Shown: in pieces, positions 1-64,000 of the stretch
How positions within the stretch are numbered: position 1 is the stretch's first letter
Layout: every line of letters starts with the position of its first letter
Source of the DNA: Candidatus Micrarchaeota archaeon
Lineage (GTDB): Archaea; Micrarchaeota; Micrarchaeia; Anstonellales; Anstonellaceae
DNA length: 64,000 nt
Direction of reading: 5' to 3'
Assembly (NCBI GenBank): GCA_026413965.1
Contig: JAOAJY010000002.1
Coordinates: forward strand, 12,273 to 76,272
The notes under the pieces: model-generated
Seen by the model: the letters and a program-made list of their open reading frames with translations, nothing else
Told to the model about the DNA's origin: nothing
Database searches by the model: none
Made by a program: the position numbers and the translations under genes

Positions 1-2903
1 GCGAAAGCCTTCTGAAAAGGATAAATTCTGAGCTTGGGATTGGCAAAGTTAAGGCTGCGCGCGTTGTGGATATTTACACTATTGAGGAGGATTTGAGCCA
101 GCAGGAAAAAGAGCAGATTGGGCAGGAGCTTCTCTCCGACCCTGTTATACAAGACTTTTCGGTGGATGCCCCTCTTATGGGCGCATCCGAAGGCGGATTC
201 TCATATGCCATCCATGTTGGCTTCAAGCCCGGCGTGAAGGACAATGTGGGGGACACAAGCAAGGAGGCAATAGGCGAGCTTTTGGGAAAAAAGCTTTCAG
301 GCGGAGTCTACACTTCAAAATGCTTTTTGCTTTGGGGGGAATTGGATTTTCAGGGCGCAGAAAGGATTGCCCTTGAGCTTCTGGCAAACCCCCTCATACA
401 CCGGTTTGAGATAAAAACCGCGCAGCAGTTCGCAAGCTTGGGATTTGCGGCTTTTGCGCCAAAAGTTGAGGCGGTTGGCGGCGGGCTGGTCTCTGAGATT
501 GACCTGAATGTTTCAGACAAGAAGCTTTTGGAGATATCCAGGCGAAGGCTTCTTTCCTTGTCTATTGAGGAGATGAGGCGCATAAGGGATTATTACGCAG
601 ACCCGGACACTATTGCGGCAAGAAAGCAGATGGGCATGCCCCTTGCGCCCACTGATGTGGAGCTTGAGGCAATAGCCCAGACTTGGTCCGAGCACTGCAA
701 GCACAAAATATTCAACGCAAAAATAGCCTACAAAGACGGGAAGAAAAAGAAGGCGATAAATTCGCTTTTCAAAACTTACATAAAGGCAGCAACCGAAAAG
801 CTTGCGCGCAAGAAGAAATGGCTGGTCTCAGTATTCAAAGACAATGCAGGGATTTTTGAGTTCGTGCCAGGCTGGAATGTCGCCATGAAAGTGGAGACCC
901 ACAACACGCCCTCTGCGCTTGACCCGTATGGCGGCGCGCTCACAGGGATACTGGGCGTAAATAGGGACGTGCTTGGCTGCGGGCTTGGGGCAAAGCCAAT
1001 CTTCAACACCGATGTGTTCTGCTTTGCGCCGCCAGACTACCAAGGCAAAATACCGCCCAGGCTTTTCCATCCCAGAAGGGTGATGGAGGGGGTGCGCGCA
1101 GGCGTGGCAGCAGGAGGGAACGCCAGCGGAATACCCACAATCAACGGCGCGCTGTTTTTTGACGAAAGCTACCTTGGCAAGCCTTTGGTTTATTGCGGCA
1201 CAGGAGGGCTGATGCCCTCTGAGATAGCAGGAAGAAAGACTCATGAGAAGGGAGCAATGCCAAAAGACAGGATTTTCATGGCAGGCGGGAGGATTGGCAA
1301 GGACGGAATCCACGGGGCGACTTTCTCCTCAGTTGAGCTTCATGAGGGCTCTCCTGTTTCAGCTGTCCAGCTTGGCGACCCTTACACGCAAAAGAAATTG
1401 GCTGATTTCCTTTTGGAGGCAAGGGACTTGGGGCTTTTCAATGCGGTCACCGACAACGGCGCAGGCGGCCTTTCCTCCTCAGTAGGAGAGATGGCGCAAT
1501 CGTGCGGAGGCTGCATTTTGCACCTTGACCGAGCGCCTCTCAAATACCCTGGGCTTGACCCATGGGAGATTCTGCTTTCAGAGTCCCAAGAAAGGATGAC
1601 GTTCGCAGTCCCGCCTTCAAAGGCAGGGGAGTTTGTCCAGCTTGCGAGGCTGAGGAACGTGGAGGTTTCGGATTTGGGCGAGTTCAACTCCTCTGGCTTC
1701 ATGCATGTGAAGTATGGGGCAAAGACAGTTGCTTATTTGGACATGGATTTCCTGCACAACGGGCTGCCGCAGATGGAGCTTGAGGCTGAGGCAAGCCCAA
1801 GAAAGCTTTCAGAGCCGCCTCCCATCTTGTCATCAGACCCCAAAGAAGACCTGCTCTCTCTCCTTTCGCGGCCCAACATACGCTCAAAGGAATGGATAAT
1901 CCGCCAGTATGACCACGAGGTTCAAGGAACCTCTGCGGTGAAGCCTCTGTGCGGAAAGAACGCAGAGGGGCCGTCTGATGCGGCGGTGATAGTTCCGCTG
2001 CCTCAGAGAAAAGAAGGCTTGGTGGTTTCAAATGGGCTTTGCCCAAGGCTTTCTATGCTTGATGCTTACCAGATGGCTGCAAATGCGGTGGATGAGGCAG
2101 TCAGGAACTTTGTTGCCGCAGGGGGAAGCTTGGAGAGAGCCTGCGCCCTGGACAATTTCTGCTGGCCTGACCCCGTCTATTCTCCGGACAATCCGGATGG
2201 CAAGCACAAGCTCGCCTTGCTTGTGCAAGCCTGCCAGGGCCTCCATGACGCCTGCATGGCTTACGGCATTCCGCTAATATCCGGAAAAGACAGCATGAAA
2301 AATGACTACCGGCATGGGAAGTGGAAAATATCAGTCCTGCCCACCCTTTTGGTGAGCATGGTGGGAAGAATAGATGATGCGTCAAAAGCAGCTACGACCG
2401 ACTTCAAAAGCCCAGGAGACCTGATTTATCTTCTCGGGCTGACCAAAGACGAATTGGGAGGCTCGGAATACTATGCGATGAAAGGAATCCTTGGCGCCAA
2501 TTTCCCCAAGGTTGATTTCAAAAGGAACGCCAAGCTTTACAGGAAGCTGGAGGCTGCAATAAAAAGAGGCATGCTGGCTTCCTGCCATGACTGCTCAGAG
2601 GGAGGGCTGGCGGTTGCGCTCGCGGAATCCTGCATGGGCGGCATGCTTGGCGCCCAGATAAGCCTGGATGGAGCTTTGGGCAAGATGGTCCCATCGCATT
2701 TCCTATTCTCCGAATCTGCCGGCAGGTTTGTGGTCTCTGTCAAGAAGGGCAAAGAAAAAGCGTTTGCGAGGCTCATGCGCAAAGTGGGATGCTTCAGGCT
2801 GGGCAGGGTTTCTGAAATCAAGCAGCTTCACATAACCTATAAAGGAAAGCCTATTGTTTCTGCAGGAGTGGGAGAGATGCTTGAGGCTTGGAAGAAGTGG
2901 TGA
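1..2903 (+). CDS. purL: FGAM synthase II (PurL) with N-terminal PurS-like repeats; 5' end lies outside the window
   Basis: The track ORF 66..2903 (945 aa) stays open in frame back to nt 3 (ESLLKRINSELGIGKVKAARVV-DIYTIE), so the true start is upstream of the window. PurL/AIR-synthase-type motifs are present: TWSEHCKHK, VETHNTPS, DNGAGGLSS, SGKDS. The first ~120 residues resemble PurS (HVGFKPGVKDNVG...LLANPLIHRFEI). Confidence 0.9.
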   Translation, partial: ESLLKRINSELGIGKVKAARVVDIYTIEEDLSQQEKEQIGQELLSDPVIQDFSVDAPLMGASEGGFSYAIHVGFKPGVKDNVGDTSKEAIGELLGKKLSGGVYTSKCFLLWGELDFQGAERIALELLANPLIHRFEIKTAQQFASLGFAAFAPKVEAVGGGLVSEIDLNVSDKKLLEISRRRLLSLSIEEMRRIRDYYADPDTIAARKQMGMPLAPTDVELEAIAQTWSEHCKHKIFNAKIAYKDGKKKKAINSLFKTYIKAATEKLARKKKWLVSVFKDNAGIFEFVPGWNVAMKVETHNTPSALDPYGGALTGILGVNRDVLGCGLGAKPIFNTDVFCFAPPDYQGKIPPRLFHPRRVMEGVRAGVAAGGNASGIPTINGALFFDESYLGKPLVYCGTGGLMPSEIAGRKTHEKGAMPKDRIFMAGGRIGKDGIHGATFSSVELHEGSPVSAVQLGDPYTQKKLADFLLEARDLGLFNAVTDNGAGGLSSSVGEMAQSCGGCILHLDRAPLKYPGLDPWEILLSESQERMTFAVPPSKAGEFVQLARLRNVEVSDLGEFNSSGFMHVKYGAKTVAYLDMDFLHNGLPQMELEAEASPRKLSEPPPILSSDPKEDLLSLLSRPNIRSKEWIIRQYDHEVQGTSAVKPLCGKNAEGPSDAAVIVPLPQRKEGLVVSNGLCPRLSMLDAYQMAANAVDEAVRNFVAAGGSLERACALDNFCWPDPVYSPDNPDGKHKLALLVQACQGLHDACMAYGIPLISGKDSMKNDYRHGKWKISVLPTLLVSMVGRIDDASKAATTDFKSPGDLIYLLGLTKDELGGSEYYAMKGILGANFPKVDFKRNAKLYRKLEAAIKRGMLASCHDCSEGGLAVALAESCMGGMLGAQISLDGALGKMVPSHFLFSESAGRFVVSVKKGKEKAFARLMRKVGCFRLGRVSEIKQLHITYKGKPIVSAGVGEMLEAWKKW

Positions 2904-2938
2904 TTGCCTTGGCAAAAAGCCAAAAAGTCTCGGTTTGG

Positions 2939-3736
2939 ATGAAAAAGGGCGCAGACACCCAAAAAAAGCCAAAATGCCTGGTCCTTTCAGGCTTCGGCTT
3001 GAACTCCGAGGCTGAGCTTGCGCATGCGTTCTTTCTTGCAGGAGCAGAGCCGCGCATAATCCATTTCTCAGACATATCCTCAGGAAAAGCCAGGCTTTCT
3101 GACTATGAGATATTCGCCATACCAGGAGGCTGGTCCTTCGGGGATGACATAGCCTCAGGAAAGGTGCTTGCCAACAAGCTCAAAAGCACCTTCCGCAACC
3201 AGTTTGAGGAATTTGCCCTGTCAGGAAAGCCAATCATTGGGATATGCAACGGTTTTCAGGTTCTAGTCAAGCTGGGCGCCCTTCCCAACCTATCATCCGA
3301 TTTCAAGCAGCAGGCAACCCTCGCAGGAAACGCAAGCGGCAAGTTTGAGGACCGGTGGGTTTATCTTAAGCCCCAAAAAAGCGTGTGCAAGTATTTCGAG
3401 GGCGTGCCTTTTGTCCTCTGCCCAGTGAGGCATGGGGAAGGCAGGTTTGTGGCTCCAAGCCATGCAATCTCCGAGATGGAGAAAAGAGGGCAGGTGGTCT
3501 TGAAATACGTGGATGAGAAGATGGAGGAGGGAGGCTATCCGATAAACCCAAACGGCTCAGCCAAAAGCATCGCAGGCATATGCGACAAGACAGGAAAAAT
3601 TTTCGGGCTCATGCCGCATCCTGAATGCTCGGTCTTGCGCTTCCACTTCCCAAGATGGCCTGAGGGCATAACTTATGAGAAAAACAGCCTTAGGTTTTTT
3701 GAAAACGTGGTCAAAGCAGGAAGGGAGCACCTCTGA
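2939..3736 (+). CDS. purQ: FGAM synthase I, glutamine amidotransferase subunit PurQ
   Basis: Class-I amidotransferase motifs GICNGFQVL (Cys nucleophile), HGEGRF and MPHPE. It directly follows purL. The track ORF starts at a TTG (2888) that overlaps purL; the first ATG is at 2939. Confidence 0.9.
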   Translation: MKKGADTQKKPKCLVLSGFGLNSEAELAHAFFLAGAEPRIIHFSDISSGKARLSDYEIFAIPGGWSFGDDIASGKVLANKLKSTFRNQFEEFALSGKPIIGICNGFQVLVKLGALPNLSSDFKQQATLAGNASGKFEDRWVYLKPQKSVCKYFEGVPFVLCPVRHGEGRFVAPSHAISEMEKRGQVVLKYVDEKMEEGGYPINPNGSAKSIAGICDKTGKIFGLMPHPECSVLRFHFPRWPEGITYEKNSLRFFENVVKAGREHL

Positions 3737-4432
3737 TTATGACATGGTGGCGTCTAGGCAGTTGAGGATTATCGGCTTTGCTCCGTATTGCTTTTTTGGG
3801 ATTCCTGGCTTTCCGTCAATTATCTGCCTGTAATAGAATGTGACCGGAGGAAACTCAATCCAGCTTTTAATCTCAGGCACCTGAGAATCTGGTATTGCCA
3901 TGAGGCAGACTGCTTTCGGATTATATGGGCCATGGCCAGCAATGCCGTGTAAGACATTGTACCCCACGGTTATTTTCTCGCCAGGCGCGATGTAAATCCG
4001 ATCGTTTCTTTCTTGGAACCCTGTGCCATGCGGAGGGCCGACATATGCAATATAGGATCCAAGGTACTCTGGGCTGAAGTAAGCCCATGCCTTGCTTCTT
4101 ACCCCTTCCTCAGGATCTCCTTCATTATTCACATTTGCCTCCTTTGAGATTGCCAAAAGCTCAATTGTATAAGGCCCGTTGTTCTGCAAAACAAATTTCA
4201 CTCCCCCGTTGTTTTCAGGTCCTCCCAAAGTTGCATAAGCATACGCAGTTCCATCCACTATTGCAATCGGAGTCGCGGATCTCCAATAAGCCTGGTATTC
4301 TGCTCTTGCCGCATCTGAAGCCATGCCTGGAAAGAAAGCAAGAAGGGCAACTGAAACCAAGGCAATCACAAGCACAATTGAAAGAAGAACCAAGTATTCT
4401 GTCCCGCCTTGCCCAAAAGACTTCCCCTTCAT
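3737..4432 (-). CDS. Archaeal type IV pilin-like protein (class III signal peptide)
   Basis: From the internal ATG the N-terminus reads MKGKSFGQGGTEYLVLLSIVLVIALVSVALLAF: a short basic leader, a Gly cleavage context, Glu shortly after the putative cleavage site, then a hydrophobic helix. No other domain was recognised. Confidence 0.6.
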   Translation of the reverse strand: MKGKSFGQGGTEYLVLLSIVLVIALVSVALLAFFPGMASDAARAEYQAYWRSATPIAIVDGTAYAYATLGGPENNGGVKFVLQNNGPYTIELLAISKEANVNNEGDPEEGVRSKAWAYFSPEYLGSYIAYVGPPHGTGFQERNDRIYIAPGEKITVGYNVLHGIAGHGPYNPKAVCLMAIPDSQVPEIKSWIEFPPVTFYYRQIIDGKPGIPKKQYGAKPIILNCLDATMS

Positions 4433-4477
4433 GAGGGCATTTGGCAATAATGCATTTTTATAGATTTCCAAAAAAAG

Positions 4478-4630
4478 CGCTCCCATCGGGATTGCCAGGT
4501 TTTCCTTTTGAACCCGAGTTAAAGCCTTTCTCCAGCATTCCGAACGCTGTGAGAGGGCTCCGTCCTTGACCGGGTTGTCCGGCTTGCAAGCGCACAGTCG
4601 CGCTTGAGTCAGCCACTAGACTATGGGAGC
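4478..4630 (-). tRNA. tRNA-Glu(CUC) interrupted by three insertions (D-loop 43 nt, anticodon loop 37/38 22 nt, T-loop 15 nt)
   Basis: Minus-strand read: GCTCCCA-TA-GTCT-AGTGG[43]TCAA-GGAC-G-GAGCC-CTCTCA[22]A-GGCTT-TAAC-TCGGG-TTCAAA[15]T-CCCGA-TGGGAGC-G. Removing the three inserts leaves a 73-nt cloverleaf with all stems paired and anticodon CTC. There is a TATA-like box at about -28 and a T-run immediately 3'. Confidence 0.75.
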
Positions 4631-4652
4631 GCGAATTGGATTAGGAGAGAAA

Positions 4653-4662
4653 CCAATAAAAA
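4653..4662 (-). promoter_or_regulatory. TATA-like box for tRNA-Glu
   Basis: TTTTTATTGG on the minus strand, centred about 28 nt upstream of the tRNA 5' end. Confidence 0.5.
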
Positions 4663-4675
4663 CAAAATCGGGAGC

Positions 4676-5218
4676 CTAGGTTTCTTCCTCAAAAGATTTC
4701 GACAGATGCTTTGAGGAGATTTCCTGCATCTTCTCATAGGCTTTGTAATACCTCTGGGTTGCTTTGTAAAGGACGGCAGATATGCCAGCAAGAATGAAGC
4801 CTGGAAGCATTTTTGGGCTGCTGAATGCCTCAAGCGCCTCCCCTTTGGAGAAGCTCAGCAGCCCAGAGAAAAGAAAAGAGCACATGCCGGCATAAGCGGC
4901 TAGGAAAGCCGCCTCAAGCCTGTTTCTTGTGCGAACAAGGCTTCTGCCCAAAACAAAGAAATCCTCCACCAGCCTTTTTTCCTCCAAAGCCTCCATCTTC
5001 AAAATTTCCTGCGCATCCTCCTTGCTTATAGGCTGGGCTTTCCTTTCTGCCTTCCTTTCAAGCTCAGAGAACTTTTTCTCAAAAGCCTGGTACTCTTTGT
5101 ATTCCCTGAAAAATCTGCTCTTCACGCTTTCCTTCCCCAAATCCATGAATTTTCTGAAGCTTTCTGCCATCTGCCTTTTGGCTTTCTGGGCATTCACAAA
5201 ATTCCCTCCTTCCTGCAT
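4676..5218 (-). CDS. Hypothetical membrane protein
   Basis: 180-aa ORF with a charged, helical N-terminal half and two hydrophobic segments near the C-terminus (AAFLAAYAGMCSFLFSGLLSF, MLPGFILAGISAVLY). No family was recognised. Confidence 0.5.
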   Translation of the reverse strand: MQEGGNFVNAQKAKRQMAESFRKFMDLGKESVKSRFFREYKEYQAFEKKFSELERKAERKAQPISKEDAQEILKMEALEEKRLVEDFFVLGRSLVRTRNRLEAAFLAAYAGMCSFLFSGLLSFSKGEALEAFSSPKMLPGFILAGISAVLYKATQRYYKAYEKMQEISSKHLSKSFEEET

Positions 5219-5295
5219 CCATGCTGCTTTTTTTTATTATCACCATTGAGGACAGACTCGCAAGGTTTTGGGCGCGAAGCAAAGCGAAAGCTTTG

Positions 5296-5407
5296 CAACG
5301 TAGGGGGCTTTTCGGATATTCTTAGCGCCCCTCAACAAACCCTTAGGTTGCATGTTGGGGGTGAGCCCTCAGGGGGCTTTCCGGTTATTCTTAGCGCCCC
5401 CTAGGGA
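5296..5407 (-). repeat. 112-nt tRNA-trailer element, copy A (directly 3' of tRNA-Ala)
   Basis: The reverse complement, TCCCTAGGGGGCGCTAAGAATAACCGGAAAGCCCCCTGAGGGCTCACCCCCAACATGCAACCTAAGGGTTTGTTGAGGGGCGCTAAGAATATCCGAAAAGCCCCCTACGTTG, matches 13176..13287 at 106 of 112 positions. It begins at the nucleotide after the tRNA discriminator. Confidence 0.9.
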
Positions 5408-5542
5408 TGGACTCGGGGGGATTGGCGGCTGTGCCAGAAATTCTGGCAAAGCTTTCGAACCCCCAGCCTCCTGCATTACGGAAGGCTGCTTTTTTCAGGC
5501 AGCCTTTGCCATGCAGGCGCGCTACCGTTGCGCCACAAGCCC
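5408..5542 (-). tRNA. tRNA-Ala(GGC) with two insertions (anticodon loop ~31 nt, T-loop 32 nt)
   Basis: Minus-strand read: GGGCTTG-TG-GCGC-AACGGTA-GCGC-G-CCTGC-ATGGCA[intron]-GCAGG-AGGCT-GGGGG-TTCGAA[32]T-CCCCC-CGAGTCC-A. A G3:U70 pair (the alanine identity element) is present, and the anticodon is GGC. Segment lengths sum to 135 nt. Confidence 0.8.
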
Positions 5543-5545
5543 AAA

Positions 5546-5770
5546 TCAAGATGGAGAGATGTAAATCACAGAGTCGCCTCGCACAAGCACTGTCCCTATG
5601 CCTCGCTTGACTTCTCCGTCCTTCAGCTGCTCTGCTTTCTCAAGAACCAAATTCATATGCACATCATAGCTGACCATGATGCCCCTAAGCTCGGTTCCGC
5701 CTTTCAGCCCCACTATCACTGTGTTGTTGAGCGCGCCATTGAGCACATCAAAAGGTCTTTTGTCAGGCAT
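5546..5770 (-). CDS. Sm-like (LSm/SmAP) RNA-binding protein
   Basis: 74 aa with Sm1/Sm2 motifs ([26 protein letters not shown]...[11 protein letters not shown]). The stop codon lies 3 nt from the 5' end of tRNA-Ala. Confidence 0.9.
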
Positions 5771-5834
5771 TTTCCCTACCTCCTAAAAAAACAAACTTGC
5801 AATTTGAACCCAAATGTTTTAAACATCTACCTAC

Positions 5835-7475
5835 ATGTTTTGCGCTGGTGGGCAGGTGGCAGAAGAATTCAGCGAAAAGGAAAAAGCCATTCTTTCCCAA
5901 TTTTGCACCAACACGGACTCTGATGTGTTTGCCCTCATAAACCTTCCGGAAGTGGTAAAAGGCGCGCTTTTTTCCAGATATTCCCGCTCATCAAAATCCC
6001 TGCGCAGGCTTCTTTTGGACGAGTTCATTCTCAATCCAGAGTCCGGCTTTGAGGCTATTGTGGGCGAGGCCAAAAGCAGAGGAGAGTCTCAGCTTATCGC
6101 CATAAAGAAAGCGGAGGAGTTTTATGACCGGGTGCTTGTGGGATACGGGGATGATTCGGTGGCTGAGCTTGGGGGCGCCCACCTTGCCGCAGAGAACATC
6201 TCCAACCTTGCCACAAAAGCGATGCAGGACAGCAGGATAGGAATCTCGCCGCTTGAGAAATCCACCCGCTATGTCTTCTTCGACCAGAAGGAAAGCGGAA
6301 ATTACCGCTACTTGCGGGAGCAGAGAATAATGGAATCGCGCTTTGCCGATGATTATCTTCAAGCCTGCGATTTGCTTTTTGACACATACTGCAAGCTCAT
6401 ACCTGAAGTCTCGAAAATGCAGCAGGAAAAATTCCCGCGCCAGGAGGATGTGAGCGAGAGGGCGTATGCCTCGACCATAAAAGCCAAGGTATGCGACATT
6501 TTGAGGGGCATCCTTCCAGCCTCCACCCTCACCAACGCGGGCTTTTACGGAAACGGCAGGGCTTTTGAGTACATGCTTGTCAAGATGTACTCCTCTCCTC
6601 TTGTCGAGGTCCGCCTGCTTGCCTCAAAAGCCCACCATGAGCTCTCCAAGGTCATCCCCTCGTTTGTCAAAAGGGCAGACGACAAATACGGAAAGGAGCA
6701 GCAGGAATACTTGGCTGCAAGCAGGCAAGAGGTTGCACGCCTTGCCGAAAAATACAGCTCTTTGGGGAAAGCCAGGGAAGAGGCGGCTTCGGTTCAGCTG
6801 GTGGATTTTGACGATGGAGCGGAAGACAAAGTGGTCGCTGCCATCCTGTTTCCCCATCTTCACGCCAGCCTGAATGAGATAAGAAGCGTGGTGGCTTCCT
6901 TGGGCATGGATGAGAAGATCAGGATAGTGGAGGCTTACGTGGGAAAGCGCTCCAACAGGAGGCACAAGCCAGGCAGGGCTTTTGAATCCGCATACTGCAC
7001 ATTTTGCATAACCGGCAATTTCGGCATGTACAGGGACTTGCACAGGCACAGGATTCTCACGCAGGAAAGGCAGCTTCTCACCACCAAGCATGGCTTTGAC
7101 ATGCCTGCTGAGCTTGCAGGCACAGGGCTTGACAAGCTGGTGCAGGAGGCGGTGGCGGCGGCAGATGAGGCTTATTCCCGCATCTGCCAAGAAATGCCTT
7201 ACGAGGCGCAATATGTTGTGCCCCTTGGATGCAGGATGCGCTGGTATGCCAAGATGAATCTTAGGGAGGCTTACCATTTCTGCGAGCTTCGCTCCATGCG
7301 GCAGGGCCATCCGGACTACCGGAAAGTCGCCCAGCAGATGCACAGGCTTCTTTCCAAAGCCTTCCCCCTTCTTGCGTCAGGCATGAAATTTGTGGATTAC
7401 TCTGAATACGATTTTGAGAGGCTGGAGGCAGAGAAGAAGATAGACAGGAAGCTCAGCCAGCTTAGGCAGAAATGA
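5835..7475 (+). CDS. thyX: FAD-dependent thymidylate synthase ThyX-like, tandem-domain form
   Basis: 546 aa, about twice the usual ThyX length. The C-terminal half carries a ThyX-type signature (CTFCITGNFGMYRDLHRHRILTQERQ). The N-terminal half keeps ...EKSTRYV but lacks RHR. Confidence 0.6.
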   Translation: MFCAGGQVAEEFSEKEKAILSQFCTNTDSDVFALINLPEVVKGALFSRYSRSSKSLRRLLLDEFILNPESGFEAIVGEAKSRGESQLIAIKKAEEFYDRVLVGYGDDSVAELGGAHLAAENISNLATKAMQDSRIGISPLEKSTRYVFFDQKESGNYRYLREQRIMESRFADDYLQACDLLFDTYCKLIPEVSKMQQEKFPRQEDVSERAYASTIKAKVCDILRGILPASTLTNAGFYGNGRAFEYMLVKMYSSPLVEVRLLASKAHHELSKVIPSFVKRADDKYGKEQQEYLAASRQEVARLAEKYSSLGKAREEAASVQLVDFDDGAEDKVVAAILFPHLHASLNEIRSVVASLGMDEKIRIVEAYVGKRSNRRHKPGRAFESAYCTFCITGNFGMYRDLHRHRILTQERQLLTTKHGFDMPAELAGTGLDKLVQEAVAAADEAYSRICQEMPYEAQYVVPLGCRMRWYAKMNLREAYHFCELRSMRQGHPDYRKVAQQMHRLLSKAFPLLASGMKFVDYSEYDFERLEAEKKIDRKLSQLRQK

Positions 7476-8235
7476 ACTGCCCGCTTTTGAGCCCGAAATA
7501 TTCCCCCAAAATGCTGCCTGCAAGCCATCCTGCTATCGCCGCTGCCATGCCCACAAGAGCCATCTCAAAGCCGCTTTTCCACCAGCTTCCGACAGTTATC
7601 TTTGCTTTGTATGCCCCGACCGCAAAAAGCGCAGCAGTGGAGAGGGCAAGAGATAGCCCTACTGCCTCGCCCACGGGCGCAAATATGAATGGAATGAGAG
7701 GAAGAAGGGAGCCTAATATCGCAGAAAAGCCCACCAGGGCTGCTGAGCGGAGAGGCTCGCCTTTCTCCACAGGAGATAGGTTCAGCTCCTCGCTCATCAT
7801 GAAAGAAAGCCAAAGCTGCTTGTTGGAGGTTATGGCTTCAACCGCCTGCTTCAGCCTCTTTCCGCGCAGCCCCTTTTTCAGGTAAATCAGACGGACCTCC
7901 TCGCGCTCTATTTCAGGGAGGTTCTCTATCTCCCATTTCTCCTGCTCAAGCTCTCTCCTGTAATGGTCCTGCTGCGCCCTTTTTGAGGAGTAAGCCACTG
8001 CGGACATGGAGATGGACTCTGCGAAAGTTGCCACCAGCCCAGCCACCAGCACGAAAAAGCCGCTTGAAGTTGCGGAGGCAACCCCAAGCACAATGCCCAG
8101 CACGTTCACCAAGCCATCCTGCCCTCCCAGTATGATTTCCGCCAGGATTCCAGAAGGCTTGCTTTTCCTCTCCTCCTCCATATGCTGCTGGACTTTCCTG
8201 CTAAGCTCTGCCAAGTCCCGTTTTTTTGGCGGCAT
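7462..8235 (-). CDS. VIT1/CCC1-family iron/manganese transporter
   Basis: GGQDGLVNVLGIVLGVA motif, a central charged helical region, and C-terminal TM helices typical of the VIT1 family. Confidence 0.75.
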   Translation of the reverse strand: MPPKKRDLAELSRKVQQHMEEERKSKPSGILAEIILGGQDGLVNVLGIVLGVASATSSGFFVLVAGLVATFAESISMSAVAYSSKRAQQDHYRRELEQEKWEIENLPEIEREEVRLIYLKKGLRGKRLKQAVEAITSNKQLWLSFMMSEELNLSPVEKGEPLRSAALVGFSAILGSLLPLIPFIFAPVGEAVGLSLALSTAALFAVGAYKAKITVGSWWKSGFEMALVGMAAAIAGWLAGSILGEYFGLKSGQFISA

Positions 8236-8243
8236 GAGAGCAC

Positions 8244-9425
8244 CTATATTGCCTTCAGCCTGCGCCCCACTCTCTCAAATGCCGCAAGAGCGTCCTCAAT
8301 GTCCTCTTTTTTGTGCGCTGCGGTTATCATGGTGCGTATCCGCGCCTTGTCTTTTGCCACCATGGGATAGACTATGGGCAGCGCAAACACCCCCTCCTCA
8401 AAAAGCTGCCTGGAGAATTCCTGGGCAAGCTTGCTTTCCCCAAGCATGACAGGGGTTATTGGCGTTTGGCTTTCGCCAATGTCAAAGCCAAGCTTTTTCA
8501 GCCCGCGCTTCCATTTCTTCGCGTTGCGCCAAAGCTTGCGGACAAGCCGGTCGTCTTTCTCCAAAAGCTCAATTGCTGCCTTGCAAGCCGCGACAGTGGC
8601 AGGAGGCGCAGAGCCGGACAGCAGAAAAGAGCGCGCTTTGTTCTGCAGAAAATCATAGAGAGCCTGAGAGCCTGCCACATAGCCCCCCACCACGCCGAAG
8701 GCTTTTGAGAAGGTCCCCATCTCAACCTCAATTTTTCCCTCAAGCCCAAAATGGGAGACTATGCCGCGCCCATGCTCCCCAAGCACCCCGTCGCCGTGGG
8801 CGTCATCCACATAAACAAAAGCGCCGTGGCTGTGCGCAAGCTTTTCAATCTCGTCAAGAGGGGCAATGTCGCCATCCATGGAGAATACGCCGTCGGTTAT
8901 CACCCAGATTTTCTTGTAGCCTTTTGAGCTTGCCTCTTTAAGAATCCTCTCCAAGTCCGACATGTCCTTGTGCTTGTATATTGCCCGCTCGGCTTTGGAG
9001 AGCCTCACCCCGTCAATTATGCTTCCATGGTTCAGCTCGTCTGAAATCAGCAGGTCCCCTTCCACGCCAAGCTGCGGCACTGAGCCCTGGTTGGCAGCAA
9101 AGCCTGTCTGGAAATAAAGGGCGGCTTGCGTTCTCTTGAAGCGGGCGATTGCCTTCTCAAGCTCAAGGTGCAGATCCATGGTGCCTGCTATTGCGCGCAC
9201 TGAGCCTGAGCCTGCGCCATGCGACCGGACCGCCGCAATGGCGGCTTTCTTGAGGGCCTTGTGCTCAGAAAGCCCAAGGTAGTTGTTGGAGCAAAACATT
9301 ATGACGTCCTTCCCATCCACATTGCATCTTGGCCTGCTCCCTCCTGCAAGCCTCCTGAGCTTCCAGTCCAGCCCCTTTTCCCTAAGGGAATTCACCTCTG
9401 ACTCAAGGTATGCGTCAAGATTCAT
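8244..9425 (-). CDS. PLP-dependent alpha-oxoamine synthase (2-amino-3-ketobutyrate CoA ligase / 8-amino-7-oxononanoate synthase family)
   Basis: SNNYLGL, DELNHGSIIDG, DDAHG and GTFSKAFG (PLP-binding Lys) motifs. The start is set at the internal ATG (MNLDAYLESE). Confidence 0.85.
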   Translation of the reverse strand: MNLDAYLESEVNSLREKGLDWKLRRLAGGSRPRCNVDGKDVIMFCSNNYLGLSEHKALKKAAIAAVRSHGAGSGSVRAIAGTMDLHLELEKAIARFKRTQAALYFQTGFAANQGSVPQLGVEGDLLISDELNHGSIIDGVRLSKAERAIYKHKDMSDLERILKEASSKGYKKIWVITDGVFSMDGDIAPLDEIEKLAHSHGAFVYVDDAHGDGVLGEHGRGIVSHFGLEGKIEVEMGTFSKAFGVVGGYVAGSQALYDFLQNKARSFLLSGSAPPATVAACKAAIELLEKDDRLVRKLWRNAKKWKRGLKKLGFDIGESQTPITPVMLGESKLAQEFSRQLFEEGVFALPIVYPMVAKDKARIRTMITAAHKKEDIEDALAAFERVGRRLKAI

Positions 9426-9528
9426 GCTACACCTCTGCAGACACATCAGCAGCAAGATTAAAACGCCTATCGGCATCGGCAAGCAGCTTTGCCTAAATAT
9501 TTAAACTGCTCGCGGCAGAAATTTTGCG

Positions 9529-10323
9529 GTGCATATGCTCCATTTCATAAGGTTTTTTTCAGGCGGAGGCAAGCCGACCATCCTTTTCCGCAGCGCAGAG
9601 GGGCTGGGAGGGCATGAGCTTGAGGCAGGAAAGCGCCACAGGCTTGCCTTTTCAGACAAGCGCGCGTGCGTGGGATTCCGCTCGCCCTCTTCCCTTGCCC
9701 CCTGCCCCAACCACGCGGTCAATGTGAAGCAGTGCCCTGCATGCGCCCTGCTTGACATATCAAAAGCCTATACAGTGGGGGACTTCACAGGCCACCCTGA
9801 GCTTTATGAGAAGGCAAAGGAGGAGGAATACTGCCTTTATCTTGCTGGCTTTGGGGAGGACATAATCAAATGCGGAGTCACAAGGGCAGAAAGATTTGAG
9901 GAGCGCATGCGCGAGCAGGGGGCGGATTTTGGCTGCATGATTGCGTCCCAAAAAGGGCCTGACGGAATTTATGGCGCCGAGGCAGCAATACAGGCGAGGT
10001 TCAATTTCGCCAATTCTGTCCGCATGGAGCAGAAGATGCGGAGGCTTGATTTTGACGCGAATTTGGCAAGGGAGAACTTCAAAGCCGCGGTGGAGATGGT
10101 GAGAGGCTCAGGATGCCTGCCGGATTTCTCCCCAAAGATATTGGAGCTATCCGCATTTTACCCCAGAGCCTCTTGCCCCCAAAGAGCCGGATTTGTGGAT
10201 GGGAAAATACTTGGGGCAAAAGGCGAAATACTTCTTTTTGAGGCAGAGGGAGGAAGGCAGATGGCGGCAAACATGCGCCAGATGATTGGGCTTTTTTTTG
10301 AGCCAAAAGAGCCCTACCTGTAA
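9529..10323 (+). CDS. Hypothetical protein, possibly DUF2797-like (Cys cluster plus GIY-YIG-like core)
   Basis: 264-aa ORF with CPNHAVNVKQCPAC followed by YCLYLAGFGEDIIKCGVTRAERFEERMREQG. The family assignment is from memory only. Confidence 0.4.
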   Translation: MHMLHFIRFFSGGGKPTILFRSAEGLGGHELEAGKRHRLAFSDKRACVGFRSPSSLAPCPNHAVNVKQCPACALLDISKAYTVGDFTGHPELYEKAKEEEYCLYLAGFGEDIIKCGVTRAERFEERMREQGADFGCMIASQKGPDGIYGAEAAIQARFNFANSVRMEQKMRRLDFDANLARENFKAAVEMVRGSGCLPDFSPKILELSAFYPRASCPQRAGFVDGKILGAKGEILLFEAEGGRQMAANMRQMIGLFFEPKEPYL

Positions 10324-11039
10324 GGGATGTATTTTTTGTATTTCAGGAATTTGCGGAGAACGGAATTGGGCATGTGCGTCATGATTTCCAAGTTGGCGTA
10401 ATACTCTATGGAGCTTATTGTCCCGCCTTTGAACATTCTGCGGGAGGAGGTGATTACGTGCGTTTTTGGGCAGAAGACCACCTTGCCTATCTTGTGCAGC
10501 CTCCGCGCCATCGCGCCATCCTCAAGAGGCTTGTTGGGGAAGCCGCCGACCCGCATGAAGTCCTTTTTCCGAATCACGCAATTGAAGCCCTGAAGCTCCC
10601 CTATCCCCAGCCTGCCTAAAAGGTGGAGGTACTTGTTTGAAAGCGTCTCGATTATGCGCAACGCATTGGTGTGCCGGTCAAACTTGAACGCGCAGGAGAG
10701 GCCTGAGATTCTCCTGTCCTGCATCGCCTGATAGACAACATCAAGATAATTGGGCGGGATTATGGTGTCTGCGTCAATGAAAACCAGCAGCCTGCCTTTG
10801 GCTTTCTTCGCCCCCTCGTTCCTTCCAGCCCATATGCCGCTTTTTGGGCTCACCACAATCTTGTCTGCGTATTTGGAGGCAATCTTCAAGGTCCGGTCCG
10901 AGCTTTTTCCGTCTGCGACTATCAGCTCAAACCTCAGGCGCGTCTTTTGGGACTTTATTGAGCGAAGCGTCCGCTCTATGTATTTCTCCTCATTCAGCGC
11001 AGGCACAATGAAAGATGCGTCAATCCTACTTGAGCTCAT
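10314..11039 (-). CDS. Family 2 glycosyltransferase
   Basis: SFIVPALNEEKYIERTLRSIKSQ, ADGKSSDRT and FIDADT (DxD) motifs. The start is set at the internal ATG (MSSSRID), which overlaps the upstream GT4 gene by 14 nt. Confidence 0.8.
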   Translation of the reverse strand: MSSSRIDASFIVPALNEEKYIERTLRSIKSQKTRLRFELIVADGKSSDRTLKIASKYADKIVVSPKSGIWAGRNEGAKKAKGRLLVFIDADTIIPPNYLDVVYQAMQDRRISGLSCAFKFDRHTNALRIIETLSNKYLHLLGRLGIGELQGFNCVIRKKDFMRVGGFPNKPLEDGAMARRLHKIGKVVFCPKTHVITSSRRMFKGGTISSIEYYANLEIMTHMPNSVLRKFLKYKKYIPYR

Positions 11040-12165
11040 CGTAAAACCTCCCCACTTTTGAAGCGACAATGTCCCATGTGAATTCGCGCAGCACGCGCTT
11101 GCGAGCCTCCTTGCCGATGCGCAGCGCAAGCTTGCGGTCAGAAAGAAGAAGGCATATGCTCTCATGAAGCTGCCGCGGGCTTGCGGGCTCTGCCAGGATG
11201 CCGGATTTCCCATGCTGTATTATCTCCTTCAGCCCGCCAATCCTGCTTCCGATGCAAGGCTTTGCGCATCCCATTGCCTCAAGCATGGCTATTCCGCAAG
11301 GCTCGTAAAGCGAGGGAAGGACAAACAGGTCGATTGAATTGTAAAGCCCGGCAAGGCTTTTGTCGGTTATCCTGTTGGAGATGAAATGGATGTTGACTCC
11401 GTTCGCTTTCGCCTGCGCCCTCAGCCTGTCTTTCAGCGGGCCTCTCCCCAAAATCACCAGCCCTGCGTCTATTCCCCTCATGGCATCCACAAGATGGTGC
11501 AGCCCCTTTTGCGGAAGGAGGCGGGCGTTGCTGAAAACAACAGGCAGCTTCACCTCATTTTCGGCAAAATACTCCATCCACTCGCGGCTCGGCTTTGCCG
11601 GCCTGTAGAACCTTTCGTCAATCCCGTTGTATATCACCTTGGTCGGCTTGCTGAAGCCTTTCGGGAGAGTCATGTCCAGCGTGTCCTGGCTGACGCCCAT
11701 CACCCCAGTGCACATGCGCATGAGCCTCTTTGCGAACCAATCATCCCAAAGGCAGCCGAAGAAATCAGTCATGAGGTCTATGCCCACCGGGCGGGAGTTG
11801 TGCAGAGTGAGGAAAAGCTTCTTGCCTCCGTCAACTGCCAGCTTGCCAATATCCGGCCCGAAGACGAACCGGTTGTGTATGTGCATGGCTTCAGCTTTCG
11901 CAAGCTCCCTTCTTATGTCCTGGACAAGATTGGGCATTATGGGCATGGGCGGAGGCAGGGGATGAGGCAGGCTGTAGAGTATCTTCGCTGGGGTGCGGAC
12001 CACCCTCATGCCAAAAATCTCCTCTTGCGGCTCGGTGTTTTGCATCTGGGCCGCAAGCACTGTTATCGCGTGCTTTTTCGCAAGCCTTTTCCCCACCTCA
12101 AGGATGTGCTTTTCTGTCCCGCCAGGGTAGGGGTAAAAAAAAGGATTCAGCATCAAAATATCCAA
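11026..12165 (-). CDS. Family 4 (GT-B) glycosyltransferase
   Basis: N-terminus FYPYPGGTEKHILEV and a C-terminal EPCGIAMLEAMGCAKPCIGSRIGGLKEII (E-x7-E type) motif. Confidence 0.8.
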   Translation of the reverse strand: MDILMLNPFFYPYPGGTEKHILEVGKRLAKKHAITVLAAQMQNTEPQEEIFGMRVVRTPAKILYSLPHPLPPPMPIMPNLVQDIRRELAKAEAMHIHNRFVFGPDIGKLAVDGGKKLFLTLHNSRPVGIDLMTDFFGCLWDDWFAKRLMRMCTGVMGVSQDTLDMTLPKGFSKPTKVIYNGIDERFYRPAKPSREWMEYFAENEVKLPVVFSNARLLPQKGLHHLVDAMRGIDAGLVILGRGPLKDRLRAQAKANGVNIHFISNRITDKSLAGLYNSIDLFVLPSLYEPCGIAMLEAMGCAKPCIGSRIGGLKEIIQHGKSGILAEPASPRQLHESICLLLSDRKLALRIGKEARKRVLREFTWDIVASKVGRFYDELK

Positions 12166-12177
12166 CCAAACACCCTT

Positions 12178-12984
12178 TCAAAGAACCTCTGCCCCTCTTC
12201 CTGAAACTTCTGCCTCAAGGCAAAGCCGGGGCTTTCTTGCCGAAACTATTCTGCTTGCGGAAAAAAGAGTCTTGCCAAGCATCGCCATGCTGGCATGAGG
12301 ATTTGCATCCAGCTCGCCTTTGCACCAATCAGCAAGCCCTGTGTTCTGCGCAAAGCTTCGTGAGGCGGAGATGAATCCTTCCCAGCTTCTTTGCGAAAAC
12401 AAACGGTCAAGCGCCTTTTTGCCATGGAAATTTACCTTTCTTTTCCACCCTTTTTGGAGTATCACAGAGGAGGTCTTTATGGGCGAAAAGAATGCGAAGT
12501 GGGCTTTTTTCCCCTCTGCCTCAATCCTTATCGGCTTTTCCCCCACTCTTCTGAGGGCAAGCAGCCCCCCAAGCGAGGCAGCATCAGCCCCGGAAAGCCC
12601 GGTTCCGCACTCCACTTCGCAGTCATGCGCTATCTTCACGCACTGGCTTCTTGGAAAGCCGCAGCCCAAAAGCTCATTCAAAGCAAGCGAGAGCGAGAGG
12701 GCTCCTGCTGCGCTCATCCCAAGCCCGTAGCCTATTGGGACAGCTGCCTGGTGCCTCACCTCGAGCCGCAAGCTTCCTGCGTGCTTTTGGAACTTTCTTA
12801 TGACCGCGCGCGAAACTTTAGCCAAGCTGCGCTTGCCGTTTATGAAAATCTTTCCGCTGGGGCTTTCTGAAACCACAGTGGTCATGCCCTTGCTTATGCA
12901 AAAGCCTGCTCCTGCTGCGTCTCCCTTCTCTATTGTGAATATGCCTGTTGCGTAAGCGGGGCAGAATGCCGAGGCTTTGCGCAT
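12178..12984 (-). CDS. GHMP-family kinase, archaeal pantoate kinase-like
   Basis: GHMP phosphate-binding motif VPIGYGLGMSAAGALSLSLAL and an N-terminal AFCPAYATGIF as in COG1829 pantoate kinases. Confidence 0.6.
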   Translation of the reverse strand: MRKASAFCPAYATGIFTIEKGDAAGAGFCISKGMTTVVSESPSGKIFINGKRSLAKVSRAVIRKFQKHAGSLRLEVRHQAAVPIGYGLGMSAAGALSLSLALNELLGCGFPRSQCVKIAHDCEVECGTGLSGADAASLGGLLALRRVGEKPIRIEAEGKKAHFAFFSPIKTSSVILQKGWKRKVNFHGKKALDRLFSQRSWEGFISASRSFAQNTGLADWCKGELDANPHASMAMLGKTLFSASRIVSARKPRLCLEAEVSGRGAEVL

Positions 12985-13037
12985 GGTTGAACTCCTCTGA
13001 AAATGCATTTAAACTTAAACCCCTGCCCTCCTTAACC

Positions 13038-13048
13038 ATTTAAATATT
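13038..13048 (+). promoter_or_regulatory. TATA-like box for tRNA-Val
   Basis: ATTTAAATATT centred about 29 nt upstream of the tRNA 5' end. Confidence 0.5.
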
Positions 13049-13071
13049 GCCAATTAGAAAACCAAAGGTTT

Positions 13072-13175
13072 GGGCCCATAGTCGAACGGCATTTTCCAGA
13101 AGGCAGGTGCCCGGCAATGGTTAAGACGTCTGCTTGACGTGCAGAAGACTGGGGGTTCGATTCCTCCTGGGCCCA
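13072..13175 (+). tRNA. tRNA-Val(GAC) with a ~30-nt insertion in the D-loop
   Basis: GGGCCCA-TA-GTCG-AACGG[insert ...CCCGGCAATGG]TTA-AGAC-G-TCTGC-TTGACGT-GCAGA-AGACT-GGGGG-TTCGATT-CCTCC-TGGGCCC-A. D-loop plus insert is 39 nt and the gene totals 104 nt. Confidence 0.8.
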
Positions 13176-13287
13176 TCCCTAGGGGGCGCTAAGAATATCC
13201 CAAAAGCCCCCTGAGGGCTCACCCCCAACATGCAACCTAAGGGTTTGTTGAGGGGCACTAAGAATAACCGAAAAGCCCCCTGCGTTG
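13176..13287 (+). repeat. 112-nt tRNA-trailer element, copy B (directly 3' of tRNA-Val)
   Basis: It starts at the nucleotide after the discriminator A and matches the reverse complement of 5296..5407 at 106 of 112 positions. It contains two direct sub-repeats, AGGGG(G)C-[18-nt A-rich loop]-GCCCCCT, flanking a 44-nt core that is identical in both copies. Confidence 0.9.
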
Positions 13288-13318
13288 AAAACTTTTCCAA
13301 AATAAGAATGCAAAAAAT

Positions 13319-13837
13319 CTATCGGCTTTCTTTTCTGTATTCCTCAATTGCGTGCCGTGCAAGCTTTTCCATCATCTGCCGGTCTTTGAAAAACTGCTTT
13401 ATCATCTCGTAGGCTGCGCGGCCGTTGGCCTTCAGCTTGCCGCCTTTGGAATCCACAAGCCCAGCGCGCGAGATGCCTCCTATTGGGTCCAAGCATCTTT
13501 CTTCAAGCAAGCCTCCGTCCTTTTCTTTCAGCATGCGCTTGCCTACTTCCTTTGCCCTGGCTATAAGCTCCTTGAGGTTTGCGCGCACAAGGGTTTCTGC
13601 TGCCTGATTGCCCCAGTCGCACAGCCGGACATACCGTTTCCCATCCACCACTGCTACAGTTGCCTGGCGGAAATCTTTTTTCAGGCGAGCCTTTATCATG
13701 CCGTCTTCTTCTGAAAGCTTTATCCCCCTGGGCTTTTTGCGCGCAGGCTTCATCAAGTCCTCATTCAAGACCTGCTCAAAGGAAGAGAGGTGCCTGCTTG
13801 GGGGGCTGGGAATTCGCGCGCGCTTTTGCCTCATCAT
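13319..13837 (-). CDS. Hypothetical basic protein downstream of dnaG
   Basis: 172 aa from the internal ATG (MMRQKRAR), beginning 6 nt after the dnaG stop. Lys/Arg-rich. No family was recognised. Confidence 0.5.
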   Translation of the reverse strand: MMRQKRARIPSPPSRHLSSFEQVLNEDLMKPARKKPRGIKLSEEDGMIKARLKKDFRQATVAVVDGKRYVRLCDWGNQAAETLVRANLKELIARAKEVGKRMLKEKDGGLLEERCLDPIGGISRAGLVDSKGGKLKANGRAAYEMIKQFFKDRQMMEKLARHAIEEYRKESR

Positions 13838-13842
13838 GCCAA

Positions 13843-15150
13843 TCACGTTTTGGTGTATATCAATACCGTCTGCGGCTTGCGGAAGACATTGCCCAGCTTT
13901 ATGCCCACAAGGCATGCAACCTTCTTGTTTTCAGACAAATCAGCAAGCCTTTGGGTTATTATCCCGTCAAATACAATGGCATAGACCTCTTCTTGCTCCT
14001 CCAGGCTTTTTATCATGTCCCTCACAGGCATCTCTTTGATGACTTCCAGCTGGGAATTGTAAAATCTTGCCCTAAGGGTGTTCTCAAGCTCCTCCAGGCT
14101 TGCCAGAAGCTGGGGCGGAACCTCTGAAACTTGCAAGGATGGGGCAGGAGCCTCCTCGCGCGCCTCAGCAGGCGGGATTGGCACCTGCACTTCTTCTTGC
14201 AAAGAGGAAGGCGCTGCTGGTGGGGAAGCAGGAGAGGAATAAGGCTTCTGCTCCTCATACCTTCTTCTCTGCCTTTCCTGGCTTTCGTACCTTTTTGCAG
14301 CCTTCCTGTCATTTTCCTGCTTCTCTTCCTTTCCTGCCTGCTCAAACGGGACTTTTGCCCGGAGGCATTTGATAAGCTCCTTTCTTGAAAGCTCCTCAAC
14401 CTCCTTTCCATCAGGCGCCCTGGCGACAAAATCAATGTCTGCCACCCTGGCAAGCTCGTTGAGGATTATGTCTCCCCCCCTGTCGCCGTCCAAAAACACG
14501 GTGACTTCTTTTTCTCGGGCAAGCTTGGCTATGGTGCTGGTGATGTTGGCGCCTCCCACCGCCACCACGTTGGTGATGTCGTTTTTCAGGAGGTTGAGCA
14601 CATCAGCCCTGCCCTCAACAATTATTATGGAATCCTGCTTTTCTATCGCAGGCCCGCAGGGGAGCCTCTCAGGTCCATATTCTTCAATTTCGGCAATCTT
14701 GACCTCTTGGCGGACCATCTCAGAAATCTCCTTGCTTTCCGGTATCTCATTTGTGAGCAGGCTTTTGAGCAGGCTTTTTGCCCGGTCAACAAGCACTTTT
14801 CTTTTCGCGTTCCTGGTGTCCTCTATCTTCTCAACAGATATCCTGGCTTCGCAGGGGCCTACCCTATCCACTGTCTCAAGCGCAGCTGCAAGTATGCAGG
14901 TTTCCACCATGTCCAATGATGAAGGCAGCTTTATCTTTCCGCTGCTTCTGCCTCCTCTTGGCTGAAGGTCCACCTCAATCCTGCCAATCCTGCCGTTTTT
15001 CTGCAAGTCCCGAAGGTCAAGCTCGTCTCCAAGCAGCCCCTCGGTCTGGCCAAAGATGGCTCCAACCACATCAGGCTTCTCCACCAATCCGTCTATCTCC
15101 ACATTCGCATACACAAGGTACTTGACTGTGTCAATGTAAGTTTTTCCCAT
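13843..15150 (-). CDS. dnaG: Archaeal DnaG-type primase (Toprim domain)
   Basis: N-terminus MGKTYIDTVKYLVYANVEIDGLVEKPDVVGAIFGQTEGLLG, typical of archaeal DnaG. Toprim core IIIVEGRADVLNL...VFLDGDRGGD. Confidence 0.9.
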   Translation of the reverse strand: MGKTYIDTVKYLVYANVEIDGLVEKPDVVGAIFGQTEGLLGDELDLRDLQKNGRIGRIEVDLQPRGGRSSGKIKLPSSLDMVETCILAAALETVDRVGPCEARISVEKIEDTRNAKRKVLVDRAKSLLKSLLTNEIPESKEISEMVRQEVKIAEIEEYGPERLPCGPAIEKQDSIIIVEGRADVLNLLKNDITNVVAVGGANITSTIAKLAREKEVTVFLDGDRGGDIILNELARVADIDFVARAPDGKEVEELSRKELIKCLRAKVPFEQAGKEEKQENDRKAAKRYESQERQRRRYEEQKPYSSPASPPAAPSSLQEEVQVPIPPAEAREEAPAPSLQVSEVPPQLLASLEELENTLRARFYNSQLEVIKEMPVRDMIKSLEEQEEVYAIVFDGIITQRLADLSENKKVACLVGIKLGNVFRKPQTVLIYTKT

Positions 15151-15522
15151 ATTTTCACCTTCGCAAAACAAGACTCACGGCTTCAAGGTTGTGGTTGCAG
15201 CTGGCAGCTAGCCTAGGCATCAAAGCAGGCGACTGCTTGCCTGCAAATCCTGGCAGAAAGCCATGCTTTCCATCAAGCCCAACCTCAAAAAGATTGCAGC
15301 CCTTGCCAAAATCAAATGCCTGCAGCCTTGCTGCCGGCATGGCAACAATGAGCATGAATCTTTATGACAACCTCCGCACAAGCGGAGCCGTGAATCTTCT
15401 GATGTGCGGTGCGCTGTTGACAGGGGATTCATCGCTTAATGCTCCTGCTGCCATCCACGCACAGCATATCCCTTATGGCTTGATGGCTATATAAACCTTG
15501 CCCTGCAGAAGGCGCAGGAGCC

Positions 15523-16398
15523 TCAATCCTGCTGGCTTGCAGGCACCTCGGCTGCAAACACTCTCTCTGCGCTTCTTCCTTCTGCATCCTCCACCCTTAC
15601 AACAAGCTTTATTTTTGGCGGCAAGTCTTGGGAAGGAAGAGGCATCCCATAAATGCGCCCGTCAGAGTCAAATTTCAGCCCATAAAGGTAGTCTTTCGTG
15701 GAATATGTGTAGGGCGGAACGCCGCCTGATGCTTTGAATTGGAAAAAATATTCCTTTCCAGGCACAATTGGCGGAAGGAAATGGCCGCTTTCGAAGTGGA
15801 GCCCAAAGCTGCCATCTTCTGCTGTCATGTTGCAGGCGACCATCAGCTTCCGGGCGCTTGCCTGCGTCCCCTCGCGCGGAACTCCCATGGGGACAAATGG
15901 GTCTTCCTTCCGGTAAGAAATCTGCACGCTTGCCTTCTCTTTCTCTCCAGGAACGCAGCCAACAGGCTCTGGCATCTCTATTCCCACAAGCTGCCGTTTG
16001 CCATTGGGAGCAAGCACAGGCCCCACTCTTCCTGTAAAGGCATCGCAGATTGAGGAAGGCTGCTGGCCGTCTATCTGCATTCCGGTTATTGAATATGTTC
16101 CAATCCAGACATTTTCCATCTCCAAGACATACCCGTTGCTGCTTCCTCCGCATGGCGAGGCTTGGGGGGTTTTGCTTGCGTAATGTATCCTGAAAGGCAC
16201 AGCTTGGGTCGACCAAAAGACTGCAGATTCTGACGAGCCGGTTTCATCATAAATCCAGGTGGCTATCGCAGGCACATATATCAGCGCGTTTATGAAAGAA
16301 AGCACAACTATCATGATTAGCGCAAATATTATGCCATAAATGCTTATGTCAAGCTCATTTTCCAAGCGGCTTTGCATCGCAAGGCATTTTTGCGCCAT
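15523..16398 (-). CDS. Secreted pilin/adhesin-like protein with an Ig-like (GGxPPY) C-terminal domain
   Basis: From the ATG at 16398 the protein starts MAQKCLAMQSRLENELDISIYGIIFALIMIVVLSFINALIYV (a short leader, then a hydrophobic helix). The C-terminus YFFQFKASGGVPPYTYS...DSDGRIYGMP resembles a putative-Ig/cadherin-like repeat. Confidence 0.5.
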   Translation of the reverse strand: MAQKCLAMQSRLENELDISIYGIIFALIMIVVLSFINALIYVPAIATWIYDETGSSESAVFWSTQAVPFRIHYASKTPQASPCGGSSNGYVLEMENVWIGTYSITGMQIDGQQPSSICDAFTGRVGPVLAPNGKRQLVGIEMPEPVGCVPGEKEKASVQISYRKEDPFVPMGVPREGTQASARKLMVACNMTAEDGSFGLHFESGHFLPPIVPGKEYFFQFKASGGVPPYTYSTKDYLYGLKFDSDGRIYGMPLPSQDLPPKIKLVVRVEDAEGRSAERVFAAEVPASQQD

Positions 16399-16470
16399 CC
16401 TTATTATTTCTAACTGGCTCCAAGAAACCCATTTAAGCTTTTTTCCTCCAAAAAAGTTAGGTGTGTTTTT

Positions 16471-16830
16471 ATGGAAAAAGCAGTGAAGAATGCGAAGAAT
16501 GAGGAAAGGAACAAAGCCTATGGCTTTGAGGACAGGGCAAACAGGATAGGGATTTCCCATTTTTACTCGCGCATCCTCAACCGGGATATTGCCGTATTGT
16601 CATCCGACAACAAGAAAGGAGAGCCGGTCACCATATTCGGCGAAGCAGTCTCATTTGGAATGCCTCTCCCGAAAGCCAAGCTTGAGGAAAACGAGTGGCA
16701 GCTCAAGGTGACGCACTCCAAAGACTATGTGTATTATTGCGTCTACATAAAGCTTCCAGAGCTGGTTGAAAGTGAGGCTAAAAAAATCCTGACAGATAAG
16801 GCAAAAAGGCAAGACCTTGGCTCACGCTAG
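16471..16830 (+). CDS. Hypothetical protein
   Basis: 119-aa ORF with an ATG start, divergent from the adhesin-like gene. No motif was recognised. Confidence 0.4.
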   Translation: MEKAVKNAKNEERNKAYGFEDRANRIGISHFYSRILNRDIAVLSSDNKKGEPVTIFGEAVSFGMPLPKAKLEENEWQLKVTHSKDYVYYCVYIKLPELVESEAKKILTDKAKRQDLGSR

Positions 16831-16997
16831 TTGCTTTTGAAAATGTAGTATGCCAACACAAGGGCAATCAAGCCAAGCAGGACTCTGGAATAAGGCATAT
16901 AGGGCAAAGTTATGTCCACGCTTATTCCTAAGACAGGCATGAGCACCTGAAGGCCAATCAGAAAAAGCATCCCTGCAATAAAGCTTCTCAACTCCAT
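16827..16997 (-). CDS. Small two-TM membrane protein
   Basis: MELRSFIAGMLFLIGLQVLMPVLG...VLLGLIALVLAYYIF gives two hydrophobic helices. The start is chosen at the internal ATG. Confidence 0.4.
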   Translation of the reverse strand: MELRSFIAGMLFLIGLQVLMPVLGISVDITLPYMPYSRVLLGLIALVLAYYIFKSN

Positions 16998-17069
16998 TTT
17001 CCCACAGGCTAATTTTTGGAGCCTCATTTTAAAAGCTTTGATTTTGAATTTTTATGGGAGGTGGGAAGA

Positions 17070-17606
17070 ATGGAGATAAAAGTTGGGCAGTGCATGACCA
17101 TAGGGGTGTATACTCTTCCTGCTGACAAAACCGTCCAGGATGCCTCAAAGCTTCTGAAAAAAACCGGAGTGGGCTCGGTGATAATCACGCAAAAAGGGAA
17201 AGCAAAAGGAATAATCACTGAGAGGGACATTGTCTGCAAAGTGGTTGCCGAGGGCAAGGACCCAAAGAAAGTCAAGCTCAAGAACATAATGAGCAGGCCC
17301 TTGAAGGTGATAAAAGCAAGCGACACGGTGGAGACTGCTGCTTCTGCCTTGCGCGCCAACAAAGTCAAGCGCCTTCCTGTGCTGGACAAGAAAGGCAGGC
17401 TGGTTGGCATAATAACAGAAGGGGACCTGCTTCGCGTTTATCCAGGGATTGTGGATGTGATTTTGGAGACTGCAAGCCTGCGCGACTCCAAGCCAAATGA
17501 GTACATGGCAGGCGTTTGCGCAAGCTGCGGCTGCTTTTCCGAGGAGCTTCGCATGGACCAAGGAAAGCTCAAATGCGACGAGTGCATAGAAGAGTCCGAA
17601 ATTTGA
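17070..17606 (+). CDS. CBS-domain pair protein with C-terminal zinc ribbon
   Basis: Two CBS repeats (GVGSVIIT...GIITERDI and RLPVLDKKGRLVGIITEGDLL) are followed by CASCGC...CDEC. GGAGGTG lies upstream of the ATG at 17070. Confidence 0.8.
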   Translation: MEIKVGQCMTIGVYTLPADKTVQDASKLLKKTGVGSVIITQKGKAKGIITERDIVCKVVAEGKDPKKVKLKNIMSRPLKVIKASDTVETAASALRANKVKRLPVLDKKGRLVGIITEGDLLRVYPGIVDVILETASLRDSKPNEYMAGVCASCGCFSEELRMDQGKLKCDECIEESEI

Positions 17607-17607
17607 T

Positions 17608-18342
17608 TCACGAAAGCAAACCCACTATCGCATAAGCCAGAATCAGCCCTGCGGCAACCCAGGCAACCGCATCCCTTGGCTTTCCGTGGGCAAAGGCATC
17701 AGGCAAAAGCTCAAACAAGGTGACAAAAACCATTGCGCCTGCGGAGAAAGAGAGCGCCAGCGGAGCGATTGCCGAAACTGCCGAGAGGGCAGCATAGCCC
17801 AAGGCAGCTGCGGCTGCCTCAACTGCGCCTGAGAATGACCCCCATAATATCGAGTCCTTCTTCCTCACCCCGTAAGCGATAAGCGGAGCGGACACCACCA
17901 GCCCCTCTGGGAAATCCTGCGCTGCGATTGAAAGCGAGACCAGCCAGCCAAGCTGCGAAGAGGAGGCAAAAGAGGAGGCTATTGCAAAGCCTTCAGGAAT
18001 GTTGTGCAAGGTTATCGCGCCTGCTATCATAAGGGCCTTCTTCTCATGCCTGCCAATTCCTTGCTTTTTGAGGGCAGCATGGGCATGCGGAATCGCCCTT
18101 TCAAGCAAAAGCATGGCAGCCATGCCTGCGGCAAGGCCCATCAGGGTTTCCTGCATCCCTGACGAGGAGTATGAGCTTTCCAGCATCTCAATTGAGGCAA
18201 AAAGCATCACTCCTGATGAGAAGCTGAGCAAAGCAGCATGCTCTTGCCTGCCAAGCTTTCCTGCGAAAGCCAAGCAAGCCGCCCCAGCAGAAGTTGCCAA
18301 AAAAGCCAAAAGAGCCCCAAAAAACACAGGCGGGATTTCCAT
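17608..18342 (-). CDS. ZIP-family divalent metal (zinc) transporter
   Basis: HNIPEGFAIA and QDFPEGLVV motifs. Multi-TM protein of 244 aa. Confidence 0.8.
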   Translation of the reverse strand: MEIPPVFFGALLAFLATSAGAACLAFAGKLGRQEHAALLSFSSGVMLFASIEMLESSYSSSGMQETLMGLAAGMAAMLLLERAIPHAHAALKKQGIGRHEKKALMIAGAITLHNIPEGFAIASSFASSSQLGWLVSLSIAAQDFPEGLVVSAPLIAYGVRKKDSILWGSFSGAVEAAAAALGYAALSAVSAIAPLALSFSAGAMVFVTLFELLPDAFAHGKPRDAVAWVAAGLILAYAIVGLLS

Positions 18343-18395
18343 AAGCTTGGGCTTGCGAAGGCATGATTATTATTTTTTTGCTGCATGCTTTTCCC

Positions 18396-18782
18396 ATGGC
18401 GCTTGGGACCTACCGCAAAGGGGCGCGGGCAGAGCGCGAGCTTGTCCATTTTTTCTCAAAAAATGGCTTTGCGGTGATAAGGGCAGCAGGCTCAGGGGTG
18501 AATTCAATTTCGCCTGACCTTCTTGCGTTCAGGCAGGCGCGGCAGTATGCTATAGAATGCAAAGCCTGGGACTCAGGCAGGCTTTCATTTGGCAAGGAAA
18601 AAGTGGAAAAGATGAAGGAGTGGGAGGATGCCACAGGCATAACTTATCTTATAGGATGGAGGCTTCCGCGCCAAGGCTGGCTGTTTTTTCCGCCTCACGT
18701 GCTTGAGGAGCAGGAAAAGTCATTCTCAATCTCGCTTGAGAAAGCAAAGCTGGCGGCAAGAAAGCTTGAGGAGCTGCTTTAG
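18396..18782 (+). CDS. hjc: Holliday junction resolvase Hjc
   Basis: GTYRKGARAERELVHFFSKNGFAVIRAAGSG...SPDLLAF...YAIECKAW matches the archaeal Hjc nuclease core (E...D...E-x-K). Confidence 0.85.
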   Translation: MALGTYRKGARAERELVHFFSKNGFAVIRAAGSGVNSISPDLLAFRQARQYAIECKAWDSGRLSFGKEKVEKMKEWEDATGITYLIGWRLPRQGWLFFPPHVLEEQEKSFSISLEKAKLAARKLEELL

Positions 18783-18808
18783 GGAAGGCGGTTGCCAAAT
18801 TGCGCTTA

Positions 18809-18868
18809 GGCAGATGATGAGAAGTGCGACTCGGATTTGCGGTGAAGAGGTGACTTGACTCTGATGCC
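18809..18868 (+). ncRNA. C/D-box sRNA candidate (2'-O-methylation guide)
   Basis: GGCA-G-ATGATGA(C box)-11 nt-CGGA(D')-6 nt-GTGAAGA(C')-12 nt-CTGA(D box)-TGCC. The terminal GGCA/TGCC stem, the box order and the 11-12 nt spacers fit archaeal C/D sRNAs. D' and C' each differ from consensus at one position. Confidence 0.6.
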
Positions 18869-18979
18869 CAATTTCAGCCTCATTTTGCCTGGCGGCAAAT
18901 GCCGCGAAAGGAAGGGCTGCGCAATCTCCGGGCAATTCTTCAAGCCCAGGAAAAAATAGAAACTGAGGATGCGCCAGCC

Positions 18980-19195
18980 TCAGTTGTCTCTCATAGGGGG
19001 GAAGCCTATGTGCGCAAGAAGCTCATTTTTCTCTTTCTTGGAAAGCTTGGAGTGGCGCATTATTCCCTCTTTGAATATCCTTTTGTAGTCTTCTGCCTGC
19101 GCAGAGGACCACTCGTTCCTGCTGTGCCTTTGCTCCTGCAATGCCAAATGGCGGTTCCAAGCCCTCAATATCTCATTTTTCACTTCTTCGCTCAT
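18980..19195 (-). CDS. Hypothetical small protein
   Basis: 71-aa charged ORF with an ATG start. No motif was recognised. Confidence 0.35.
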   Translation of the reverse strand: MSEEVKNEILRAWNRHLALQEQRHSRNEWSSAQAEDYKRIFKEGIMRHSKLSKKEKNELLAHIGFPPMRDN

Positions 19196-19303
19196 TCACC
19201 TCACCTAAATGCGAAAGCCTAAGCAAGTCAATGCAAAGCGCTTGGCATAAGCCTTGAAACCTATCAAAAGGCGCAAGCTAGCTTATGGATAATCAAATTT
19301 AAA

Positions 19304-20425
19304 TTACTTTTTGCTTTGCACAAGCCGCAATCCCCATGCGGCAAAAGCAACCTCTGATATTGCGAAGGCGCCAAATAGGGCAAGATAGCCGTAGCTTGAG
19401 GCTATGAATCCTGCGGCTGCTGTGGATATAATCATTGACACATATGCAGGCGTGTTGACCAGCGCAAGCTCGGTGGCGCGCTTTTTGCTGCCTTTTATCG
19501 CAAGGTAGTTTATTTCCTCCCAAAGCACGCCCAAAAAGCCGTCTCCTGCCGCCATAATCAGGAAGAATATTGGGATGGCAGGCTTTCCAAAAGCCAGCAT
19601 TCCTGCTATGCCTGCCACAAACCCCAAAGCCCCAAAAAAGGCGGAGTGCTGGCTTGAGATTCTGGCGTGCGAAAGGATGTGGAGCATAATCCCGTTGGCT
19701 GCAAAATAGGCAAAATACAAAATCCCTATTTCAGACAGCGTAAAGCCCTGCAAGCTGAGGTAAATGGGCATGAGCATGTACACCATAGGCACATAAATCC
19801 AGCTTCCAACCGAAAGCACCAAGGCAGCCTCATAAAAAAGCTTTCCCTTGCCTCTTAGCGAAAAGTCAGAAAGGCCGGGCTTCTCAGCCGCTTTGTGCAG
19901 ATTTTTCAACTGCAAGGAGGAAAGAGCCATATAAAATGAAAGGCAAGCCATGGCTGAAAGCATCAAGTCAAATCCCGAGACAGCCGCAAGAGCCCAGACC
20001 GCCACTCCTCCTGCCGCATTGTAAAGCAGCCTTCCTGAAAGAAGAGAAGATGAGGCATAATGCTTCCTGTGGGGCTCAAGAGCCATCACAGATATCCGGT
20101 TCACCGAGAAAATCAGCGATTCCCTCAGCCCATCAAAAATCTTGCCTGCGGCAAACCAAGCCGGGCTGCTTCCCACAAGATAGCAAACCGATTGCAGAAG
20201 GTTGCAGCAGGCATTCCCAAAATAAACTGCCCTCTGGCCTGCAAAATCAGCAAGCCATGCGCCAGCCAGCCTCACCGCCAATTTGATGAAAGGGGAAAGC
20301 GAAAAGGCAATCCCTATTTCCGCAACCCCTATCCCCCGAGACTGCATCAGCAGAGGGATGAGCACAGTGGTCATGCCTGCGATGAAGGCATCCAGGAAAT
20401 TCAGGGTGTAAATCCTGCGAAGCAT
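19304..20425 (-). CDS. MFS-type transporter
   Basis: 373 aa with about 10-12 hydrophobic helices and a central loop, giving an MFS-like topology. Confidence 0.6.
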   Translation of the reverse strand: MLRRIYTLNFLDAFIAGMTTVLIPLLMQSRGIGVAEIGIAFSLSPFIKLAVRLAGAWLADFAGQRAVYFGNACCNLLQSVCYLVGSSPAWFAAGKIFDGLRESLIFSVNRISVMALEPHRKHYASSSLLSGRLLYNAAGGVAVWALAAVSGFDLMLSAMACLSFYMALSSLQLKNLHKAAEKPGLSDFSLRGKGKLFYEAALVLSVGSWIYVPMVYMLMPIYLSLQGFTLSEIGILYFAYFAANGIMLHILSHARISSQHSAFFGALGFVAGIAGMLAFGKPAIPIFFLIMAAGDGFLGVLWEEINYLAIKGSKKRATELALVNTPAYVSMIISTAAAGFIASSYGYLALFGAFAISEVAFAAWGLRLVQSKK

Positions 20426-20455
20426 GCGCTAACTTGGAAAGAAAAAAGTAAAAAG

Positions 20456-21031
20456 CTAGAACAAATCCAGCCCAAACTTCTCAGCGGTTGTTCGGATGTT
20501 TTCAATCCTCCTTTTCCCAAGCGAGTCGTTTCCTTTGCAGGCTTGCCAAAGCTCAGAAAGCAGCTTTTTTGTTGCTTTAAGGTTGCCATTTTTTCCGTCA
20601 AATACATACTGGTCGGCTTGCCCTGTCGCCACAAGGTCAAGCCCCTTAATGAATCTCCCCAGCGCTTCCTTATCCTTCGCCTCCAATGATTCTCCTTCTC
20701 TTAGTTTCTTCAGGCATCCTGATATTCTTTCTATGGAAAGCCTTGAGGCAAGTCTTTCCCGGGAGTCAATAGGCGCTGAAAGCCTGGCTTTGAAGCTCAT
20801 TCGCTCCGACTCCATGCGTGTTGCTGTCAAAAGGGAATCTCTCAGACACTCTATTATGCTTTGGATGGTTTTTGTGTCTTTAAGGATGGAGCAGTCTGCA
20901 TTGCGTTCTGCTTGTGCTTCCAAAAGAGGCTCTTTTTTCTGCAAAGGTGCGCCTCTTTTTCCTTCCATCCGCGCCTGCTTTTCTCCTTCTGATTCTGATA
21001 AAGAAACATTCCTGCGACTCAAAAACACCAC
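20456..21031 (-). CDS. Hypothetical protein
   Basis: 191-aa ORF with normal composition. The overlapping plus-strand ORF 20496..21050 is Ser/Leu-rich and shadow-like. Confidence 0.45.
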   Translation of the reverse strand: MVFLSRRNVSLSESEGEKQARMEGKRGAPLQKKEPLLEAQAERNADCSILKDTKTIQSIIECLRDSLLTATRMESERMSFKARLSAPIDSRERLASRLSIERISGCLKKLREGESLEAKDKEALGRFIKGLDLVATGQADQYVFDGKNGNLKATKKLLSELWQACKGNDSLGKRRIENIRTTAEKFGLDLF

Positions 21032-21111
21032 CTCTCAACTAACTTGTTAATTACAATTTTTATACGTATCCATTTTTATATACCCATTTGCTTGCTGGCG
21101 CCATTAGTCTG

Positions 21112-21121
21112 ATTTTTATAT
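21112..21121 (+). promoter_or_regulatory. TATA-like box for tRNA-His
   Basis: ATTTTTATAT centred about 30 nt upstream of the tRNA. Two further ATTTTTATA copies at ~21056 and ~21072 may serve the divergent gene. Confidence 0.5.
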
Positions 21122-21146
21122 CCATCTTGCATAAATTTGATTCTGT

Positions 21147-21218
21147 GGCCACGGTGGTGTAACGGTAGCACGGGGGCCTGTGGAGCCCTTAGCCCGAGTT
21201 CGAGTCTCGGCTGTGGCC
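21147..21218 (+). tRNA. tRNA-His(GUG), uninterrupted, with encoded G-1
   Basis: G(-1)-GCCACGG-TG-GTGT-AACGGTA-GCAC-G-GGGGC-CTGTGGA-GCCCT-TAGC-CCGAG-TTCGAGT-CTCGG-CTGTGGC-C. G-1 opposite C73 is the His hallmark. Confidence 0.9.
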
Positions 21219-21284
21219 CTGCTGTCTGCGCTAAAGCTTAGGCGCCTGGCAAAATCTCTTAAATCTCACAGGTGAAATTCTTCC

Positions 21285-21887
21285 ATGAAGGCTCCGGTGC
21301 TTCTGGTTTTGCTGCTTGCGGTGGCAGTCGCAGTGGCATTCTTCATCTTCTCCAAGCCCTCCTACCCTCTCACAGAGGAAGACGCCAAGAAGTATTTCAT
21401 GGAGGACCTTGCGGAAAAATATCCGGATGCCGATGTGCGGGAGATAGTTGAAATAATCTCGCTTAATTCAAGCGATGGCGCTCATTTTTACCAGCTTAAG
21501 GCAAGGGTGACTCGCGGCCTTCACACACCCTGCCCTGAAAGGCTGGATGTCCATTATGACTATCCGCCCAAGAATTTCATAGCCCAGCCTCCTGCCTACA
21601 TCACAAAAGGCTGCAAAATCTGCATAGGGGTGGAAAAATGCGTGCTTGCTTTTCCAGAGGAGGCAATAATCGCCTCGCACACCTACAGCGGAGCCGAAAG
21701 CGTCGCCTCCTTCATCAGGCAGCACTCCGACGCAAAGCCGAATGCAAAGTTCATGGAGAGCTTCAGGGGGTTTTCGGACGTGTGGCTGGTCAGCTGGTCC
21801 TCTGAATCCTCGGGCAAGTCCTACTTGGTGGTCCTCTCAAAAACCCAAAACAAAATCCTCTCAGTCGAAGAGCTTCAGCCTGCCTGA
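21285..21887 (+). CDS. Hypothetical secreted or membrane-anchored protein
   Basis: N-terminal hydrophobic anchor MKAPVLLVLLLAVAVAVAFFIF and several Cys residues in the ectodomain. Confidence 0.55.
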   Translation: MKAPVLLVLLLAVAVAVAFFIFSKPSYPLTEEDAKKYFMEDLAEKYPDADVREIVEIISLNSSDGAHFYQLKARVTRGLHTPCPERLDVHYDYPPKNFIAQPPAYITKGCKICIGVEKCVLAFPEEAIIASHTYSGAESVASFIRQHSDAKPNAKFMESFRGFSDVWLVSWSSESSGKSYLVVLSKTQNKILSVEELQPA

Positions 21888-23647
21888 AATGAATAATAGT
21901 ATTCTCCTGCCTCCTTCTGCTCCCTGTCCAAAGCCGAGCCGGGCTTGTTTATCCTAGGCCTTTTGGAGTCCTTGTCCCTCCTCAATGTTATCCCCACTGA
22001 GCGAAGGAAGCGGTTCATTCCCTCCCTTTTTTCGCATGGGGCGAAAGCCGCCCCTTCCTTGCCAGGCTCGCCCTGGAAAACCACCATCCTGGAGGAGATT
22101 GCGTCAAGAAGAACCAAGTCGTGGTCAATGACAAATGCGCATTTTTTCGTTCCGCTTATGGCAGACTGCAAAAGCGAGGCGAACTCCAGCCTCTGCTCAA
22201 TGTCCAAAAATGCGGAAGGCTCGTCAAAAAGGTACAGGTCTGCCTCTTTCGACAGCGCAAGGGCTATAGCCACCCTCTGAAGCTCCCCGCCTGAAAGCGA
22301 GGATATCTTCTTGTCCATCAGGCTGTTGATGGCAAGCCTCCTTCTAGCCTGCTCCAAAATGAAGGCGTCCAAGCCTTCCTTCCCCAAAAGGCTTCTGACT
22401 TCCTCCTCGCCCTCAGCCTTGACATGCTGCGGCTTGTAGGAAACCCTAAGAAGAGAAAGCACCTCTGCGTTGTCCGGCTTTTCCGCCCCTGCAATCATCC
22501 TCAAAAAGACGCTTTTTCCAAGCGCATTCTCCCCCAGAATGCCTATGATTTCTCCCTCCATTATGCTTCCAGGCTCGCAGCGGAAGCTGAAGCGCGGATA
22601 GCTTTTGCTCAAGGAAGGGTAGGAGAATCTCGCCTGCGCTTTTGCCTGCGGCGCAGAGGCGCAGGAGAACTCAATCTTATGGTCCCTGAACCTCACATTC
22701 TCATCAGTCAGGAACCCTTCCAAGTATTCGTTTATTCCTGCCCGCGCGGACTTCACTCCTGACACCACCCCATACGCATTCTCCTGGCCGTAGAATATGT
22801 GCACATAGTCTGAAAGGTAGTCAAATATCGCCAAGTCATGCTCCACAACCACCACGCTTCTTTCCTCAGAAAGCTTTTTGAGGGCGTGCGCGGCAGAAAG
22901 CCTCTGCTTTATGTCAAGATATGCGGCAGGCTCGTCAAAGTAGTAAAGCTGGGCGTCCTTGCAGTATGCTGCCGCAATGGCAAGCCTCTGAAGCTCGCCT
23001 CCAGAAAGCTCCCCAACATCCTTGTCCAAAATCCGCTCCAGGCCAAAAAGCTTCGTGGCTTCCGCTGCAGCCTTGCGCTCGTCATTTTTCTCCAAAAGCT
23101 CACGCGCCTTGCCTTTGAAGGCTTCCGGTATTTTGTGTATGTTCTGCGGCTTGGCTGAGATTTTGAGCTTGCGGTCTGAAAGCATGCGGAAGTGGTTTTG
23201 CAGCTCAGGCGGCAGCCTTCTGCAAATCTCCCGCAACGGGCGGCTCTCTCCAAACTCCGCGAAATTCGGCTGCAGCTGCCCTGCCATCAGCTTGAGCGCA
23301 GTGCTTTTCCCAATCCCGTTTTTGCCTATCAGCCCCACCACCCCGTTTTGCGGAAGCGGCAAGCCATAGAGCCTGAAAGCATTGATCGCATACTGGAAAA
23401 TGGGAGCCTGCATCTCGGTTGCGAGGTTGATGATGGTTATGCAATCCACCGGGCATTTTTTCGGGCATATGCCGCAGCCGGTGCAAAGCACCTCGGATAT
23501 GACAGGATAGCCGTCAGCATCTACGACAACAGTCTCCTCGCCCATGCGCACTCCAGGGCAAACTTTCATGCATATGTAGCCGCACTTTTCCTTTATGCAC
23601 TTCTGCCTGTCGATTATGGCTATCCTGGTCTTGCCCATAAGCTCCAT
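21875..23647 (-). CDS. ABCE1 / RNase L inhibitor-type ribosome-recycling ABC ATPase
   Basis: The N-terminal 4Fe-4S ferredoxin pair (CGYICMKVCP and CTGCGICPKKCP) is followed by two ABC cassettes (GKNGIGKST, LSGGELQR; GENALGKS, LSGGELQR). The start is set at the internal ATG (MELMGKTRIAIID). Confidence 0.9.
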   Translation of the reverse strand: MELMGKTRIAIIDRQKCIKEKCGYICMKVCPGVRMGEETVVVDADGYPVISEVLCTGCGICPKKCPVDCITIINLATEMQAPIFQYAINAFRLYGLPLPQNGVVGLIGKNGIGKSTALKLMAGQLQPNFAEFGESRPLREICRRLPPELQNHFRMLSDRKLKISAKPQNIHKIPEAFKGKARELLEKNDERKAAAEATKLFGLERILDKDVGELSGGELQRLAIAAAYCKDAQLYYFDEPAAYLDIKQRLSAAHALKKLSEERSVVVVEHDLAIFDYLSDYVHIFYGQENAYGVVSGVKSARAGINEYLEGFLTDENVRFRDHKIEFSCASAPQAKAQARFSYPSLSKSYPRFSFRCEPGSIMEGEIIGILGENALGKSVFLRMIAGAEKPDNAEVLSLLRVSYKPQHVKAEGEEEVRSLLGKEGLDAFILEQARRRLAINSLMDKKISSLSGGELQRVAIALALSKEADLYLFDEPSAFLDIEQRLEFASLLQSAISGTKKCAFVIDHDLVLLDAISSRMVVFQGEPGKEGAAFAPCEKREGMNRFLRSVGITLRRDKDSKRPRINKPGSALDREQKEAGEYYYSFQAG

Positions 23648-23793
23648 ATCAATCCTTCCTGCTTTGCGCTTCTTCGCTTTTATTCCTGCCTTCTTGAAAA
23701 AAAGGGAGAAGCCCAATTTCTTGTTGGAATTAGTGTAAATACAAGATATATTTAAATAGGCTTGCTGGCAAAATCAAAAGATTGGGGAGGAGA

Positions 23794-25179
23794 ATGGAGC
23801 AGCTTCAGCCACAAGGAAAGCAGGCGCCGGCTTCAAGCTCAAGCACTCCTTGCAGAGGGGCGCTGCAGGAAAGCAAAAGGGCAAGCGCATTCATGAAAGA
23901 GCATCCCCTTTCAAGCAGGTTTCTTGCGGTTGCAGACTGGGGGCAATCCCCCTGGAAAATACAGCACATAGTCTCCGAGGCGGTGCTTTGCTTTGAGAGG
24001 AACTCCTCTGACCCTGAGAAAAGAAAGATAGCCGCGGACGTGTATGCAACAATCAACCTTCGGATTGAGGCAGCCAAGGAGCTTTACAGCTCCATCCTTT
24101 CTGAAAACGGCGAGAAGTCTGAGATTGCTGCCAAGCTGCGCAACGACATTTCATTCATGGAGAACATGCGCAACGTCATTGATGCGCAGGTCAATGGGCT
24201 GATATCCCGGCAAAACAGCTGGAAGAAGCGGGCAGAGGATGTGCAGAAAAGATACGATGAGCTTATAAGGATGAAAAGCTGGTGGGACAACGTCCGCTCC
24301 AGATTTCCATGGGTGTATATTCCGGTTGGCGTTGCGGCAGGCGCAGTCGCCTCCTGGTTCACTGACGGCTGGAACGCCGCCACCAGCCTCACGCAATACC
24401 TGTTCCATCTTGCGCACGGAAGCAAGCTCATTTTGGACAGCATGAAGGCGATAGTGGATTTTGCATTCGGGGCAGCAAGCGCGGCAGCCGGGGCGCTTGC
24501 CGCAAGCAAAGCCGCAAAATCCGCCTGGGCGCAAAGCCTTTGCGATGCGCTTGCAAAGCCAAAGGAGGAGATCAAAAAGCGCCTCCCAGCGATAGGCGGT
24601 TTTGCTGGGGCAGCTGCAGGGCTTTTGGTTTTCGCCTCAGGAGCGCTTGATGGCGCCATTTCGTTTTTCAGGGAGGTTGCGCAAAAGCTCCACACAGACC
24701 CGCAGATAGACAAATTCATAGACCCAATAGTCAAGCTTGGCTGGAATTTGGGAGGCATGTTCTTCTTTGGCTGGTTTTTGCAGAAAATGGACCAGAAAGC
24801 ATTCGCAAGGAAAGAGAGGCTTCTGAATGAGTGCGAGGCAAAGCAGCTTGAGATAGTCAATGAGGAGAAGGTTTTCCGCAGGAAGATAATTGCCATAATA
24901 AAGCAGAAGGCAATAGAGCTCCATGCCAAATACGGCTACTTCGCCGAGCTTGACAAGGAGGATGTTGAGGCTCTGCGCCTTGCCGAGGCAGGCGACTGGC
25001 AAGCCCTCAACGCTTTGCACAAGGAAAGGATGAGGAGAATATTCAAAGATGAGAACATCCCAGACGAATACCTAGCTGGCGCAGAAGCCGACTCCCGCTC
25101 CACAGACTTGGTGGTGCAATCCCCGCAATCAAAGCCCAGCCCCCAGCAGCAAAGCCAGAAAGAAAAGGATGATGGCTGA
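23794..25179 (+). CDS. Hypothetical membrane / coiled-coil protein between ABCE1 and Pelota
   Basis: ATG at 23794 preceded by GGGGAGGAG. There are helical, charged N- and C-terminal regions, four Gly/Ala-rich hydrophobic segments (e.g. WVYIPVGVAAGAVASWF, LPAIGGFAGAAAGLLVFASGAL) and a Q/S/P-rich tail. No family was recognised. Confidence 0.6.
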   Translation: MEQLQPQGKQAPASSSSTPCRGALQESKRASAFMKEHPLSSRFLAVADWGQSPWKIQHIVSEAVLCFERNSSDPEKRKIAADVYATINLRIEAAKELYSSILSENGEKSEIAAKLRNDISFMENMRNVIDAQVNGLISRQNSWKKRAEDVQKRYDELIRMKSWWDNVRSRFPWVYIPVGVAAGAVASWFTDGWNAATSLTQYLFHLAHGSKLILDSMKAIVDFAFGAASAAAGALAASKAAKSAWAQSLCDALAKPKEEIKKRLPAIGGFAGAAAGLLVFASGALDGAISFFREVAQKLHTDPQIDKFIDPIVKLGWNLGGMFFFGWFLQKMDQKAFARKERLLNECEAKQLEIVNEEKVFRRKIIAIIKQKAIELHAKYGYFAELDKEDVEALRLAEAGDWQALNALHKERMRRIFKDENIPDEYLAGAEADSRSTDLVVQSPQSKPSPQQQSQKEKDDG

Positions 25180-25217
25180 AAGGGGGATTTTTAATTTGCT
25201 TCTTTCCTTGAATAACC

Positions 25218-26258
25218 ATGCGGATAGGCAAGCAGGATGTCAAGGAAGGGGAGATTCGCCTTACCCCTGAAAATACCGAGGATTTGTGGCACATAGATAG
25301 GCTGCTTTCGCCAGGGGACCGCATACTTGCCGCATCTTTCAGGAGGTTCAAGGCAAATGAGGGCGATGCTGGGGAGAAGAAAAAGGTCACTTTGAAGCTG
25401 CTTGTGGAGAAGGCGGAATTCTCAAAGCACGCGAACCGCCTGCGCGTCACCGGCAAGATACTTGAGGGCACTCCTGAGGAATATGTCCAGATAGGCTCAT
25501 ACCACACAGTTGACATTGAGGCAGGCTATCCTGTCTCCATATTCAAGGACAAATGGCTTTCGCACCATCTTGCGCGCATAAAGCAGGCGATTGGCGAGAC
25601 CAAGAGGCCAAAAATAGGCATGCTTGCGATGGACGAGCACAAAGCCATCTATGCCACCCTGCGCGGCTACGGAGTGGAATATGAGCTTGAGCTGGAGAAT
25701 TCAGCAAGCAAAAGGGACGGAAAATTTGAGGAGAAGACCTTGGCTTTTTTCGAGCAGATAATAAAGAAGCTGCAATCCTCTGAGGCAAGCAAGATAATAG
25801 TGGCAGGGCCTGGCTTTGGAAAGGAGAACCTCATGAAGCTGATAAGGCAAAAATTCCCTGAGCTTTCCAAAAAGCTGGTGCTGGAGCACTGCTCTTATGC
25901 CGAAAGGTCAGGCATAAACGAGCTTCTGAAAAAAGGAGTGGTCAGCAAGATTTCGCAGCAGGAGAGGGCAGAGCGCGAGCTTATGCTGATGGACAAGTTC
26001 TCAGCCGAGCTTCGCAAGGGCTCAGGCCTTGCGGCATACGGCATAGAGGAAGTCCGGCAAGCCGTCTTGTCCTCCGCAGCCTCCATCCTCATGGTGGTCG
26101 ATGAGCTTCTGCGGAGCAACAAGCAGGTTGAGGAGATTGTGGAGGAAGCTGAGAAGCGCAAGATTGTAGTAGCGATTTTCTCCCATGATTCTGATGGCGG
26201 GCGGGAGCTTTCAGGATACGGAGGCTTTGCTGCTTTGCTGAGATTCAAAATAAGCTGA
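25218..26258 (+). CDS. Pelota (Dom34) mRNA surveillance / ribosome rescue factor
   Basis: N-terminus MRIGKQDVKEGEIRLTPENTEDLWHIDRLLSPGDRI plus eRF1-like central and C-terminal domains. 346 aa. Confidence 0.9.
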   Translation: MRIGKQDVKEGEIRLTPENTEDLWHIDRLLSPGDRILAASFRRFKANEGDAGEKKKVTLKLLVEKAEFSKHANRLRVTGKILEGTPEEYVQIGSYHTVDIEAGYPVSIFKDKWLSHHLARIKQAIGETKRPKIGMLAMDEHKAIYATLRGYGVEYELELENSASKRDGKFEEKTLAFFEQIIKKLQSSEASKIIVAGPGFGKENLMKLIRQKFPELSKKLVLEHCSYAERSGINELLKKGVVSKISQQERAERELMLMDKFSAELRKGSGLAAYGIEEVRQAVLSSAASILMVVDELLRSNKQVEEIVEEAEKRKIVVAIFSHDSDGGRELSGYGGFAALLRFKIS

Positions 26259-26326
26259 GGCCTTGGGCAGACGGCAGCTTCCGGTCGGGTGACTCCGCCT
26301 GCTGCCCATCTGCCTCAAGCGCGAAG

Positions 26327-26635
26327 CTATCTTTGGTCCAAAGGAAATCTCCCTGGCATTTCCGGCAATCCTGCTTTTGCGATGGCTCTCCAGACAGTCA
26401 TGTGCGAGACGCGCATGGCGTACGCAACCTCCCTTACAGGCATGCCCTCTTTGTAATAAAGCTCAACTGCCATTGAGATTTCTTCTGGAGTAAGCTTTTT
26501 CGGCCTTCCAGGCAATCTCTCATATTCCCTTCTCACATTCCTCACCTCATTTTCTTTTTCTTTCCCTGCCGAAAGCCAAAAAGCAAAAGCGCGGCAGGCA
26601 TGGAAGTCAGGGGGCCAAAGCAGTTTGCCAGCCAC
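26327..26635 (-). CDS. Stand-alone Hin/resolvase-type HTH (HTH_7-like) protein
   Basis: GRPKKLTPEEISMAVELYYKEGMPVREVAYAMRVSHMTVWRAI resembles the C-terminal DNA-binding domain of serine recombinases. No catalytic domain is present. Confidence 0.55.
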   Translation of the reverse strand: MAGKLLWPPDFHACRAFAFWLSAGKEKENEVRNVRREYERLPGRPKKLTPEEISMAVELYYKEGMPVREVAYAMRVSHMTVWRAIAKAGLPEMPGRFPLDQR

Positions 26636-26645
26636 CTCAGCCCAA

Positions 26646-26666
26646 GCCTATTTGGGACAAATAGGC
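26646..26666. promoter_or_regulatory. Perfect 9-bp-arm palindrome upstream of the HTH gene
   Basis: GCCTATTTG-GGA-CAAATAGGC, 11 nt upstream of the ATG at 26635. Confidence 0.4.
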
Positions 26667-26797
26667 GCAAGAAGGGAAAAGTGGATGCTAGCTGCAAGCG
26701 GAAGAAGCTTCTGCCTGTAGCCAAGCGCCACCATGCTTTCCTTTTCTTTCTGAGAAATATATATATCTTTGTATCAATTTTGCAGGCAAGCCTTGGG

Positions 26798-27751
26798 CTA
26801 TTTCACCATAAGAAGCTGGGCAAGAAGCGCCTCTATCTGAAGCATTTCGTTTGCCCCCTCAACCAGCCTGAAGTTGTACTCGCCAATCTTGTCAAGTATG
26901 AGCACCTTTTCCCTCTCAGAAACAGGCAGGAAATCCACTGCCTTGTACATCTGCAAAAGGACATCCTCTCCTGACATGCCATACTCAAGCATGAGCTTGT
27001 GCAGCCTCTTTCTTGCCTCCAAAAACTTTTTTGAGAGGGCAAGCTCCATCATCTCCTTTATCTCAGCAGGCTCTGCCCTGCTTGAGCTTTTGTAGACCAG
27101 CTCAGGGGTTATCTTCTCGGAGTGCAGCGCAGCTGCCTGCAAGGCGTTGATCGCCCTGCGCATGTCCCCTTCTGATACGTAAAGGATTGCCTCAAGCGCC
27201 TGCTTCTCAAGCTTGAGCCCTTCCTCTTTGGCTATCCTCTCCACCATCTGGGAGCACTCCTCAGCAGAAAGAGGGCGGAAGCGGAAGACGCTGCAGCGGC
27301 TTTGTATCGGCTCTATTATCTTTGAGGAATAATTTGCCGAAAGGATGAACCGTGTGACATTCACGTAAAGCTCCATGGTCCTCCTCAGCGCATTTTGGGC
27401 ATCGCTTGTCAGGGAGTCTGCCTCATCCAAAAATATTATCTTGAAGGGCGCCTGCGCAAGCGACACCGTGCGCGCAAACTCCTTTATCTTTCCCCTCACC
27501 ACATCAATGCCCCTCTCATCTGAGGCATTCAGCTCCAACAGGCTGTCCCTGTAATCCTCTCCGTAAATGTCCCTTGCAAGCGCCAAGGCAGCGGTGGTCT
27601 TTCCTATCCCGGGCGGCCCTGCAAAAAGCAGGTTGGGCATGTTTTTCTGCTTGGCGTAGGCTTTGAGTATCCCCACAATCTCCTTTTGCCCAACAATCTC
27701 AGACAGGCTTTTTGGGCGGTATTTCTCGGTCCAGGGAATATATTCATCCAT
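26798..27751 (-). CDS. rfcS: Replication factor C small subunit
   Basis: [18 protein letters not shown] (Walker A), LDEADSLT (Walker B) and SRC motifs. 317 aa with no intein. Confidence 0.92.
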
Positions 27752-27826
27752 CCTTTCTCCTCCTGTCCTACTTGCAGCTACAAATACTTATATAGTTTTA
27801 CCAGCGCTAATTTGCAGGCGAAAGCT

Positions 27827-28159
27827 ATGGGCAAGGATTTGGCGATTTCCGCTGGCGTGTCGGCGTTTGCGGTTGCCCTAGCCAGCGCCACGCCGCAGCT
27901 TTCTGGCTCCTCTCCACTTTTCCTGCTTTCCTGGCTTGCCCTTTCATTTTCTGGACATTTTGCCCTTGATGCGATGGCCAAGGCAGGGCTTTCCAGGATG
28001 GGCTGCGCGCTGGCTTTCGTTTCGGCAGTCGCCTCTGCCTGGCTTGCTGTTTCCATCCTCTCAGGCTCAGCCTCCAAAATCCTCTCCTTCGCGCCTCTGG
28101 CAGCCTGCCTTTGCGCGCCTGCAGCCGCGTTTGCGGTTCGAGACGCTTTTGAAAGGTGA
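27827..28159 (+). CDS. Small hydrophobic membrane protein
   Basis: 110 aa from the ATG at 27827, Ala/Leu/Ser-rich with 3-4 TM helices. Confidence 0.4.
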   Translation: MGKDLAISAGVSAFAVALASATPQLSGSSPLFLLSWLALSFSGHFALDAMAKAGLSRMGCALAFVSAVASAWLAVSILSGSASKILSFAPLAACLCAPAAAFAVRDAFER

Positions 28160-28165
28160 TTTTGC

Positions 28166-31100
28166 GTGCATGACCAAGTGAAGCTGGAGCAGGAAGTGCT
28201 TTCATTTTGGAAAAAAGAAAGAATCTATGAGATTGCCAAAAAGGCATCAGAAGGCGGCAAGCTGTTTTATTTTTGCGACGGCCCTCCTTATGCGACCGGA
28301 CAGATTCACCCAGGGACCGCATGGAACAAGTGCATGAAGGACGCAGTCTGCAGGTACAAGAGGGCCTCTGGCTTTTGCGTCCGAGCCCAGCCAGGCTATG
28401 ACACGCACGGGCTTCCGATAGAGGTGAAGGTGGAGCAGGAGCTGAAGATTTCCAACAAGCGCCAGATTGAAAAGCTGGGCGTGGAGAAGTTCGTGGAGAA
28501 ATGCAAGTCATTCGCCACGCAATACATAGGCATAATATCTTCGCAATTCGAGCGCTGCGGGGTATGGATGGACTTTGGCAGCCCCTATATCACCTACACC
28601 GACTCCTACATAGACGCCTCATGGAAGACAATAGAGGCTGCGCACCAGAAAGGGCTTCTTCACGAAGGAGTCTATGTGGTGCCATACTGCAGCAGGTGCG
28701 AGACCACCCTTGCCAACTATGAGCTTGAATACGGGGAGCAGACCGACCCGTCCATCTACGTGAAATTCAAGTCGCTTGAGGCGGAGAACGAGTATTTCAT
28801 AATCTGGACCACCACTCCTTGGACCCTTGTCTCCAACATGGCGATAATGGCGCACCCGATATACTCTTACGCCAAGGCAAAGGTCGGGCAGGAGACTTGG
28901 ATAGTGGCAAAGGAGCGGCTGGACCACTTGATGGAGCTTGTGGGGCAGCCTGCCGCAATTTTGGGCGAGATTTCAGGAAAGAAGCTTGAGAAATCCAGAT
29001 ACGAGCACCCCTTGAAAGGGAAGATAGGCAAGGACTGCGAGCGGAAGGTTGTGCTTTCAGACGAGTTTGTCAGCTTGGAGGATGGGACTGGGCTGGTGCA
29101 CTGCGCCCCAGGCCACGGCCCTGAGGACTTTGTGATAGGCAAGCGGTTTGGCATAGAGATATACTCGCCCATAGACTCTGCCGGGAAATTCACAAGCGAC
29201 TCAGGGGCGTACCACGGGCTGCATGCAAGGGAAGCCTCAGCGAAAGTGATAGAGGACTTGAAGGCAGCAGGCGCGCTGGTGCATGAAAGCAAGGTTACGC
29301 ACCGCTACCCCCACTGCTGGAGATGCAAGACGCCGCTCATTTTCATAGCCACCAACCAGTGGTTCATCGCGATAACCAAGCTCAAGGACCAGATGCTTTC
29401 CCAGATAGAGAATTGCGAGTGGCACCCTCCATTTGCCAAGACCCGCTTCCGCGAGTTTGTGGCTTCTGCCCCTGACTGGTGCATCTCGCGGCAAAGATAC
29501 TGGGGCATTCCGCTTCCGATATGGAAGTGCGGCTCCTGCGGGCACATAAAAGTGGTGGGCTCAGCCTCGCAGCTTCCGAAAATCCGCGAGCTGCACCGCC
29601 CATTCATAGACGAGGTGAAGTTCAAGTGCAAAAAATGCGGCTCAACCGCCCACAGGGTTCCTGACATACTTGATGTGTGGTTTGACTCAGGCAACGCTGT
29701 GTGGGCCTCGCTTTCTGAGGAGGAGAGGAAAAGGCTCCAAAAGACAGACTTCATAGTGGAGGGGAAGGACCAAACACGCGGCTGGTTCTACTCCCTGCTT
29801 GGCTCAGGGGTGGTGCTCAACGGCGAGATACCCTACAAAAGGCTTCTTATGCACGGCTTTTTCGTGGATGAGAAAGGCGAAAAGATGAGCAAGTCCTTGG
29901 GCAACTTTGTCCCGCTTGAGCAGATAGTGGACAAGTACGGGGCTGACGCCTTCAGGCTCTGGTCTCTCTCAAACACTGTGTGGGATGATTTGAGGTTCAG
30001 CTGGGCTGAGGTGAAGGAAGCCCACCGCTCGCTTGGGACAATCTACAACCTCGGGCAGTTCCTGCAAAGGTTCTGCTCAAGCCCGCACAAGCCGGTCCTC
30101 CCAGAAGATTCTGAGCTTGCGGTGGAGGACCGGTGGCTGCTCTCCAGGCTGTCTGCCACCATATCAGAGTGCACTGAGGCATTTGAGGGCTACAATCTCC
30201 ACGCTGCCGCCAAAGCCGCCAGGCATTTCCTGCTTGAGGACATAAGCCGCTTTTACATGAAGCTTGCCAAGCAAAGGATTGATGAGGAAGGGCCTGGCTG
30301 CCCTGCCATGGCTGTATTGTACCACTGCATTCTTGAGGGGCTCAAGCTGCTTTCCCCGATAGCCCCGTTCATATCCGAAAGCATCTACCAGTCATTTTAC
30401 AAAAAGCGCGAGCGCAAGGAGTCCATAAGCCTATTCCCATGGCCATCCGCAAGCAAGAAGCATCAGGACGCATTGCTTGAAAGCCGGTTTGAGATTGCGC
30501 GCAAAATATCTGCAGCCATCGCAGCAAGCAGGCAGAAGGCAGGGCTGCCTTTGCGCTGGCCGCTTGAGGAGGCAAGGGTGGTATCAGATTCCACCGAGAT
30601 TCTCTCCGCAGTGGAGCATCTTTCGGCGACCATAGAGGCTCTGTCGAATGTGAAAAGCGTAAGGATATCCAGGCAGCCGAAGACAGAGTTCCTGGTCCAG
30701 ATAAACAAGGCAAAAGTGGGGGAGGCTTTCAAGAAGGAGTCGCCGCAGGCAATCGCGGCAATAGAGAGCATGCCTGCAGAAAAGCTTGCCGAGTGGCTAG
30801 CCAGCGGAGGCAAGGGGCTTTTGGCAGGCGGAAAATACCCAATCACCCCTGAGATGGTTAAGGTGGAGGCGAAAGCCGAAGGCTTTTCGACAGCTGAATT
30901 TGAAGGAGGCAGGGTTTATCTTAAAACCGAGATGAAAAAAGAGCTTTTTGAGGAGGCGATGGTGCGTGAGGTTGCGCGAAGGGTGCAAATCATGCGCAAG
31001 GAGCAAAAGCTTGTGGAGTCCGACAAAATCTCCCTGCACATTCAGCTTGAAGACAAGGAGCTTCTCTCCATCCTCAAAAGGAGGGAAAAGGAGCTTGCCT

Positions 31101-31207
31101 CCCAAGTGAATGCTGAGCTGGTTGGCTTTGGGCGCTCAGAAGGATTTGCCAAGGATTGGGAGATAGGCGAATCCCAAGTCCGAATCTCCATCCAGAAAAA
31201 AAGCTAA
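28166..31207 (+). CDS. ileS: Isoleucyl-tRNA synthetase
   Basis: Class I motifs PPYATGQIHPGTAWNK (HIGH-like) and KMSKS, an editing (CP1) domain, and Cys clusters. 1013 aa. The start is a GTG at 28166. Confidence 0.92.
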   Translation: MHDQVKLEQEVLSFWKKERIYEIAKKASEGGKLFYFCDGPPYATGQIHPGTAWNKCMKDAVCRYKRASGFCVRAQPGYDTHGLPIEVKVEQELKISNKRQIEKLGVEKFVEKCKSFATQYIGIISSQFERCGVWMDFGSPYITYTDSYIDASWKTIEAAHQKGLLHEGVYVVPYCSRCETTLANYELEYGEQTDPSIYVKFKSLEAENEYFIIWTTTPWTLVSNMAIMAHPIYSYAKAKVGQETWIVAKERLDHLMELVGQPAAILGEISGKKLEKSRYEHPLKGKIGKDCERKVVLSDEFVSLEDGTGLVHCAPGHGPEDFVIGKRFGIEIYSPIDSAGKFTSDSGAYHGLHAREASAKVIEDLKAAGALVHESKVTHRYPHCWRCKTPLIFIATNQWFIAITKLKDQMLSQIENCEWHPPFAKTRFREFVASAPDWCISRQRYWGIPLPIWKCGSCGHIKVVGSASQLPKIRELHRPFIDEVKFKCKKCGSTAHRVPDILDVWFDSGNAVWASLSEEERKRLQKTDFIVEGKDQTRGWFYSLLGSGVVLNGEIPYKRLLMHGFFVDEKGEKMSKSLGNFVPLEQIVDKYGADAFRLWSLSNTVWDDLRFSWAEVKEAHRSLGTIYNLGQFLQRFCSSPHKPVLPEDSELAVEDRWLLSRLSATISECTEAFEGYNLHAAAKAARHFLLEDISRFYMKLAKQRIDEEGPGCPAMAVLYHCILEGLKLLSPIAPFISESIYQSFYKKRERKESISLFPWPSASKKHQDALLESRFEIARKISAAIAASRQKAGLPLRWPLEEARVVSDSTEILSAVEHLSATIEALSNVKSVRISRQPKTEFLVQINKAKVGEAFKKESPQAIAAIESMPAEKLAEWLASGGKGLLAGGKYPITPEMVKVEAKAEGFSTAEFEGGRVYLKTEMKKELFEEAMVREVARRVQIMRKEQKLVESDKISLHIQLEDKELLSILKRREKELASQVNAELVGFGRSEGFAKDWEIGESQVRISIQKKS

Positions 31208-31743
31208 ATTTCAAGCTTCTTGAGCTTCTCCATAAGCTCAAGCATCCTCATGAAAGCCTCTTCCTTCTCTTTCCTGCTCACTTCCTCAAACACCTCAAAG
31301 CTGACTGGCGCATCTTTTCTTCTTGGCCACTCGGCATCTTTCCTTATCCAGTATTTGCTGCCGTCTTTTGAGCGGACCATGATGACCCTTCCGGCAGGCA
31401 TCCTCTCTATCCTTCCAAGCTCATTTTCCGCAAGATTCCCCAGCCACTCCTCAAATTCCTTTTTCTGAAGCGAGCTTAGCAGCCACCTGTTCTTCATCAT
31501 CGCAGTCATCCTTGCTTTCTGTATCTGCATGTCCAGCTCCCAGATTTTCATGAAGCCCTCCCTAATCTTCTCCTTCTGCTGCTGATCCAAAGGCTCCTTC
31601 ATCAGCGGACCAAGCTTCTCCTTGTAGGCTATGTGGTGGCAAGGGTCGTTGAATTCCAAAATGGCGGCTTTCTGGAAGCTCATCCTTTTTCCTTCAAGAA
31701 TGACGCTCTTGCCTGAAACTTTGTATTCTCTCCAGCCTGCCAT
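31204..31743 (-). CDS. Hypothetical protein
   Basis: 179 aa from the internal ATG (MAGWREY). The longer track ORF would overlap the enolase start. Charged and helical, with no recognised family. Confidence 0.45.
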   Translation of the reverse strand: MAGWREYKVSGKSVILEGKRMSFQKAAILEFNDPCHHIAYKEKLGPLMKEPLDQQQKEKIREGFMKIWELDMQIQKARMTAMMKNRWLLSSLQKKEFEEWLGNLAENELGRIERMPAGRVIMVRSKDGSKYWIRKDAEWPRRKDAPVSFEVFEEVSRKEKEEAFMRMLELMEKLKKLEI

Positions 31744-31803
31744 AGACCAATTTGGCAGACTTGCTTTTTTAAACCCAAATCCCGATTCTTTTTCGGTGAT
31801 GGC

Positions 31804-33060
31804 GTGTCCAAGATAGTCCGCGTGGTTGCGCGAGAGGTGATTGATTCGCGCGGCAACCCGACGGTGCAAGCTGATGTCTTTTCCGAAAAGGGCTTCGGCA
31901 GGGCTGCTGCCCCGTCAGGGGCTTCCACAGGCAAGCACGAGGCAGTGGAGCTTCGCGACGGCGGAAAGAGGTTTCATGGCAAAGGCGTGCTGAATGCTGT
32001 CAAGAATGCCAGCCAAAAGATAGCCAAAGCCATCAAAGGCATGGAGGTCTCTGACCAGCAAGCCATAGATTGCGCCATGATTTCGCTTGACCAGACGCCC
32101 AACAAAGCCAAGCTTGGGGCAAATGCCACCACCGCGGTTTCGCTTGCGGTTGCGCAGTGCGCGGCAAGCGAGGCAGGCTGCGGGCTTTACCGGATTCTCA
32201 AAGGCAAGAAGCTTCTTCCTGCCCCCATGCTCAATGTGATAAACGGCGGCAAGCATGCCTCAAACGGGCTGGCGGTGCAGGAGTTCATGGTTTTTCCAGC
32301 AGGCTTCAAATCGTTCTCCGAGGCGATTCAGGCAGGATGCGAGATTTACCATTGCCTCAAGCGGAAAATATCCGCAAAATATGGCAAGGGGGCGGCTGGG
32401 CTTGGCGATGAGGGCGGCTTCGCGCCCCCATGCAGCAGCACCCGCGAGGCGCTTGAGCTTCTGGAATGGGCAATCTCCGAAAGCGGCTACTCCAAGAAAG
32501 CCTGGCTTGCGATAGATGCCGCAGCCTCCTCTTTCTACAGGCGCGGGGCATATCAGATAGATGGCAAAAGCCTCTCTGCTGGCCAGCTTTTGGACTTTTA
32601 CCTTTCGCTTTCCAGGGAGTTTAGGCTCGCAAGCATAGAGGACCCCTTCCACGAGGAAGCTTTCGAGGATTTCGCCCAGCTGCGCAAGAGGCTTTCTGGC
32701 AAAGCGCAGGTTGTCGGCGACGACTTGTTTGTCACAAACTCCTCGCGCATCAAGCAGGGGATAGGGCTGGGTTCTGCCTCCGCCCTGCTTCTGAAAGTCA
32801 ACCAAGTGGGGACATTGACCGAGGCTTTGGAATCCGCCTCCTTGTGCATGCGGAACGGCATGGGGGTCATAGTCTCCCACCGCTCAGGAGAGACTGAGGA
32901 CTGCGCGATAGCCGACATAGCCGTAGGGATTGGCTGCGGGCAAATCAAGGCAGGCGCGCCTGCCCGCTCAGAGAGGGTGGCGAAATACAACCGGCTTCTG
33001 CAGATTGAGGAGGAGCTTCCCTCAGGCTCATTTGCCGGGCGCAAAGGCTTGGCTTTTTAA
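31804..33060 (+). CDS. eno: Enolase
   Basis: SRGNPTVQADV, SGASTGKHEA, DDLFVTN, KVNQVGTL and SHRSGETED motifs. Confidence 0.95.
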   Translation: MSKIVRVVAREVIDSRGNPTVQADVFSEKGFGRAAAPSGASTGKHEAVELRDGGKRFHGKGVLNAVKNASQKIAKAIKGMEVSDQQAIDCAMISLDQTPNKAKLGANATTAVSLAVAQCAASEAGCGLYRILKGKKLLPAPMLNVINGGKHASNGLAVQEFMVFPAGFKSFSEAIQAGCEIYHCLKRKISAKYGKGAAGLGDEGGFAPPCSSTREALELLEWAISESGYSKKAWLAIDAAASSFYRRGAYQIDGKSLSAGQLLDFYLSLSREFRLASIEDPFHEEAFEDFAQLRKRLSGKAQVVGDDLFVTNSSRIKQGIGLGSASALLLKVNQVGTLTEALESASLCMRNGMGVIVSHRSGETEDCAIADIAVGIGCGQIKAGAPARSERVAKYNRLLQIEEELPSGSFAGRKGLAF

Positions 33061-33083
33061 GCATGAGGAAAGAATGCTGATGC

Positions 33084-33491
33084 ATGTTTTTGCCGCAGGA
33101 GGAAAGCAAGCAGTTCTCCCTTGTCTCCGCCCTTTTCACCATCTCTTTTTCTGTCCTTCTTTTCGTGGGCTGCCTATCAATGGTCTTCGCGAATTTTTCT
33201 CTTGGGGCTCTTCTTTTTTTTCTCGGCCTTGCGCTTGTGGCAGGAAACGAGTATATGCTTTTGAGCAAGGGAGCCAGCCGCCCCTTCCCACAGGCTTCCG
33301 CATCATCTGGCATTGAGGGGCTTGTTCTATTTTCGCTTGCCTCATTCTCAGCTGCTGCCGCAATCGCCTATGCGCACTACCTTGCCTATGGGGGCAGCGA
33401 CAAAGCAATAGTGGCAATCGCATGCGGGCTTTTGGCTTCAGTGGTGAAGATAGCCTCAGCCAGCCTGCAGTTTTTCCTCAGGGAAAAATGA
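33084..33491 (+). CDS. Hypothetical membrane protein
   Basis: 135 aa with four hydrophobic helices. Confidence 0.45.
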   Translation: MFLPQEESKQFSLVSALFTISFSVLLFVGCLSMVFANFSLGALLFFLGLALVAGNEYMLLSKGASRPFPQASASSGIEGLVLFSLASFSAAAAIAYAHYLAYGGSDKAIVAIACGLLASVVKIASASLQFFLREK

Positions 33492-33575
33492 GGCATGCAT
33501 GCCAAGCCTCTTTGGCTTGCGCTTGCACAAAATCCGACGCGGCTTTTTTCCGGCAAAAACAAGGCAAGCTTATCT

Positions 33576-33893
33576 TCACTTCATCTTGTACTGCTTTTTT
33601 ATCCCCACTTCCTCATGCTCGGCAGCGTCCTTCAGCTGCTCTATCAGGAACCCCATCAGCGTCTTGCTCTCAGGCGCGCCTATATACACATTTGAGCGCC
33701 AAGCCCACTGCGAGGCAAGCAGGCTCTTTTCCCCTTCCCTGCCTATCTCATACCCAGTGGCTATAACCATAAGGTAAGGCCTGCCCTTCATCTCCTCCAT
33801 CAGCTTTTCATTTAGCTTGGAGGCTATTTCCCCCAGCCTTTTCTCCTCGCTGAACCTCTCTTTTTTCTCCTCGCTTTTCCCATCTTCAGGCAT
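33576..33893 (-). CDS. Hypothetical protein
   Basis: 105 aa from the ATG at 33893, which lies 38 nt downstream of the tRNA-Asn 3' end. No motif was recognised. Confidence 0.4.
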   Translation of the reverse strand: MPEDGKSEEKKERFSEEKRLGEIASKLNEKLMEEMKGRPYLMVIATGYEIGREGEKSLLASQWAWRSNVYIGAPESKTLMGFLIEQLKDAAEHEEVGIKKQYKMK

Positions 33894-33931
33894 AAGACAA
33901 CCTCCAAAGCCGCGCCAAGAAGGCAAGCCAG

Positions 33932-34004
33932 CGCCCCGGGCAGGATTCGAACCTGCGACCTATGGATTAACAGTCCACCGCTCTACCAGCTGAGCTACCG
34001 AGGC
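33932..34004 (-). tRNA. tRNA-Asn(GUU), uninterrupted
   Basis: GCCTCGG-TA-GCTC-AGCTGGTA-GAGC-G-GTGGA-CTGTTAA-TCCAT-AGGTC-GCAGG-TTCGAAT-CCTGC-CCGGGGC-G (73 nt). Confidence 0.9.
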
Positions 34005-34005
34005 A

Positions 34006-34112
34006 TGCCACAGGCCGGATTTGAACCAGCAACACATCGGTTTCAGAGGATGCTGAGCGCAGGCTCCTGCAAATCTTCAGCCGATTGCTCTCCCAGGTTG
34101 AGCTACTGTGGC
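34006..34112 (-). tRNA. tRNA-Phe(GAA) with a 33-nt canonical (37/38) intron
   Basis: GCCACAG-TA-GCTC-AACCTGGGA-GAGC-A-ATCGG-CTGAAG[33]A-CCGAT-GTGTT-GCTGG-TTCAAAT-CCGGC-CTGTGGC-A (107 nt). Only 1 nt separates it from tRNA-Asn. Confidence 0.85.
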
Positions 34113-34135
34113 TCAGCTTGGTTTGTGGGTAAAAA

Positions 34136-34146
34136 CGTTAATAAAG
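34136..34146 (-). promoter_or_regulatory. TATA-like box for the tRNA-Phe/tRNA-Asn unit
   Basis: CTTTATTAACG on the minus strand, centred about 29 nt upstream of tRNA-Phe. Confidence 0.45.
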
Positions 34147-34557
34147 CTAAACACTGCCGCCGAGAATCCTCAGCCTCTCTTTCATCATGCACTTGTCCAT
34201 CACCACAAGAAGCCCGGCGGATTCAGCCTTCTGCGCAGCCTCCGGGCTGACCACTCCCTCCTGCATCCACACCGCCTTCGCGCCAATCTCTATCGCCTGC
34301 TCCACAATCTCAGGCGCAGCAGAGGGCTTGCGGAATATGTCCACAACCTCCACTTTCTGCAAGACAGAGCGCAAGTCAGGAAAGCTTTTTTTCCCCAGCC
34401 ATTCGCTGATGCCAGGATTGACAGGAACCACCTCGTATCCGCTTTCCATCAGATGCTTGGCGACCGCAAAGCTTGGGCGCTCAGGGTTGTCTGATATGCC
34501 CACTATCGCTACAGATTTCATGCCGAGTATCTTCCTTATGGTCTCCTCCTCATTCAT
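34147..34557 (-). CDS. CoA-binding domain protein (YccU/YneT-like)
   Basis: VAIVGISDNPERPSFAVAKHLMESGYEVVPVNP is a Rossmann-like CoA-binding motif. Confidence 0.8.
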   Translation of the reverse strand: MNEEETIRKILGMKSVAIVGISDNPERPSFAVAKHLMESGYEVVPVNPGISEWLGKKSFPDLRSVLQKVEVVDIFRKPSAAPEIVEQAIEIGAKAVWMQEGVVSPEAAQKAESAGLLVVMDKCMMKERLRILGGSV

Positions 34558-35687
34558 GCCCTCACCAGCCTCAAAATCTCCTCATGCGGAGCATCCGCCC
34601 TTATGGCTGTGGGGCAAAAATGCGTCCGCGAGGCTTTGTAGCCAGCATCCCGAAGGCTCTCAATTGCCTTCTGGATAGGGATTATCGGGCGCAGGGTTTT
34701 TTTTGCAAGCGTGTGCAAATCCCAGTAGAAGCATGAGCCGACCGCAAGCTCCTCATTTATCGCGCCCAAGATTTTCCCAGCCTCCTCCCAGCCATGCAGC
34801 CCTCTTTCTTTGTTGAGCGAAAGCATCTTTTGGGCAATTTTTCTGTCCCAAAGCTCTCCCAGGTGCATGGGGCCTGCAATCTGAAGGGCTCCTGCGCAAG
34901 AGGGGCAGCGCTTGCCTTCCGGAAATCTTTCTGCCTGCCTCCAGCAGCAGGAAGGGCAGTAGGAGACAAACCCCAAGGATTTGATTGAGGAGGCTGCCTT
35001 CTGCGCGCCTTTTTGGACCAGAAATACAATCTTTATGTAATGGCGGTGCGAAAGGGTGAATATCGGGGTGGCTGAGAGGCTGAATGGGGCGAACTCCATC
35101 GCTGTCCTGCCTATAAGTATTCTTGCGGCATTCTCATGGCAAAATTCGTTGTTGAGCGGATTCGCTCCGTAATTTTTCAGGCATGCCAAAAGGTGCGCGC
35201 CGCACAGGACCGGCATGTCTGTCGCAGTGACGGAAAAATAGCTCTCCTTTGCCTTATGCAGCATATGGGCTGCGTCATGCAGGAAGGGCTGGGGAGAGCC
35301 GAACGGGTCCAGCTCAAGAAAATCAAAGGAATTTTCCCGCATGAACTTTTTGGCGTCTGCCCTGCTCACCTTGCACTCCAGATTGTTGAGCTTGGCATTC
35401 TTCCTTGCGCATGCGGCTGCCTTCTGCGAAATGTCTGACAGCGAAAGCTCATCCACATTGCGGTTCTCCAGCTTGTACCTTATCCCCCTTGCTCCGGTTG
35501 CGCACATCACATCCGCTACCGAAATCCTCTTGCCAATCGCGCCTGCGCAAAGGCTGGTCAAGTCGCGGCAGAGGCGCATGTGGGGGTTGTAGAAAACCCC
35601 GCCGCAAATCCTGATTTTGGCTTTGCCTTCCTCAATTTCCTGCCTGCTTCCCACGCTTGTCTTTTTGGATAAAGGGATAAAAACCAT
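34554..35687 (-). CDS. trm1: tRNA (guanine26-N2)-dimethyltransferase Trm1
   Basis: FYNPHMRLCRDL, SAM-binding VADVMCATGARGIRY, DPFGSP, and a C-terminal Cys cluster (CPSCC...CPSC). Confidence 0.85.
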   Translation of the reverse strand: MVFIPLSKKTSVGSRQEIEEGKAKIRICGGVFYNPHMRLCRDLTSLCAGAIGKRISVADVMCATGARGIRYKLENRNVDELSLSDISQKAAACARKNAKLNNLECKVSRADAKKFMRENSFDFLELDPFGSPQPFLHDAAHMLHKAKESYFSVTATDMPVLCGAHLLACLKNYGANPLNNEFCHENAARILIGRTAMEFAPFSLSATPIFTLSHRHYIKIVFLVQKGAQKAASSIKSLGFVSYCPSCCWRQAERFPEGKRCPSCAGALQIAGPMHLGELWDRKIAQKMLSLNKERGLHGWEEAGKILGAINEELAVGSCFYWDLHTLAKKTLRPIIPIQKAIESLRDAGYKASRTHFCPTAIRADAPHEEILRLVRA

Positions 35688-35704
35688 TGCTCAGTAGCAT
35701 CCTC

Positions 35705-36955
35705 ATGGATGTTTTGCTCAGGCGCTCCATAGTGTCTGGAAAGTTCAAGCCCCCTCCCTCTCCTGCTGCGGCGCACAGGGCGCTTGCAGCATGCTCCCTT
35801 GCGTATGGCCAGTCTGTCATCGCCAACCTGCCTGAAACCCAGGATGTGCAAGCCACAGTTTCCGCCTGCAATTCCTTCGGGGCAGACATTCTGGTCCAAA
35901 ACGGAGTTGCGGACATTTTCGGGGCAATGGAGCTTGATTTCCCTCCAATCCTTGACTGCCAGCAGTCCAACACCACCCTCAAGCTGATGCTCCCTCTGGC
36001 TTGCCTTTCAGGCAAGAAGGTGGCTTTTTCAGGCTCAGGCAAGCTTGCTCAGCAACTTCAGGCGCCATTCTGCGCTTACCTGCAAAGCCTGGGAGCAAAA
36101 GCAGAATGCCCTACTGGCTGCCTGCCAATAGAGGTGCAAGGCCCAATAGCCAAAAGCGAATTGGTGTATTTCGCCGAGCTTGGCTCGCAGCTTCTTTCAG
36201 GAATCCTGCTTGCCTCCCCATTCTCGCCTGAGGCGGTGGAGATTGGCATAGAGGGCGAATTTTATGGCTGGGAGCATGTGGAGGCAACCAAAATGATAAT
36301 GGAAGCCTGCGGCATAAGGTTCCAGGCATTCCAGAAAGACTTCATAATAGTTGAGCCTGGGCAGGACTACTCAGCAAGCACGCAGCTTGAGGTTCAGCCC
36401 AGCCTTTACCTCTCCTCCTTCCTTCTTCTGGCGGGCGCTCTTTTGGGCAAGGTTGAGGCAGAAGGCAGGATGCCTCAGGAAGAGGCAGGCAGATTCAAGC
36501 AGATTCTGGAGTCATTTGGAGCGCATGCCATTTTGCATCAGGAAAGCTTCTCAGCCTCAGCTGGCTCCCTTTCAGGCGCAAGCTTCCTTGCCCCTCAGCT
36601 TGGCGAATTCCTTCCGCATGCCCTTGTGCTCTCTGCTGCCTCTGAGGGGCAAAGCCGATTTGAGGGAATGGCTGCCTTAAAGCCGCGCATGAGAAGAAGG
36701 GCAGGCATAATCGCAAGGCAGCTTTCCAGGATGGGCGCAATGGTTGAGGAAAGCGGAAACTTGCTGGAGATTGCAGGCGGAAAGCTCAAGGGCGCGCAGC
36801 TTGATGCCGAAGGCGACCCTGCCGCAGCCATGGCTTTGTGCTCTGCCGCCTTGTTTGCCTCAGGGCAGTCAAAGCTTTGCGGCGCAGAATGCGCGCTTGA
36901 GTCTTTTCCTTCCTTTTTCAAGGAGCTGTCTTCCCTTGGCGCCATTGTAAGATGA
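35705..36955 (+). CDS. EPSP-synthase-fold protein (AroA-like) whose active-site residues appear substituted
   Basis: Collinear with AroA: GKFKPPPSPAAAHRALAACSLAYGQSVIANL, GSQLLSGILLASPF and DPAAAMALCSAALFA. PPSPAAAHRAL replaces PGSKSxxNRAL, and DPAAAM replaces DHRMAM. The first ATG is 35705; the track TTG is at 35687. Confidence 0.6.
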   Translation: MDVLLRRSIVSGKFKPPPSPAAAHRALAACSLAYGQSVIANLPETQDVQATVSACNSFGADILVQNGVADIFGAMELDFPPILDCQQSNTTLKLMLPLACLSGKKVAFSGSGKLAQQLQAPFCAYLQSLGAKAECPTGCLPIEVQGPIAKSELVYFAELGSQLLSGILLASPFSPEAVEIGIEGEFYGWEHVEATKMIMEACGIRFQAFQKDFIIVEPGQDYSASTQLEVQPSLYLSSFLLLAGALLGKVEAEGRMPQEEAGRFKQILESFGAHAILHQESFSASAGSLSGASFLAPQLGEFLPHALVLSAASEGQSRFEGMAALKPRMRRRAGIIARQLSRMGAMVEESGNLLEIAGGKLKGAQLDAEGDPAAAMALCSAALFASGQSKLCGAECALESFPSFFKELSSLGAIVR

Positions 36956-36997
36956 CTGCTTGCGCTAAGGGCGGTTTTTGCTTCATCATGCTTTTGC

Positions 36998-37072
36998 CTA
37001 CAAGTCCCCTACGCGCCTCTTCATTTTGCGCTTGAGCCTCTTGCGCCTTTTTTTGAGCCACTTCCACCGCAT
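36998..37072 (-). CDS. rpl41e: Ribosomal protein L41e (24 aa; not in the ORF track)
   Basis: The minus strand encodes [24 protein letters not shown], which matches the hyper-basic L41e pattern ([21 protein letters not shown]). An in-frame TTG at 37111 would add [13 protein letters not shown]. Confidence 0.7.
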
Positions 37073-37231
37073 TCGGCCCTTCTTTTTCCATTTCCTAGGT
37101 CTTGCTCCCAATAAGTCACCTGAAGGCTTTTTGTTGTGTGTCTATTTGGGCAATACGATTATAAAGCCATTCTTTGGAGGCAGCCGAAAGAAAGTGTTTA
37201 AAATTGTTTTAAGGTGAATTTTAGGGGGAAA

Positions 37232-38716
37232 ATGCTTGCCGAAAAAAAGCAGCTCATAAGCAGCGCTGCCTCTGCCTGTTCGCCCAGAGTCCGGTCCGGA
37301 TTTTTCAAGTTCCACCAAGCAATGGAGGAAGCCGGGTTCGGGCTTGCGCGGCATGAGTTCCAAAAAGGGCTTTTGATTTATGACAGGGGGCTGGATTCAG
37401 ACGGCATCCCGAATGGAAAGTCCTGCTATTCGGTTTTTGCCTGGCTGGGAAAAGGCTCCATGCTTTTGAGGTTCCAAAATCCAGACAGCTCGCCTTCGGC
37501 TTTCTTCCTCCTGCCGCATCAAATCTCCAACCTGCACATAGAGACTCTTTTCACTTCCTATTCAATAGAGCGGCTGGTTGCCAAAATAAAGGAGAATTCG
37601 GCGAAAAAGCCGCCTCACCATTATTTCCTTGCCCTGCACGACCACATACGCTATGTGGATGGGAGCGATTTGGCGGCAATGAATTTTGACGACGGGCTGA
37701 GCGATTGGAAGACCATGATTTTGCACAAGAAAGGCGAAAACATAGACTTTGACTTCGGCTCCTCCTGCCATAACCATTTCCCTCTGGAGCAGATGAAGGC
37801 AATTGGGCAGCTTGAGGGGATTTTGGGCATCAGCAAAGGGGCATCAGTTGAGCTGACCATGCCTTTCTCAAAAAAATCCACCAACGGCCCCCACCATCTG
37901 CTTTGGTTCTCCAGCTTTGAGGCAGCAAAGGAGTATCATGACAAGTTCCTCTCAAAAAGAATATACAAGTACCCCGCATATGCGCCAGATGCTTCGCCAA
38001 AGAGGCTCAAAAAAGAAAACCAGCGGCTGCGCCAGGAAGGGCTTTTGGCTGTCGGCATAGCCCACCCTGCCTCAGGCTTGCGCCTTCCTGTTTTCGGGGT
38101 GCCTCCTGTGGGGCTTTTGGACATGGCGGCAGAAGGCATCTACCCTCTTGATTATGTCTTCGGCTACGTGTCAGAATACGCAGACAGCGTGGCAGGGTTC
38201 AACTCCCTTGCAGGCAAGGACATCAGAAAGTTCGCCAACCCATCCGAAGGCAGGCGCATGCTTGAGCTTGTGGAAAAGTGGGGCGCTGGGGGCAATCTTT
38301 TCCCCAACGCGCTGAACATGGCTTTCTCGCTTGAGATGAAAAGCCGCTTCGGCACTGCAGTGCATGCGGACAACGACACGCACAACTTCCACCTATTCCG
38401 CTTCAAGCACACCATCCACGGCTACGGTAAAATACGCACGGTTTTGGATGCCTCTATTCTTCCCTCATTCAGCCAAGGCTCAAAGCCCACCGTGCAGCAG
38501 GTGGTGGAGGCTTTCCGCTTGCCTGGCATTAGAGCCGCCATAATTCCATTCATCCCGTATTCTCCTGCCGAGGCGGACATTGCCAAGGCAAGAAGGAATG
38601 AGGCCCTTCTGCAGAAGGCAGAGGATTTTGCCTCAGAGCTTTGGTTCCACCTCACCAGCACCATCCCGAAAGTGCTGTCGGATGTCAAGACAAGGCTTGC
38701 AGGGCTTTTCCACTAG
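37232..38716 (+). CDS. Divergent PHP-domain metal-dependent phosphoesterase (putative)
   Basis: PHP-like His/Asp motifs occur in order: LHDHIRYVDGSD, SSCHNH, GIAHPASG, VHADNDTHN. An N-terminal extension of ~130 aa has no recognised family. Confidence 0.45.
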   Translation: MLAEKKQLISSAASACSPRVRSGFFKFHQAMEEAGFGLARHEFQKGLLIYDRGLDSDGIPNGKSCYSVFAWLGKGSMLLRFQNPDSSPSAFFLLPHQISNLHIETLFTSYSIERLVAKIKENSAKKPPHHYFLALHDHIRYVDGSDLAAMNFDDGLSDWKTMILHKKGENIDFDFGSSCHNHFPLEQMKAIGQLEGILGISKGASVELTMPFSKKSTNGPHHLLWFSSFEAAKEYHDKFLSKRIYKYPAYAPDASPKRLKKENQRLRQEGLLAVGIAHPASGLRLPVFGVPPVGLLDMAAEGIYPLDYVFGYVSEYADSVAGFNSLAGKDIRKFANPSEGRRMLELVEKWGAGGNLFPNALNMAFSLEMKSRFGTAVHADNDTHNFHLFRFKHTIHGYGKIRTVLDASILPSFSQGSKPTVQQVVEAFRLPGIRAAIIPFIPYSPAEADIAKARRNEALLQKAEDFASELWFHLTSTIPKVLSDVKTRLAGLFH

Positions 38717-38946
38717 CCTCTCTTCATCTTCCGCAAGGCATCAATCAGCCCATGCGCGTAGTTTATGCAGCCGAAAGCGGTCACAAAGTCCTTCTTTGCA
38801 AGAAAATACTTGGCATCCTCGCAATATCTCCTTGCCAAATCCAAAATCTCCCTGTTCTGCTCGCTCTCCTCAATTTCCTTGGCATTTTGGTAAAACTGGA
38901 TTATGTCCGACTCAATCCGCTGCCGGTCGCTTTCTTTTTTTGCCAT
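38713..38946 (-). CDS. DUF357-like small protein
   Basis: 77 aa with a C-terminal FVTAFGCINYAHGLIDAL pattern typical of archaeal DUF357. It overlaps the Bud32 gene by 1 nt. Confidence 0.5.
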   Translation of the reverse strand: MAKKESDRQRIESDIIQFYQNAKEIEESEQNREILDLARRYCEDAKYFLAKKDFVTAFGCINYAHGLIDALRKMKRG

Positions 38947-39515
38947 CAGCCCCTCTCCATGTATCTTGCCCTTTTCTCTATCTCCAAAACCAAGCGGGCA
39001 GCCTCTTTGCTTCCGCCAAGCTTGGCATAAATTTGCGCAAAGTCCTTGCCTTGCTGCCCCAAGGATTTTTTCATGACCAAAACATCTGTCGCCTTGTCCT
39101 CAGGGTCGCATGAAATGAAGCCCAAGCCAAAGTCAATCACCGCCATGCCCTGCCGCGTGAGCATCAGGTTCGCAGGCGTGTAGTCTCCGTGGATGATGTC
39201 CAAGGAGTGCAGCTTCGCAAGGATTCTTGCAGCCTCAACCACATGGCGCCGGCTTATCCTGCCAGGGCAGCTGTTGAGCATCCTGCCCGCCAAGCGCTTC
39301 ATGCAAATGGAATAATCGCTGACATGATAGACTGTGGGGCAGAGGACTCCTGCCTCCTTGGCTTTGGCAAGAAGCCGAGCCTCTCTTCTTGTCCTGCTTT
39401 TCCTTATGCTTGAGTCAAGCTGCGGGTTTCGGTATTTTTTCTGCAGCCTGGTTTTCTGCACAGCAGGCAAACCCGCGAATGTTGCAGGCGAAATGACCGC
39501 CTCTGCTCCCTTCAT
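38946..39515 (-). CDS. bud32: Bud32 (Kae1-associated) atypical protein kinase, KEOPS subunit
   Basis: Small RIO-like kinase: TRREARLLAKAKEAGV, IIHGDYTPANLML, VIDFGL. It is not fused to Kae1. Confidence 0.85.
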   Translation of the reverse strand: MKGAEAVISPATFAGLPAVQKTRLQKKYRNPQLDSSIRKSRTRREARLLAKAKEAGVLCPTVYHVSDYSICMKRLAGRMLNSCPGRISRRHVVEAARILAKLHSLDIIHGDYTPANLMLTRQGMAVIDFGLGFISCDPEDKATDVLVMKKSLGQQGKDFAQIYAKLGGSKEAARLVLEIEKRARYMERG

Positions 39516-39524
39516 GGCTCTTCC

Positions 39525-40157
39525 CTAAAGGCTTATTGCGCTGAACCCCAAGAAAGAGAATGCGAATGAGGCCAGCCATATCCGCCAGTCCCAAGCAAGG
39601 ACTTTGCTTCCGTCAAGGGGGAAAATGGGGAGCAGGTTGAACATGGCAAGCCCCATGTTTATCCACGCGCCATGCATGGTGACCGTGGCTATTATCACAT
39701 TGTCATAGAAAAGCAGGTATCCGGCAAAGAATATTCCTGCCAAAAGCCAGTTCATCGCAGGCCCTGCAAGCGAGATTATCCCATTTTCCCTTCTGCTTAT
39801 GTGCCTCATTGAGTAAAGGTAGACTGCGCCTGGGGCGATGAAGAGCGGAAGGCGGAAGCCGAATATCTGCGGCACAATTGCAAGCCCGAGGGCAAGGGCA
39901 AGCCCAAGAGGCCAAGCCCTGAATCTTGCCTTTGCCCCATATTTCAGCCCGTAGTACTTGTGCGCCATCTCATGCAAAAGAAAGCCGCTCCCTATGGTTA
40001 TTATGTAGGTTGCCATGAGGAAAATGAAGCGCGAGGGCTCAATTGACAGCCCTGCTGTGGCAAACGTGAGCGCAAGCGAGATTGCCAAAATTGAGACCAA
40101 AATCTCAAATCCTTCCTCTTTTCCAATGTGCATATGGACCATTTTCCCACCGCTCAC
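39525..40157 (-). CDS. M50-family site-2 metalloprotease
   Basis: HEMAHKY (HExxH) within a TM helix, plus NLLPIFPLDG downstream. Confidence 0.85.
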   Translation of the reverse strand: MSGGKMVHMHIGKEEGFEILVSILAISLALTFATAGLSIEPSRFIFLMATYIITIGSGFLLHEMAHKYYGLKYGAKARFRAWPLGLALALGLAIVPQIFGFRLPLFIAPGAVYLYSMRHISRRENGIISLAGPAMNWLLAGIFFAGYLLFYDNVIIATVTMHGAWINMGLAMFNLLPIFPLDGSKVLAWDWRIWLASFAFSFLGFSAISL

Positions 40158-42325
40158 CTATACATGAGATTGCCGTCTCCTTTCGCGAATTTCTTTATCT
40201 TCTCAACATAAGATTTGGTCACAGAGGGCTTGACTGCGCTGAGGGCAGACTCAAAATCCTGGGCAGTCACCTCCTCGACATCCACGCTTCGCCTTATGGC
40301 AGCCATGCCTGCCTCTCGGCAGACATTCTCCAAGTCGGCTCCTGTGTAGCCTTCAGTCTTCTTGGCTATCTCCTGCAAATCCACATCTTTTGCAAGAGGC
40401 ATGGCGCGCGTGTGTATTTTTATTATCTCCAGCCTTGCCTTCTCATCAGGCGCAGGTATCTCAATTATCCTGTCAAACCTTCCTCCTCTCATGAGGGCAG
40501 GGTCCAGTATGTCTGGCCTGTTGGTCGCGCCAATCACCACCACATTCTTCAGCCCAGTCAGCCCGTCCATCTCGGTAAGCAGGGTGTCCACCACCCTTTC
40601 AGCCACCCTGTTCCCCTCATCCACGCTTCCCCTGTAAGGGGCTATGGCATCTATCTCGTCTATGAATATCACGCAGGGCGTAGCCATCCTGGCTTTCCTG
40701 AAAATCTCGCGGACCGCCTTTTCGGACTCGCCAACCCATTTTGAGAGCACCTCTGGGCCTTTGATGGAGATGAAATTCGCCTCAGTCTCGGTAGCCACCG
40801 CCTTGGCAAAAAGCGTCTTTCCAGTTCCAGGAAGCCCTACAAGCAATATGCCTTTGACCGGCCTTATGCCAATCCTGCTGAAAACCTCGGGGTTTTTGAG
40901 CGGAAGCTCAACTGCCTCCTTGAGCTCCTTCTTGACATTCTCCAATCCGCCGATGTCTGACCACCTGACGTTGGGCTTTTCCAAGAACACCTCGCGCAAG
41001 CCTGAGGGGCGCACCTCGCGAAGGGCGTTCATGAAGTCCTCGCGCGTCACTTTCAGGTTGTCCAATATCTCTGAGGGTATGAACTCCTGCTCCAAGTCAA
41101 TCTTAGGCAATATCCTGCGCAAAACCTTCATCGCCGCCTCCTTTGTCAGCGAGGATATGTCCGCTCCTGTGTAGCCATGGGTTATTGCGGCTATCTCCTC
41201 AAGCTTCACGTCTTCTGACAATGGCATGGAGCGGGTGTGTATCTGCAGAATCTCCAGCCTCGCCGAGCGGTCAGGCACGCCCAGCTCAATCTCCCGGTCA
41301 AACCTTCCGGGCCTTCGCAATGCAGGGTCTATGGAGTTGGGGCGGTTGGTTGCGCCAATCACAATCACCTGCCCCCTTGCCTTCAGCCCGTCCATCAGCG
41401 TCAAAAGCTGGGAGACCATCCTGCGCTCAACCTCTCCTGTGACTTCTTCCCTTTTTGGGGCTATGGCGTCAATCTCATCCATGAATATTATTGAAGGCGC
41501 ATTCTCCTCAGCATCCTTGAAAATCTGCCTCATCTTCTCCTCAGACTCGCCCACGAATTTGCTCACAAGCTCAGGCCCGCCTATGTGTATGAAGTTCGCC
41601 TCTGATTCGGACGCCACTGCGCGGGCAAGCAGGGTCTTTCCTGTTCCAGGAGGCCCGTAAATGAGCACGCCTTTGGGCGCCTCTATGCCCAGCCTCTCAA
41701 AAAGCTCAGGGTGGCGCAAAGGAAGCTCCACCATCTCGCGTATCTTCTGGACCTCTTCTTTCAGCCCTCCTATGTCCTCATATGATATGGTGGCAATCTG
41801 CGCGCTTTCCTTCTCAGGCGCCTCTTTGAGCACAAGCTCAGTGTTCTCATTGACAATCACAATTCCTGCAGGCTGCACCATCGCCGCAACCAGCGGGAAA
41901 GAGGTTCCGAAAACCCCTATGAAAATGGTGTCTCCGCGCGTTATCGCCCTGCCAATCATCTTCTTTTTCACAAACTGGTCAAAGCCAGGCGAGTATTTCA
42001 TCGGCTGGGTAGGAGCAAGGACCACTTTCTTTGCCTCCTTGAGCTCTGCCTTGCGCACCACTATCTTGTCCCCCAAGCCCACTCCTGTGTTTTGCCTGAG
42101 GTAGCCGTCCATCCTTATTATGTTCAGCCCTTCGTCTTGCGGATGGGCTTGCCAGACCAGCGCCGCAGTGCTTCGCTTGCCTTTCAGCTCCACGATATCT
42201 CCGGTTGACACGTCAAGCTCCCTGCGCGCCCTGGAGTCTATCCTGACCAAGCCCCTGCCAACATCATTTTGCAAAGCCTCAGCCACTTTCAGCTCAATGC
42301 TTTTGCCTGCCATGAAAATCGCCAC
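40154..42325 (-). CDS. cdc48: Cdc48/VCP-type AAA+ ATPase
   Basis: N-terminal double-psi barrel (VRIDSRARRELDVSTGDIVELKG) and two AAA modules (GPPGTGKTLLA...DEIDAI and GLPGTGKTLFA...DEIDAI). Confidence 0.92.
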   Translation of the reverse strand: MAIFMAGKSIELKVAEALQNDVGRGLVRIDSRARRELDVSTGDIVELKGKRSTAALVWQAHPQDEGLNIIRMDGYLRQNTGVGLGDKIVVRKAELKEAKKVVLAPTQPMKYSPGFDQFVKKKMIGRAITRGDTIFIGVFGTSFPLVAAMVQPAGIVIVNENTELVLKEAPEKESAQIATISYEDIGGLKEEVQKIREMVELPLRHPELFERLGIEAPKGVLIYGPPGTGKTLLARAVASESEANFIHIGGPELVSKFVGESEEKMRQIFKDAEENAPSIIFMDEIDAIAPKREEVTGEVERRMVSQLLTLMDGLKARGQVIVIGATNRPNSIDPALRRPGRFDREIELGVPDRSARLEILQIHTRSMPLSEDVKLEEIAAITHGYTGADISSLTKEAAMKVLRRILPKIDLEQEFIPSEILDNLKVTREDFMNALREVRPSGLREVFLEKPNVRWSDIGGLENVKKELKEAVELPLKNPEVFSRIGIRPVKGILLVGLPGTGKTLFAKAVATETEANFISIKGPEVLSKWVGESEKAVREIFRKARMATPCVIFIDEIDAIAPYRGSVDEGNRVAERVVDTLLTEMDGLTGLKNVVVIGATNRPDILDPALMRGGRFDRIIEIPAPDEKARLEIIKIHTRAMPLAKDVDLQEIAKKTEGYTGADLENVCREAGMAAIRRSVDVEEVTAQDFESALSAVKPSVTKSYVEKIKKFAKGDGNLMYR

Positions 42326-42397
42326 CGCATATTCTATACTACAGCCCTAAAAATGCCTCAAATATTTATAAATGACTTGCCCTGGCTGGCTTGTAGG

Positions 42398-43639
42398 CTA
42401 AAATTCGCCAAGAGTGGTCTGCTTATCCTCAGCAGGCTCGCCTTCCCAAAATATGATGATTTTTCCGTATTCCCCGTCATAGCCTGCAATCTTTCTCACC
42501 CTGCCTTCCTCCACCCGCCTCAATGCTTCGGCAACCCTTCTTCCAGCCGCTTTTTCAACCTCTTTTTTTTCGGCATGAAGCGCCGCAAGCTCGCTTCCAA
42601 ATTGCCTCACCAGCCTGAAATACATCTCATCAACTGCCTGCGATGAGGGCTTTTTGCCCAAAGCCTCGCCCAAAAGCTCCTTGAGGGGCACAAGCGACTC
42701 AAAAGGCACGGCATTCTTTGGCACAAAGCCAGCAGGCCTGTCGGCAAGCTGCTCCACCCTGCTCATCACTCCTATGGTGAGGGGCTTTTTGCAGACAGGG
42801 CATATCCCTTTGTGCTCCTTGGTCTGCTGCGGGGAAAAGCTCACCTTGCATGCCCGATGACCGTCAAAATGGTATTTCCCCTCCTCGGGGTAAAATTCAT
42901 ACGTGCAGGCAAGCTTGCGCTTCTCCTTGTGCCTGATTGCGTCATAAAGCTCGTCATAGGTTATCCTGTCAAGCTCAAACACATTGGCTTCCCTGCCTAT
43001 TTTCTCAGGCGAGTGGGAGTCGGAGTTGGAAAGAAGCTGGAGATTGTCAAGCTGGGAAAGCCTCCAATTCATGGCAGGGTCTGAGGAAAGCCCAGTCTCA
43101 ATAGCATAAATCTTCTTCTCATATTCCCCAAAGCACTCCTTTATGGAATCAAAGCCGCTTGCTGAGCCGAAAAGGGAGAACCACGGAGTCCATGCGTGGG
43201 CAGGCACAACCAGGTTTTTCTCAGAAACCTCAAACACAAGCTCGCACATCTCAGCTGCGCCCATGCCAAATGTGGGCCTTCCGTCAGCCCTCAGGTTGCC
43301 TCTCTTGCCAAGCGCCTCGTTTATCTGGGCAGCCACCTCAAGCGAAGGCGAGAGGATGACCAAGTGTATCCTTCTTGTTTTCCCATCCTGCGAGTATACG
43401 CAGGAGACTTCGGATGAAAGGCAAAAAAGCGTTTTCTCATGCTCCAAAAACCCCAAGTCCGTCTCAATGGCTTTCTTCTCAAGCTCTGAAAACCATTCAG
43501 GATGGGTGAAGTCTCCGGTCCCAACTATGCCTATGCCTTTCAGCTTTGCCCACTGCGAAAGGCTCTCCAAATCCATTGCCTGCGAGGTTGCCCTGGAGTA
43601 TTTGGAATGTATGTGCAAATCCGCCACAACTCTTGCCAA
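42398..43639 (-). CDS. Endonuclease Q-like PHP-domain nuclease (TIGR00375 family)
   Basis: N-terminus ADLHIHSKYSRATS, a central HAWTPWF, a zinc finger CPVCKKPLT, and a length of ~410 aa, as in Pyrococcus EndoQ. Confidence 0.65.
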   Translation of the reverse strand: MARVVADLHIHSKYSRATSQAMDLESLSQWAKLKGIGIVGTGDFTHPEWFSELEKKAIETDLGFLEHEKTLFCLSSEVSCVYSQDGKTRRIHLVILSPSLEVAAQINEALGKRGNLRADGRPTFGMGAAEMCELVFEVSEKNLVVPAHAWTPWFSLFGSASGFDSIKECFGEYEKKIYAIETGLSSDPAMNWRLSQLDNLQLLSNSDSHSPEKIGREANVFELDRITYDELYDAIRHKEKRKLACTYEFYPEEGKYHFDGHRACKVSFSPQQTKEHKGICPVCKKPLTIGVMSRVEQLADRPAGFVPKNAVPFESLVPLKELLGEALGKKPSSQAVDEMYFRLVRQFGSELAALHAEKKEVEKAAGRRVAEALRRVEEGRVRKIAGYDGEYGKIIIFWEGEPAEDKQTTLGEF

Positions 43640-43690
43640 TTCCCTCCCCGCCCTTTTTTTCCCGCCACAATTAAAATACTCTTATGCTTC

Positions 43691-44797
43691 ATGCAATCCA
43701 TGGCAAACCTGTTCAGGCAAATCCGCGAGGAGAGGGGGCTTTTCAAAGACGAATCCGCGCTTCTTCCTGATTTCCTTCCTGAGGAGCTTCCAGGCAGGGA
43801 AAGGGAGATGCGCGAGCTGGCGTTCTGCCTCAAGCCCGCTGCAGAGGGCAGCCAGCCGCGCCATGCTGCCTTGGTCGGCCCCCCAGGCACAGGCAAGACT
43901 TCCTCAGCAAGGCTTGTCCTCAAGCATCTTTGCGAATACAGCAGCCGCCCGCTGGCAATCTACATAAACTGCTGGGAAATCCCCTCCCGCTTCGGGGTAC
44001 TTTCAGCGATTGCCGACGCTTTGGGCGAGCCCATGCCCAGGCGCGGCATTGCAGCAGACGAGATTTTTTTGCGGGTGGTGGAGATAGCCAAGAAGGAAGG
44101 CAGGGTGCCAGTCATTGTTTTGGATGAGGCAGACAGGCTGGTCGCCCAGCCTGGAGGGGAAAAGGTGCTGTATGACTTGTGCAGGGCAGGAGAGGTGCAG
44201 TCCCTCAAAACCGGCGTGGTCGCCATAGCCAATGACGAAAGCTTCTCCGCCAAGCTTGATGCGCGAATACGCTCCTCTTTTCCGCAAAGCGTGCTTTCTT
44301 TCAAGCCTTATTCCATGCCGCAGCTCAAAGAGATTGCGGGGCAGAGGGCAAGGCTGGCTTTCTTTGAAAGCGCAGTCCATCCAGACGTGGTGCCGCTTTG
44401 CGCTGCGATAGCCTACAAAAACGGAGGGGATGCCCGCTTGGCCCTCTCCCTTCTTTTCTCTGCTGGCAAGATTGCGGAAAGGGAAAACGCCTCCTGCGTC
44501 AATGTTTCCCACGTCCGCCAGGCGCAGCCATCCGCCATACCAGCCTCCAAGACAAAGGCTGAAAGGGCGGTTTTTGGCATGGATGCTCTTGACCAGGAGA
44601 TAGTCAAGGCAGTCAAGGAGGCAGGCAAGGGCGGGATTGAGTCAGGCAGGCTCTACCAGCTGCTTTCAGGCATCGCAAAAGAGCGCGCGATAAGAGGAAG
44701 GATAAAAAGGCTTGAGGAAAGCGGAGTGCTCTCATGCCAAGACATGCAGCTCAAGCATGGCAGAAGCAGGATGATAAGGCTCAAGGAGCCCAAATAG
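43691..44797 (+). CDS. cdc6: Orc1/Cdc6 replication initiator
   Basis: LPGREREMRELAFCL, GPPGTGKTS (Walker A), VLDEADRL (Walker B) and a C-terminal winged helix. ATG candidates are at 43691 and 43700. Confidence 0.9.
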   Translation: MQSMANLFRQIREERGLFKDESALLPDFLPEELPGREREMRELAFCLKPAAEGSQPRHAALVGPPGTGKTSSARLVLKHLCEYSSRPLAIYINCWEIPSRFGVLSAIADALGEPMPRRGIAADEIFLRVVEIAKKEGRVPVIVLDEADRLVAQPGGEKVLYDLCRAGEVQSLKTGVVAIANDESFSAKLDARIRSSFPQSVLSFKPYSMPQLKEIAGQRARLAFFESAVHPDVVPLCAAIAYKNGGDARLALSLLFSAGKIAERENASCVNVSHVRQAQPSAIPASKTKAERAVFGMDALDQEIVKAVKEAGKGGIESGRLYQLLSGIAKERAIRGRIKRLEESGVLSCQDMQLKHGRSRMIRLKEPK

Positions 44798-44835
44798 CCC
44801 CGTTTTTCCTTCTGCTTGCTGCAAAAAGGCAAAAA

Positions 44836-46092
44836 TCACGCCAGCCTTTCCTTCACCTTCCTTATTGCCTCCTCAACCCCCAAAAGCTCCTCCTTGCCGC
44901 TCTCCAAATCGCGCAAGGTGAGCTTTCCTGCCGCTGTCTCCTTTTCCCCCACAATGGCTATGAATGCGCAGCAGCCTGACGCAAATTCCATCTGCTTCTT
45001 CAGGCTCCTGCTGTTCAAGTCGGTGTGCGCCACTATCCCTGCTGCGCGGAAAGCCGAGGCGATCCGGATGGTTTGCGCATAATGCTCATCTGCTGTGCAG
45101 GCGACAAATACTCCACCCTTTGCCCTCTTCCCTTCCTTCATCAGCGAAAGCAGCCTCTCTATTCCAAGCGAAATGCCGACAGCATAATCCCCTTGCCCAT
45201 AAAGCCCAAGCAGCCCGTCGTACCTGCCTCCGCCAGCCACGCTTCCAATCCCCTCCCCAAGCTTTATCTCAAAAATGGGGCCGGTGTAATAATCCATGCC
45301 GCGGACAAGGGCCAAGTCAAGCTCAATTTTTATGCTTCTGCCGTACTCCTGCGCCAGACTGATTATTTCAGAAAGAGACTCTGCTGCCTCTGGGCAGTGC
45401 TCCTCCGCAAGCTCCAGGCGCTGCTTTTCAGTGGCGCTTTTCTCCATGCTGCCCAAAAAATCAATGAACATTTCTTGGCTTTTTGGATCCGCGCCGCCTA
45501 TCTTTGCAAACTCCTCAATCATCTGCTGCCTGCTTATCTTGCCTCTCTTGTCAAGAAGCCTAAGCAGGCTGCTTTCCTTGCCCGGAAGCATGCTTTGGGC
45601 TATCTTGAATGCAAGCCTGCGGTCGTTCAAAAGCACAGTTGCGCCGCAGAAGCCCAAAGCAGATATCGCCTCATGGGCGCATGCTATAAGCTCCGCCTCT
45701 GCCCTCATCGAAGATGAGCCTATTATGTCAGCGTCAGCCTGGTAGAATTCCCGGAACCTTCCCTTCTGCGGCTCCTCCCTTCTCCAAACAGGCCCAATGC
45801 AGTATCTTTTGAAAGGCTTTCTGAATGTGTTGGAGGAGACCACCCTGGACAGAGGCACTGTCAAGTCAAACCGAAGGGCGTGCTTGCCGTCATCTATCCT
45901 GAAAATCTGCCCCCTTATCTCCTCGCCGCACTTTTTCTCCAGCACCTCAGCCATTTCCATGGCAGGAGTGTCCATGGGGACAAAGCCGTATTTCCGGTAA
46001 ATTTTCTTTATTGCCTCAATTGCCCTCTCCCGCCTATCCATCTCGTCAGGCAGGAAATCCCGCATTCCTTTTGGGGCAGAGTATTCTGCCAT
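44836..46092 (-). CDS. hisS: Histidyl-tRNA synthetase
   Basis: PKGMRDFLP and class II motifs (FRIDDGKHALRFDLTVP, YCIGPVWRREEPQKGRFREFYQ, GGGRYD). Confidence 0.92.
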   Translation of the reverse strand: MAEYSAPKGMRDFLPDEMDRRERAIEAIKKIYRKYGFVPMDTPAMEMAEVLEKKCGEEIRGQIFRIDDGKHALRFDLTVPLSRVVSSNTFRKPFKRYCIGPVWRREEPQKGRFREFYQADADIIGSSSMRAEAELIACAHEAISALGFCGATVLLNDRRLAFKIAQSMLPGKESSLLRLLDKRGKISRQQMIEEFAKIGGADPKSQEMFIDFLGSMEKSATEKQRLELAEEHCPEAAESLSEIISLAQEYGRSIKIELDLALVRGMDYYTGPIFEIKLGEGIGSVAGGGRYDGLLGLYGQGDYAVGISLGIERLLSLMKEGKRAKGGVFVACTADEHYAQTIRIASAFRAAGIVAHTDLNSRSLKKQMEFASGCCAFIAIVGEKETAAGKLTLRDLESGKEELLGVEEAIRKVKERLA

Positions 46093-46096
46093 GCAT

Positions 46097-46429
46097 TCAT
46101 CTCGCGTTTGAGCTTATCCACTCTTTCAAGGCTTCCTTTCCCGAGGCTCCCACACGGTTGGCAACCGCTTTCCCGTTCTTGAACAAGATGAGGGTAGGTA
46201 TGGATGATATGCCGAATTTTTCGGCAAGGTCCGGCTGCTCATCCACATTCACCTTGCAAAATTTGACATTCTTCATCTCAAGCGAAAGCTGGTCTATTAC
46301 CGGGCTCAGCATCCTGCAAGGGCCGCACCATGGAGCCCAGAAATCCACAAGCACTGTCCCGCTTTTTGTTTCCTTCTCGAAATTCTCAGAGGTAAGCTCG
46401 ACCATAAATCCACCCCTCTCCTTCTTCAA
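46097..46429 (-). CDS. trx: Thioredoxin
   Basis: WAPWCGPC active site. 110 aa. Confidence 0.92.
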   Translation of the reverse strand: MKKERGGFMVELTSENFEKETKSGTVLVDFWAPWCGPCRMLSPVIDQLSLEMKNVKFCKVNVDEQPDLAEKFGISSIPTLILFKNGKAVANRVGASGKEALKEWISSNAR

Positions 46430-46449
46430 TCAAAAGTTAAATAAACGCT

Positions 46450-46959
46450 TCATTTCCCCTCAGGCTGCGCTGCGCCTGCGTTCTGCTCGTTTCCAGAGCC
46501 TGCGCCCCCAAAATACATCCTGAATTTCGGGGTGGTGTGCAAAGACTTGGTCCTGCCGTCTTTTTTTTGCGCGACAAATCCCTTCTGCACAAGCTCTGCG
46601 ACGTCCTGGTATATTCCAGAGCCAAGCTTGCTTGCAAGAACAGACTTTCTTATCCCCTCGTTTTTGGATATGTAGGCAAGAGTCCGGAGGGCATGGCGGG
46701 AAATCTCCCCCTGCTGGGCAAAATCCTTGACATGCTGCGCATACTGCGGCTTGAGCCTCATGTAGTATTTCCCATCCTCAAGGGCAATCTCAATGGAGCT
46801 TCCTGATGACTCATACCTGGCCCTCAGAGAATCCAGGCGCTGGTGTATGTAGCCTGGAGCAGCCACTCCTATGAGCTTGCCAAGCTCAGAAGCCGCAAGG
46901 GGCCTGCTGCTCATGAAAAGCGCAGCCTCAATTATCCTTTCTGCTTCCTTCTCCTCCAT
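46450..46959 (-). CDS. scpB: Segregation and condensation protein B
   Basis: IEAALFMSSRPLAASELGKLIG and tandem winged-helix organisation. Confidence 0.8.
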   Translation of the reverse strand: MEEKEAERIIEAALFMSSRPLAASELGKLIGVAAPGYIHQRLDSLRARYESSGSSIEIALEDGKYYMRLKPQYAQHVKDFAQQGEISRHALRTLAYISKNEGIRKSVLASKLGSGIYQDVAELVQKGFVAQKKDGRTKSLHTTPKFRMYFGGAGSGNEQNAGAAQPEGK

Positions 46960-46964
46960 CCTGC

Positions 46965-47732
46965 TCAGCCTCCTGCATCTTTCACCCTTATGAATATCTC
47001 GCCGAAAAACTCCTCCTGGAAAATCGACACTTTCCTCGCCTGCGCAAGATGAAGCAGCGGAAGGAGAGTGGAGATCACCTCCTCCGCATCATAAGAGCGC
47101 AGGATGCTTGAGAAAGTGGCAAGCCCCTCAGAGTCGCGCGCCTCAAGAAGCCTCTGGTGGATTTCCTTCATCTTCTCCTCAATGTCAAATTCAGGAAGCT
47201 GTATGTTTATCACAGCCGGTATCTCCACCCTGCTTGCCCTCTCCTCCCTTTTTTTCTGCTCCTCAAAAACCTTCTCCATCGCAAGCAGAAGCTCATCCAA
47301 AGTCACCATCCTTTTTGGAGGTATCCTGGTCTTAAGCTCAAGCATAGGGATGACTTCAGGCTCTCCCCCCTCCTCTGGCACATATGTCTCCTCCACCGGA
47401 ACTTGCTGCTCCTCCTCAAATTTCAGCGCCTCTGACTTGAAGCGTATGAGTATGGCAGCCGCAAGTATGAGGTTGGCTGGGACGCGCAAATCCAGCATCT
47501 CCATGTTGCGTATCCTTTCAATATAGCCTGAGGCGATTTCCACAATGTCAATGTTCCAAGGGTCAAGCTGGCGCGAAGCCACAAGGTCCAAAAGCATCTC
47601 TCTCCATGTGGGGAATTCCACTATCTTCTCCAGCCCCATCTTCCCTTTTCCAGCAGCCTCTGCCATCTCCTCTTCTGCCAAATAAGCCTCTTCTGAGCCC
47701 TCGCTTTTGCCTCGGCTGCCCTCAAAGCCCAT
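46965..47732 (-). CDS. scpA: Segregation and condensation protein A (kleisin)
   Basis: LDPWNIDIVEIASGYIERI...ANLILAAAILIRFKS, followed by a C-terminal winged helix. Adjacent to scpB. Confidence 0.8.
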   Translation of the reverse strand: MGFEGSRGKSEGSEEAYLAEEEMAEAAGKGKMGLEKIVEFPTWREMLLDLVASRQLDPWNIDIVEIASGYIERIRNMEMLDLRVPANLILAAAILIRFKSEALKFEEEQQVPVEETYVPEEGGEPEVIPMLELKTRIPPKRMVTLDELLLAMEKVFEEQKKREERASRVEIPAVINIQLPEFDIEEKMKEIHQRLLEARDSEGLATFSSILRSYDAEEVISTLLPLLHLAQARKVSIFQEEFFGEIFIRVKDAGG

Positions 47733-47844
47733 CCTTTCCCCTCTCCCATTTTGCCATCTATTCCTTTTATTCTTGAGCCATTTTAGAGGTGCCTTCTCTT
47801 CATGTTTTACATAGATTTAAAATCTGTACCCATCTTTTTATTTC

Positions 47845-48657
47845 ATGGAGATTACAGAGGAACAAAAGATGATAGAGGTCCTTGAAAAAAAGTATTTAGA
47901 CAATTTCGAGGCTTTTTTGGTTAAAAATCGGCAATGGTTTCTTGATAGGTTAAAGTCTAAAAATGAGATTAAAAAAGATTGGTTAAAGTCATTCAAGGAA
48001 ACCTGCAGAAGAAATTACGAAAACTCGTCCGAATTGGACACAGGTGCAGAAAGAGTAATTCACAATCTATTCGGGCGATACTCTGAAGAATCTGTGTCAA
48101 AATCTAATGAGTACAAAAAATTGCTTGCGGTTAATTCTTGTCCTATAGGCTCGGATTTAATGTTTGAGACTGACGAAGCATTGATACATATCGAAGTAAA
48201 AACTGCTACGGTTTCAAATAAATCAGATTTTGGAGGTAAAATTCAAATTTCAAAAAACCAGACCACCTATTCTGTAGATAAAATTGCAACTGGTAGAGCA
48301 TACAAATTTAAGCCTTCATTGCCAACTATTTATTCAAATAATAAAATTTGTTTAACTTATGTAATTCAAATTATACATAAAAATGAGGAGGATCTACCAC
48401 AGATTATATTTTTACTTTGTATCCCTAATGGACTATTAAGTTCCATCTATAAAGATGAGAATTGTGCATTGGCAGGAAAACAAACAAAAAAGTTAAATCG
48501 CCTTGGTTCAAGAGGAGATATAAGATTTTTTTATAAGAATGCGCAACGCTTTGAAACTCTTGAAGGGAAACCAAGTAGAATAAAAGTAATTCATCCGTAC
48601 TCATACACAAAAGAATTACTTAAAAAATTTTTAGGTGTTGAGTCTATAGAACCTTAA
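47845..48657 (+). CDS. Putative type II restriction endonuclease (PD-(D/E)xK)
   Basis: GSDLMFETDEALIHIEVKTA fits D-x(n)-E-x-K. It is convergent with the methyltransferase and overlaps it by 14 nt. AT-rich codon usage. Confidence 0.55.
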   Translation: MEITEEQKMIEVLEKKYLDNFEAFLVKNRQWFLDRLKSKNEIKKDWLKSFKETCRRNYENSSELDTGAERVIHNLFGRYSEESVSKSNEYKKLLAVNSCPIGSDLMFETDEALIHIEVKTATVSNKSDFGGKIQISKNQTTYSVDKIATGRAYKFKPSLPTIYSNNKICLTYVIQIIHKNEEDLPQIIFLLCIPNGLLSSIYKDENCALAGKQTKKLNRLGSRGDIRFFYKNAQRFETLEGKPSRIKVIHPYSYTKELLKKFLGVESIEP

Positions 48658-49864
48658 TCTCAGCACATCTCTTTTGAATTATTCTAAGAAATTCTTTTTG
48701 CATTTCTATTCCAATAGACCTTCTTCCAAGCTCTTTTGCTACTTTTAATGTTGTCCCACTGCCAGCAAAAGGGTCAAACACAATATCGTTTTTGCGTGTG
48801 CAGGATAAAATTGCCCTTCTTGGAAGCTCATCTGGAAATATCGCAAAATGCGCATCCTTCAGTTTTCCAGTCGCAAACTCCCATACATCTCCAGGATTTT
48901 TGCCGTTCTCATGGGATTTTACTGTTTGCAATACATAATGCTCTTCAGTCATTATTTTGTCATATTTGTCATCGGCAATGCGCAATATCTCTTTTAGTTT
49001 GAGCCAATCGGATGGCTTCGGCAAACATCTTCCACCCCTATCTGTCCTAAACCAATGTCCTGCAGTGTCTTTATAGCCGAATATCTTATCTATTTCCTCT
49101 GTTGTTATACCGACTTTATTTTTATGCTCTTTTATGAACTTTATTATTTCAAGTTCCAAATCTGCCCCAATTTTGTGTTTTCTTTGCCGTGAGTAAAACT
49201 CCCCATATACAGAAATTCTTGCTCCAGGAGAAGCGCCCATATTGAGCCTTTTAGCATTTCTGAATTTTCCATTATATTCATTTTTTTCAAATTTCAATTC
49301 ATCCTTCATTTTTTCGTATTCTTCAATAGATAATGTAAGTGGCAAATCGCTTTTCCGCAAAAGCGGTCCTTTATGCGGAATTCTTACAGCATCCAAGTTG
49401 AAGTAATATTCTGGAGCTAAATAATTTTCAGTATTTTTCGCAAAGAAAAATATTGGCTCATAAGTATTAGCAAATCTGTCTTTTATTGACGATGGCATAG
49501 CATTTATTTTATGCCATATAATCACATTTCTTATTACCCATCCCCTATTCTGCATTTCAATTGCTAATTTAAATGGTATCATCTGCAAATTTTTCTTGAA
49601 ATACTTGTCCCCTATATTCAAAAAATAAGCTCCATTATCAGCCAAAATCCGCCTTATCTCATCCCCTAACCTTGCCATCTTTCTGATATACTCATCAGGA
49701 GTATTTTCATTTCCAATCTGACCGATTTCGCCATAATCTCGTTGCTGCCAATAAGGTGGAGATGTAACAACAAGATTTACTGATTTGTCTGGCAACTCCT
49801 TTATTCTTTCAAAAACATCTCCAAGCAAAATCAAAGGGGTTTCATCATCAGGAAGTTTTATCAT
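48644..49864 (-). CDS. Beta-class N4-cytosine/N6-adenine DNA methyltransferase (SPPY type)
   Basis: Motif IV VVTSPPYWQQRDYG lies near the N-terminus and motif I FDPFAGSGTT near the C-terminus (N6_N4_Mtase order). SPPY favours m4C. Confidence 0.85.
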   Translation of the reverse strand: MIKLPDDETPLILLGDVFERIKELPDKSVNLVVTSPPYWQQRDYGEIGQIGNENTPDEYIRKMARLGDEIRRILADNGAYFLNIGDKYFKKNLQMIPFKLAIEMQNRGWVIRNVIIWHKINAMPSSIKDRFANTYEPIFFFAKNTENYLAPEYYFNLDAVRIPHKGPLLRKSDLPLTLSIEEYEKMKDELKFEKNEYNGKFRNAKRLNMGASPGARISVYGEFYSRQRKHKIGADLELEIIKFIKEHKNKVGITTEEIDKIFGYKDTAGHWFRTDRGGRCLPKPSDWLKLKEILRIADDKYDKIMTEEHYVLQTVKSHENGKNPGDVWEFATGKLKDAHFAIFPDELPRRAILSCTRKNDIVFDPFAGSGTTLKVAKELGRRSIGIEMQKEFLRIIQKRCAEIKVL

Positions 49865-50019
49865 TTTAATACCTCTCGTCTCCTGTTTTTACGAGGTTTA
49901 TCCCAGTATGCGCTCTTACATTTTGGACATAAAATCGGATATGTTGGTTTTCGAGGTATCCATTGGTGGTAGCATCTTTCACATCTGTATCCATCAATCT
50001 CTATTTTAACTTTCGCCAT
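49861..50019 (-). CDS. 52-aa zinc-ribbon protein translationally coupled to the methyltransferase (not in the ORF track)
   Basis: The minus strand encodes MAKVKIEIDGYRCERCYHQWIPRKPTYPILCPKCKSAYWDKPRKNRRREVLK*. It has CxxC-14-CxxC and a basic tail. Its TGA stop overlaps the methyltransferase ATG (ATGA). Confidence 0.6.
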   Translation of the reverse strand: MAKVKIEIDGYRCERCYHQWIPRKPTYPILCPKCKSAYWDKPRKNRRREVLK

Positions 50020-50199
50020 ATTTTTATTTTATAATGTATTATTTATAAATTATTACTTTTACAAATATTAACTAAAGGATGTATTAAGAGTGGCAGCATT
50101 CTTTGAGGAAAGCAAGGGCAGGTAAAAGCGCAGAATAAGGAAATATTTTTCATTATTAGGTTATAAATACCTGCGCCAAATATTACCGGAGAGGTTTTT

Positions 50200-50694
50200 A
50201 TGGAAAAAAAGTCCATTGAGCAGATAACAGACGAGGCAATCTCGCAGGGCGGCTATCTTGCGCTGGTGTATTTCGATTTGCATGCCAAAAGCGCAGAGGA
50301 GGTCAAAAACCTGATGGTTGGCTTCATCGGCAAGCTCACAAAAGAGAAAGGCGTGGTTTATGCTGTTGGGGAGATTGACAAGCCCATGGAAAAGGACGGA
50401 GTCTTCTCCACATGGGCAGAGGTGAAGCTTTTGGCTGAGGACTTCGCCACTCTTGCCAGAATCTCTGCCCAGTACTCGCCAATAGGGGTGGAGATACTGC
50501 GCCCAGAAAAAGTTTCCCTCACGCTGGGGGAGGCGCAAGGCATACTGCTGGACATTTCGCAGACCTCGCAGAGCTTCACCCGCATGATAATGGAGAGAGT
50601 GCTTTCCAAGCAAGAGGCTGAGGAATACCAAAAGAAAATGCTTTCCCGCGCCGAGCTTGGGAAGAAGCTTTTGGAGAATGCCAAGAAGGAGTGA
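50200..50694 (+). CDS. Hypothetical protein upstream of the KaiC-like gene
   Basis: 164-aa ORF ending 5 nt before the KaiC-like ATG. No family was recognised. Confidence 0.5.
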   Translation: MEKKSIEQITDEAISQGGYLALVYFDLHAKSAEEVKNLMVGFIGKLTKEKGVVYAVGEIDKPMEKDGVFSTWAEVKLLAEDFATLARISAQYSPIGVEILRPEKVSLTLGEAQGILLDISQTSQSFTRMIMERVLSKQEAEEYQKKMLSRAELGKKLLENAKKE

Positions 50695-50698
50695 AAAG

Positions 50699-51427
50699 AT
50701 GGAAAGCGCCCGCGTCAAGTCAGGCATCCCTGGGCTTGACTTTATGCTTGGGGGAGGCTTCCTGCGCAACAGCGTCGTGGCTGTTGCAGGCGGGACAGGC
50801 TCAGGCAGGACGATTTTTGTCTCCCAATTCCTCTACAAGGGGGCTGAGCAAGGCGAGCCTGGGCTGTTTTTGTCATTTGACCAGCAGAAGGACTCAATCT
50901 ATTCCCAGCTTGCCTCCTTCGGCTGGGATTTCTTGTCGTTTGAGCGCAAGCAGAAAATCGTGTTTATTGAATATCCGCAAAACGAGCTTTCTGCTTTTCC
51001 AGAGCAGGAGTCCGCCATACATGACTTGATAAACACCCTTGGGATAAGAAGGGTGGTGATAGACTCCATCACGCCTTATGCCTTGATGTTCCCATCCCAG
51101 GAGGAGAGAAGGCTGGCCGCCATGCGGCTGGTGAATGCGGTCAAAGGCTGGAAGGTGACTGCGCTCATCTCATCAGAGACAGCCCACACAAGCCATGACA
51201 GCTTCCCCCACACACTTTCAGGGGTGGAGTCCTTTTGCGACGGCTTCATATACATATCTTTCATCAGGGAAAAGGACAGGCGCAGCAGAGCCATTGAGAT
51301 AGTCAAGATGCGCGGCTGCAAGCATGAGCATGAGATGCGCCCAGCGCACATAGGGGAGGAAGGCTTTTTTATAGGGAAGCCTGAGGATGGCAAGCCTGCG
51401 CGAAAAAAGGTAGTTCTTGATGGTTAA
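50699..51427 (+). CDS. KaiC/RecA-superfamily single-domain protein with a substituted ATPase site
   Basis: SGIPGLDFMLGGGFLRNSVVAVAGGTGSGRTIFVSQF: the Walker A reads GSGRT, not GSGKT. FLSFDQQ sits where KaiC-type proteins have FEE. Walker B-like VVIDSI is present. Confidence 0.7.
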   Translation: MESARVKSGIPGLDFMLGGGFLRNSVVAVAGGTGSGRTIFVSQFLYKGAEQGEPGLFLSFDQQKDSIYSQLASFGWDFLSFERKQKIVFIEYPQNELSAFPEQESAIHDLINTLGIRRVVIDSITPYALMFPSQEERRLAAMRLVNAVKGWKVTALISSETAHTSHDSFPHTLSGVESFCDGFIYISFIREKDRRSRAIEIVKMRGCKHEHEMRPAHIGEEGFFIGKPEDGKPARKKVVLDG

Positions 51428-52502
51428 TGCTGGCATAGACCCCTGGTCATCAGAGCAGCAGATAGACTACTCTCGGCTATTTGAGGAGTTCGGAATGTCA
51501 AGGATGGACAGGGGGATTTTGGGCAAGCTTGGTTTTCATCTTGCGGAAAGGGGCATTCTTTTCGCCCACAGGGATTTGGATTTGTGGCTGAAAGAAGCGG
51601 AGGAGGGGCAAGAAGTGGCTGTGATGTCAGGCATCAAGCCATCATCGGAGTTCCATCTTGGAAGCAAGCTCACAGCGGACGAGCTGGTGTTTTTCCAGAA
51701 AAAATTCAAGGCCAAAGTCTTTTACTGCATAGCAGATTTGGAGGCATACGCGGACAACGGCATCCCGCTTGAGCAGTCGCATGAGACTGCGGTCTCCAAC
51801 CTTGCTGATCTGCTGGCGTTGGGGCTGGATGAGAAGAACGCCCACATCTACAAGCAGTCCGAGGAGAAAAGGGTCATGCAGATGGCTTACATATTCTCCA
51901 AGCGTGCCACGCCTGCCATGCTTCGCGCAATATATGGGGAAAGAAGCCTCTCGCTTTATTTTGCGGCGCTTGCGCAAGTGGGCGACATCCTTCTGCCGCA
52001 GCACAAGGATTTCGGGGGCCCAAAAAGGGTGCTGGTGCCTGTGGGCGCAGACCAGGACCCGCACATAAGGTTCGCAAGGGACATAGCGTTCAAAGAAAGG
52101 CTGGTCCAGCCATCGGCAGTCTACCACAAGATAATCAGAAGCCTGAAAGGCGAAAGCAAGATGAGCAAAAAAGACCCATCCTCCATGCTTTCGCTTTCTG
52201 ATTCCTTGGAGGATGCCCGAAAGAAGCTGATGGCTTCCTTTTCAGGCGGCAGGGATACTGCTGAGGAGCAAAAGAGGCTCGGCGGGGACGTAAGCAAGGA
52301 CATGCTTTATGAGGTGATGAGGTTCCATTTCGGCACAGACTCCCAGCTTGAGCAGATGCGCCAAGATATGGAGAGCCGCAAGCTGCTCACAGGCGAATAC
52401 AAGCAGAAGTGGGTGCCTGCCATACTAAGCTGGCTTTCTGAGCACCAGGAGAAGAAAAAGAGGCTTTTGCCAAAAGCAAGGAAGATTCTTGAGGAATCCT
52501 AG
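51420..52502 (+). CDS. trpS: Tryptophanyl-tRNA synthetase (archaeal/eukaryotic type)
   Basis: IDPWSSEQQIDYSRLFEEFGM, a HIGH-like region (GIKPSSEFHLGS) and KMSKKDPSS (KMSKS). The ATG at 51420 overlaps the upstream gene by 8 nt. Confidence 0.85.
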   Translation: MVNAGIDPWSSEQQIDYSRLFEEFGMSRMDRGILGKLGFHLAERGILFAHRDLDLWLKEAEEGQEVAVMSGIKPSSEFHLGSKLTADELVFFQKKFKAKVFYCIADLEAYADNGIPLEQSHETAVSNLADLLALGLDEKNAHIYKQSEEKRVMQMAYIFSKRATPAMLRAIYGERSLSLYFAALAQVGDILLPQHKDFGGPKRVLVPVGADQDPHIRFARDIAFKERLVQPSAVYHKIIRSLKGESKMSKKDPSSMLSLSDSLEDARKKLMASFSGGRDTAEEQKRLGGDVSKDMLYEVMRFHFGTDSQLEQMRQDMESRKLLTGEYKQKWVPAILSWLSEHQEKKKRLLPKARKILEES

Positions 52503-53494
52503 CCCAGCTTGTTTTTCGCTCTTGCTATTCTTGGTACAAAGGCGCAGGCGACCGCTGCTTCAATCTGCTCCCTCCTGTGCATGGCTCCATCTGAGAACCA
52601 GCCCAAAGCCCCCTGCTTCCACCCTATCTTCTCCACCCCTGTGGCTTTCCTGAGGGCTTCTGACAAGTCGCTTCCTTCCGCCTTTATCATGCGCACTATT
52701 TTCTCAGGCACCACAAAGCCCATCCCAGTCCCGTATGTCTCCTCCTCTCCGTCATACACGCATGCCACTGTGACATCCACATGCTTCCCTTTGACAAGGC
52801 TGGAAAAAAGGCCTGACTCCATCCCAATGGAATAGTCGCACTTCCCTCTTGCCCTCTTCCATGCGGCATGCGCTCGGTTGGCTGCTCCTTCGGCTGTCTC
52901 TTGGTTGAAAGGATGGGCGGGCACGCCTGAATTTTCGGCGTGGTATTGCAGCCTGAATTTTTCGCCGAAAATCTTCCTGAGCGCCAAGGCAGCGCCTTGC
53001 ACCTTTGTGGGATTCTCGGTGGCAAGCTGTATCTCAAGAGGCTTTGCCAGCCTGCCTGAAAGGTCGGTTTTGCCCTCGTAAATCGCTGCGCAGGATATTT
53101 TCCTCAAATCCTCCCCATATGCAAGGGGCACAGATATTATCTTGAGCAAAGGCAAGCCCTTCTGCCTGCGCATCCTGTTTATTTTTTTTGCTGCAGCCTC
53201 AGTCTCCTGGCTCACTATTATGCAGTCTGCCTCAGCGATGCTGTCTGCCCCTCCAATCTCATCATCTATCTTCACTATTTCCGCCCTGCCTGCCATGCCC
53301 ATCAAGCCAAGCTCCTTTTTTAGCCCTGCGAGCCTTTTGTGGTAAGGCAAAGAGGGGTAAAGCTTGCGCCTTCTGACATAGCTGTCTGAGGTCAAGCCTA
53401 TGGTTATCTTTTGGCATTTGGCGCACTCTGCCAAGAGCCTGCGGTGCCCCTCATGGACATAAGTGAAGGTCCCTCCCAGTATGCAGTGCCTCAT
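52499..53494 (-). CDS. Fusion of a cytidylyltransferase-fold PPAT-like domain with a YjjX-type (DUF84) ITP/XTP pyrophosphatase domain
   Basis: N-terminal GGTFTYVHEGHRRLL (archaeal PPAT, H-x-G-H). C-terminal AENSGVPAHPFNQETAEGAANRA...IGMESG (YjjX/NTPase_I-T). Start at the ATG at 53494. Confidence 0.65.
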   Translation of the reverse strand: MRHCILGGTFTYVHEGHRRLLAECAKCQKITIGLTSDSYVRRRKLYPSLPYHKRLAGLKKELGLMGMAGRAEIVKIDDEIGGADSIAEADCIIVSQETEAAAKKINRMRRQKGLPLLKIISVPLAYGEDLRKISCAAIYEGKTDLSGRLAKPLEIQLATENPTKVQGAALALRKIFGEKFRLQYHAENSGVPAHPFNQETAEGAANRAHAAWKRARGKCDYSIGMESGLFSSLVKGKHVDVTVACVYDGEEETYGTGMGFVVPEKIVRMIKAEGSDLSEALRKATGVEKIGWKQGALGWFSDGAMHRREQIEAAVACAFVPRIARAKNKLG

Positions 53495-53499
53495 CCTGC

Positions 53500-54861
53500 T
53501 CACCACGAATATCTCATCCCAAAAAGCTCGTGAAGGTATGCCATAAGGAACGTGAATCCTATGAAGAATGGATAAACCCACATAAGAAGCACCAGGGGCA
53601 GCATGTGCCGCGGCTGAGGCTCGGTGTTGGATATCTCAAAGCTTTTCACCAAAAAATAAGTCCAGATGGAAAGCGAGAATATGCCCAGTATCCAGCTGGA
53701 TTGGAAAACCAGCAGCCCCTCTCCCCAGTTTGTGGCAGCTGCGGCAATCCCAGCAGGCAAATTGGCTGCAAAGGGCGCCAGCCAGTCAAAGACTCCCCTG
53801 CTCCAGCTCATCAGCGTCCAAGCCATGAAAAGCGCCGCGAAAAAGCCTGAGCCCAGCGTGGTGGGCAGGATGAAAAGCCCGAATTGCCCGTATTTTGGGT
53901 TGAAGAAAAGGTCGATGTATTTCAGGATGTTCATCACTCCTCCCCTGTACCACCTCAGCCTCTGGCGGAAAAGCTTCCTTAGCGTTGCAGGCACCTCTGT
54001 GAAGACTTGCGTCTCATGGCATGCCCTTATCTTATAGCCGTTCTTCTGCAGCCTCAGCGCAATCTCCATGTCCTCAGTCAGGTTCTGCTCGTCAAACCCG
54101 CCAAGGCTCAAAAGCACGTCTTTGCGGTAAAAGGCAGTGGGCCCTGGGGTGACGTAAAGCCCGTCTATGCTTGCGATGGTACGGAAAAAGAACCCGAACG
54201 ATATCCAATACTCTATCTCCTGTATCCTTTGGAGAAGGGTTTTTGGTCGGCTGACGCAGACGAAAACCACCACAGAGGCGACCTTGTCGTCTTCGTAAAA
54301 GTGCTTGACTGCTTTCTGCAGAGCATCCTTTTGCGGGTATGTGTCAGAATCGATGCATGCCACAATTTCCCCTTTGGCGTGCCTTATTGCGTAGTTGAGC
54401 GCAGAGGCTTTGCCGCGGTTTTTCTCGTTGCGAAGAAGGGTTATGCCCTTCTCATTCTTCAGCTTCTCATAGGAGCCGTCAGTTGAGCCGTCATCCACCA
54501 CTATTATGTCAAAAGTCCCGCTGTACTCCATTTTTTTGCATGCAGCAAGGCATTCGAATATCGTGTCCCCAGTGTTGAACGATGGGACCACCACGGTGAC
54601 ATGCGGGTATTTTTTTGGCTCAGGCAGGATGGGCTCGGTTCTTGCCCCCTCCAGCCACATTATCAGGTAGGCTGAGAAAATGAAGAGGGTGAGGATGGTG
54701 TATCCTATGAAGATTATCTGATAGGATATGGACAAAAAGACAAAGACTGCAAGCGCTACCAGAATCATTCCGATTATTGCCAGCTCTTTCCTCTCAGGTA
54801 TGTGGATTGTGGAGCGGCGGTATTCCTTTTTCCCACTTTCCAACTGCTCACCGACCCTCAA
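53500..54861 (-). CDS. Processive family 2 glycosyltransferase (cellulose/chitin/PNAG-synthase-like)
   Basis: VVVPSFN, VVDDGSTDGS, IDSDT, TEDMEIALR and QRLRWYRG (QxxRW), with N- and C-terminal TM helices. Confidence 0.8.
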   Translation of the reverse strand: MRVGEQLESGKKEYRRSTIHIPERKELAIIGMILVALAVFVFLSISYQIIFIGYTILTLFIFSAYLIMWLEGARTEPILPEPKKYPHVTVVVPSFNTGDTIFECLAACKKMEYSGTFDIIVVDDGSTDGSYEKLKNEKGITLLRNEKNRGKASALNYAIRHAKGEIVACIDSDTYPQKDALQKAVKHFYEDDKVASVVVFVCVSRPKTLLQRIQEIEYWISFGFFFRTIASIDGLYVTPGPTAFYRKDVLLSLGGFDEQNLTEDMEIALRLQKNGYKIRACHETQVFTEVPATLRKLFRQRLRWYRGGVMNILKYIDLFFNPKYGQFGLFILPTTLGSGFFAALFMAWTLMSWSRGVFDWLAPFAANLPAGIAAAATNWGEGLLVFQSSWILGIFSLSIWTYFLVKSFEISNTEPQPRHMLPLVLLMWVYPFFIGFTFLMAYLHELFGMRYSW

Positions 54862-55505
54862 TCTTTGTCGAATGCTGCCTCTATCTGCCAGTCTGCCTGC
54901 AGGCCAAAAAGGACGGTCTTGTCGTCAATCACCAGCGCAGGCACTTGCGTTATGCCGTGGCGCCTGACAAGCGCATTCAGGAAAGGCAAATCCGCATCAT
55001 GCGGGAAGGCGAAGACACGCAGATTGGGGTGCTTTTCCCTCAGCGCGTCAAGTATCTTGCCTTGCGCGGCGCACTCAGGGCAGCTCTGCTTTATTTTGTA
55101 GAAGAAAAGGATGGTGGTGTGGCTGTTTTGCGCGCAGTATTTTTCTGCAAGCCTGAGGTTTAGGTAAAGGGCGGCATTGGAGAGGTAGTACTGGTTCCTT
55201 ATTTTCTCATACTCCGCATTGAGTATGTTGCTTTGCTCATACTGCCTGATTTTTTCGGCAAGGAGGTATGCCTTGTTCGCCTTGCTTTCGGTCGCGGTGG
55301 CGAAATAGGAGCAAAGCTCCGCCTGGCTTCCGATTGTCTGCGAGTAGAGGAACATCAGCCTTTCAGACTCAAGCTGATAAGAAAGCTCATCCAGCTGGCT
55401 GCGAAGCTCTGATGCCCTCATGGAGTCAAACTGGCTGATGAAAAAAAATCCAAGGAAGGTGAGCGCGACTGTTAGCAGGGCCGCTTTCAGGTATGGACTT
55501 GCCAT
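54858..55505 (-). CDS. Membrane-anchored thioredoxin-fold protein (CPEC)
   Basis: N-terminal TM (KAALLTVALTFLGFFFI), a helical region, then YKIKQSCPECAAQGKIL...VPALVIDD. It overlaps the GT2 gene by 4 nt. Confidence 0.6.
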   Translation of the reverse strand: MASPYLKAALLTVALTFLGFFFISQFDSMRASELRSQLDELSYQLESERLMFLYSQTIGSQAELCSYFATATESKANKAYLLAEKIRQYEQSNILNAEYEKIRNQYYLSNAALYLNLRLAEKYCAQNSHTTILFFYKIKQSCPECAAQGKILDALREKHPNLRVFAFPHDADLPFLNALVRRHGITQVPALVIDDKTVLFGLQADWQIEAAFDKD

Positions 55506-55521
55506 GTTTTCCCTCTTTTGC

Positions 55522-56979
55522 CTATGCTTTGCTTCCGCCCTTGCTTTCCTCCCACATCTTTCTTATAAGCGAGCGAAGCTCGTCTCTCTTTCGCTCAAAT
55601 TCCTCCTCTTCCTCCTTTGTCAGCTTTATCCTTTCTATGAAATTAGATGGGCTGGCAGGAGCGCTGATTTGGGCTTGCTCCTCCTCTCCAGAGCTTGCCA
55701 CTGCCATGCTCCCTGCTTCCATCTTGATTAGCTCCGCCTCCTTAAGAAGCCCCTTAAGCTTGTCCTCAAGGATTTTCTGCTCTCCTGAAATCTCATTGAC
55801 AACCATAATGATTTTCTGCAGCTCCTCCGCCTCGCCTGATTTTTCCCACTGCCGCATCTTCTCAATCGCCTTCTTGCGCTCCTCTATCCTGCCAAGCGCA
55901 TTCTTCTCCAGCAAAGCAAGCTCCTCTCCTGCCCTGCTTATCTCTTCATATATGCTGACATACTCCTCCTTTGCCTGCTGAATCATGCTGCTTATTTCCT
56001 TTTGCCGCTCCGCCTCTTGGGCAAGCTGCGCCGCCTGCCTCTTCACCAAAGCCAAGGCATCAGAGAGGCTGTCGCTTATTTTCCTTTTCTGCCTGCTTAT
56101 GTCCTCCTCAATTCTCCTGATTTCAGCAAGCTTTTTCTTTGCGCCAGCAAGCCCGCCGCCCTCTGCCGCCAGGCTATCCATCTTCTTTTCGGCTTCAGCC
56201 AACCTTTTTGACACATCTTTTTGCTCTTCCAAAAGAGCCTCTATCGCGCTTATCATCTCCTCCTTTTGCGATTTGATTGCGGCAAGCTCCGACCGGATTT
56301 CCGCTATGCTCTCCTCCTCTTTGCCTTCCTCCACAGCTTTCCTCAGCTCTTTGACCTGCCGCTCAAGCGACTCCGCAAGCTGCTTGGCGTCCTCCATCTG
56401 AGTCTTTATGGTGGTCTCAAAATTGCGCAGGACCGCCATGTCTCTCTCGCTTCTTTTTGGGTCCATCGCTTCCGCTTTGCCGATCTTTTTTTCTATGGCG
56501 CGCAGCTTCTCCTGCAGCCCCTCCAGCTTTTGCTTGCCTGAATTTATTGCGGTTTTGTACTTTTCAGCAACCTCCTCAAGCTGGCGCCCTATTTTTTCAG
56601 CATCAACAGGAAGCTCATCCGGCTTGCTTATGGCTTGCAGCTGCTCCCTTATGCTTTTGAGCTCTGCCCCTCCTTCCTCAACTTTCGCAAGAAGCCGCTC
56701 CACCTCTTCTTTGGCATGCTCAGCCTTCTCCTCAAGCTTGCCGCTTCTTTTGCTCACATATTCGCTTGTGGGCTCTTGCCAAACAAGATAGACCTTTGTC
56801 AGCTTGTACTCTACCCTAATCAGCCCCTCTTCCTCAAGGACATGCGCCCAGTCCTCAATTATCCTAAGCGGCTGGCGAAGCTCTTTTGCGGCAGCCGCTG
56901 CCTCCAGCCTTCCCCTTTCTTTGACCAGGCGGATCAGCTGGTCCACTCCTGTTGATATGAAAAGGTCATCCAAAGGCAT
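55522..56979 (-). CDS. Long coiled-coil protein with an N-terminal winged-helix-like module
   Basis: The N-terminus GVDQLIRLVKERGRLEAAAAAKELRQPLRIIEDWAHVLEEEGLIRVEY is followed by ~400 aa of E/K/A/L-rich heptad-like sequence. Confidence 0.6.
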   Translation of the reverse strand: MPLDDLFISTGVDQLIRLVKERGRLEAAAAAKELRQPLRIIEDWAHVLEEEGLIRVEYKLTKVYLVWQEPTSEYVSKRSGKLEEKAEHAKEEVERLLAKVEEGGAELKSIREQLQAISKPDELPVDAEKIGRQLEEVAEKYKTAINSGKQKLEGLQEKLRAIEKKIGKAEAMDPKRSERDMAVLRNFETTIKTQMEDAKQLAESLERQVKELRKAVEEGKEEESIAEIRSELAAIKSQKEEMISAIEALLEEQKDVSKRLAEAEKKMDSLAAEGGGLAGAKKKLAEIRRIEEDISRQKRKISDSLSDALALVKRQAAQLAQEAERQKEISSMIQQAKEEYVSIYEEISRAGEELALLEKNALGRIEERKKAIEKMRQWEKSGEAEELQKIIMVVNEISGEQKILEDKLKGLLKEAELIKMEAGSMAVASSGEEEQAQISAPASPSNFIERIKLTKEEEEEFERKRDELRSLIRKMWEESKGGSKA

Positions 56980-57062
56980 GCATTAGCGTTCAAATCCAAT
57001 CCTTATAAAGATTTGTGCGGTAGTCCTATTCGTAAAACATTGCTTTTGCAGCGAGGAAACTT

Positions 57063-58289
57063 ATGCCAAATTCCGATTTTGACATCAGGCTAAAGCGCGA
57101 ATCCCGCACATCTTTGCAGGCATACCGAGACCAATCCCTCCTGCAAAGAAGGTTCGGGGACGTGGCAGTCAAGCTGTACAATCTCATAGACAGCGGAAAG
57201 ACTGCCTCTGAGCTTATGGCGCAGCTGAAAATAAGCGAAGAGCAGTTCATGCAGATACTGGAGTTCATGAACAACAACGCGATGGTCAGCGTGGTGCAGG
57301 AGGCTCCGCAAGAGGGGAAAGCCGCCGCAAGGCAAGCTCCGCCTGCAGGCTCAGGCGAGCCTGGCGGCCAGGAAGGGGAGGAGGGGCAGGAAAAGCCAGA
57401 AAGCCCTCCAGCAATATCTCCTGAAAAGCTCTCCCCGCTTGAAAAGGCAATTTTCGAAAAGTATGGAGAGATAGGCGTCAGGATATACAGCATGATAGAT
57501 GGCGAAAAGACAGCCGAGGAGATACTCAAGCAGACCGGAGTTTCTGAGGCAAAGCTTGTGGAGATTCTTGAGTTCATGGACCAGCGCGGTATAATAAAGC
57601 TGGAAAATCCAAGCGAAGCAAAGCAGCAGGAGAGCCCCTCTGGCCAAAGCCCTGAAACTGAAAGCCAGACGGAAGAGCCGGCGCTGGAGCCTCGCTTCAA
57701 GCCTCTGATTGAGGAGGAGCCAGAGGAAAAGCCCTTTGTCCCTCCAAAGCCGCCCCCCAAAAAGCCTCCTGAGAAGGAGCAGAAGCATGAGGAGGAAGTT
57801 CCTGCGGAAGAGATAGTGATGGTGGATGTCCCTTCCATAAACAAGCTTTCCATTATGCAGCATGCTCTTTTTTTCGCTGAGCTTTCCACAAAGTTTGACA
57901 AGAAAGCCAAAAGCCTGATGGATTCTGTGGATGGGCAGAAGGATTTCATAGACCTCTCCCTTTCAACAGGCCTTTCGCTTTACGAGATAGATGCGATAAT
58001 GGCTTACTTTGGGAAAAAGGGATTCCTTTCATTCAGGCAGCTTAGCCGCGAGGAGATAAAGAAAAAGTACGGAGAGGACGGGTTTGCCATCTACAAAAGG
58101 TTTGGGAGGGACGGGCTGCTTTTGTATGAGATGATTGGCAAAGAGGCTTCCTTGCGGGACATAATAGTCAAAAGCAAGCTGGACCCTGACCGAGCAATTG
58201 ACATATTGATTTTCATCCACAAAGTTTTGGGCTTGGACATACCGATAGACAGGAACGTGATTTACAGGCAGCTTGGGCTCAAAAAATGA
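57063..58289 (+). CDS. Protein with four winged-helix-like repeats joined by P/E-rich linkers
   Basis: The repeats include VKLYNLIDSGKTASELMAQLKISEEQFMQILEFMNNNAMV and VRIYSMIDGEKTAEEILKQTGVSEAKLVEILEFMDQRGII, plus two more degenerate copies. The linkers are P/E/K-rich. Confidence 0.6.
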   Translation: MPNSDFDIRLKRESRTSLQAYRDQSLLQRRFGDVAVKLYNLIDSGKTASELMAQLKISEEQFMQILEFMNNNAMVSVVQEAPQEGKAAARQAPPAGSGEPGGQEGEEGQEKPESPPAISPEKLSPLEKAIFEKYGEIGVRIYSMIDGEKTAEEILKQTGVSEAKLVEILEFMDQRGIIKLENPSEAKQQESPSGQSPETESQTEEPALEPRFKPLIEEEPEEKPFVPPKPPPKKPPEKEQKHEEEVPAEEIVMVDVPSINKLSIMQHALFFAELSTKFDKKAKSLMDSVDGQKDFIDLSLSTGLSLYEIDAIMAYFGKKGFLSFRQLSREEIKKKYGEDGFAIYKRFGRDGLLLYEMIGKEASLRDIIVKSKLDPDRAIDILIFIHKVLGLDIPIDRNVIYRQLGLKK

Positions 58290-58385
58290 GCCTCAGTTCC
58301 TCAGGCACGAAAGCATGAATCCTTCTGCTTTCAACAGGAGAAAACGCCTCAAAAAATTGAGCCTCAGTTCCTCAGGCGCGAAAGC
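58278..58385 (+). repeat. Two copies of a ~37-nt direct repeat, 70 nt apart
   Basis: CTCAAAAAATGAGCCTCAGTTCCTCAGGCACGAAAGC (58278..58314) versus CTCAAAAAATTGAGCCTCAGTTCCTCAGGCGCGAAAGC (58348..58385). Copy 2 ends in the hairpin GGCGC-GAAA-GCGCC. Confidence 0.8.
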
Positions 58386-58816
58386 GCCATTCTCTCAATC
58401 CCAAGCTCAGCCTGATAGTACTTGCCTATTTTTCTGCCAAGCTTGCTCAGCCGCGCTCTTCTTGCCTTCTTTAAGGCAAGCCTCTTTCGGAGCTGAGGAA
58501 GGGGGATTTTGCTTTTTGCCACAATCAAAAAATCCCCAGGGTCCCTAACTCCGACTTTCCTTGCGGCTGAGCTGAAATTGGTCTCTGATGCAAGGAAAAG
58601 CATGGCTTCATTCGGAAGCCTGGAGGATATGTTCTTTCCCTCGCCAAATGCTTTCTGCGCCAAAGCCAGCGCAGCCTCCAGCTCTTTCTGCGTGCCTGCC
58701 GCATCCGGGCGAAGAAGGAGGGCTGGGAAATCCTTCGCCCTGCTGACAAGCTCGCTTGCGCTTTTCAGCCCAGAGGAGCATCTGAGCACCATCATAATGG
58801 GAACAAGGCAAGCCAA
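58364..58816 (-). CDS. cgi121: Cgi121-like KEOPS subunit (putative)
   Basis: 150 aa. NISSRLPNEAMLFLASETNFSSAARKVGVRDPGDFLIV parallels the archaeal Cgi121 core (ILVRASGQRQIHEAIKIIGAKDG-like). The call rests on a remembered pattern only. Confidence 0.5.
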   Translation of the reverse strand: MACLVPIMMVLRCSSGLKSASELVSRAKDFPALLLRPDAAGTQKELEAALALAQKAFGEGKNISSRLPNEAMLFLASETNFSSAARKVGVRDPGDFLIVAKSKIPLPQLRKRLALKKARRARLSKLGRKIGKYYQAELGIERMALSRLRN

Positions 58817-58896
58817 AGTTTATTATCTGCGCCCATCGGCCATGAAACATTTAAAAACACCTGCCAAGATAAAGCCTTATCAAATGGAGGGAATTT

Positions 58897-59277
58897 ATGG
58901 AGAATTATCACGGCCCATCAGGCTCAACCATCAAAGGCACTGGAGGAAAAAGAGGAAGGCAGAGCGACAAGAAGCTGCGCTTTGTGGGTGGAGCCTTCAC
59001 AGCAACCAAAATAGGCAAATCCGATGTGCGCGCAATAAGGAAAGGAAGAGGAGGCTGCAGGAAGGTCAAGCTTAAGATAGCGCGATTCGCCAACGTGCTG
59101 ACAAAAGACGGCATGAAGAAGGTGGCGCTGCGCACAGTCCTTGAGACTCCTGACAACAGGCACTACGCAAGGCAAAACATAATAACCAAAGGCGCGATTG
59201 TGGACACTGAGATAGGTAAAATAAAGGTCACCAACAGGGTTGGGCAGGACGGAGTGGTCAACGGCAAGCTCCTCTGA
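58897..59277 (+). CDS. rps8e: Ribosomal protein S8e
   Basis: GGKRGRQSDKK, TPDNRHYARQNIITKGAIV and a length of 126 aa. There is a TATA-like CATTTAAAAAC upstream. Confidence 0.9.
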   Translation: MENYHGPSGSTIKGTGGKRGRQSDKKLRFVGGAFTATKIGKSDVRAIRKGRGGCRKVKLKIARFANVLTKDGMKKVALRTVLETPDNRHYARQNIITKGAIVDTEIGKIKVTNRVGQDGVVNGKLL

Positions 59278-59278
59278 C

Positions 59279-60448
59279 TCAAGCCAGCATCATGATTGAC
59301 GGCAGGATTATGATGCCCATCAGGTGTATTCTTCTTACTCCAAGAAGCGGCGGCAATATTCCTATTGCTGCTGCTGCGCAAAAGACCACCAGCCCCTTCC
59401 AGCCGCACACCGCCATTATGGCAGCTGCAAGATAAGCCAGCATCAAAAGCCCGAATTCCTTTGAGCCCAAAGCCTGCATCTGCGCAAGCTTTTTTGCTGC
59501 TTTCAGAAGAATCACGCCTGCCAGCCCCATTGATGCAAGCAAGACTCCCAAAAGGGCAGGCAGCTGCGGCGCCTGAAGCTGCGCCACTTCCTGCATTATG
59601 GCGATAGAGCCCTCTCTTGCTTTTCCGATTGACATAAGCGCGGCAAATGAGAAGACGGCGTGCGAGGCGGCTATTGAGGAGACAAGCGCAAGGAATTGCT
59701 TTGGCTTGGCAGGCGGGAGTAAAATTGAGGCAAACGCCGCTATTTGTGCAGGCGCAGCCATCCCTGGAAGCAGATCCGAAAGCATGCCGAATGCTGCCCC
59801 AACAAAAACAAACGGGAGGAAATCCAGCTTGGTTTTGGTGATTCTTTGCGCAGAAAGCCACCTTTGCGACCCAGCCGAAAGGATTATGCCGCTTGCCGCA
59901 AAAAGCCCGGAGAAGGAAGGGAAAAGCGGGTCCTGCATCCCCAGCCTAAGCGTGGCGAGCCCCAAAAGGCCAGACAGCAAAAAGACAAAGGCAGCAAGCA
60001 GTATTTTTTCCGCCTTTTTCTCCTGCATGGCAAGGAAAATAGAGGCTGCTGCCAGCATGGCTGGAATAAAGGGCTCAATATTGCTGTATATTGCAGGAAG
60101 CGCCACCAGCGCAGCCGGGAAAAAAAGAGCTGAGGAGAGGGAGGCAATTAGGGCAGAAAGCACGCAGACTTCTATAGCCTCTATCCCTCTGCCTTGCATG
60201 GTCATCCTGTGGCCTGGCAGGGCGCAAGCCGCAAGCTGGCTGTCTGGCACTGAAAGGAAAACTGAGGGAAAGAACGAGAATATCAAATGCGCCCCAAGCG
60301 CAGCCACAACCACATACGCGAAAAGTTCATGGCTGATTTGGGCAGCCGCAAGAGTGGAGGCTATGGTGTTGGAATGGATGCCTGGTATAAGCCCGGACAG
60401 CATGCCAAGCAGCAGCCCTGCAATGACTGCCAAGATGGGCAAAACCAA
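59279..60448 (-). CDS. DUF112 / TctA-like integral membrane protein
   Basis: GLIPGIHSNT N-terminal motif and ~10 TM helices. Confidence 0.6.
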   Translation of the reverse strand: MVLPILAVIAGLLLGMLSGLIPGIHSNTIASTLAAAQISHELFAYVVVAALGAHLIFSFFPSVFLSVPDSQLAACALPGHRMTMQGRGIEAIEVCVLSALIASLSSALFFPAALVALPAIYSNIEPFIPAMLAAASIFLAMQEKKAEKILLAAFVFLLSGLLGLATLRLGMQDPLFPSFSGLFAASGIILSAGSQRWLSAQRITKTKLDFLPFVFVGAAFGMLSDLLPGMAAPAQIAAFASILLPPAKPKQFLALVSSIAASHAVFSFAALMSIGKAREGSIAIMQEVAQLQAPQLPALLGVLLASMGLAGVILLKAAKKLAQMQALGSKEFGLLMLAYLAAAIMAVCGWKGLVVFCAAAAIGILPPLLGVRRIHLMGIIILPSIMMLA

Positions 60449-60452
60449 TTCC

Positions 60453-60788
60453 TCACCGGACCGCCAGCTTTTCAGCCTCCAAATACCTTCGCCCCATGTA
60501 TTCCTTCACCCTCCCCACCACAGACACCTGCCTGCCTTGGGAAAGCAGCCTTGCCGAAGGGATGTTTTGGTGGCGCACGCTTATGCAAACCCTGTCGCAA
60601 AGCATGAATTTCCCGGAAGTGAGGTTTTCGGCTGCCCCCTCAATTTCCACCAATGAGTTTTCCTCCGAAACCATGGCGCCAGCCACGCTTGTTTTCTCCG
60701 GGCTTTCGGACAGGGCAAAAAGCAAAGCTATGCCCACCAACGCAACCAGCGCAGACGCCGCGGCAATTCTTCTTTCATCTGCCCACAT
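60453..60788 (-). CDS. Membrane-anchored OB-fold protein
   Basis: An N-terminal TM (AAASALVALVGIALLFAL) is followed by an OB-fold-like VEIEGAAENL...VSVVGRVKEYMGRRYLEAEKL. Confidence 0.5.
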   Translation of the reverse strand: MWADERRIAAASALVALVGIALLFALSESPEKTSVAGAMVSEENSLVEIEGAAENLTSGKFMLCDRVCISVRHQNIPSARLLSQGRQVSVVGRVKEYMGRRYLEAEKLAVR

Positions 60789-60825
60789 GGCATAAGGTTT
60801 AAAATCGCAAGATTAAAACCCTATC

Positions 60826-62103
60826 ATGCCGCTTCTCATAAAAAGGGCAACTTTGCTTTCCGGAAAAAAAGCAGATGTGCTGCTCCAAGACGGGAAAATC
60901 TCCAAAATAGCCCCGCAAATCAGCTTTTCAGGGGACAAGCTTGACGGCAGCGGAAAGCTCCTTTTGCCAGGGCTGATAAACACGCACACCCATGCGGCAA
61001 TGAGCCTTCTTAGGGGCTTGGCTGAGGACATGCAGCTTTCCGATTGGCTCAAAAAAGTATGGGCATATGAGCGCATAATGTCTCCTGCTTCGGTGAGGGC
61101 TGGGGCTGAGCTTGCCTGCCTTGAGATGCTGCAAAGCGGCACAACCTGCTTTTCAGACATGTATTTCCACATGGACGAGGTCGCCTTGGCTGCCAAAAAA
61201 AGCGGCATCCGCGCGGTCTTAGGCTACGGCATGATAGACCTTGGGGATGCCAAAAAGAGGAAAAGCGAGCTTGCCTGCGCCGAGCGATTCATAAAAGAAT
61301 GGAACGGCAAGGCAGACGGGCGGATATCCTGCTCAGTTGCTCCGCATTCAATCTACACCTGCTCTGCCGAGCTTCTTTTGCAGTCGCGCCAGCTTTCTGA
61401 AAAATACTCTCTGCCTATGCACATCCACCTCTCTGAGACAAGGGCAGAGGTCTTTGACTGCCTAAAAGAGAAGAAGGCAAGGCCGGCATACTACCTTGAC
61501 AGGCTGGGCGCAATTTCAGAAAAGATGGTTGCTGCGCACTGCGTGTGGCTGACCAAGGAGGAGGTGCGCCTTCTTGCTCTCCGCAAAGCCTCTGCCTCCC
61601 TCAACCCAATCTCCAACATGAAGCTTGCCGGAGGCTCTGCCGCCCCAATGCCTGAGATGCAGGAATTTGGGATGAATGTGTCAATAGGCACAGACGGCCC
61701 TGCCTCAGGCGGCTCTTTTTCCATGTTTGACGCCATGAGGACTCTTGCCCTGCTGCAGAAAAACCAGAGGTGGGACGCAAGGGTGGCAAAGGATTCTGAT
61801 GTTCTGCAGGCGGCAACTTTGGGCGGGGCGAGGGCGCTGGGCGTGCCGGCTGGCCAGATAAAAGAGGGCGCGCTGGCAGACCTCATTCTTCTTGACCTGC
61901 GCGCATCCAACCTGATGCCTGCGCATTCCCTTTGCGCAAACGTGGTCTATTCTGCCCATGCCGGCAATGTCACTGATGTGATTGTGGATGGGAAGGTTGT
62001 GGTTGAGAGCCGCAGGGTGCTTGCCTTTGATGCTGATAAAGTGGCGGAAAGGGCAGCAAAGGAAGCCCAGAGGCTTTCAGACAAGGCTAGTGCCTTATCC
62101 TGA
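60826..62103 (+). CDS. mtaD: Amidohydrolase, 5'-methylthioadenosine/S-adenosylhomocysteine deaminase-like
   Basis: PGLINTHTHAAMSLLRGLAEDMQLSDWL, HLSET and IGTDG motifs (metal-dependent deaminase). Confidence 0.75.
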   Translation: MPLLIKRATLLSGKKADVLLQDGKISKIAPQISFSGDKLDGSGKLLLPGLINTHTHAAMSLLRGLAEDMQLSDWLKKVWAYERIMSPASVRAGAELACLEMLQSGTTCFSDMYFHMDEVALAAKKSGIRAVLGYGMIDLGDAKKRKSELACAERFIKEWNGKADGRISCSVAPHSIYTCSAELLLQSRQLSEKYSLPMHIHLSETRAEVFDCLKEKKARPAYYLDRLGAISEKMVAAHCVWLTKEEVRLLALRKASASLNPISNMKLAGGSAAPMPEMQEFGMNVSIGTDGPASGGSFSMFDAMRTLALLQKNQRWDARVAKDSDVLQAATLGGARALGVPAGQIKEGALADLILLDLRASNLMPAHSLCANVVYSAHAGNVTDVIVDGKVVVESRRVLAFDADKVAERAAKEAQRLSDKASALS

Positions 62104-63055
62104 TTCTGGTGTGCGCATGGGGTATCCCTGCCCCAACCTTCTGGACAACTTTGGTGGCAAGCATGCACCCTATCTTGGCGCTCCCAAGAGCGGTGTAGCC
62201 TCTTGAAAGCCCGTAGAGGACTCCTGCTGCATAGGCATCTCCTGCGCCCGTGGTGTCTATCACCCTTGCCGAAAGGGCGGCTATCTTGTGCTGCCTTCCT
62301 TGCAAAAACAGGCGCGAGCCTCCTGCCCCCCTTTTGAGATATACCGGGATTTCCGGCTTAAGCAGGCGCATTTTCTTTTCGGCTCCTGCCCCAAAAAGAG
62401 CCTCAGCCTCCTCCTCATTCATGAAAAGCACATCGGCGTATTTCCTTATCGCAGGCAATATCTCGCCCTTCCTTTTTCTTGCCATGGGCGCATTTTCCAC
62501 CGATATTGCGACCTTTTTGCCCTCTTTTTTGGCAGCCTCAAGATACTTGCGCGCCAGCTTTGAGACAGGTCCGCTGCAGCAGAGCGTTATTGAGGTCAAA
62601 AAGAAAATCTTGGAATTCCTCAAAGCCAGCCTTTGGGGCTGGCTGCAGCTTTCAGACACTCCCAAGTGCGCGCAGAAAGTCCTCTGCCCGTCAGGGGTCA
62701 CAAGGGCAATTATCCTGCCTGTCTGCCCTTTTTTTCGCGAAAGGAAAGAGGCAATCCCGCACTCTGCCAAATTGGACTCAAAAAATGCCCCGTCCGGATC
62801 GCTGCCAACCGTTCCCTGAAAGCCAGCAAATCCGCCCAGGGCAGAGAAGCCCTCGCACACATTCCTCGCGTTGTCGCCTGGGTATTTGTGCATTATCTTT
62901 CCCCTAATCATGCTTTCGATTTCAGCAAGCTTGCTCCTTGGGAAAAAGTTGGTGGCTCCTTTTTCCAAGCAAAGCTTCCGCAAGGCGCTTTCTTCTGCCT
63001 TGGCGAAAATGTCAATAACAGGCGTGCCAAGCGCAAATAGGTCCATGCCCTTCAT
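62087..63055 (-). CDS. PfkB-family carbohydrate/nucleoside kinase
   Basis: C-terminal DTTGAGDAYAAG and N-terminal glycine-rich PfkB signatures. 322 aa. Confidence 0.8.
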   Translation of the reverse strand: MKGMDLFALGTPVIDIFAKAEESALRKLCLEKGATNFFPRSKLAEIESMIRGKIMHKYPGDNARNVCEGFSALGGFAGFQGTVGSDPDGAFFESNLAECGIASFLSRKKGQTGRIIALVTPDGQRTFCAHLGVSESCSQPQRLALRNSKIFFLTSITLCCSGPVSKLARKYLEAAKKEGKKVAISVENAPMARKRKGEILPAIRKYADVLFMNEEEAEALFGAGAEKKMRLLKPEIPVYLKRGAGGSRLFLQGRQHKIAALSARVIDTTGAGDAYAAGVLYGLSRGYTALGSAKIGCMLATKVVQKVGAGIPHAHTRIRIRH

Positions 63056-63180
63056 TTCTGCCTTGGGGTAAATATTGGTTTGCTTTTTTGCTGCCTTCTT
63101 TTTTCTCCCATGCCAACCATTTTAAACAATCAAGGCGAAGAACTCTATCAAAGCCTTGGCTGCAAAAGGGTGGAGAGCAT

Positions 63181-64000
63181 ATGGTTGAGCAGAAGAAAAA
63201 GGAATCAAGAGAGGGCATGATAGATTCTTATGTTTTTGACAACGAAGGCATCCAGGTTCTTGCGAAGATATCCGCAAAGCCTGGGCAGTATGTGCCGCTT
63301 TATGAGATTAGCGTGCGGGAGCTTTCAGAAGGCACAAGGCTGGTGCTCAACACCCTGAAAGGCGAGCTGATCACCACAGTCAAGCTTGACATCACCGAAA
63401 TAATGGACCCCAAGAAGCGCGACGATGTCAAGAAAAAGTTTGAGCAAAGGGCGCATTTTCTCTTGGGCAAGCATTTCCCCACGCTCTCGGAAGCAGACAA
63501 GAAAGTCCTGACTGCCTATCTTATCCAAAATTCGCTTGGCCTAGGCGAGCTTGAGCCTCTTATGCATGATGAGCATCTTGAGGAGATTGCCATAAACTCT
63601 TCGGCTGAGCCCATATGGGTTTACCACAAAAAATACGGCTGGTGCAAAACCAACGTCCATCTCAAAAGCGAGGAGGCGATATTTGACATCGCCTCAATGA
63701 TAGGAAGGAGGATAGGCAAGCAGATAAATGTGCTCAATCCTGTGATGGATGCGCACCTTTCAACAGGGGACAGGGTGAATGCCACCCTTTTTCCAGTCTC
63801 CTCGTTCGGCAACACCATCACCATCAGGAAATTCTCAAGAAACCCATGGACCATACCCTACCTGATAGAGCTCAACTGCATCTCCCCGCAGCTTGCGGGC
63901 CTGATATGGCTGTGCATCCAAAACGAAATGTCGCTTTTGGTTTCAGGCGGGACCGGCTCCGGAAAGACCTCATTCCTCAACGCAATCGCCTGCCTCATCC
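63181..64000 (+). CDS. FlaI/PilB/VirB11-type secretion ATPase (type IV filament assembly); 3' end lies outside the window
   Basis: An ORF from the ATG at 63181 is open to the window end (not in the track). It contains LGLGELEPLMHDEHLEEIAINS, DRVNATLFPVS and Walker A SGGTGSGKTS. A TATA-like CATTTTAAAC lies upstream. Confidence 0.85.
   Translation, partial: MVEQKKKESREGMIDSYVFDNEGIQVLAKISAKPGQYVPLYEISVRELSEGTRLVLNTLKGELITTVKLDITEIMDPKKRDDVKKKFEQRAHFLLGKHFPTLSEADKKVLTAYLIQNSLGLGELEPLMHDEHLEEIAINSSAEPIWVYHKKYGWCKTNVHLKSEEAIFDIASMIGRRIGKQINVLNPVMDAHLSTGDRVNATLFPVSSFGNTITIRKFSRNPWTIPYLIELNCISPQLAGLIWLCIQNEMSLLVSGGTGSGKTSFLNAIACLI

Follow-up and report, generated by a model that had tools for sequence, protein, structure and literature searches.

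[quoted passage not shown]

Disrupted tRNA genes in Micrarchaeota and other archaea

The closest described system is that of Candidatus Micrarchaeum acidiphilum ARMAN-2 (Fujishima et al. 2011, PMC3239211; Hirata et al. 2012, PMC3488258), in which 56% of the tRNA genes are disrupted and the non-canonical intron sites include 59/60; its ε2 EndA cleaves in vitro a 13-nt intron with a relaxed motif at 59/60 as well as a strict motif at 37/38 (PMC3239211). [quoted passage not shown] A similar picture comes from the Thermoproteales (Sugahara et al. 2008, as summarized in PMC4033280 and PMC4090602), whose tRNA genes carry up to three BHB introns, also at D- and T-loop sites, with relaxed HBh' or hBH motifs that rely on a broad-specificity endonuclease. 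However, according to these summaries the Thermoproteales are Crenarchaeota and hyperthermophilic, their enzyme is a heterotetrameric (αβ)2 endonuclease, and similar introns have spread among different tRNAs by transposition. The textbook archaeal intron lies at 37/38 within an hBHBh' motif of 3-4-3 geometry that uses the anticodon stem as its outer helix (Marck and Grosjean 2003, as cited in PMC4090602).

The gene described here is a tRNA-Glu(CUC) gene with introns at 15/16, 37/38 and 59/60, found in a 64-kb stretch of DNA that was analysed as a whole and is called the window below. The neighbouring PurQ has its best matches, at 73-75% identity, among proteins of Candidatus Anstonellaceae and Micrarchaeia archaeon, and the Pfam content of the window includes the typical archaeal genes Cdc48, RLI/ABCE1, RFC, Hjc and Orc1/Cdc6; judged from these two features, the host is a Micrarchaeota (DPANN) archaeon. 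The original prediction had named mainly the Thermoproteales, with a few other archaeal lineages, as context; the host belongs instead to Micrarchaeota, for which both disrupted tRNAs and an ε2 endonuclease of broad specificity have been published (PMC3239211, PMC3488258). The locus shares with ARMAN-2 the phylum, introns at 59/60, the coexistence of strict and relaxed BHBs, multiple introns per tRNA, genes missed by scanners, and very short T-loop introns (13 nt in ARMAN-2, 15 nt in tRNA-Glu of the window). In contrast to ARMAN-2, the window host represents a different, Anstonellaceae-like lineage of Micrarchaeota. The main text of the ARMAN-2 work (PMC3239211, PMC3488258) does not describe a tRNA-Glu(CUC) with introns at these three positions. 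The three-intron layout is unusual, yet it is already documented for Micrarchaeota and reveals no new mechanism; what the locus adds is an extension of the link between Micrarchaeota and heavily disrupted tRNAs past the ARMAN-2 family to an Anstonellaceae-like lineage.

The tRNA-Glu(CUC) gene and its three introns

As the original prediction had it, the 153-nt stretch is a tRNA gene; it lies on the minus strand (no strand had been given), the T-arm motif standing near the 5' end of the stretch when this is read on the plus strand (Table 1). It is very probably a functional tRNA-Glu(CUC) gene with protein-spliced BHB introns at all three positions. Presence and absence of introns among orthologues, the BHB motifs and ARAGORN all agree with the core of that prediction, a tRNA-Glu(CUC) with one canonical and two non-canonical introns. 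The spliced product is identical at 75/75 positions to the intron-less tRNA-Glu(CUC) of three related sequences (L013, L015 and L041; L numbers denote the sequences compared), and chance is therefore ruled out. ARAGORN types this 75-nt sequence as tRNA-Glu(ctc), and the Rfam model for tRNA, RF00005, gives the intron-less L013 copy 61.1 bits. All stems that had been listed are present (acceptor GCTCCCA/TGGGAGC, D GTCT/GGAC, anticodon GAGCC/GGCTT and T TCGGG/CCCGA), whereas the mature length is 75 nt, as in the intron-less orthologues, and not the predicted 73 nt. Once spliced, the anticodon loop has 7 nt (C U CUC A A), among them U33 and, at 37, a purine; G73 is the discriminator, and the gene does not encode CCA. 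Exon 1 holds the acceptor 5' strand, U8 and A9, the D-stem 5' strand, and A14 and G15. The exons are collinear, all four within 153 nt, so the gene is neither split nor permuted. The precursor has a minimum free energy (MFE) of -67.6 kcal/mol, below all 200 dinucleotide shuffles (z = -4.8), and in its unconstrained MFE fold the acceptor stem encloses the whole structure, which includes the HBh' pairing of the D-loop as well as the BHB of the anticodon.

Table 1. Coordinates in the 64-kb window of the tRNA-Glu(CUC) gene, its parts and flanking signals, and of further tRNA genes and repeated elements
Feature	Coordinates	Strand	Size and position	Sequence or remark	Basis
tRNA-Glu(CUC), complete gene	4478..4630	-	153 nt	four exons, three introns	orthologue parse, ARAGORN on spliced form
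Exon 1	4616..4630	-	15 nt, positions 1-15	GCTCCCATAGTCTAG	orthologue parse and sequence
Intron 1	4575..4615	-	41 nt, 15/16, D-loop		BHB scan, MFE fold, orthologues
Exon 2	4550..4574	-	25 nt, positions 16-37	CCCGGTCAAGGACGGAGCCCTCTCA; anticodon CTC at 4553-4551	orthologue parse
Intron 2	4528..4549	-	22 nt, canonical 37/38		BHB scan
Exon 3	4507..4527	-	21 nt, positions 38-59	AGGCTTTAACTCGGGTTCAAA	orthologue parse and sequence
Intron 3	4492..4506	-	15 nt, 59/60, T-loop		BHB geometry, orthologues
Exon 4	4478..4491	-	14 nt, positions 60-73	TCCCGATGGGAGCG	orthologue parse and sequence
TATA-like box	4655..4662	-	25-32 nt upstream of position 1	TTTTTATT	orthologue flanks
T7 run	4470..4476	-	starts 2 nt past discriminator		sequence
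tRNA-Ala(GGC)	5542→5408	-		missed by ARAGORN and Rfam	
Repeated element after tRNA-Ala	5406→5292	-	~115 nt	near-identical to copy after tRNA-Val	
tRNA-Val(GAC)	13072-13175	+		missed by ARAGORN	
Repeated element after tRNA-Val	13177-13290	+	~115 nt	near-identical to copy after tRNA-Ala	
tRNA-Phe(GAA) and tRNA-Asn(GUU)	33931-34112	-		one nucleotide apart	

Every position pair in the gene was scanned for a BHB, that is, a 4-bp helix H between two 3-nt bulges, together with an outer helix h and an inner helix h', cleavage being placed after the second base of each bulge. All three junction pairs of tRNA-Glu lie in a BHB-type motif. The best-ranking motif of the gene is that of intron 2, CUCU[CA/c]agcguu ... 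aaugcu ggag[aa/A] (bulges in brackets, cuts marked by slashes), a strict hBHBh' with H 4/4, h 6 and h' 6 that matches the textbook arrangement; the insertion predicted at 37/38 is exactly there, with the predicted length. The motif of intron 3, UUCA[AA/a]gg aaaa cc uggc[aa/U], has the 5-bp T stem as h, just 2 bp in h', and H 3/4 with a U54·c mismatch. Here too the 15-nt insertion sits precisely where it had been placed (TTCAAA/.../T), and orthologues carry introns at the same site. Worked through by hand with this geometry, placements at 57/58 and 58/59 would leave the mature sequence unchanged, yet 59/60 alone forms a BHB. The scan also returned an internal BHB with its 5' site after minus-strand base 46 and its 3' site before base 69 (H CUUG/CAAG, h' of 5 bp), which was rejected as its excision wrecks exon 2 and the D stem.

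The motif of intron 1, GUCU[AG/u]ggcu ... agcc ggac[aa/C], is a relaxed HBh' with H 4/4, h' 4 and h 0, in which a GGAC inside the intron mimics the D-stem 3' strand and pairs with the D-stem 5' strand GUCU; an 8-bp distal hairpin (caagcgcg/ugcgcuug) follows within the intron. The D-loop insertion had been read as 43 nt after GG, a reading that leaves a 73-nt tRNA with the D-loop AGUGGUCAA, keeps all stems unaffected and is likewise typed as tRNA-Glu(ctc) by ARAGORN. However, its boundaries give no BHB, as H would be UAGU against ACCC, and the intron-less orthologues read ...GTCTAGCCCGGTCAAGGAC..., which fits the 41-nt excision alone; we consider a 43-nt intron highly improbable. Intron 1 is fixed at 15/16, between A14-G15 and C16, because no other boundary yields the intron-less orthologue sequence, and the mature D-loop is accordingly AGCCCGGUCAA. 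The earlier boundaries thus missed by 3 nt on the 5' side and by 5 nt on the 3' side, more than the ambiguity of 1-2 nt that had been allowed for.

The ribozyme core of group I and group II introns comprises hundreds of nucleotides, and the contacts of G18 and G19 with Ψ55 and C56 belong to the established tertiary structure of tRNA. It is extremely unlikely that the three insertions are self-splicing introns of these groups or expansions kept in the mature RNA: at 15-41 nt they are far too short for the former and match no Rfam family at E ≤ 10, insertions retained in the D and T loops would break the tertiary contacts, and the BHB motifs sit exactly at the tRNA-Glu junctions, which argues against either form of this idea. 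We infer instead that the three introns are removed from the precursor.

Intron content of the orthologues and its probable evolution

In three relatives (L001-L003) the tRNA is not kept beside purQ, and orthologues were therefore sought by exon DNA patterns, the exon-2 pattern against a genome collection and the exon-3 pattern against a metagenome collection. Among the 37 genome matches, 34 are tRNA-Glu genes, nearly all from Micrarchaeota MAGs, and the other three are chance matches in a Methanoregula MAG, a Bdellovibrionales MAG and Segatella salivae. Parsed against the four exons, 24 copies are complete and share the acceptor stem, including that of the window and L041, which repeats L013. 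These orthologues, from more than 20 Micrarchaeota species, have zero to three introns at the same three sites and exons that are identical or nearly so. Introns are absent from L005, L013 (= L041) and L015; the D-loop intron stands alone in L008 and the 37/38 intron alone in L029, L036, L039, L043 and L044; D-loop and 37/38 introns occur together in L012, L017, L022, L023, L030, L031, L034 and L040, and 37/38 and 59/60 introns in L011 and L018; all three are present in L006, L025, L032 and the window. Wherever an intron occurs in a complete orthologue, the expected junctions fit this BHB geometry. One orthologous tRNA with zero to three introns at fixed sites in more than 20 species makes a compact natural series on the evolution of BHB introns, covering intron gain, retention as in the D-loop intron, and whittling down as in the 22- and 15-nt introns of the window.

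The D-loop intron is present in at least 13 complete orthologues, and is here inherited within one orthologous tRNA, in contrast to the spread among different tRNAs summarized for the Thermoproteales (PMC4033280, PMC4090602). When eight distinct D-arm precursors are aligned, four pairs of its distal hairpin show changes on both sides (9 cells). Pairing in the structure amounts to 97.6% and falls to 27-41% if the partners are shifted by 1-3 columns; at 15/16, helices H and h' are invariant among the eight and carry no covariation information. Introns at 37/38 range from 19 to 145 nt among the orthologues, the 22 nt of the window being the second shortest, and in most of them the pairing of h' is kept while its sequence differs. 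The 22-nt intron shares the ends cagc...gctgSagaa with introns of 73-145 nt in relatives, and the 15-nt intron shares the end ...cctggYRaa with introns of 37-81 nt at 59/60 (L006, L011, L018, L025 and L032), all of which have H 4/4. From these shared ends, both short introns of the window look like deletion derivatives of the longer introns of relatives, a feature in which intron 2 would differ from canonical 37/38 introns.

A sequence upstream of position 1 is kept as TTTTTAT(T/A) at the same distance as the TTTTTATT box in most orthologues, among them L023, L025, L031, L022, L032, L040 and L034, suggesting that this box would serve as the archaeal promoter element (TATA box). T-rich tracts follow the tRNA-Glu gene in nearly all orthologues, and the T7 run of the window is likely an archaeal transcription terminator. 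A scan for bacterial promoters and terminators, which is not applicable to archaea, found nothing. These signals bear on whether the gene might be a decaying pseudogene from which not all insertions are removed, a working tRNA-Glu(CUC) being supplied by another copy in the genome. Such a second copy is possible outside the 64-kb window, and the 15-nt T-loop intron, with its H mismatch and 2-bp h', has the weakest motif of the three. However, all 75 exon bases match the intron-less genes of other species while the introns differ in sequence and have become shorter, neither the conserved promoter box nor the conserved terminator run is disrupted, and the three-intron orthologues in L006, L025 and L032 are each apparently the sole CUC gene on their contig stretch. 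We therefore regard a pseudogene as unlikely, and a functional gene with three BHB introns as the better reading.

Two further arrangements were seen around the orthologues. In L008, L012, L017 and L011 the opening 8 nt of the tRNA, GCTCCCAT, occur a second time 43-49 nt upstream of position 1; the two copies are separated by a hairpin-rich insert of ~45 nt, and promoter-like sequence precedes the first. Read as a fourth intron, this insert gave no convincing BHB at any of ten positions, 0/1 to 9/10, which are all the placements that yield the same mature sequence. Downstream of tRNA-Glu(CUC), a second CCCGATGGGAGCG, a Glu 3' exon, occurs in L013 (~4830-5000), L015 (~400-480), L041 (~2680-2850) and L017 (~7560-7620), preceded by inverted copies of a repeated element; it could belong to another Glu gene, one whose T-loop intron is large, or to a split arrangement.

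This repeated element has two near-identical copies in the window, which start 1 nt past the 3' ends of tRNA-Ala and tRNA-Val and consist of two hairpins, CCCTAGGGGG-N20-CCCCCTGAGGGCTCACCCCCA...; the palindrome-ended consensus is CCCTAGGGGG-N~20-CCCCCTRA.GG.TCACCCCCA. An nhmmer profile of its first half found 12 copies in the sequences compared, all at tRNA junctions: 1-2 nt past tRNA 3' ends in the two window copies and in tandem copies of L017 (7037, 7118), as the 5' part of the tRNA-Glu 59/60 intron in L002/L003 (12619), L011 (981) and L032 (913), and inverted beside a Glu 3' exon in L013 (4987), L015 (461), L041 (2832) and L017. Rfam gave no match for the element, and the advantage of its fold over those of shuffled sequences is only slight (z -1.4 to -1.8). 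We tentatively suggest, as a possibility that we hold to be less probable than its opposite, that the tRNA-Glu T-loop introns at 59/60 derive from this mobile, palindrome-ended structured element. If so, the 15-nt T-loop intron of the window would be a deletion remnant of an element insertion, and the clade would keep successive snapshots of the gain, spread and decay of BHB introns.

Proposed processing, scanner behaviour and other interrupted tRNAs

In archaeal tRNA splicing, EndA cleaves both bulges, an RtcB-type ligase joins the exons, and CCA is added afterwards. We propose that tRNA-Glu(CUC) is processed along these established lines. Transcription would start just past the TTTTTATT box and stop at the T7 run, giving a 153-nt precursor that would display each pair of splice sites as two 3-nt bulges around a 4-bp helix. 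At 37/38, bases 32-35 of the anticodon loop would pair with the intron in the strict hBHBh'; at 15/16, the D-stem 5' strand GUCU would pair with the GGAC decoy of the intron in a relaxed HBh' that has no outer helix; and at 59/60, T-loop bases 54-57 would pair with the intron while the T stem serves as outer helix. The archaeal splicing endonuclease EndA would cut each bulge behind its second base, the four exons would be joined by an RtcB-type ligase, and CCA would later be added to the 75-nt tRNA.

Motifs that lack the outer helix are described as needing a broad-specificity enzyme of the (αβ)2 or ε2 type in the treatments of PMC3488258 and PMC5829648. A broad-specificity enzyme would be needed here because the 15/16 motif is relaxed, and it is reasonable to expect a relaxed-specificity endonuclease in the host, as the original prediction had implied. 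By lineage, a three-unit ε2 EndA like that of Micrarchaeum (ARMAN-2) is most likely the enzyme. A protein search with an ARMAN-2 EndA query, made of segments from the PDB alignment, yielded 1,415 homologues. Nearly all of the best 120 measure 380-395 aa, these 120 span three units, and many of them are labelled Micrarchaeota, Micrarchaeia or Micrarchaeaceae. Full-length three-unit homologues of about 385-390 aa are thus abundant among Micrarchaeota-labelled proteins. Four 'Micrarchaeia' EndA proteins were traced, and all come from assemblies other than those with the multi-intron tRNA-Glu. In the window itself, 60 of the 64 non-overlapping ORFs of at least 100 aa gave no PF01974 or PF02778 match, the other four being 101-129 aa long, and tblastn of the M. 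jannaschii EndA (query checked against PDB entry 1A79) against the 64 kb gave no match.

That standard scanners miss such a gene had been anticipated, and both ARAGORN and Rfam indeed miss the precursor. ARAGORN, run on the 64-kb window, matched only tRNA-His and tRNA-Asn; Rfam at the gathering score found four tRNAs in the window and none at 4478-4630, and a permissive scan of 4300-4800 (E ≤ 10) gave just two chance-level matches to unrelated families. ARAGORN returns nothing for the precursor or for the precursor minus the D-loop intron alone, and mis-types the gene as Ser once both non-canonical introns are removed. Micrarchaeota MAGs annotated with such tools will seem short of essential tRNAs, and the seemingly absent tRNAs distort inferences on completeness and codon usage for these MAGs.

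The window has six tRNA genes, of which four are interrupted (Glu, Ala, Val and Phe), and scanners also missed or mis-placed Ala-GGC and Val-GAC. The tRNA-Ala(GGC) has G3·U70, a 31-nt intron at 37/38 (BHB with H 4/4, h 5 and h' 3) and a 32-nt T-loop insert (TTCGAA/.../T) with a relaxed motif only; ARAGORN types its spliced 72-nt form as tRNA-Ala(ggc). For tRNA-Val(GAC) the Rfam match is marginal and mis-placed (13107-13175, 29.3 bits). Its 31-nt intron at 15/16, GUCG[AA/c]ggcauuu...aggugcc cggc[aa/U] (H 4/4, h' 7), shares its HBh' architecture with that of tRNA-Glu, the D-stem 5' strand pairing with an intron decoy, and its spliced 73-nt form is typed by ARAGORN as tRNA-Val(gac). The tRNA-Phe(GAA) has a 33-nt canonical intron; just upstream of the tRNA-Phe/tRNA-Asn pair lies the gene for Trm1, the N2,N2-dimethylguanosine tRNA methyltransferase (34554-35687).

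Two ORFs beside these tRNA genes were judged by eye. The one upstream of tRNA-Ala, at about 5550-5770 on the minus strand, reads like an archaeal Sm-like protein. The one just downstream of tRNA-Glu, at 3737-4432 on the minus strand, has a TATAAAAA box of its own (about 4453-4446); from its second Met it reads MKGKSFGQGGTEYLVLLSIVLV... and looks like a pilin-like protein with an archaeal class-III signal peptide.

What the first reader, a model, noticed from the sequence alone, without database searches (positions are those of the whole stretch)
5296..5407. A 112-nt structured element starts exactly at the 3' end of tRNA-Ala and recurs behind tRNA-Val
**Observation.** The 112 nt immediately following the discriminator base of tRNA-Ala(GGC) (minus strand) match the 112 nt immediately following the discriminator of tRNA-Val(GAC) (13176..13287) at 106 of 112 positions. 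The two tRNAs share no similarity at their 3' ends (CGAGTCCA versus TGGGCCCA). In both cases homology begins at the first trailer nucleotide (TCCCTAGGGGG...).

**Inference.** That junction is the expected tRNase Z cleavage site. Both loci therefore look like dicistronic tRNA-sRNA units that would release a ~110-nt RNA with a defined 5' end.

**What it does not resemble.** I see no convincing ORF, no C/D or H/ACA boxes, and no resemblance to 5S rRNA, SRP RNA or RNase P RNA. I know of no described archaeal RNA family with this architecture.
Basis: partly seen in the sequence, partly recalled or inferred. Interest (0 to 1): 0.8.

Follow-up and report, generated by a model that had tools for sequence, protein, structure and literature searches.

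The report
Conserved tandem hairpin trailer behind tRNA genes
In this uncultured DPANN archaeon (Micrarchaeota), the 112 bases behind two tRNA genes are one and a half copies of a ~69-base hairpin module that relatives also carry behind tRNA-Ala; it is a real, conserved but lineage-restricted tRNA-linked repeat of unknown function, and the layout has precedents.

Summary
The two copies are 106/112 identical, and each starts at the first base after the discriminator of tRNA-Ala(GGC) or tRNA-Val(GAC).

The element is not one 112-nt structured RNA. It is 1.5 copies of a ~69-nt module:
- an invariant 11-bp G/C helix (CCCUAGGGGGC…GCCCCCU-R-AGGG) around a fast-evolving loop of constant length;
- an invariant YUC(U)CACCCCC tract;
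- a T-rich end.

Homologous modules sit directly behind tRNA-Ala(GGC) in three other Micrarchaeota MAGs (ThyX 70-79% identical), in tandem arrays of 2-3 periods. Where intact, each period ends in T4-T7. Relatives without the module have the T-run at +1 to +6. The closest relative lacks the module behind tRNA-Val, so that copy is recent.

I found no cas genes, transposase, integrase, Rfam family, C/D or H/ACA boxes, scattered copies or virus/plasmid matches.

Best reading: a vertically inherited, tandemly duplicating 3'-trailer module that is co-transcribed with the tRNA and cut off by tRNase Z. Any trans-acting function is untested.

Precedents exist: the Nanoarchaeum tRNA-C/D sRNA dicistrons and E. 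coli tRNA-linked repeats. I rate it a new variant of a known kind, of moderate interest.

The parts
5546..5770 (-). Sm-like (LSM) protein gene. Its stop codon lies 3 nt upstream of tRNA-Ala, so it is probably in the same transcription unit.
   Evidence: Pfam PF01423, E=1.2e-20. Stop codon position read. LSM-tRNA-Ala adjacency is kept in all relatives examined.
5408..5542 (-). tRNA-Ala(GGC) gene with two introns: 31 nt after position 37 and 32 nt in the T-loop.
   Evidence: The exons equal the intron-less orthologue exactly. That orthologue scores 66.6 bits against Rfam tRNA.
5296..5407 (-). Element copy 1 as reported: 1.5 periods of the trailer module.
   Evidence: The covariance model scores 5332-5407 at 91.1 bits.
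5366..5406 (-). Copy 1, first hairpin: CCCUAGGGGGC / GCCCCCU(G)AGGG, 11 bp with one bulge and an 18-nt loop.
   Evidence: RNAalifold consensus helix. All pairs are invariant in 5 sequences.
5357..5376 (-). Copy 1, invariant core CCCCCTGAGGGCTCACCCCC.
   Evidence: 19/20 identical to L023. Also conserved in L030, and in L032 apart from G->A at the bulge and a 2-nt TC insertion.
5302..5331 (-). Copy 1, second 30-nt hairpin unit.
   Evidence: Weak covariance-model hit (19.1 bits).
5279..5301 (-). Copy 1 tail ACGTTGCAAAGCTTTCGCTTTGC: a small hairpin and T-rich stretch.
   Evidence: Shared with L023 (GTTGCAAAGCTTCGCTTT) and partly with the tRNA-Val copy.
13072..13175 (+). tRNA-Val(GAC) gene with an insertion in the D-loop region.
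   Evidence: Rfam tRNA at 13107-13175, 29.3 bits. Full gene read.
13176..13287 (+). Element copy 2: 1.5 periods, 106/112 identical to copy 1, with homology fading by about 13297.
   Evidence: The covariance model scores 13176-13251 at 92.6 bits. The element is absent at the orthologous site of the closest relative.
13182..13211 (+). Copy 2, first G5...C5 hairpin unit.
13252..13281 (+). Copy 2, second hairpin unit.

Best explanation
The element is a lineage-specific, vertically inherited 3'-trailer module of the tRNA-Ala(GGC) transcription unit in a clade of Micrarchaeota (Anstonellaceae-like). It tends to duplicate in tandem. In this genome it was recently copied, as 1.5 periods plus tail, to the equivalent position behind tRNA-Val(GAC).

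One ~69-nt period has three parts:
(a) an 11-bp G/C helix that starts 1 nt after the tRNA discriminator;
(b) a single-stranded, invariant YUC(U)CACCCCC tract;
(c) about 15-20 variable nt ending in an oligo-T tract.

Proposed mechanism:
1. The archaeal RNA polymerase transcribes (LSM mRNA?)-tRNA-trailer and terminates at the oligo-T that ends a period. In this genome that tract has decayed to TTTGTTG, so transcription runs through a second hairpin unit into the T-rich tail.
2. tRNase Z cleaves after A73 to give the tRNA 3' end needed for CCA addition.
3. That cleavage releases an RNA of ~70-125 nt that starts UCCCUAGGGGGC. Its 5' helix and U-rich 3' end should protect it from exonucleases.

Shown: the anatomy, the exact tRNA junction, conservation of the helix and C-tract against saturated loops, tandem copy-number variation, T-run displacement, and absence of mobile-element or CRISPR hallmarks.

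Inferred: co-transcription, tRNase Z release, stability, and any function. The function could be in cis (transcript-end protection or termination spacing) or in trans (a protein- or RNA-binding small RNA).
For: Junction and orientation: the A|TCCCTAGGGGGC junction and the orientation are identical in window Ala, window Val, L023, L030 and L032.

Persistence through rearrangement: in L030/L032 the LSM-tRNA-Ala-element block is inverted relative to thyX yet stays intact.

Selection: the helix and C-tract are invariant, while the 19 nt between GGGGGC and CCCCC are almost fully substituted at constant length.

Tandem arrays and decay: 1.5 periods here, 2.5 identical periods in L023, and about 2-3 periods with decaying distal copies in L030 and L032.

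T-runs: first T-run at +67..+72 in family-A relatives against +1..+6 in element-free relatives. A T-stretch is the tRNA terminator in nanoarchaea (PMC3491384).

Phylogeny: the ThyX tree gives two supported pairs (98% and 100%) that both carry the module, consistent with one origin.

Recent tRNA-Val copy: it is absent in the closest relative and 95% identical to the tRNA-Ala copy, including part of the tail.

Constraint within this genome: 5 of the 6 differences between the paralogues lie in the hairpin loops (binomial P=0.015).

Specificity: the covariance model finds only these arrays in 165 kb.
Against: - No expression data exist.
- No stem covaries (0 of 11 pairs), so RNA structure as such is unproven. 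An invariant sequence with a fixed-length variable spacer would fit a DNA- or RNA-binding protein site equally well.
- Folding energies are not exceptional (z -1.3 to -2.0).
- Sister lineages do without the module (L016 and L024), so it is dispensable.
- In this genome no T-run of 4 or more lies within +100 of the tRNA. The first is T4 at about +118 behind tRNA-Val, and there is none within about 138 nt behind tRNA-Ala. The transcript end is therefore unclear.
- How the copy landed exactly at the tRNA-Val 3' end is unexplained.
- Only four genomes could be sampled, and the rest of this genome could not be scanned.
Confidence: 0.6

Rival explanations
1. Selfish or neutral tRNA-linked repeat DNA. 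The module spreads by slippage, unequal crossing-over and ectopic conversion, or by an unidentified enzyme that targets tRNA 3' ends or G5 hairpins such as the T-arm. It is transcribed only passively and the RNA has no function.
For: - Tandem copy number varies, L023's copies are identical to each other, and distal copies decay.
- There was a recent ectopic copy to tRNA-Val.
- Only the two window tRNAs with a G5 T-stem carry the module.
- A related-looking 'family B' copy in L026 sits in a promoter region between 15-nt direct repeats.
- E. coli tRNA-linked repeats have no known function after 40 years (PMC8144298).
- The module is dispensable in sister lineages.
Against: - The helix and C-tract are invariant across lineages whose loops and tRNA introns are saturated. 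That implies purifying selection, although selection for cis-sites needed for propagation would look the same.
- No scattered copies in 165 kb.
- No transposase or integrase in the window.
- The phylogenetic distribution fits vertical descent.
- The family A-B relationship is not significant.
Confidence: 0.25
2. A DNA-level protein-binding site. The inverted half-sites TAGGGGGC / GCCCCCTR at fixed 18-nt spacing would be bound by a dimeric protein, for example a recombinase arm site left by an integrative element that targeted the tRNA gene, or a boundary or termination factor.
For: - Half-sites are invariant, with a spacer of constant length but free sequence and no covariation.
- tRNA 3' ends are classic integration sites (own knowledge).
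- L020 shows a partial tRNA-Ala duplicate 290 nt downstream of the intact gene.
Against: - No partial tRNA duplicates in the window.
- No integrase and no mobile-element genes nearby; the neighbours are housekeeping genes or conserved unknowns.
- No match in viral, phage or plasmid collections.
- The strict orientation relative to the tRNA and the period-ending T-runs point to a transcript-level role.
Confidence: 0.1
3. A CRISPR-like mini-array (repeat-spacer-repeat), or a TIGR or other guide-RNA array.
For: The geometry fits: a 30-nt repeat with palindromic ends and a 39-nt 'spacer', 69-nt period.
Against: - The 'spacers' are identical within L023's array and between the two window copies, and part of the 'spacer' is the most conserved segment.
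- No cas or Nop/Tas genes: none in Pfam scans of 54 of the 64 predicted ORFs, up to 58.3 kb, and none among the 25 PADLOC families displayed for 63 ORFs.
- No Rfam CRISPR-DR hit on the element.
- No protospacer in the window or in viral contigs.
- TIGR units are 36 nt with 9-nt variable spacers (PMC12045711).
Confidence: 0.02

Closest known systems
Dicistronic tRNA-sRNA genes of Nanoarchaeum equitans (tRNA-Val + C/D box sRNA8; PMC3491384) and plant tRNA-snoRNA genes
   Same: A small non-coding RNA gene starts immediately after the tRNA 3' end, so RNase Z cleavage of the tRNA creates the downstream RNA's 5' end. The host is also a DPANN archaeon. A T-stretch follows the unit.
   Different: No C box (RUGAUGA, up to 1 mismatch allowed) on either strand of the window copies. 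The CUGA present is part of a G/C helix, not a k-turn. The module is a hairpin tandem repeat, not a methylation guide.
E. coli tRNA-linked repeats (TLRs; tyrT rtT RNA, rrA/rrB/rrF; PMC8144298)
   Same: One to several tandem repeats lie directly distal to tRNA or rRNA genes inside the same transcription unit. They are transcribed and processed, present at several loci in one genome, and long without a known function.
   Different: TLRs are defined by 18-19 bp at their 3' end that are identical to the 3' end of the upstream tRNA. Here the resemblance is a 10/12 match dominated by a C-run (p=0.28). The domain of life and the sequence are different.
CRISPR mini-arrays / solitary repeat units
   Same: A 30-nt partly palindromic repeat with a 39-nt interval.
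   Different: Identical and conserved 'spacers', no cas genes, no protospacers, and a fixed position at tRNA 3' ends.
REP/REPIN- or MITE-type hairpin repeats
   Same: A short G/C-rich palindromic unit about 110 nt long as a doublet, extragenic, and multi-copy within a genome.
   Different: The units are direct rather than inverted. There are only two copies in 64 kb, both exactly at tRNA 3' ends. There is no target-site duplication, no RAYT or transposase in view, and the element is orthologously conserved at one locus.

Membership tests
CRISPR array | Direct repeats of 23-47 nt separated by unique spacers of similar length | tested here: not met
   The geometry fits (30 + 39 nt). But the spacers are identical within L023 and between the window copies, and they are partly conserved across genomes.
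CRISPR array | Associated cas genes, or a match to a known CRISPR repeat family | tested here: not met
   No Cas family in Pfam scans of 54 of the 64 predicted ORFs (window to 58.3 kb). No Cas family among the 25 PADLOC families displayed, out of 118 matched, for 63 ORFs. No Rfam CRISPR-DR hit on the element. The rest of the genome was not visible.
TIGR-Tas array | 36-nt units of edge repeat / 9-nt spacer A / loop repeat / 9-nt spacer B, next to a Nop-domain Tas gene (PMC12045711) | tested here: not met
   The period is 67-70 nt with no alternating 8-12-nt repeats. No Nop-domain protein in the window.
Archaeal C/D box sRNA (as in N. equitans tRNA-sRNA dicistrons) | C box RUGAUGA and D box CUGA (plus C'/D') forming k-turns | tested here: not met
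   No C box with up to 1 mismatch on either strand of the window copies. There is a single CUGA per period, embedded in the helix.
Archaeal C/D box sRNA (as in N. equitans tRNA-sRNA dicistrons) | The gene starts immediately after the tRNA 3' end, so RNase Z makes its 5' end | tested here: met
   The junction lies at discriminator +1 in five loci. Cleavage itself is not testable here.
H/ACA sRNA | Hairpin with a pseudouridylation pocket and k-turn, and an ACA box about 14 nt 3' of the pocket | tested here: not met
   The consensus structure is a plain helix with a 1-nt bulge. The ACA at +53 in the window is not conserved in L030 or L032.
E. coli-type tRNA-linked repeats (TLR) | Repeats located directly distal to a tRNA or rRNA gene, one to five per locus, at several loci | tested here: met
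   1.5 to about 3 periods directly behind tRNA-Ala in four genomes, and behind tRNA-Val here.
E. coli-type tRNA-linked repeats (TLR) | The last 18-19 bp of each repeat are identical to the 3' end of the upstream tRNA (PMC8144298) | tested here: not met
   The best local match of the window unit to the tRNA-Ala 3' part is 10/12 (AATCCCCCCGAG vs AAGCCCCCTGAG), p=0.28. For L023, p=0.03 uncorrected.
MITE / REP-type mobile repeat | Many copies at unrelated sites with terminal inverted repeats and target-site duplications | tested here: not met
   Only two copies in 64 kb and none elsewhere in about 100 kb of relatives. No TSD at the family-A copies. Whole genomes could not be scanned. One 'family B' copy in L026 has 15-nt flanking direct repeats.
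Integrative-element att site at a tRNA gene | A duplicated partial tRNA 3' segment bracketing foreign DNA that carries an integrase | tested here: not met
   No partial tRNA-Ala or tRNA-Val copy in the window. The flanks are housekeeping genes or conserved unknowns.
Any Rfam family | A covariance-model hit at or near the gathering score | tested here: not met
   Gathering-threshold scan of the window and a permissive scan of 5150-5650 gave only noise at or below 18.5 bits.
Archaeal oligo-T terminated tRNA transcription unit | A T-stretch on the tRNA strand marking the end of the unit | tested here: inconclusive
   T4/T7/T5 at +67..+72 in L023, L030 and L032. In the window the tract has degenerated to TTTGTTG. 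The first T4 lies at about +118 behind tRNA-Val, and there is none within about 138 nt behind tRNA-Ala.

The most novel reading that the evidence does not exclude
The module encodes a previously unrecognised class of archaeal small RNA. It would be released from pre-tRNA by tRNase Z, capped by an invariant 5' G/C helix, and carry a conserved single-stranded UCACCCCC tract and a 3' oligo-U tail. Such an RNA would be a natural ligand for the Sm-like protein encoded 3 nt upstream of the same tRNA. Alternatively, the module is a new kind of hairpin element that copies itself specifically to tRNA 3' ends by recognising G5 T-arm-like hairpins.
Probability: 0.2. Interest if true: 0.65.

Novelty: new variant of a known kind. 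Interest (0 to 1): 0.45.

Why it matters
DPANN archaea have tiny genomes and unusual tRNA biology (multiple introns, split genes, tRNA-linked sRNAs), and almost no non-coding RNAs have been described for Micrarchaeota.

A trailer module kept invariant over roughly 30% protein divergence, sitting exactly at the tRNase Z site and next to an Sm-like protein gene, is a concrete candidate for a tRNA-coupled small RNA or a pre-tRNA processing or termination device.

It also gives a clean archaeal parallel to the unexplained bacterial tRNA-linked repeats.

Practically, the G5/C5 tandem repeats may also break assemblies (contig L023 ends at its array), and they sit next to intron-bearing tRNA genes that ARAGORN misses.

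Tried and rejected
- **CRISPR or guide-array reading:** suggested by the 30+39-nt geometry. Rejected because the 'spacers' are identical and conserved and no cas or Tas genes are present.
- **Collection scans:** I scanned with the window unit's loop-containing pattern GCNCTAAGAATANCCNNAAAGC. Viral contigs gave 0 hits. Genome and metagenome contigs gave only isolated chance hits. The conserved pattern TCCCTAGGGGGCN{19}CCCCCTRAGGG could only be run on viral contigs, with 0 hits.
- **Exact look-ups of the window's own proteins:** failed because the source MAG is not indexed.
- **att/integration hypothesis:** no partial tRNA copies, the downstream ORFs are unrelated to each other, and they have no Pfam, NCBIfam or PHROGs hits.
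- **Derivation of the unit from the tRNA's own T-arm and acceptor strand (TLR-like):** not significant for the window (p=0.28).
- **Homology between family A and the G/C hairpin 'family B' of L020/L026:** suggestive shared motifs (A|TCCC, GGGGGC...GCCCCCT, GAGGGTT...CCCCC) but not significant (p 0.05-0.4), and not detected by the covariance model.
- **Precursor folding, to see whether the trailer competes with the G5/C5 T-stem:** ambiguous.
- **C/D, H/ACA and k-turn motifs:** absent.
- **A target for the linker sequence elsewhere in the window:** none.

Full report
**1. The observation**

The sequence is as described. Window 5296-5407 (minus strand) and 13176-13287 (plus strand) are identical at 106 of 112 positions.

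ARAGORN calls neither flanking tRNA because both carry introns.
- The gene at 5408-5542(-) becomes identical to the intron-less tRNA-Ala(GGC) of relatives once introns of 31 nt (after position 37) and 32 nt (T-loop) are removed. That orthologue scores 66.6 bits against Rfam tRNA.
- tRNA-Val(GAC) is 13072-13175(+) (Rfam 29.3 bits over its 3' part; read in full).

In both genes the shared sequence starts at the base after the discriminator A (TCCCTAGGGGGC...). Both tRNAs end in CCA, so the boundary is uncertain by at most 3 nt. Homology fades out around +122.

- The element is internally repetitive. A 30-nt unit, GGGGCGCTAAGAATAWCCNRAAAGCCCCCT, occurs twice per copy at a 69-nt period. There are 4 matches in the window against 0 in shuffles.
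- The two copies are inverted and face outward around 7.7 kb.
- Folding energy is not exceptional (z = -1.4 and -2.0).

**2. Context**

The window comes from a Candidatus Micrarchaeota MAG. Its ThyX and pantoate kinase are 100% identical to NCBI proteins on a 112-kb contig.

The genes around both copies are housekeeping:
- purL, purQ and two unknown ORFs;
- the element, tRNA-Ala and an Sm-like LSM gene, all on the minus strand;
- thyX, VIT, an aminotransferase, DUF2797, two glycosyltransferases and pantoate kinase;
- tRNA-Val and the element on the plus strand;
- an unknown ORF and dnaG.

Pfam scans of 54 of the 64 predicted ORFs, covering the window up to 58.3 kb, show no cas, Nop/Tas, transposase or integrase genes. 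A PADLOC scan of 63 ORFs shows no Cas family among the 25 families displayed. The unknown neighbours have no NCBIfam or PHROGs hits and are unrelated to each other. The LSM stop codon lies 3 nt before tRNA-Ala.

**3. Relatives**

The first pattern I used contained the hairpin loop, which turned out to be the fastest-evolving part.

Syntenic loci fetched through ThyX and pantoate kinase homologues were decisive.

| Locus | Source, ThyX identity | Behind tRNA-Ala |
|---|---|---|
| L023 | GCA_038895505.1, 79% | TCCCTTCCCTAGGGGGC..., then three identical 30-nt hairpin units and two identical linkers (period 67), then the same tail as in the window (GTTGCAAAGCTTCGCTTT) |
| L030 | GCA_038887295.1, 70% | Same A\|TCCCTAGGGGGC start, same G5-N20-C5 hairpin, core CCCCCTGAGGGTTCACCCCC; periods end in T7/T6; distal copy progressively degenerate |
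| L032 | GCA_026413765.1, 73% | Same start and hairpin, core CCCCCTAAGGGTTCTCACCCCC; periods end in T5/T4; distal copies progressively degenerate |
| L016 | 74% | T-run directly after the tRNA; no element |
| L024 | 76% | T-run directly after the tRNA; no element |

In L030 and L032 the LSM-tRNA-Ala-element block is inverted relative to thyX but stays together.

L025, from the same MAG as L023, has no element behind tRNA-Val.

L020 and L026 carry a different G/C hairpin element ('family B': CCCTAAACCCCGRAGGGGGC..GCCCCCTCC). It sits behind tRNA-Ala in L020 and behind tRNA-Val in L026. L026 also has one copy inside the tRNA-Val promoter region, between 15-nt direct repeats. The family-B copies are significantly related to each other. 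Their relationship to the window's family A is not significant.

**4. Anatomy and selection**

An alignment of the five first periods (A4) gives one RNAalifold helix. CCCUAGGGGGC pairs with GCCCCCU-R-AGGG, 11 bp with one bulged purine, starting 1 nt after the discriminator. Ten pairs are invariant in all five sequences. The eleventh, innermost pair is C-G in three and broken (C-U) in two. There is therefore no covariation.

The 19 nt between GGGGGC and CCCCC are almost completely substituted between lineages but keep their length exactly. The following YTC(T)CACCCCC tract is invariant apart from the first position and one 2-nt insertion in L032. The rest of the linker varies in sequence and length and ends T-rich.

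Within this genome, 5 of the 6 differences between the two copies lie in the hairpin loops (binomial P=0.015).

The pattern shows purifying selection on specific sequence blocks. It does not prove that RNA pairing is what is selected.

A covariance model built from A4 finds only these arrays in 165 kb, both strands: 78-93 bits for first periods and 17-20 bits for their own downstream units. Sensitive BLAST finds no other copy. G5...C5 hairpins are otherwise almost confined to the tRNA-Ala T-arm.

**5. Transcription logic**

- tRNAs without an element have their first T-run at +1 to +6.
- Family-A bearers have it at +67 to +72, exactly one period.
- Family-B bearers have it at about +90.
- All seven element-bearing junctions read A|TCCC.

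A T-stretch is the recognised terminator of nanoarchaeal tRNA genes (PMC3491384).

In the window the period-ending tract has decayed to TTTGTTG and a second hairpin unit follows. Read-through to the T-rich tail (Ala: GCTTTCGCTTTGC; Val: ACTTTTCC) is therefore likely.

CCA is not encoded, so the trailer must be removed at the discriminator, presumably by tRNase Z. That step rests on established tRNA maturation and was not tested here.

**6. Evolution**

A ThyX tree gives two well-supported pairs, window+L023 (98%) and L030+L032 (100%). Both carry family A. Deeper nodes are unresolved. This fits a single origin with loss or replacement in the L016/L020/L024 group, not the patchiness of an active mobile element.

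The tRNA-Val copy is recent, or else recently homogenised. It is 95% identical to the tRNA-Ala copy, includes part of its tail, and is missing in the closest relative.

How it landed exactly at the tRNA-Val 3' end is unexplained. The two tRNAs share CTGGGGGTTCGA in the T-arm and the terminal CCA. They are also the only two of the window's five tRNAs with a G5 T-stem. Homology-seeded ectopic conversion filtered by selection on the tRNA, or recognition of G5 hairpins by some enzyme, are both conceivable. Both are inferences.

**7. What it is not**

- **Not CRISPR or TIGR:** identical and conserved 'spacers', no cas or Tas genes, no protospacers.
- **Not C/D or H/ACA:** no C box and no conserved ACA or pocket.
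- **Not an Rfam family**.
- **Not a typical MITE or REP:** no scattered copies and no TSD.
- **Not an att remnant in this window**.
- **No relatives in viral contigs, GenBank phages or PLSDB plasmids**.
- **Not a true E. coli-type TLR:** the defining identity of each repeat's end with the tRNA 3' end is not met (p=0.28; PMC8144298).

**8. Verdict**

The finding is a real, conserved, lineage-restricted tRNA-linked tandem trailer module.

The element is modular (about 69 nt x 1.5). Its tRNA-Val copy is a recent secondary event. Stems do not covary. The architecture has precedents in Nanoarchaeum (tRNA-Val/C-D sRNA8 cut by RNase Z), in plants, and in bacterial TLRs.

Function remains open. It could be a stable tRNase Z-released RNA, possibly an Sm-protein ligand given its oligo-U end and the adjacent LSM gene. 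It could be a cis-acting end-protection or termination spacer. Or it could be a selfish repeat.

I rate it a new variant of a known kind, with interest 0.45.

Noticed in passing
window 58281-58314 and 58352-58385 (+): A second two-copy direct repeat with almost the same geometry. The 34-35-nt unit is CAAAAAA(T)TGAGCCTCAGTTCCTCAGGCRCGAAAGC, with a 71-nt period, and it begins at the stop codon of ORF 57063-58289. No other copy in the window or in related loci, and no similarity to the tRNA-linked module.
   Followed up: partly
window 5408-5542 (-), 13072-13175 (+), 33931-34112 (-): Intron-rich tRNA genes that ARAGORN misses. tRNA-Ala(GGC) has two introns (31 nt after position 37, 32 nt in the T-loop). 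tRNA-Val(GAC) has a D-loop insertion. An intron-bearing tRNA-Phe(GAA) abuts tRNA-Asn with a 1-nt spacer.
   Followed up: partly
window 5543-5770 (-); L016, L020, L023, L024, L030, L032: The Sm-like (LSM) gene ends 1-5 nt (3 nt here) before tRNA-Ala where I read the junction (window, L030, L032). The LSM-tRNA-Ala adjacency is kept in the window and all six relatives examined, including those where the block is inverted. This suggests an LSM mRNA-tRNA co-transcript in which the tRNA acts as a processing signal.
   Followed up: partly
window 47845-50100: GC content drops to 0.35, against about 0.52 elsewhere. The drop spans an N6/N4 DNA methyltransferase (48644-49864, minus strand) and an adjacent unknown ORF. 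This is probably a horizontally acquired restriction-modification island.
   Followed up: no
L020 ~9225-9325 (-): A partial 3' copy of tRNA-Ala (from the D-stem onward) carrying a 50-nt canonical-position intron lies about 290 nt downstream of the intact intron-less gene, with a family-B hairpin element between them. It is an att-like duplication or a gene-replacement scar.
   Followed up: no
L026 1783-1848 (-), also L027-L029: A family-B G/C hairpin element sits inside the tRNA-Val promoter region, bracketed by a 15-nt direct repeat, CTAAACCCATTTAAA. That sequence is single-copy at the same site in L025. This is an insertion footprint that hints at mobility of family B.
   Followed up: partly
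window 21228-21245 (+): The tRNA-His trailer also contains a G/C hairpin (GCGCTAAAGCTTAGGCGC) 9 nt after the tRNA and has no nearby T-run. Hairpins behind tRNAs may be a wider habit of this genome.
   Followed up: no
window 5357-5364 and 13219-13226: The invariant trailer tract UCACCCCC matches the anti-Shine-Dalgarno end of 16S rRNA (UCACCUCC, from my own knowledge) at 7 of 8 positions, and it lies next to the SD-like GAGGG. This may simply reflect G/C pairing potential.
   Followed up: no
L023 1-20 (contig end): Contig JAWANE010000083.1 of GCA_038895505.1 ends at the tail of the 2.5-period array. This suggests the repeat breaks the assembly there, and that the true copy number may be higher.
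   Followed up: no

Follow-up and report, generated by a model that had tools for sequence, protein, structure and literature searches.

An Sm-like protein gene joined to a doubly interrupted tRNA-Ala gene in Micrarchaeota: a candidate shared transcription unit

On the minus strand of a 64,000-nt stretch of Micrarchaeota DNA (the window), an Sm-like (LSm) protein gene is followed, in the 5′ to 3′ direction, by a TTT spacer, a gene for tRNA-Ala(GGC) and a 112-nt trailer. This layout raises the question of how a tRNA that begins 3 nt behind a stop codon is transcribed, and how the ends of the mRNA and of the tRNA are made. Co-transcripts of mRNA with tRNA and of tRNA with small RNA are known from archaea (PMC4247193, PMC3491384). 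From the signals described below, we consider it probable that tRNA-Ala(GGC) lacks a separate promoter and arises as the 3′ portion of the Sm mRNA, from which it would then be processed. The features of the locus are collected in Table 1.

Table 1. Features of the Sm–tRNA-Ala locus, in window coordinates
Feature	Position	Strand	Remarks
Predicted Sm TATA box ATGTTTAAAA	5817..5826	-	7.5 bits, best within 300 nt upstream of tRNA-Ala
Shine-Dalgarno-like AGGAGGT	5778..5784	-	7-8 nt 5′ of the Sm ATG; read from the sequence
Sm/LSm (SmAP1-type) gene	5546..5770	-	74 aa; PF01423 match
TATA-like TGATTTACAT in Sm V-I-Y-I codons	5559..5568	-	6.0 bits; -26 to -17 from the tRNA
TTT spacer, Sm stop to tRNA 5′ end	5543..5545	-	Predicted RNase P site between 5543 and 5542
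Pre-tRNA-Ala(GGC), 135 nt	5408..5542	-	G1 at 5542, discriminator A73 at 5408
tRNA-Ala exons	5542-5507, 5475-5454, 5421-5408	-	Anticodon at 5510-5508
Intron 1, 31 nt	5476..5506	-	Canonical 37/38 site; placed by identity with intron-less orthologues
Intron 2, 32 nt, T-loop	5422..5453	-	Sequence permits 57/58 to 59/60; AAA bulge favours 59/60
Trailer element, 112 nt	5296..5407	-	Starts directly after A73; ~1.6 units of a ~70-nt repeat
Stretch with no run of ≥4 T, transcribed strand	5202..5545	-	No archaeal oligo-T terminator signal

The Sm gene, the interrupted tRNA and the trailer

The Sm protein matches the Pfam LSM family over residues 9–73 (E 1.2e-20), and its nearest PDB structures are archaeal SmAP1 entries such as 1i81, 1jri and 1i4k; SmAP1 proteins of M. 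thermautotrophicus, A. fulgidus and P. abyssi match at E 1e-18 to 1e-24. Judged by these similarities it is an archaeal Sm-like protein whose LSM domain takes up the whole ~75-aa chain, and homology predicts that it forms a heptameric ring and binds U-rich RNA. The gene ends in a TGA stop codon (5548–5546) and is the only one in the assembly with an LSM domain. Searches for homologues of the protein returned Micrarchaeota only. No record of the exact protein of the window was found in the contig index, and all contigs with a close Sm protein (P0031) are metagenomic DNA.

The tRNA gene was parsed by hand and then verified by in-silico splicing. ARAGORN missed it in unspliced form, as did Rfam at the gathering threshold (just 16.5 bits, E 2), so that automatic annotation would report a genome without tRNA-Ala(GGC). 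Removal of both introns in silico leaves 72 nt, which ARAGORN calls as a cloverleaf tRNA-Ala(GGC) and which are letter for letter the intron-less genes of four relatives (L002, L004, L018 and L019; 100% identity). The acceptor stem, GGGCUUG/CGAGUCC, contains the G3:U70 pair and is followed by discriminator A73; CCA is not encoded. As the standard for the splice sites we used a bulge–helix–bulge with two 3-nt bulges and a 4-bp helix between them. Intron 1 folds into a hairpin with an 8-bp stem, and its flanks can form the helix AUGG/CCGU with bulges CA|A and AA|U and one extra U; the minimum-free-energy fold pairs slightly differently. At the 5′ site of intron 2 the AAA bulge is clean, but the central helix has just 2 bp, so that the bulge–helix–bulge is relaxed. 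T-loop introns related to intron 2, with the same flanks, are present in relatives L005, L011 and L023.

A tRNA gene that is interrupted twice, has a repeat at its 3′ end and escapes the standard finders might be taken for a decaying, unexpressed pseudogene. We regard this as extremely improbable. The exons are fully identical to the intron-less orthologues, give a perfect cloverleaf and keep the alanine identity pair, and the insertions lie at known intron sites with hairpin-plus-bulge flanks. Moreover, the gene is the sole copy of the GGC isoacceptor found in the assembly, with CGC and UGC genes elsewhere. Many other tRNAs of the genome bear introns, and a 441-aa ORF holds several tRNA-intron-endonuclease units (PF01974), with a second matching ORF of 179 aa. 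Because its spliced form is identical to the intron-less orthologues, we take the tRNA-Ala gene to be functional. An RNase P RNA is likewise encoded in the genome (RF00373, 103 bits, G000:C21:7838-8080).

The initial annotation of this DNA had put the Sm stop codon 3 nt upstream of tRNA-Ala(GGC) and had described an anticodon-loop intron of ~31 nt and a T-loop insertion of 32 nt. The spacing agrees base for base (TTT, 5545–5543), and excision of the two insertions restores the sequence of the intron-less orthologues exactly. It had also counted the trailer as a member of the transcription unit. That element does follow the tRNA directly for 112 nt; being a generic multi-copy element of tRNA ends, it would be no more than a passenger of the unit. 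Its repeat units begin at 5401 and 5331 and each opens with a GGGGGC...GCCCCC hairpin. The element lies directly 3′ of five tRNAs in the genome, and the sequence 3′ of tRNA-Val (13176–13287) is identical to it at 106 of 112 positions. Being multi-copy and placed behind five tRNAs, the trailer is not specific to Sm. A search of the trailer for a C box (RUGAUGA) found none, with a lone CUGA present, and no Rfam family matched; a dicistronic precursor of tRNA-Ala and a C/D box sRNA was rejected on account of the missing C box. The interval 5408–5770, which the initial annotation gave for the unit, comprises the Sm and tRNA genes, and the trailer falls just outside it.

Promoter and terminator signals

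TATA boxes were scored with a 10-mer matrix built from the tRNA promoters of this genome. A strong box (consensus YTTTTTAAAT) starts between −36 and −30 in 14 of the 18 other tRNA genes. In the window, the A/T-rich boxes claimed in the initial annotation for four tRNAs were recovered as sites of 7.2–11.1 bits (Val, start at −36, 9.2 bits; Glu, −34, 7.2 bits; His, −36, 11.1 bits; Phe, −34, 8.8 bits). The slot of tRNA-Ala from −45 to −27 yielded 0.2 bits at its best site, compared with 7–14 bits for other tRNAs. The claim that tRNA-Ala has no correctly placed TATA box of its own thus held, and the result was repeated in G009, a sister genome of the same genus, where 10 of 20 other tRNAs reached at least 7 bits in this slot and the Sm-linked tRNA-Ala scored −0.1. 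The box predicted for Sm lies within the palindromic GTTTTAAAC, which is common to the divergent thyX gene, and places the predicted transcription start near 5795. In G009, TGATTTAAAA (8.1 bits) is found at the same distance, −56, from the Sm ATG. As for termination, an ordinary tRNA here, tRNA-Glu, has TTTTTT immediately 3′; the Sm–tRNA-Ala junction, the tRNA and the trailer contain no such signal (Table 1).

A cryptic promoter within the Sm coding sequence, either the box at 5559–5568 or a weak upstream site, could instead drive the tRNA independently of the Sm mRNA. With 6.0 bits, TGATTTACAT outscores roughly 95% of random 33-nt windows, and archaea often start transcription within ORFs (PMC4247193). 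Relatives with spacers of 9–22 nt place the same codons (GTTTATAT) at −35 to −44, the normal position of a box, and in L137, L166, L180 and L048 these codons reach 9–12 bits. Furthermore, across relatives, an abutting tRNA goes with a higher TATA score in the last 12 Sm codons (by 2.4 bits with GC3 controlled; t = 4.1, uncorrected for relatedness). In the window, however, the box, starting at −26, lies 4 nt nearer to the tRNA than the closest tRNA box here and 8 nt nearer than the typical one. With the usual distance of ~26 nt from box centre to start, transcription would then set in near +5, and the tRNA would be truncated. The box is nearer still in L007–L009, which have spacers of −1 to 1 nt, and no further site inside the ORF scores above 4.8 bits. 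The TATA enrichment, for its part, is confounded by relatedness and is strongest in the class with spacers of at most 8 nt, where the box is misplaced. Some lineages among the relatives may have a promoter embedded at the 3′ end of the Sm coding sequence; as the source of the tRNA studied here, we find a cryptic promoter quite unlikely.

We therefore return to a shared transcript, which the initial annotation had proposed and which the tests of promoter, spacing, terminator, processing genes and conservation support indirectly. The TATA box at 5817–5826 would direct a transcription start ~25 nt 5′ of the Sm ATG, and the RNA would continue across the Sm ORF, then the tRNA with its introns (135 nt) and the trailer, with no oligo-T terminator before at least 5202. 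Given the 3-nt junction, RNA processing rather than termination would have to make the 3′ end of the Sm mRNA. A cut by RNase P between 5543 and 5542 would at once free the 5′ end of the tRNA and create this mRNA end (...UGA UUU). A cut by tRNase Z after A73 (5408) would release the trailer and, since the trailer starts exactly after the discriminator, would set its 5′ end. The multi-unit splicing endonuclease would excise both introns, a ligase would join the three exons and CCA would be added. A more specific idea, that the Sm mRNA ends in the U-rich ligand of its own protein, found no support as a distinct signal: T makes up ~40% of the spacers over their whole length, and leaders commonly have U at −1.

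Conservation of the pair and the fate of L37e

Conservation of the linkage in relatives, a check proposed in the initial annotation, was assessed at 151 unique Micrarchaeota Sm loci. The tRNA-Ala genes were located by a search for the acceptor stem and G3:U70; one locus (L011) was mis-measured and left out of the statistics. A same-strand tRNA-Ala follows Sm within 700 nt at 122 of the 151 loci, within 150 nt at 103 and within 25 nt at 37; a further 3 loci have a permuted tRNA-Ala and 5 an inverted one. The pair is present in most of the ~20 families sampled. The linkage of Sm to a following tRNA-Ala, newly described here, is thus phylum-wide in Micrarchaeota, at ~80% of loci. The surroundings vary: the commonest downstream neighbour occurs at just 12 of 91 loci, and upstream neighbours differ too. 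In eight metagenome contexts that share one identical Sm protein, the tRNA is always present (8/8), with NYN, IS605 OrfB, deaminase or unassigned ORFs as the upstream gene. The pair itself also varies in form, with spacers from −1 to several hundred nt and with variable intron content and orientation. The spacer measures 12, 22 and 11 nt in the closed genomes G136, G128 and G064, respectively. In G009, the Sm stop codon overlaps G1 of the tRNA. Among relatives with spacers of 10–150 nt, 47 of 87 have a run of at least five T between Sm and the tRNA, and several long spacers contain a good TATA box (at least 8 bits in 11 of 57); because of these T-runs and TATA boxes, Sm and tRNA-Ala are not always one unit across the relatives.

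The usual partner of Sm (SmAP1) in archaea is L37e; the two form an operon, with co-transcripts in H. volcanii and S. solfataricus, and tRNA genes often adjoin the pair (Mura et al. 2013, PMC3710371). Here, the gene immediately 3′ of Sm is not rpl37e but tRNA-Ala. L37e (PF01907) had no match in the genome of the window and none above the cut-off in 121 Micrarchaeota genomes, whereas four archaeal controls were positive; its absence from Mia14 has been published (PMC5498576). The genes that intervene at loci with long spacers were considered as L37e remnants and rejected, being unrelated ORFs. The layout would be old in Micrarchaeota, with tRNA-Ala(GGC) in the place of L37e, the follower of Sm in almost all other archaea.

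What keeps the two genes together can be read in two ways. Co-transcription may be real and yet functionless, the tRNA having stayed behind Sm by inertia after loss of L37e and genome compaction, with no special relation between the two; we give this slightly less than an even chance. The lack of L37e matches in the 121 genomes and the tRNA genes that often stand beside Sm–L37e elsewhere fit this reading. So does the freedom with which spacer length, introns and orientation vary, up to an intervening gene or an inverted tRNA in some lineages, as well as the want of any special U-rich 3′ end in the spacers beyond the general 40% T. Against it, the pair is kept at ~80% of loci while both flanks turn over, which exceeds the expectation of plain synteny decay, and in other archaeal species tRNAs, pre-tRNAs with introns and RNase P RNA are ligands of Sm proteins (PMC4500138). 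Alternatively, Sm–tRNA-Ala(GGC) could be an ancient, selected bifunctional unit that replaced the Sm–L37e operon, in which Sm binds the precursor or its U-rich junction and couples its own synthesis to pre-tRNA processing. We think this unlikely. If it were true, the RNase P cut would make the Sm mRNA 3′ end, with the last base of the stop codon lost in some species, and Sm binding would give autoregulation, or act as an attenuator at the T-run of many relatives.

Significance and comparison with known systems

The Sm proteins of archaea are anciently related to the Sm/Lsm proteins of the eukaryotic spliceosome, and the best clues to what the archaeal proteins do are the fixed partnership with L37e and the tRNAs, pre-tRNAs and RNase P RNA that come down with them in pull-downs. 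In Micrarchaeota the partnership has a natural variant, in which L37e is undetected and a heavily processed tRNA would be joined to the Sm transcript, often with zero spacer. The predicted Sm–tRNA-Ala precursor is a concrete, testable substrate for an action of Sm on pre-tRNA, and as the pair is phylum-wide, it is open to study in any culturable member or metatranscriptome. It would also be a clear example, from archaea, of an mRNA whose 3′ end requires RNase P, the tRNA overlapping the stop codon in some species.

In mitochondrial tRNA punctuation and in bacterial tRNA–mRNA operons such as E. coli tRNA-tufB, cuts by RNase P and RNase Z at the tRNA delimit the adjoining mRNA. The G009 stop codon that overlaps G1 of the tRNA resembles the incomplete stop codons of mitochondria. 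Unlike those systems, the locus lies on the chromosome of an archaeon whose tRNAs otherwise have regular promoters of their own, and just this tRNA is attached to a protein gene. As in the Sm–L37e operon, a lone SmAP1-type gene comes first in a short co-directional unit and a component of the translation apparatus second; the latter, however, is here a tRNA and not a ribosomal protein, and the junction is 3 nt.

The closest archaeal cases are a tRNA-Lys in the 5′-UTR of TK0306 in Thermococcus kodakarensis (PMC4247193) and merged transcripts of tRNA halves and mRNAs in Nanoarchaeum equitans (PMC3491384). They share with the predicted Micrarchaeota transcript a tRNA that has no promoter of its own and a primary transcript in common with a protein gene. 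In those cases, however, the tRNA lies upstream, in the 5′-UTR, and the arrangement is known from single species, whereas here it follows the stop codon by 3 nt, has two introns and belongs to a pair conserved across a phylum. As in tRNA–sRNA dicistrons (tRNA-Val–sRNA8 of N. equitans, tRNA-Arg–sR44 of T. kodakarensis and plant tRNA–snoRNA), the trailer starts right after the discriminator; unlike their small RNAs, it has no C box, is built of ~70-nt hairpin units in tandem and occurs behind five different tRNAs.

Disrupted tRNA genes and a broad-specificity, three-unit splicing endonuclease are known from ARMAN-2 and other Micrarchaeota. The genome studied here is similar, with multiple introns that include non-canonical T-loop positions and a long, multi-unit EndA gene. 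Compared with those disrupted tRNAs, tRNA-Ala(GGC) is nothing new in kind; the novelty lies in the gene to which it is attached.

Anatomy of the Sm–tRNA-Ala–trailer locus

The window (contig C21 of its own genome, G000; G000:C21:12273-76272) belongs to a 0.77-Mb assembly of 28 contigs that is 87% complete, in which the Sm gene of the window is the only LSM gene. Archaeal SmAP1 rings are the best solved relatives of its product, and when Sm proteins are compared, the nearest relatives all carry the label Candidatus Micrarchaeota or Micrarchaeia, Candidatus Anstonella stagnisolia among them. The tRNA-Ala(GGC) gene behind it was missed by ARAGORN and by Rfam at the gathering threshold; our parse gave a 7-bp acceptor stem with G3:U70, a D arm, 38 nt inside the anticodon stem and 39 nt inside the T stem. 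Removal of both introns yielded a 72-nt sequence that ARAGORN called as tRNA-Ala(GGC) and that is identical, letter for letter, to the intron-less gene of four relatives. Folded without constraint, the precursor formed a cloverleaf with one hairpin per intron. Parse and in-silico splicing confirmed in every detail the anatomy proposed in the initial annotation, namely a 3-nt gap between Sm and tRNA, insertions of ~31 nt and 32 nt, and a 112-nt element directly behind.

Features of the Sm–tRNA-Ala–trailer locus (window coordinates)
Feature	Position	Strand	Length	Remarks
Predicted Sm TATA box ATGTTTAAAA	5817-5826	minus		56 nt before Sm ATG; 7.5 bits, top site within 300 nt upstream of tRNA-Ala
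Shine-Dalgarno-like AGGAGGT	7-8 nt ahead of Sm ATG	minus		read from sequence
Sm/LSm ORF	5770->5546	minus	74 aa	single domain, PF01423, E 1.2e-20
TATA-like TGATTTACAT	-26..-17 from tRNA-Ala	minus		6.0 bits, ~95th percentile of random windows; V-I-Y-I codons of Sm
Sm stop codon TGA	5548-5546	minus		followed by TTT, then tRNA-Ala
tRNA-Ala gene	5542-5408	minus	135 nt	parsed by hand
Intron 1	5506-5476	minus	31 nt	canonical 37/38 site; near-standard bulge-helix-bulge can form
Intron 2	5453-5422	minus	32 nt	T-loop, 59/60 by its AAA bulge; relaxed motif
Trailer	5407-5296	minus	112 nt	starts right after A73; ~1.6 units of a ~70-nt repeat

The genome encodes a splicing endonuclease (a 441-aa ORF with several endonuclease units), and ARAGORN placed anticodon-loop introns in ten other G000 tRNA genes. 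Among close relatives with identical tRNA-Ala(GGC) exons (loci L001-L030), introns are absent, confined to the anticodon loop, confined to the T-loop or present in both, and the pre-tRNA ranges from 72 to 282 nt; it reaches 353 nt in L084. An acceptor-stem search only, with ARAGORN missing the gene, also picked out a candidate tRNA-Ala(UGC) with large insertions (227 nt, G000:C3:368-594, minus strand).

Promoter and terminator signals

A 10-column promoter matrix, built from the 70 nt upstream of 18 other G000 tRNA genes, identified a strong box (consensus about YTTTTTAAAT, 8–14 bits) in 14 of the 18, and 12 of these 14 boxes start between −36 and −30. The boxes noted earlier ahead of the Val, Glu, His and Phe tRNAs of the window were recovered at −36/−34 (9.2, 7.2, 11.1 and 8.8 bits, respectively), as was the claimed lack of a TATA-like box for tRNA-Ala, whose best score in the usual slot (−45..−27) was just 0.2 bits. 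Upstream of Sm, ATGTTTAAAA is predicted to be the Sm promoter. It sits in a palindrome, GTTTTAAAC (window 5817-5825, both strands), that the divergent thyX gene could use too; the annotated thyX ATG (5835) lies just ~12 nt from this palindrome, so thyX may in fact begin at the in-frame GTG near 5856. Beyond the Sm box, TGATTTACAT was the only site of note within 300 nt upstream of tRNA-Ala. It lies 8 nt nearer the tRNA than the usual box and, at the usual centre-to-start distance of ~26 nt, would place the transcription start inside the tRNA. On the minus strand, no T-run of four or more was found from 5545 down to 5202, in contrast to the TTTTTT directly after the tRNA-Glu of the window.

The promoter test was repeated in G009, a sister genome of the same genus that is 100% complete. 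Slot scores were at least 7 bits in 10 of its 20 other tRNAs and −0.1 for tRNA-Ala, and the Sm box TGATTTAAAA (8.1 bits) was likewise at −56. Here the last base of the Sm stop TAG doubles as G1 of tRNA-Ala (locus L008, C1:10447-10449; Infernal start 10449).

Conservation across the phylum and a possible embedded promoter

We then collected Sm loci from relatives (30), a species-representative genome collection (80) and other families of the phylum (60), and searched the 151 that remained once duplicates were removed for the G3:U70 acceptor pair and a T arm, allowing introns. The linkage, whose conservation the initial annotation had proposed to check, is kept in relatives: in 122/151 Micrarchaeota loci a tRNA-Ala on the same strand lies no more than 700 nt from the Sm stop, at ≤150 nt in 103, ≤50 nt in 60, ≤25 nt in 37 and ≤5 nt in 8 of the 151. 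The anticodon is GGC in nearly all loci. In 3/151 loci a permuted tRNA-Ala occupies the same place, and in 5/151 the tRNA is inverted. The search returned no tRNA-Ala in 21/151, several of which are truncated contigs or missed genes, and inspection revealed one in L025, L054 and L090, all missed by the search. The pair is present both within the taxonomic order to which the window belongs and in the distant families f13 and f14, where Sm identity drops to 43–55% and spacers of 1–22 nt are the rule.

The flanks are less conserved than the Sm–tRNA-Ala pair. The commonest downstream neighbour was found in only 12/91 loci, and ~40/91 loci (for example, L056, L058 and L185) have, directly upstream of Sm and in the same direction, genes for a TatD-like nuclease and for a 160-aa RNase-like protein with an NYN domain, which makes TatD-NYN-Sm-tRNA-Ala a cluster of RNA-metabolism genes. 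In the window, divergent thyX lies upstream of Sm instead, and the G000 NYN gene is elsewhere (G000:C22:44635-45015). One identical Sm protein found in eight metagenomic contexts kept its tRNA in 8/8, with an NYN gene, IS605 OrfB, a deaminase or unassigned ORFs upstream.

At L067, L080 and L100 the tRNA-Ala(GGC) seems to be circularly permuted and lies 27–300 nt beyond the Sm stop. Its 3′ piece, made up of the end of the T-loop, the T-stem 3′ strand, the acceptor 3′ strand and A73, comes first, followed by a 13–16-nt T-rich linker and the 5′ piece. The latter breaks off within the T-loop, at the site where the window's gene has its intron. In the L100 fold, the acceptor strands pair across the linker and the T-loop UGCGA can pair with the UCGCA immediately preceding the 3′ piece. 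Our literature search listed no paper joining permuted tRNA genes with Micrarchaeota.

Several features of the spacers and of the Sm 3′ end complicate the picture. A run of at least five Ts separates Sm from the tRNA in 47 of the 87 relatives with 10–150-nt spacers, within 20 nt of the Sm stop in 22 of the 47. At seven loci (L010, L018, L019, L021, L056, L048 and L086), T5–T7 comes right after the stop in spacers of just 14–21 nt; these are too short for a tRNA promoter, and a terminator-like signal thus lies inside what must be a read-through unit. In 11 of the 57 loci with 35–150-nt spacers, a box scoring 8 bits or more occupies the right slot, so the tRNA can be independent in some lineages. 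When spacers are 9–22 nt, V-Y-I codons of Sm (GTTTATAT) land exactly at the expected box position, and short-spacer loci have a more TATA-like sequence in their final 12 Sm codons (+2.4 bits, t = 4.1, with GC3 controlled and relatedness ignored), but this effect is greatest where the box position is wrong. Given the T-runs, the boxes in long spacers, the V-Y-I codons and the TATA-like Sm ends, we keep as the main rival a promoter embedded in the Sm coding sequence that drives tRNA-Ala in the window, and consider it rather improbable.

Trailer, proposed processing and known systems

The trailer is not specific to the Sm unit. At 106/112 positions it matches the sequence that follows tRNA-Val in the window, and the element follows five G000 tRNAs: tRNA-Ala(GGC), tRNA-Val(GAC), tRNA-Pro(UGG), tRNA-Val(CAC) and one tRNA on contig C5, the four other than tRNA-Ala each having its own promoter. 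Its start in G000 is always TCCCTAGGGGGC, directly after a tRNA 3′ end reading ...CCA. In relatives (L008 and L009), a T-run closes each trailer unit, which fits a passenger transcribed with whichever tRNA precedes it; such a unit resembles a small RNA that is co-transcribed and brings its own terminator. Further downstream lies a 180-aa ORF (window 4676-5218, minus strand) with no Pfam match, which probably starts at the GTG at 5197, preceded by GGAGGG. It may have a promoter in an A-rich box at 5227-5240, and as a terminator is absent between trailer and ORF, transcripts running on from the Sm unit could reach it as well.

On the anatomy and the genes demonstrated here, we infer a Sm–tRNA–trailer transcript and each of its cuts. 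Transcription from the Sm promoter would start near 5795 and run through Sm, tRNA-Ala and the trailer. RNase P, whose RNA is encoded in G000 (103 bits, ~9.7 kb away), would cut at 5543/5542, making the tRNA 5′ end and leaving a 3-nt tail on the Sm mRNA; tRNase Z would cut after 5408; the endonuclease and a ligase would remove both introns; and CCA would be added because none is encoded. For a ribosome to end at UGA on the uncut precursor, it would need to open the acceptor and D stems; on each molecule, translation would thus compete with tRNA folding or processing. With the stop/tRNA overlap of the G009 type, RNase P processing would strip the Sm stop codon of its final base; as two adjacent, exosome-like RNase PH-domain genes are present in the genome, A-rich tailing could conceivably restore a stop.

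According to Mura et al. (PMC3710371), the Sm gene immediately precedes rpl37e in nearly all archaea, H. volcanii transcribes both genes together, and tRNA genes often adjoin the pair. L37e (PF01907) had no match in G000 and none above the cut-off in 121 Micrarchaeota genomes, 117 of them at least 90% complete, which gave weak zinc-ribbon fragments only; the control was positive in 4/4 archaeal genomes. The survey extends the published absence of L37e from the closed genome of Mia14 (Golyshina et al., PMC5498576). With L37e undetected in the sampled Micrarchaeota, the Sm unit lacks its customary second gene, whose place is taken by tRNA-Ala(GGC).

The Sm–tRNA unit is probably expressed as one, and a functional tie to Sm would be hypothetical. 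Precedents for such units include the tRNA-tufB operons of bacteria and tRNA punctuation in mitochondria. Among archaea, a T. kodakarensis helicase mRNA carries tRNA-Lys within its 5′-UTR (PMC4247193), and N. equitans has tRNA-half/mRNA and tRNA-C/D sRNA precursors (PMC3491384). In pull-downs, tRNAs, pre-tRNAs with introns and RNase P RNA come along with archaeal Sm proteins (PMC4500138). We found no literature description of a Sm–tRNA-Ala unit in Micrarchaeota. Its parts are ordinary; the arrangement is unusual, with a tRNA just 3 nt from the preceding stop codon, in a pair conserved across the phylum, in place of L37e.
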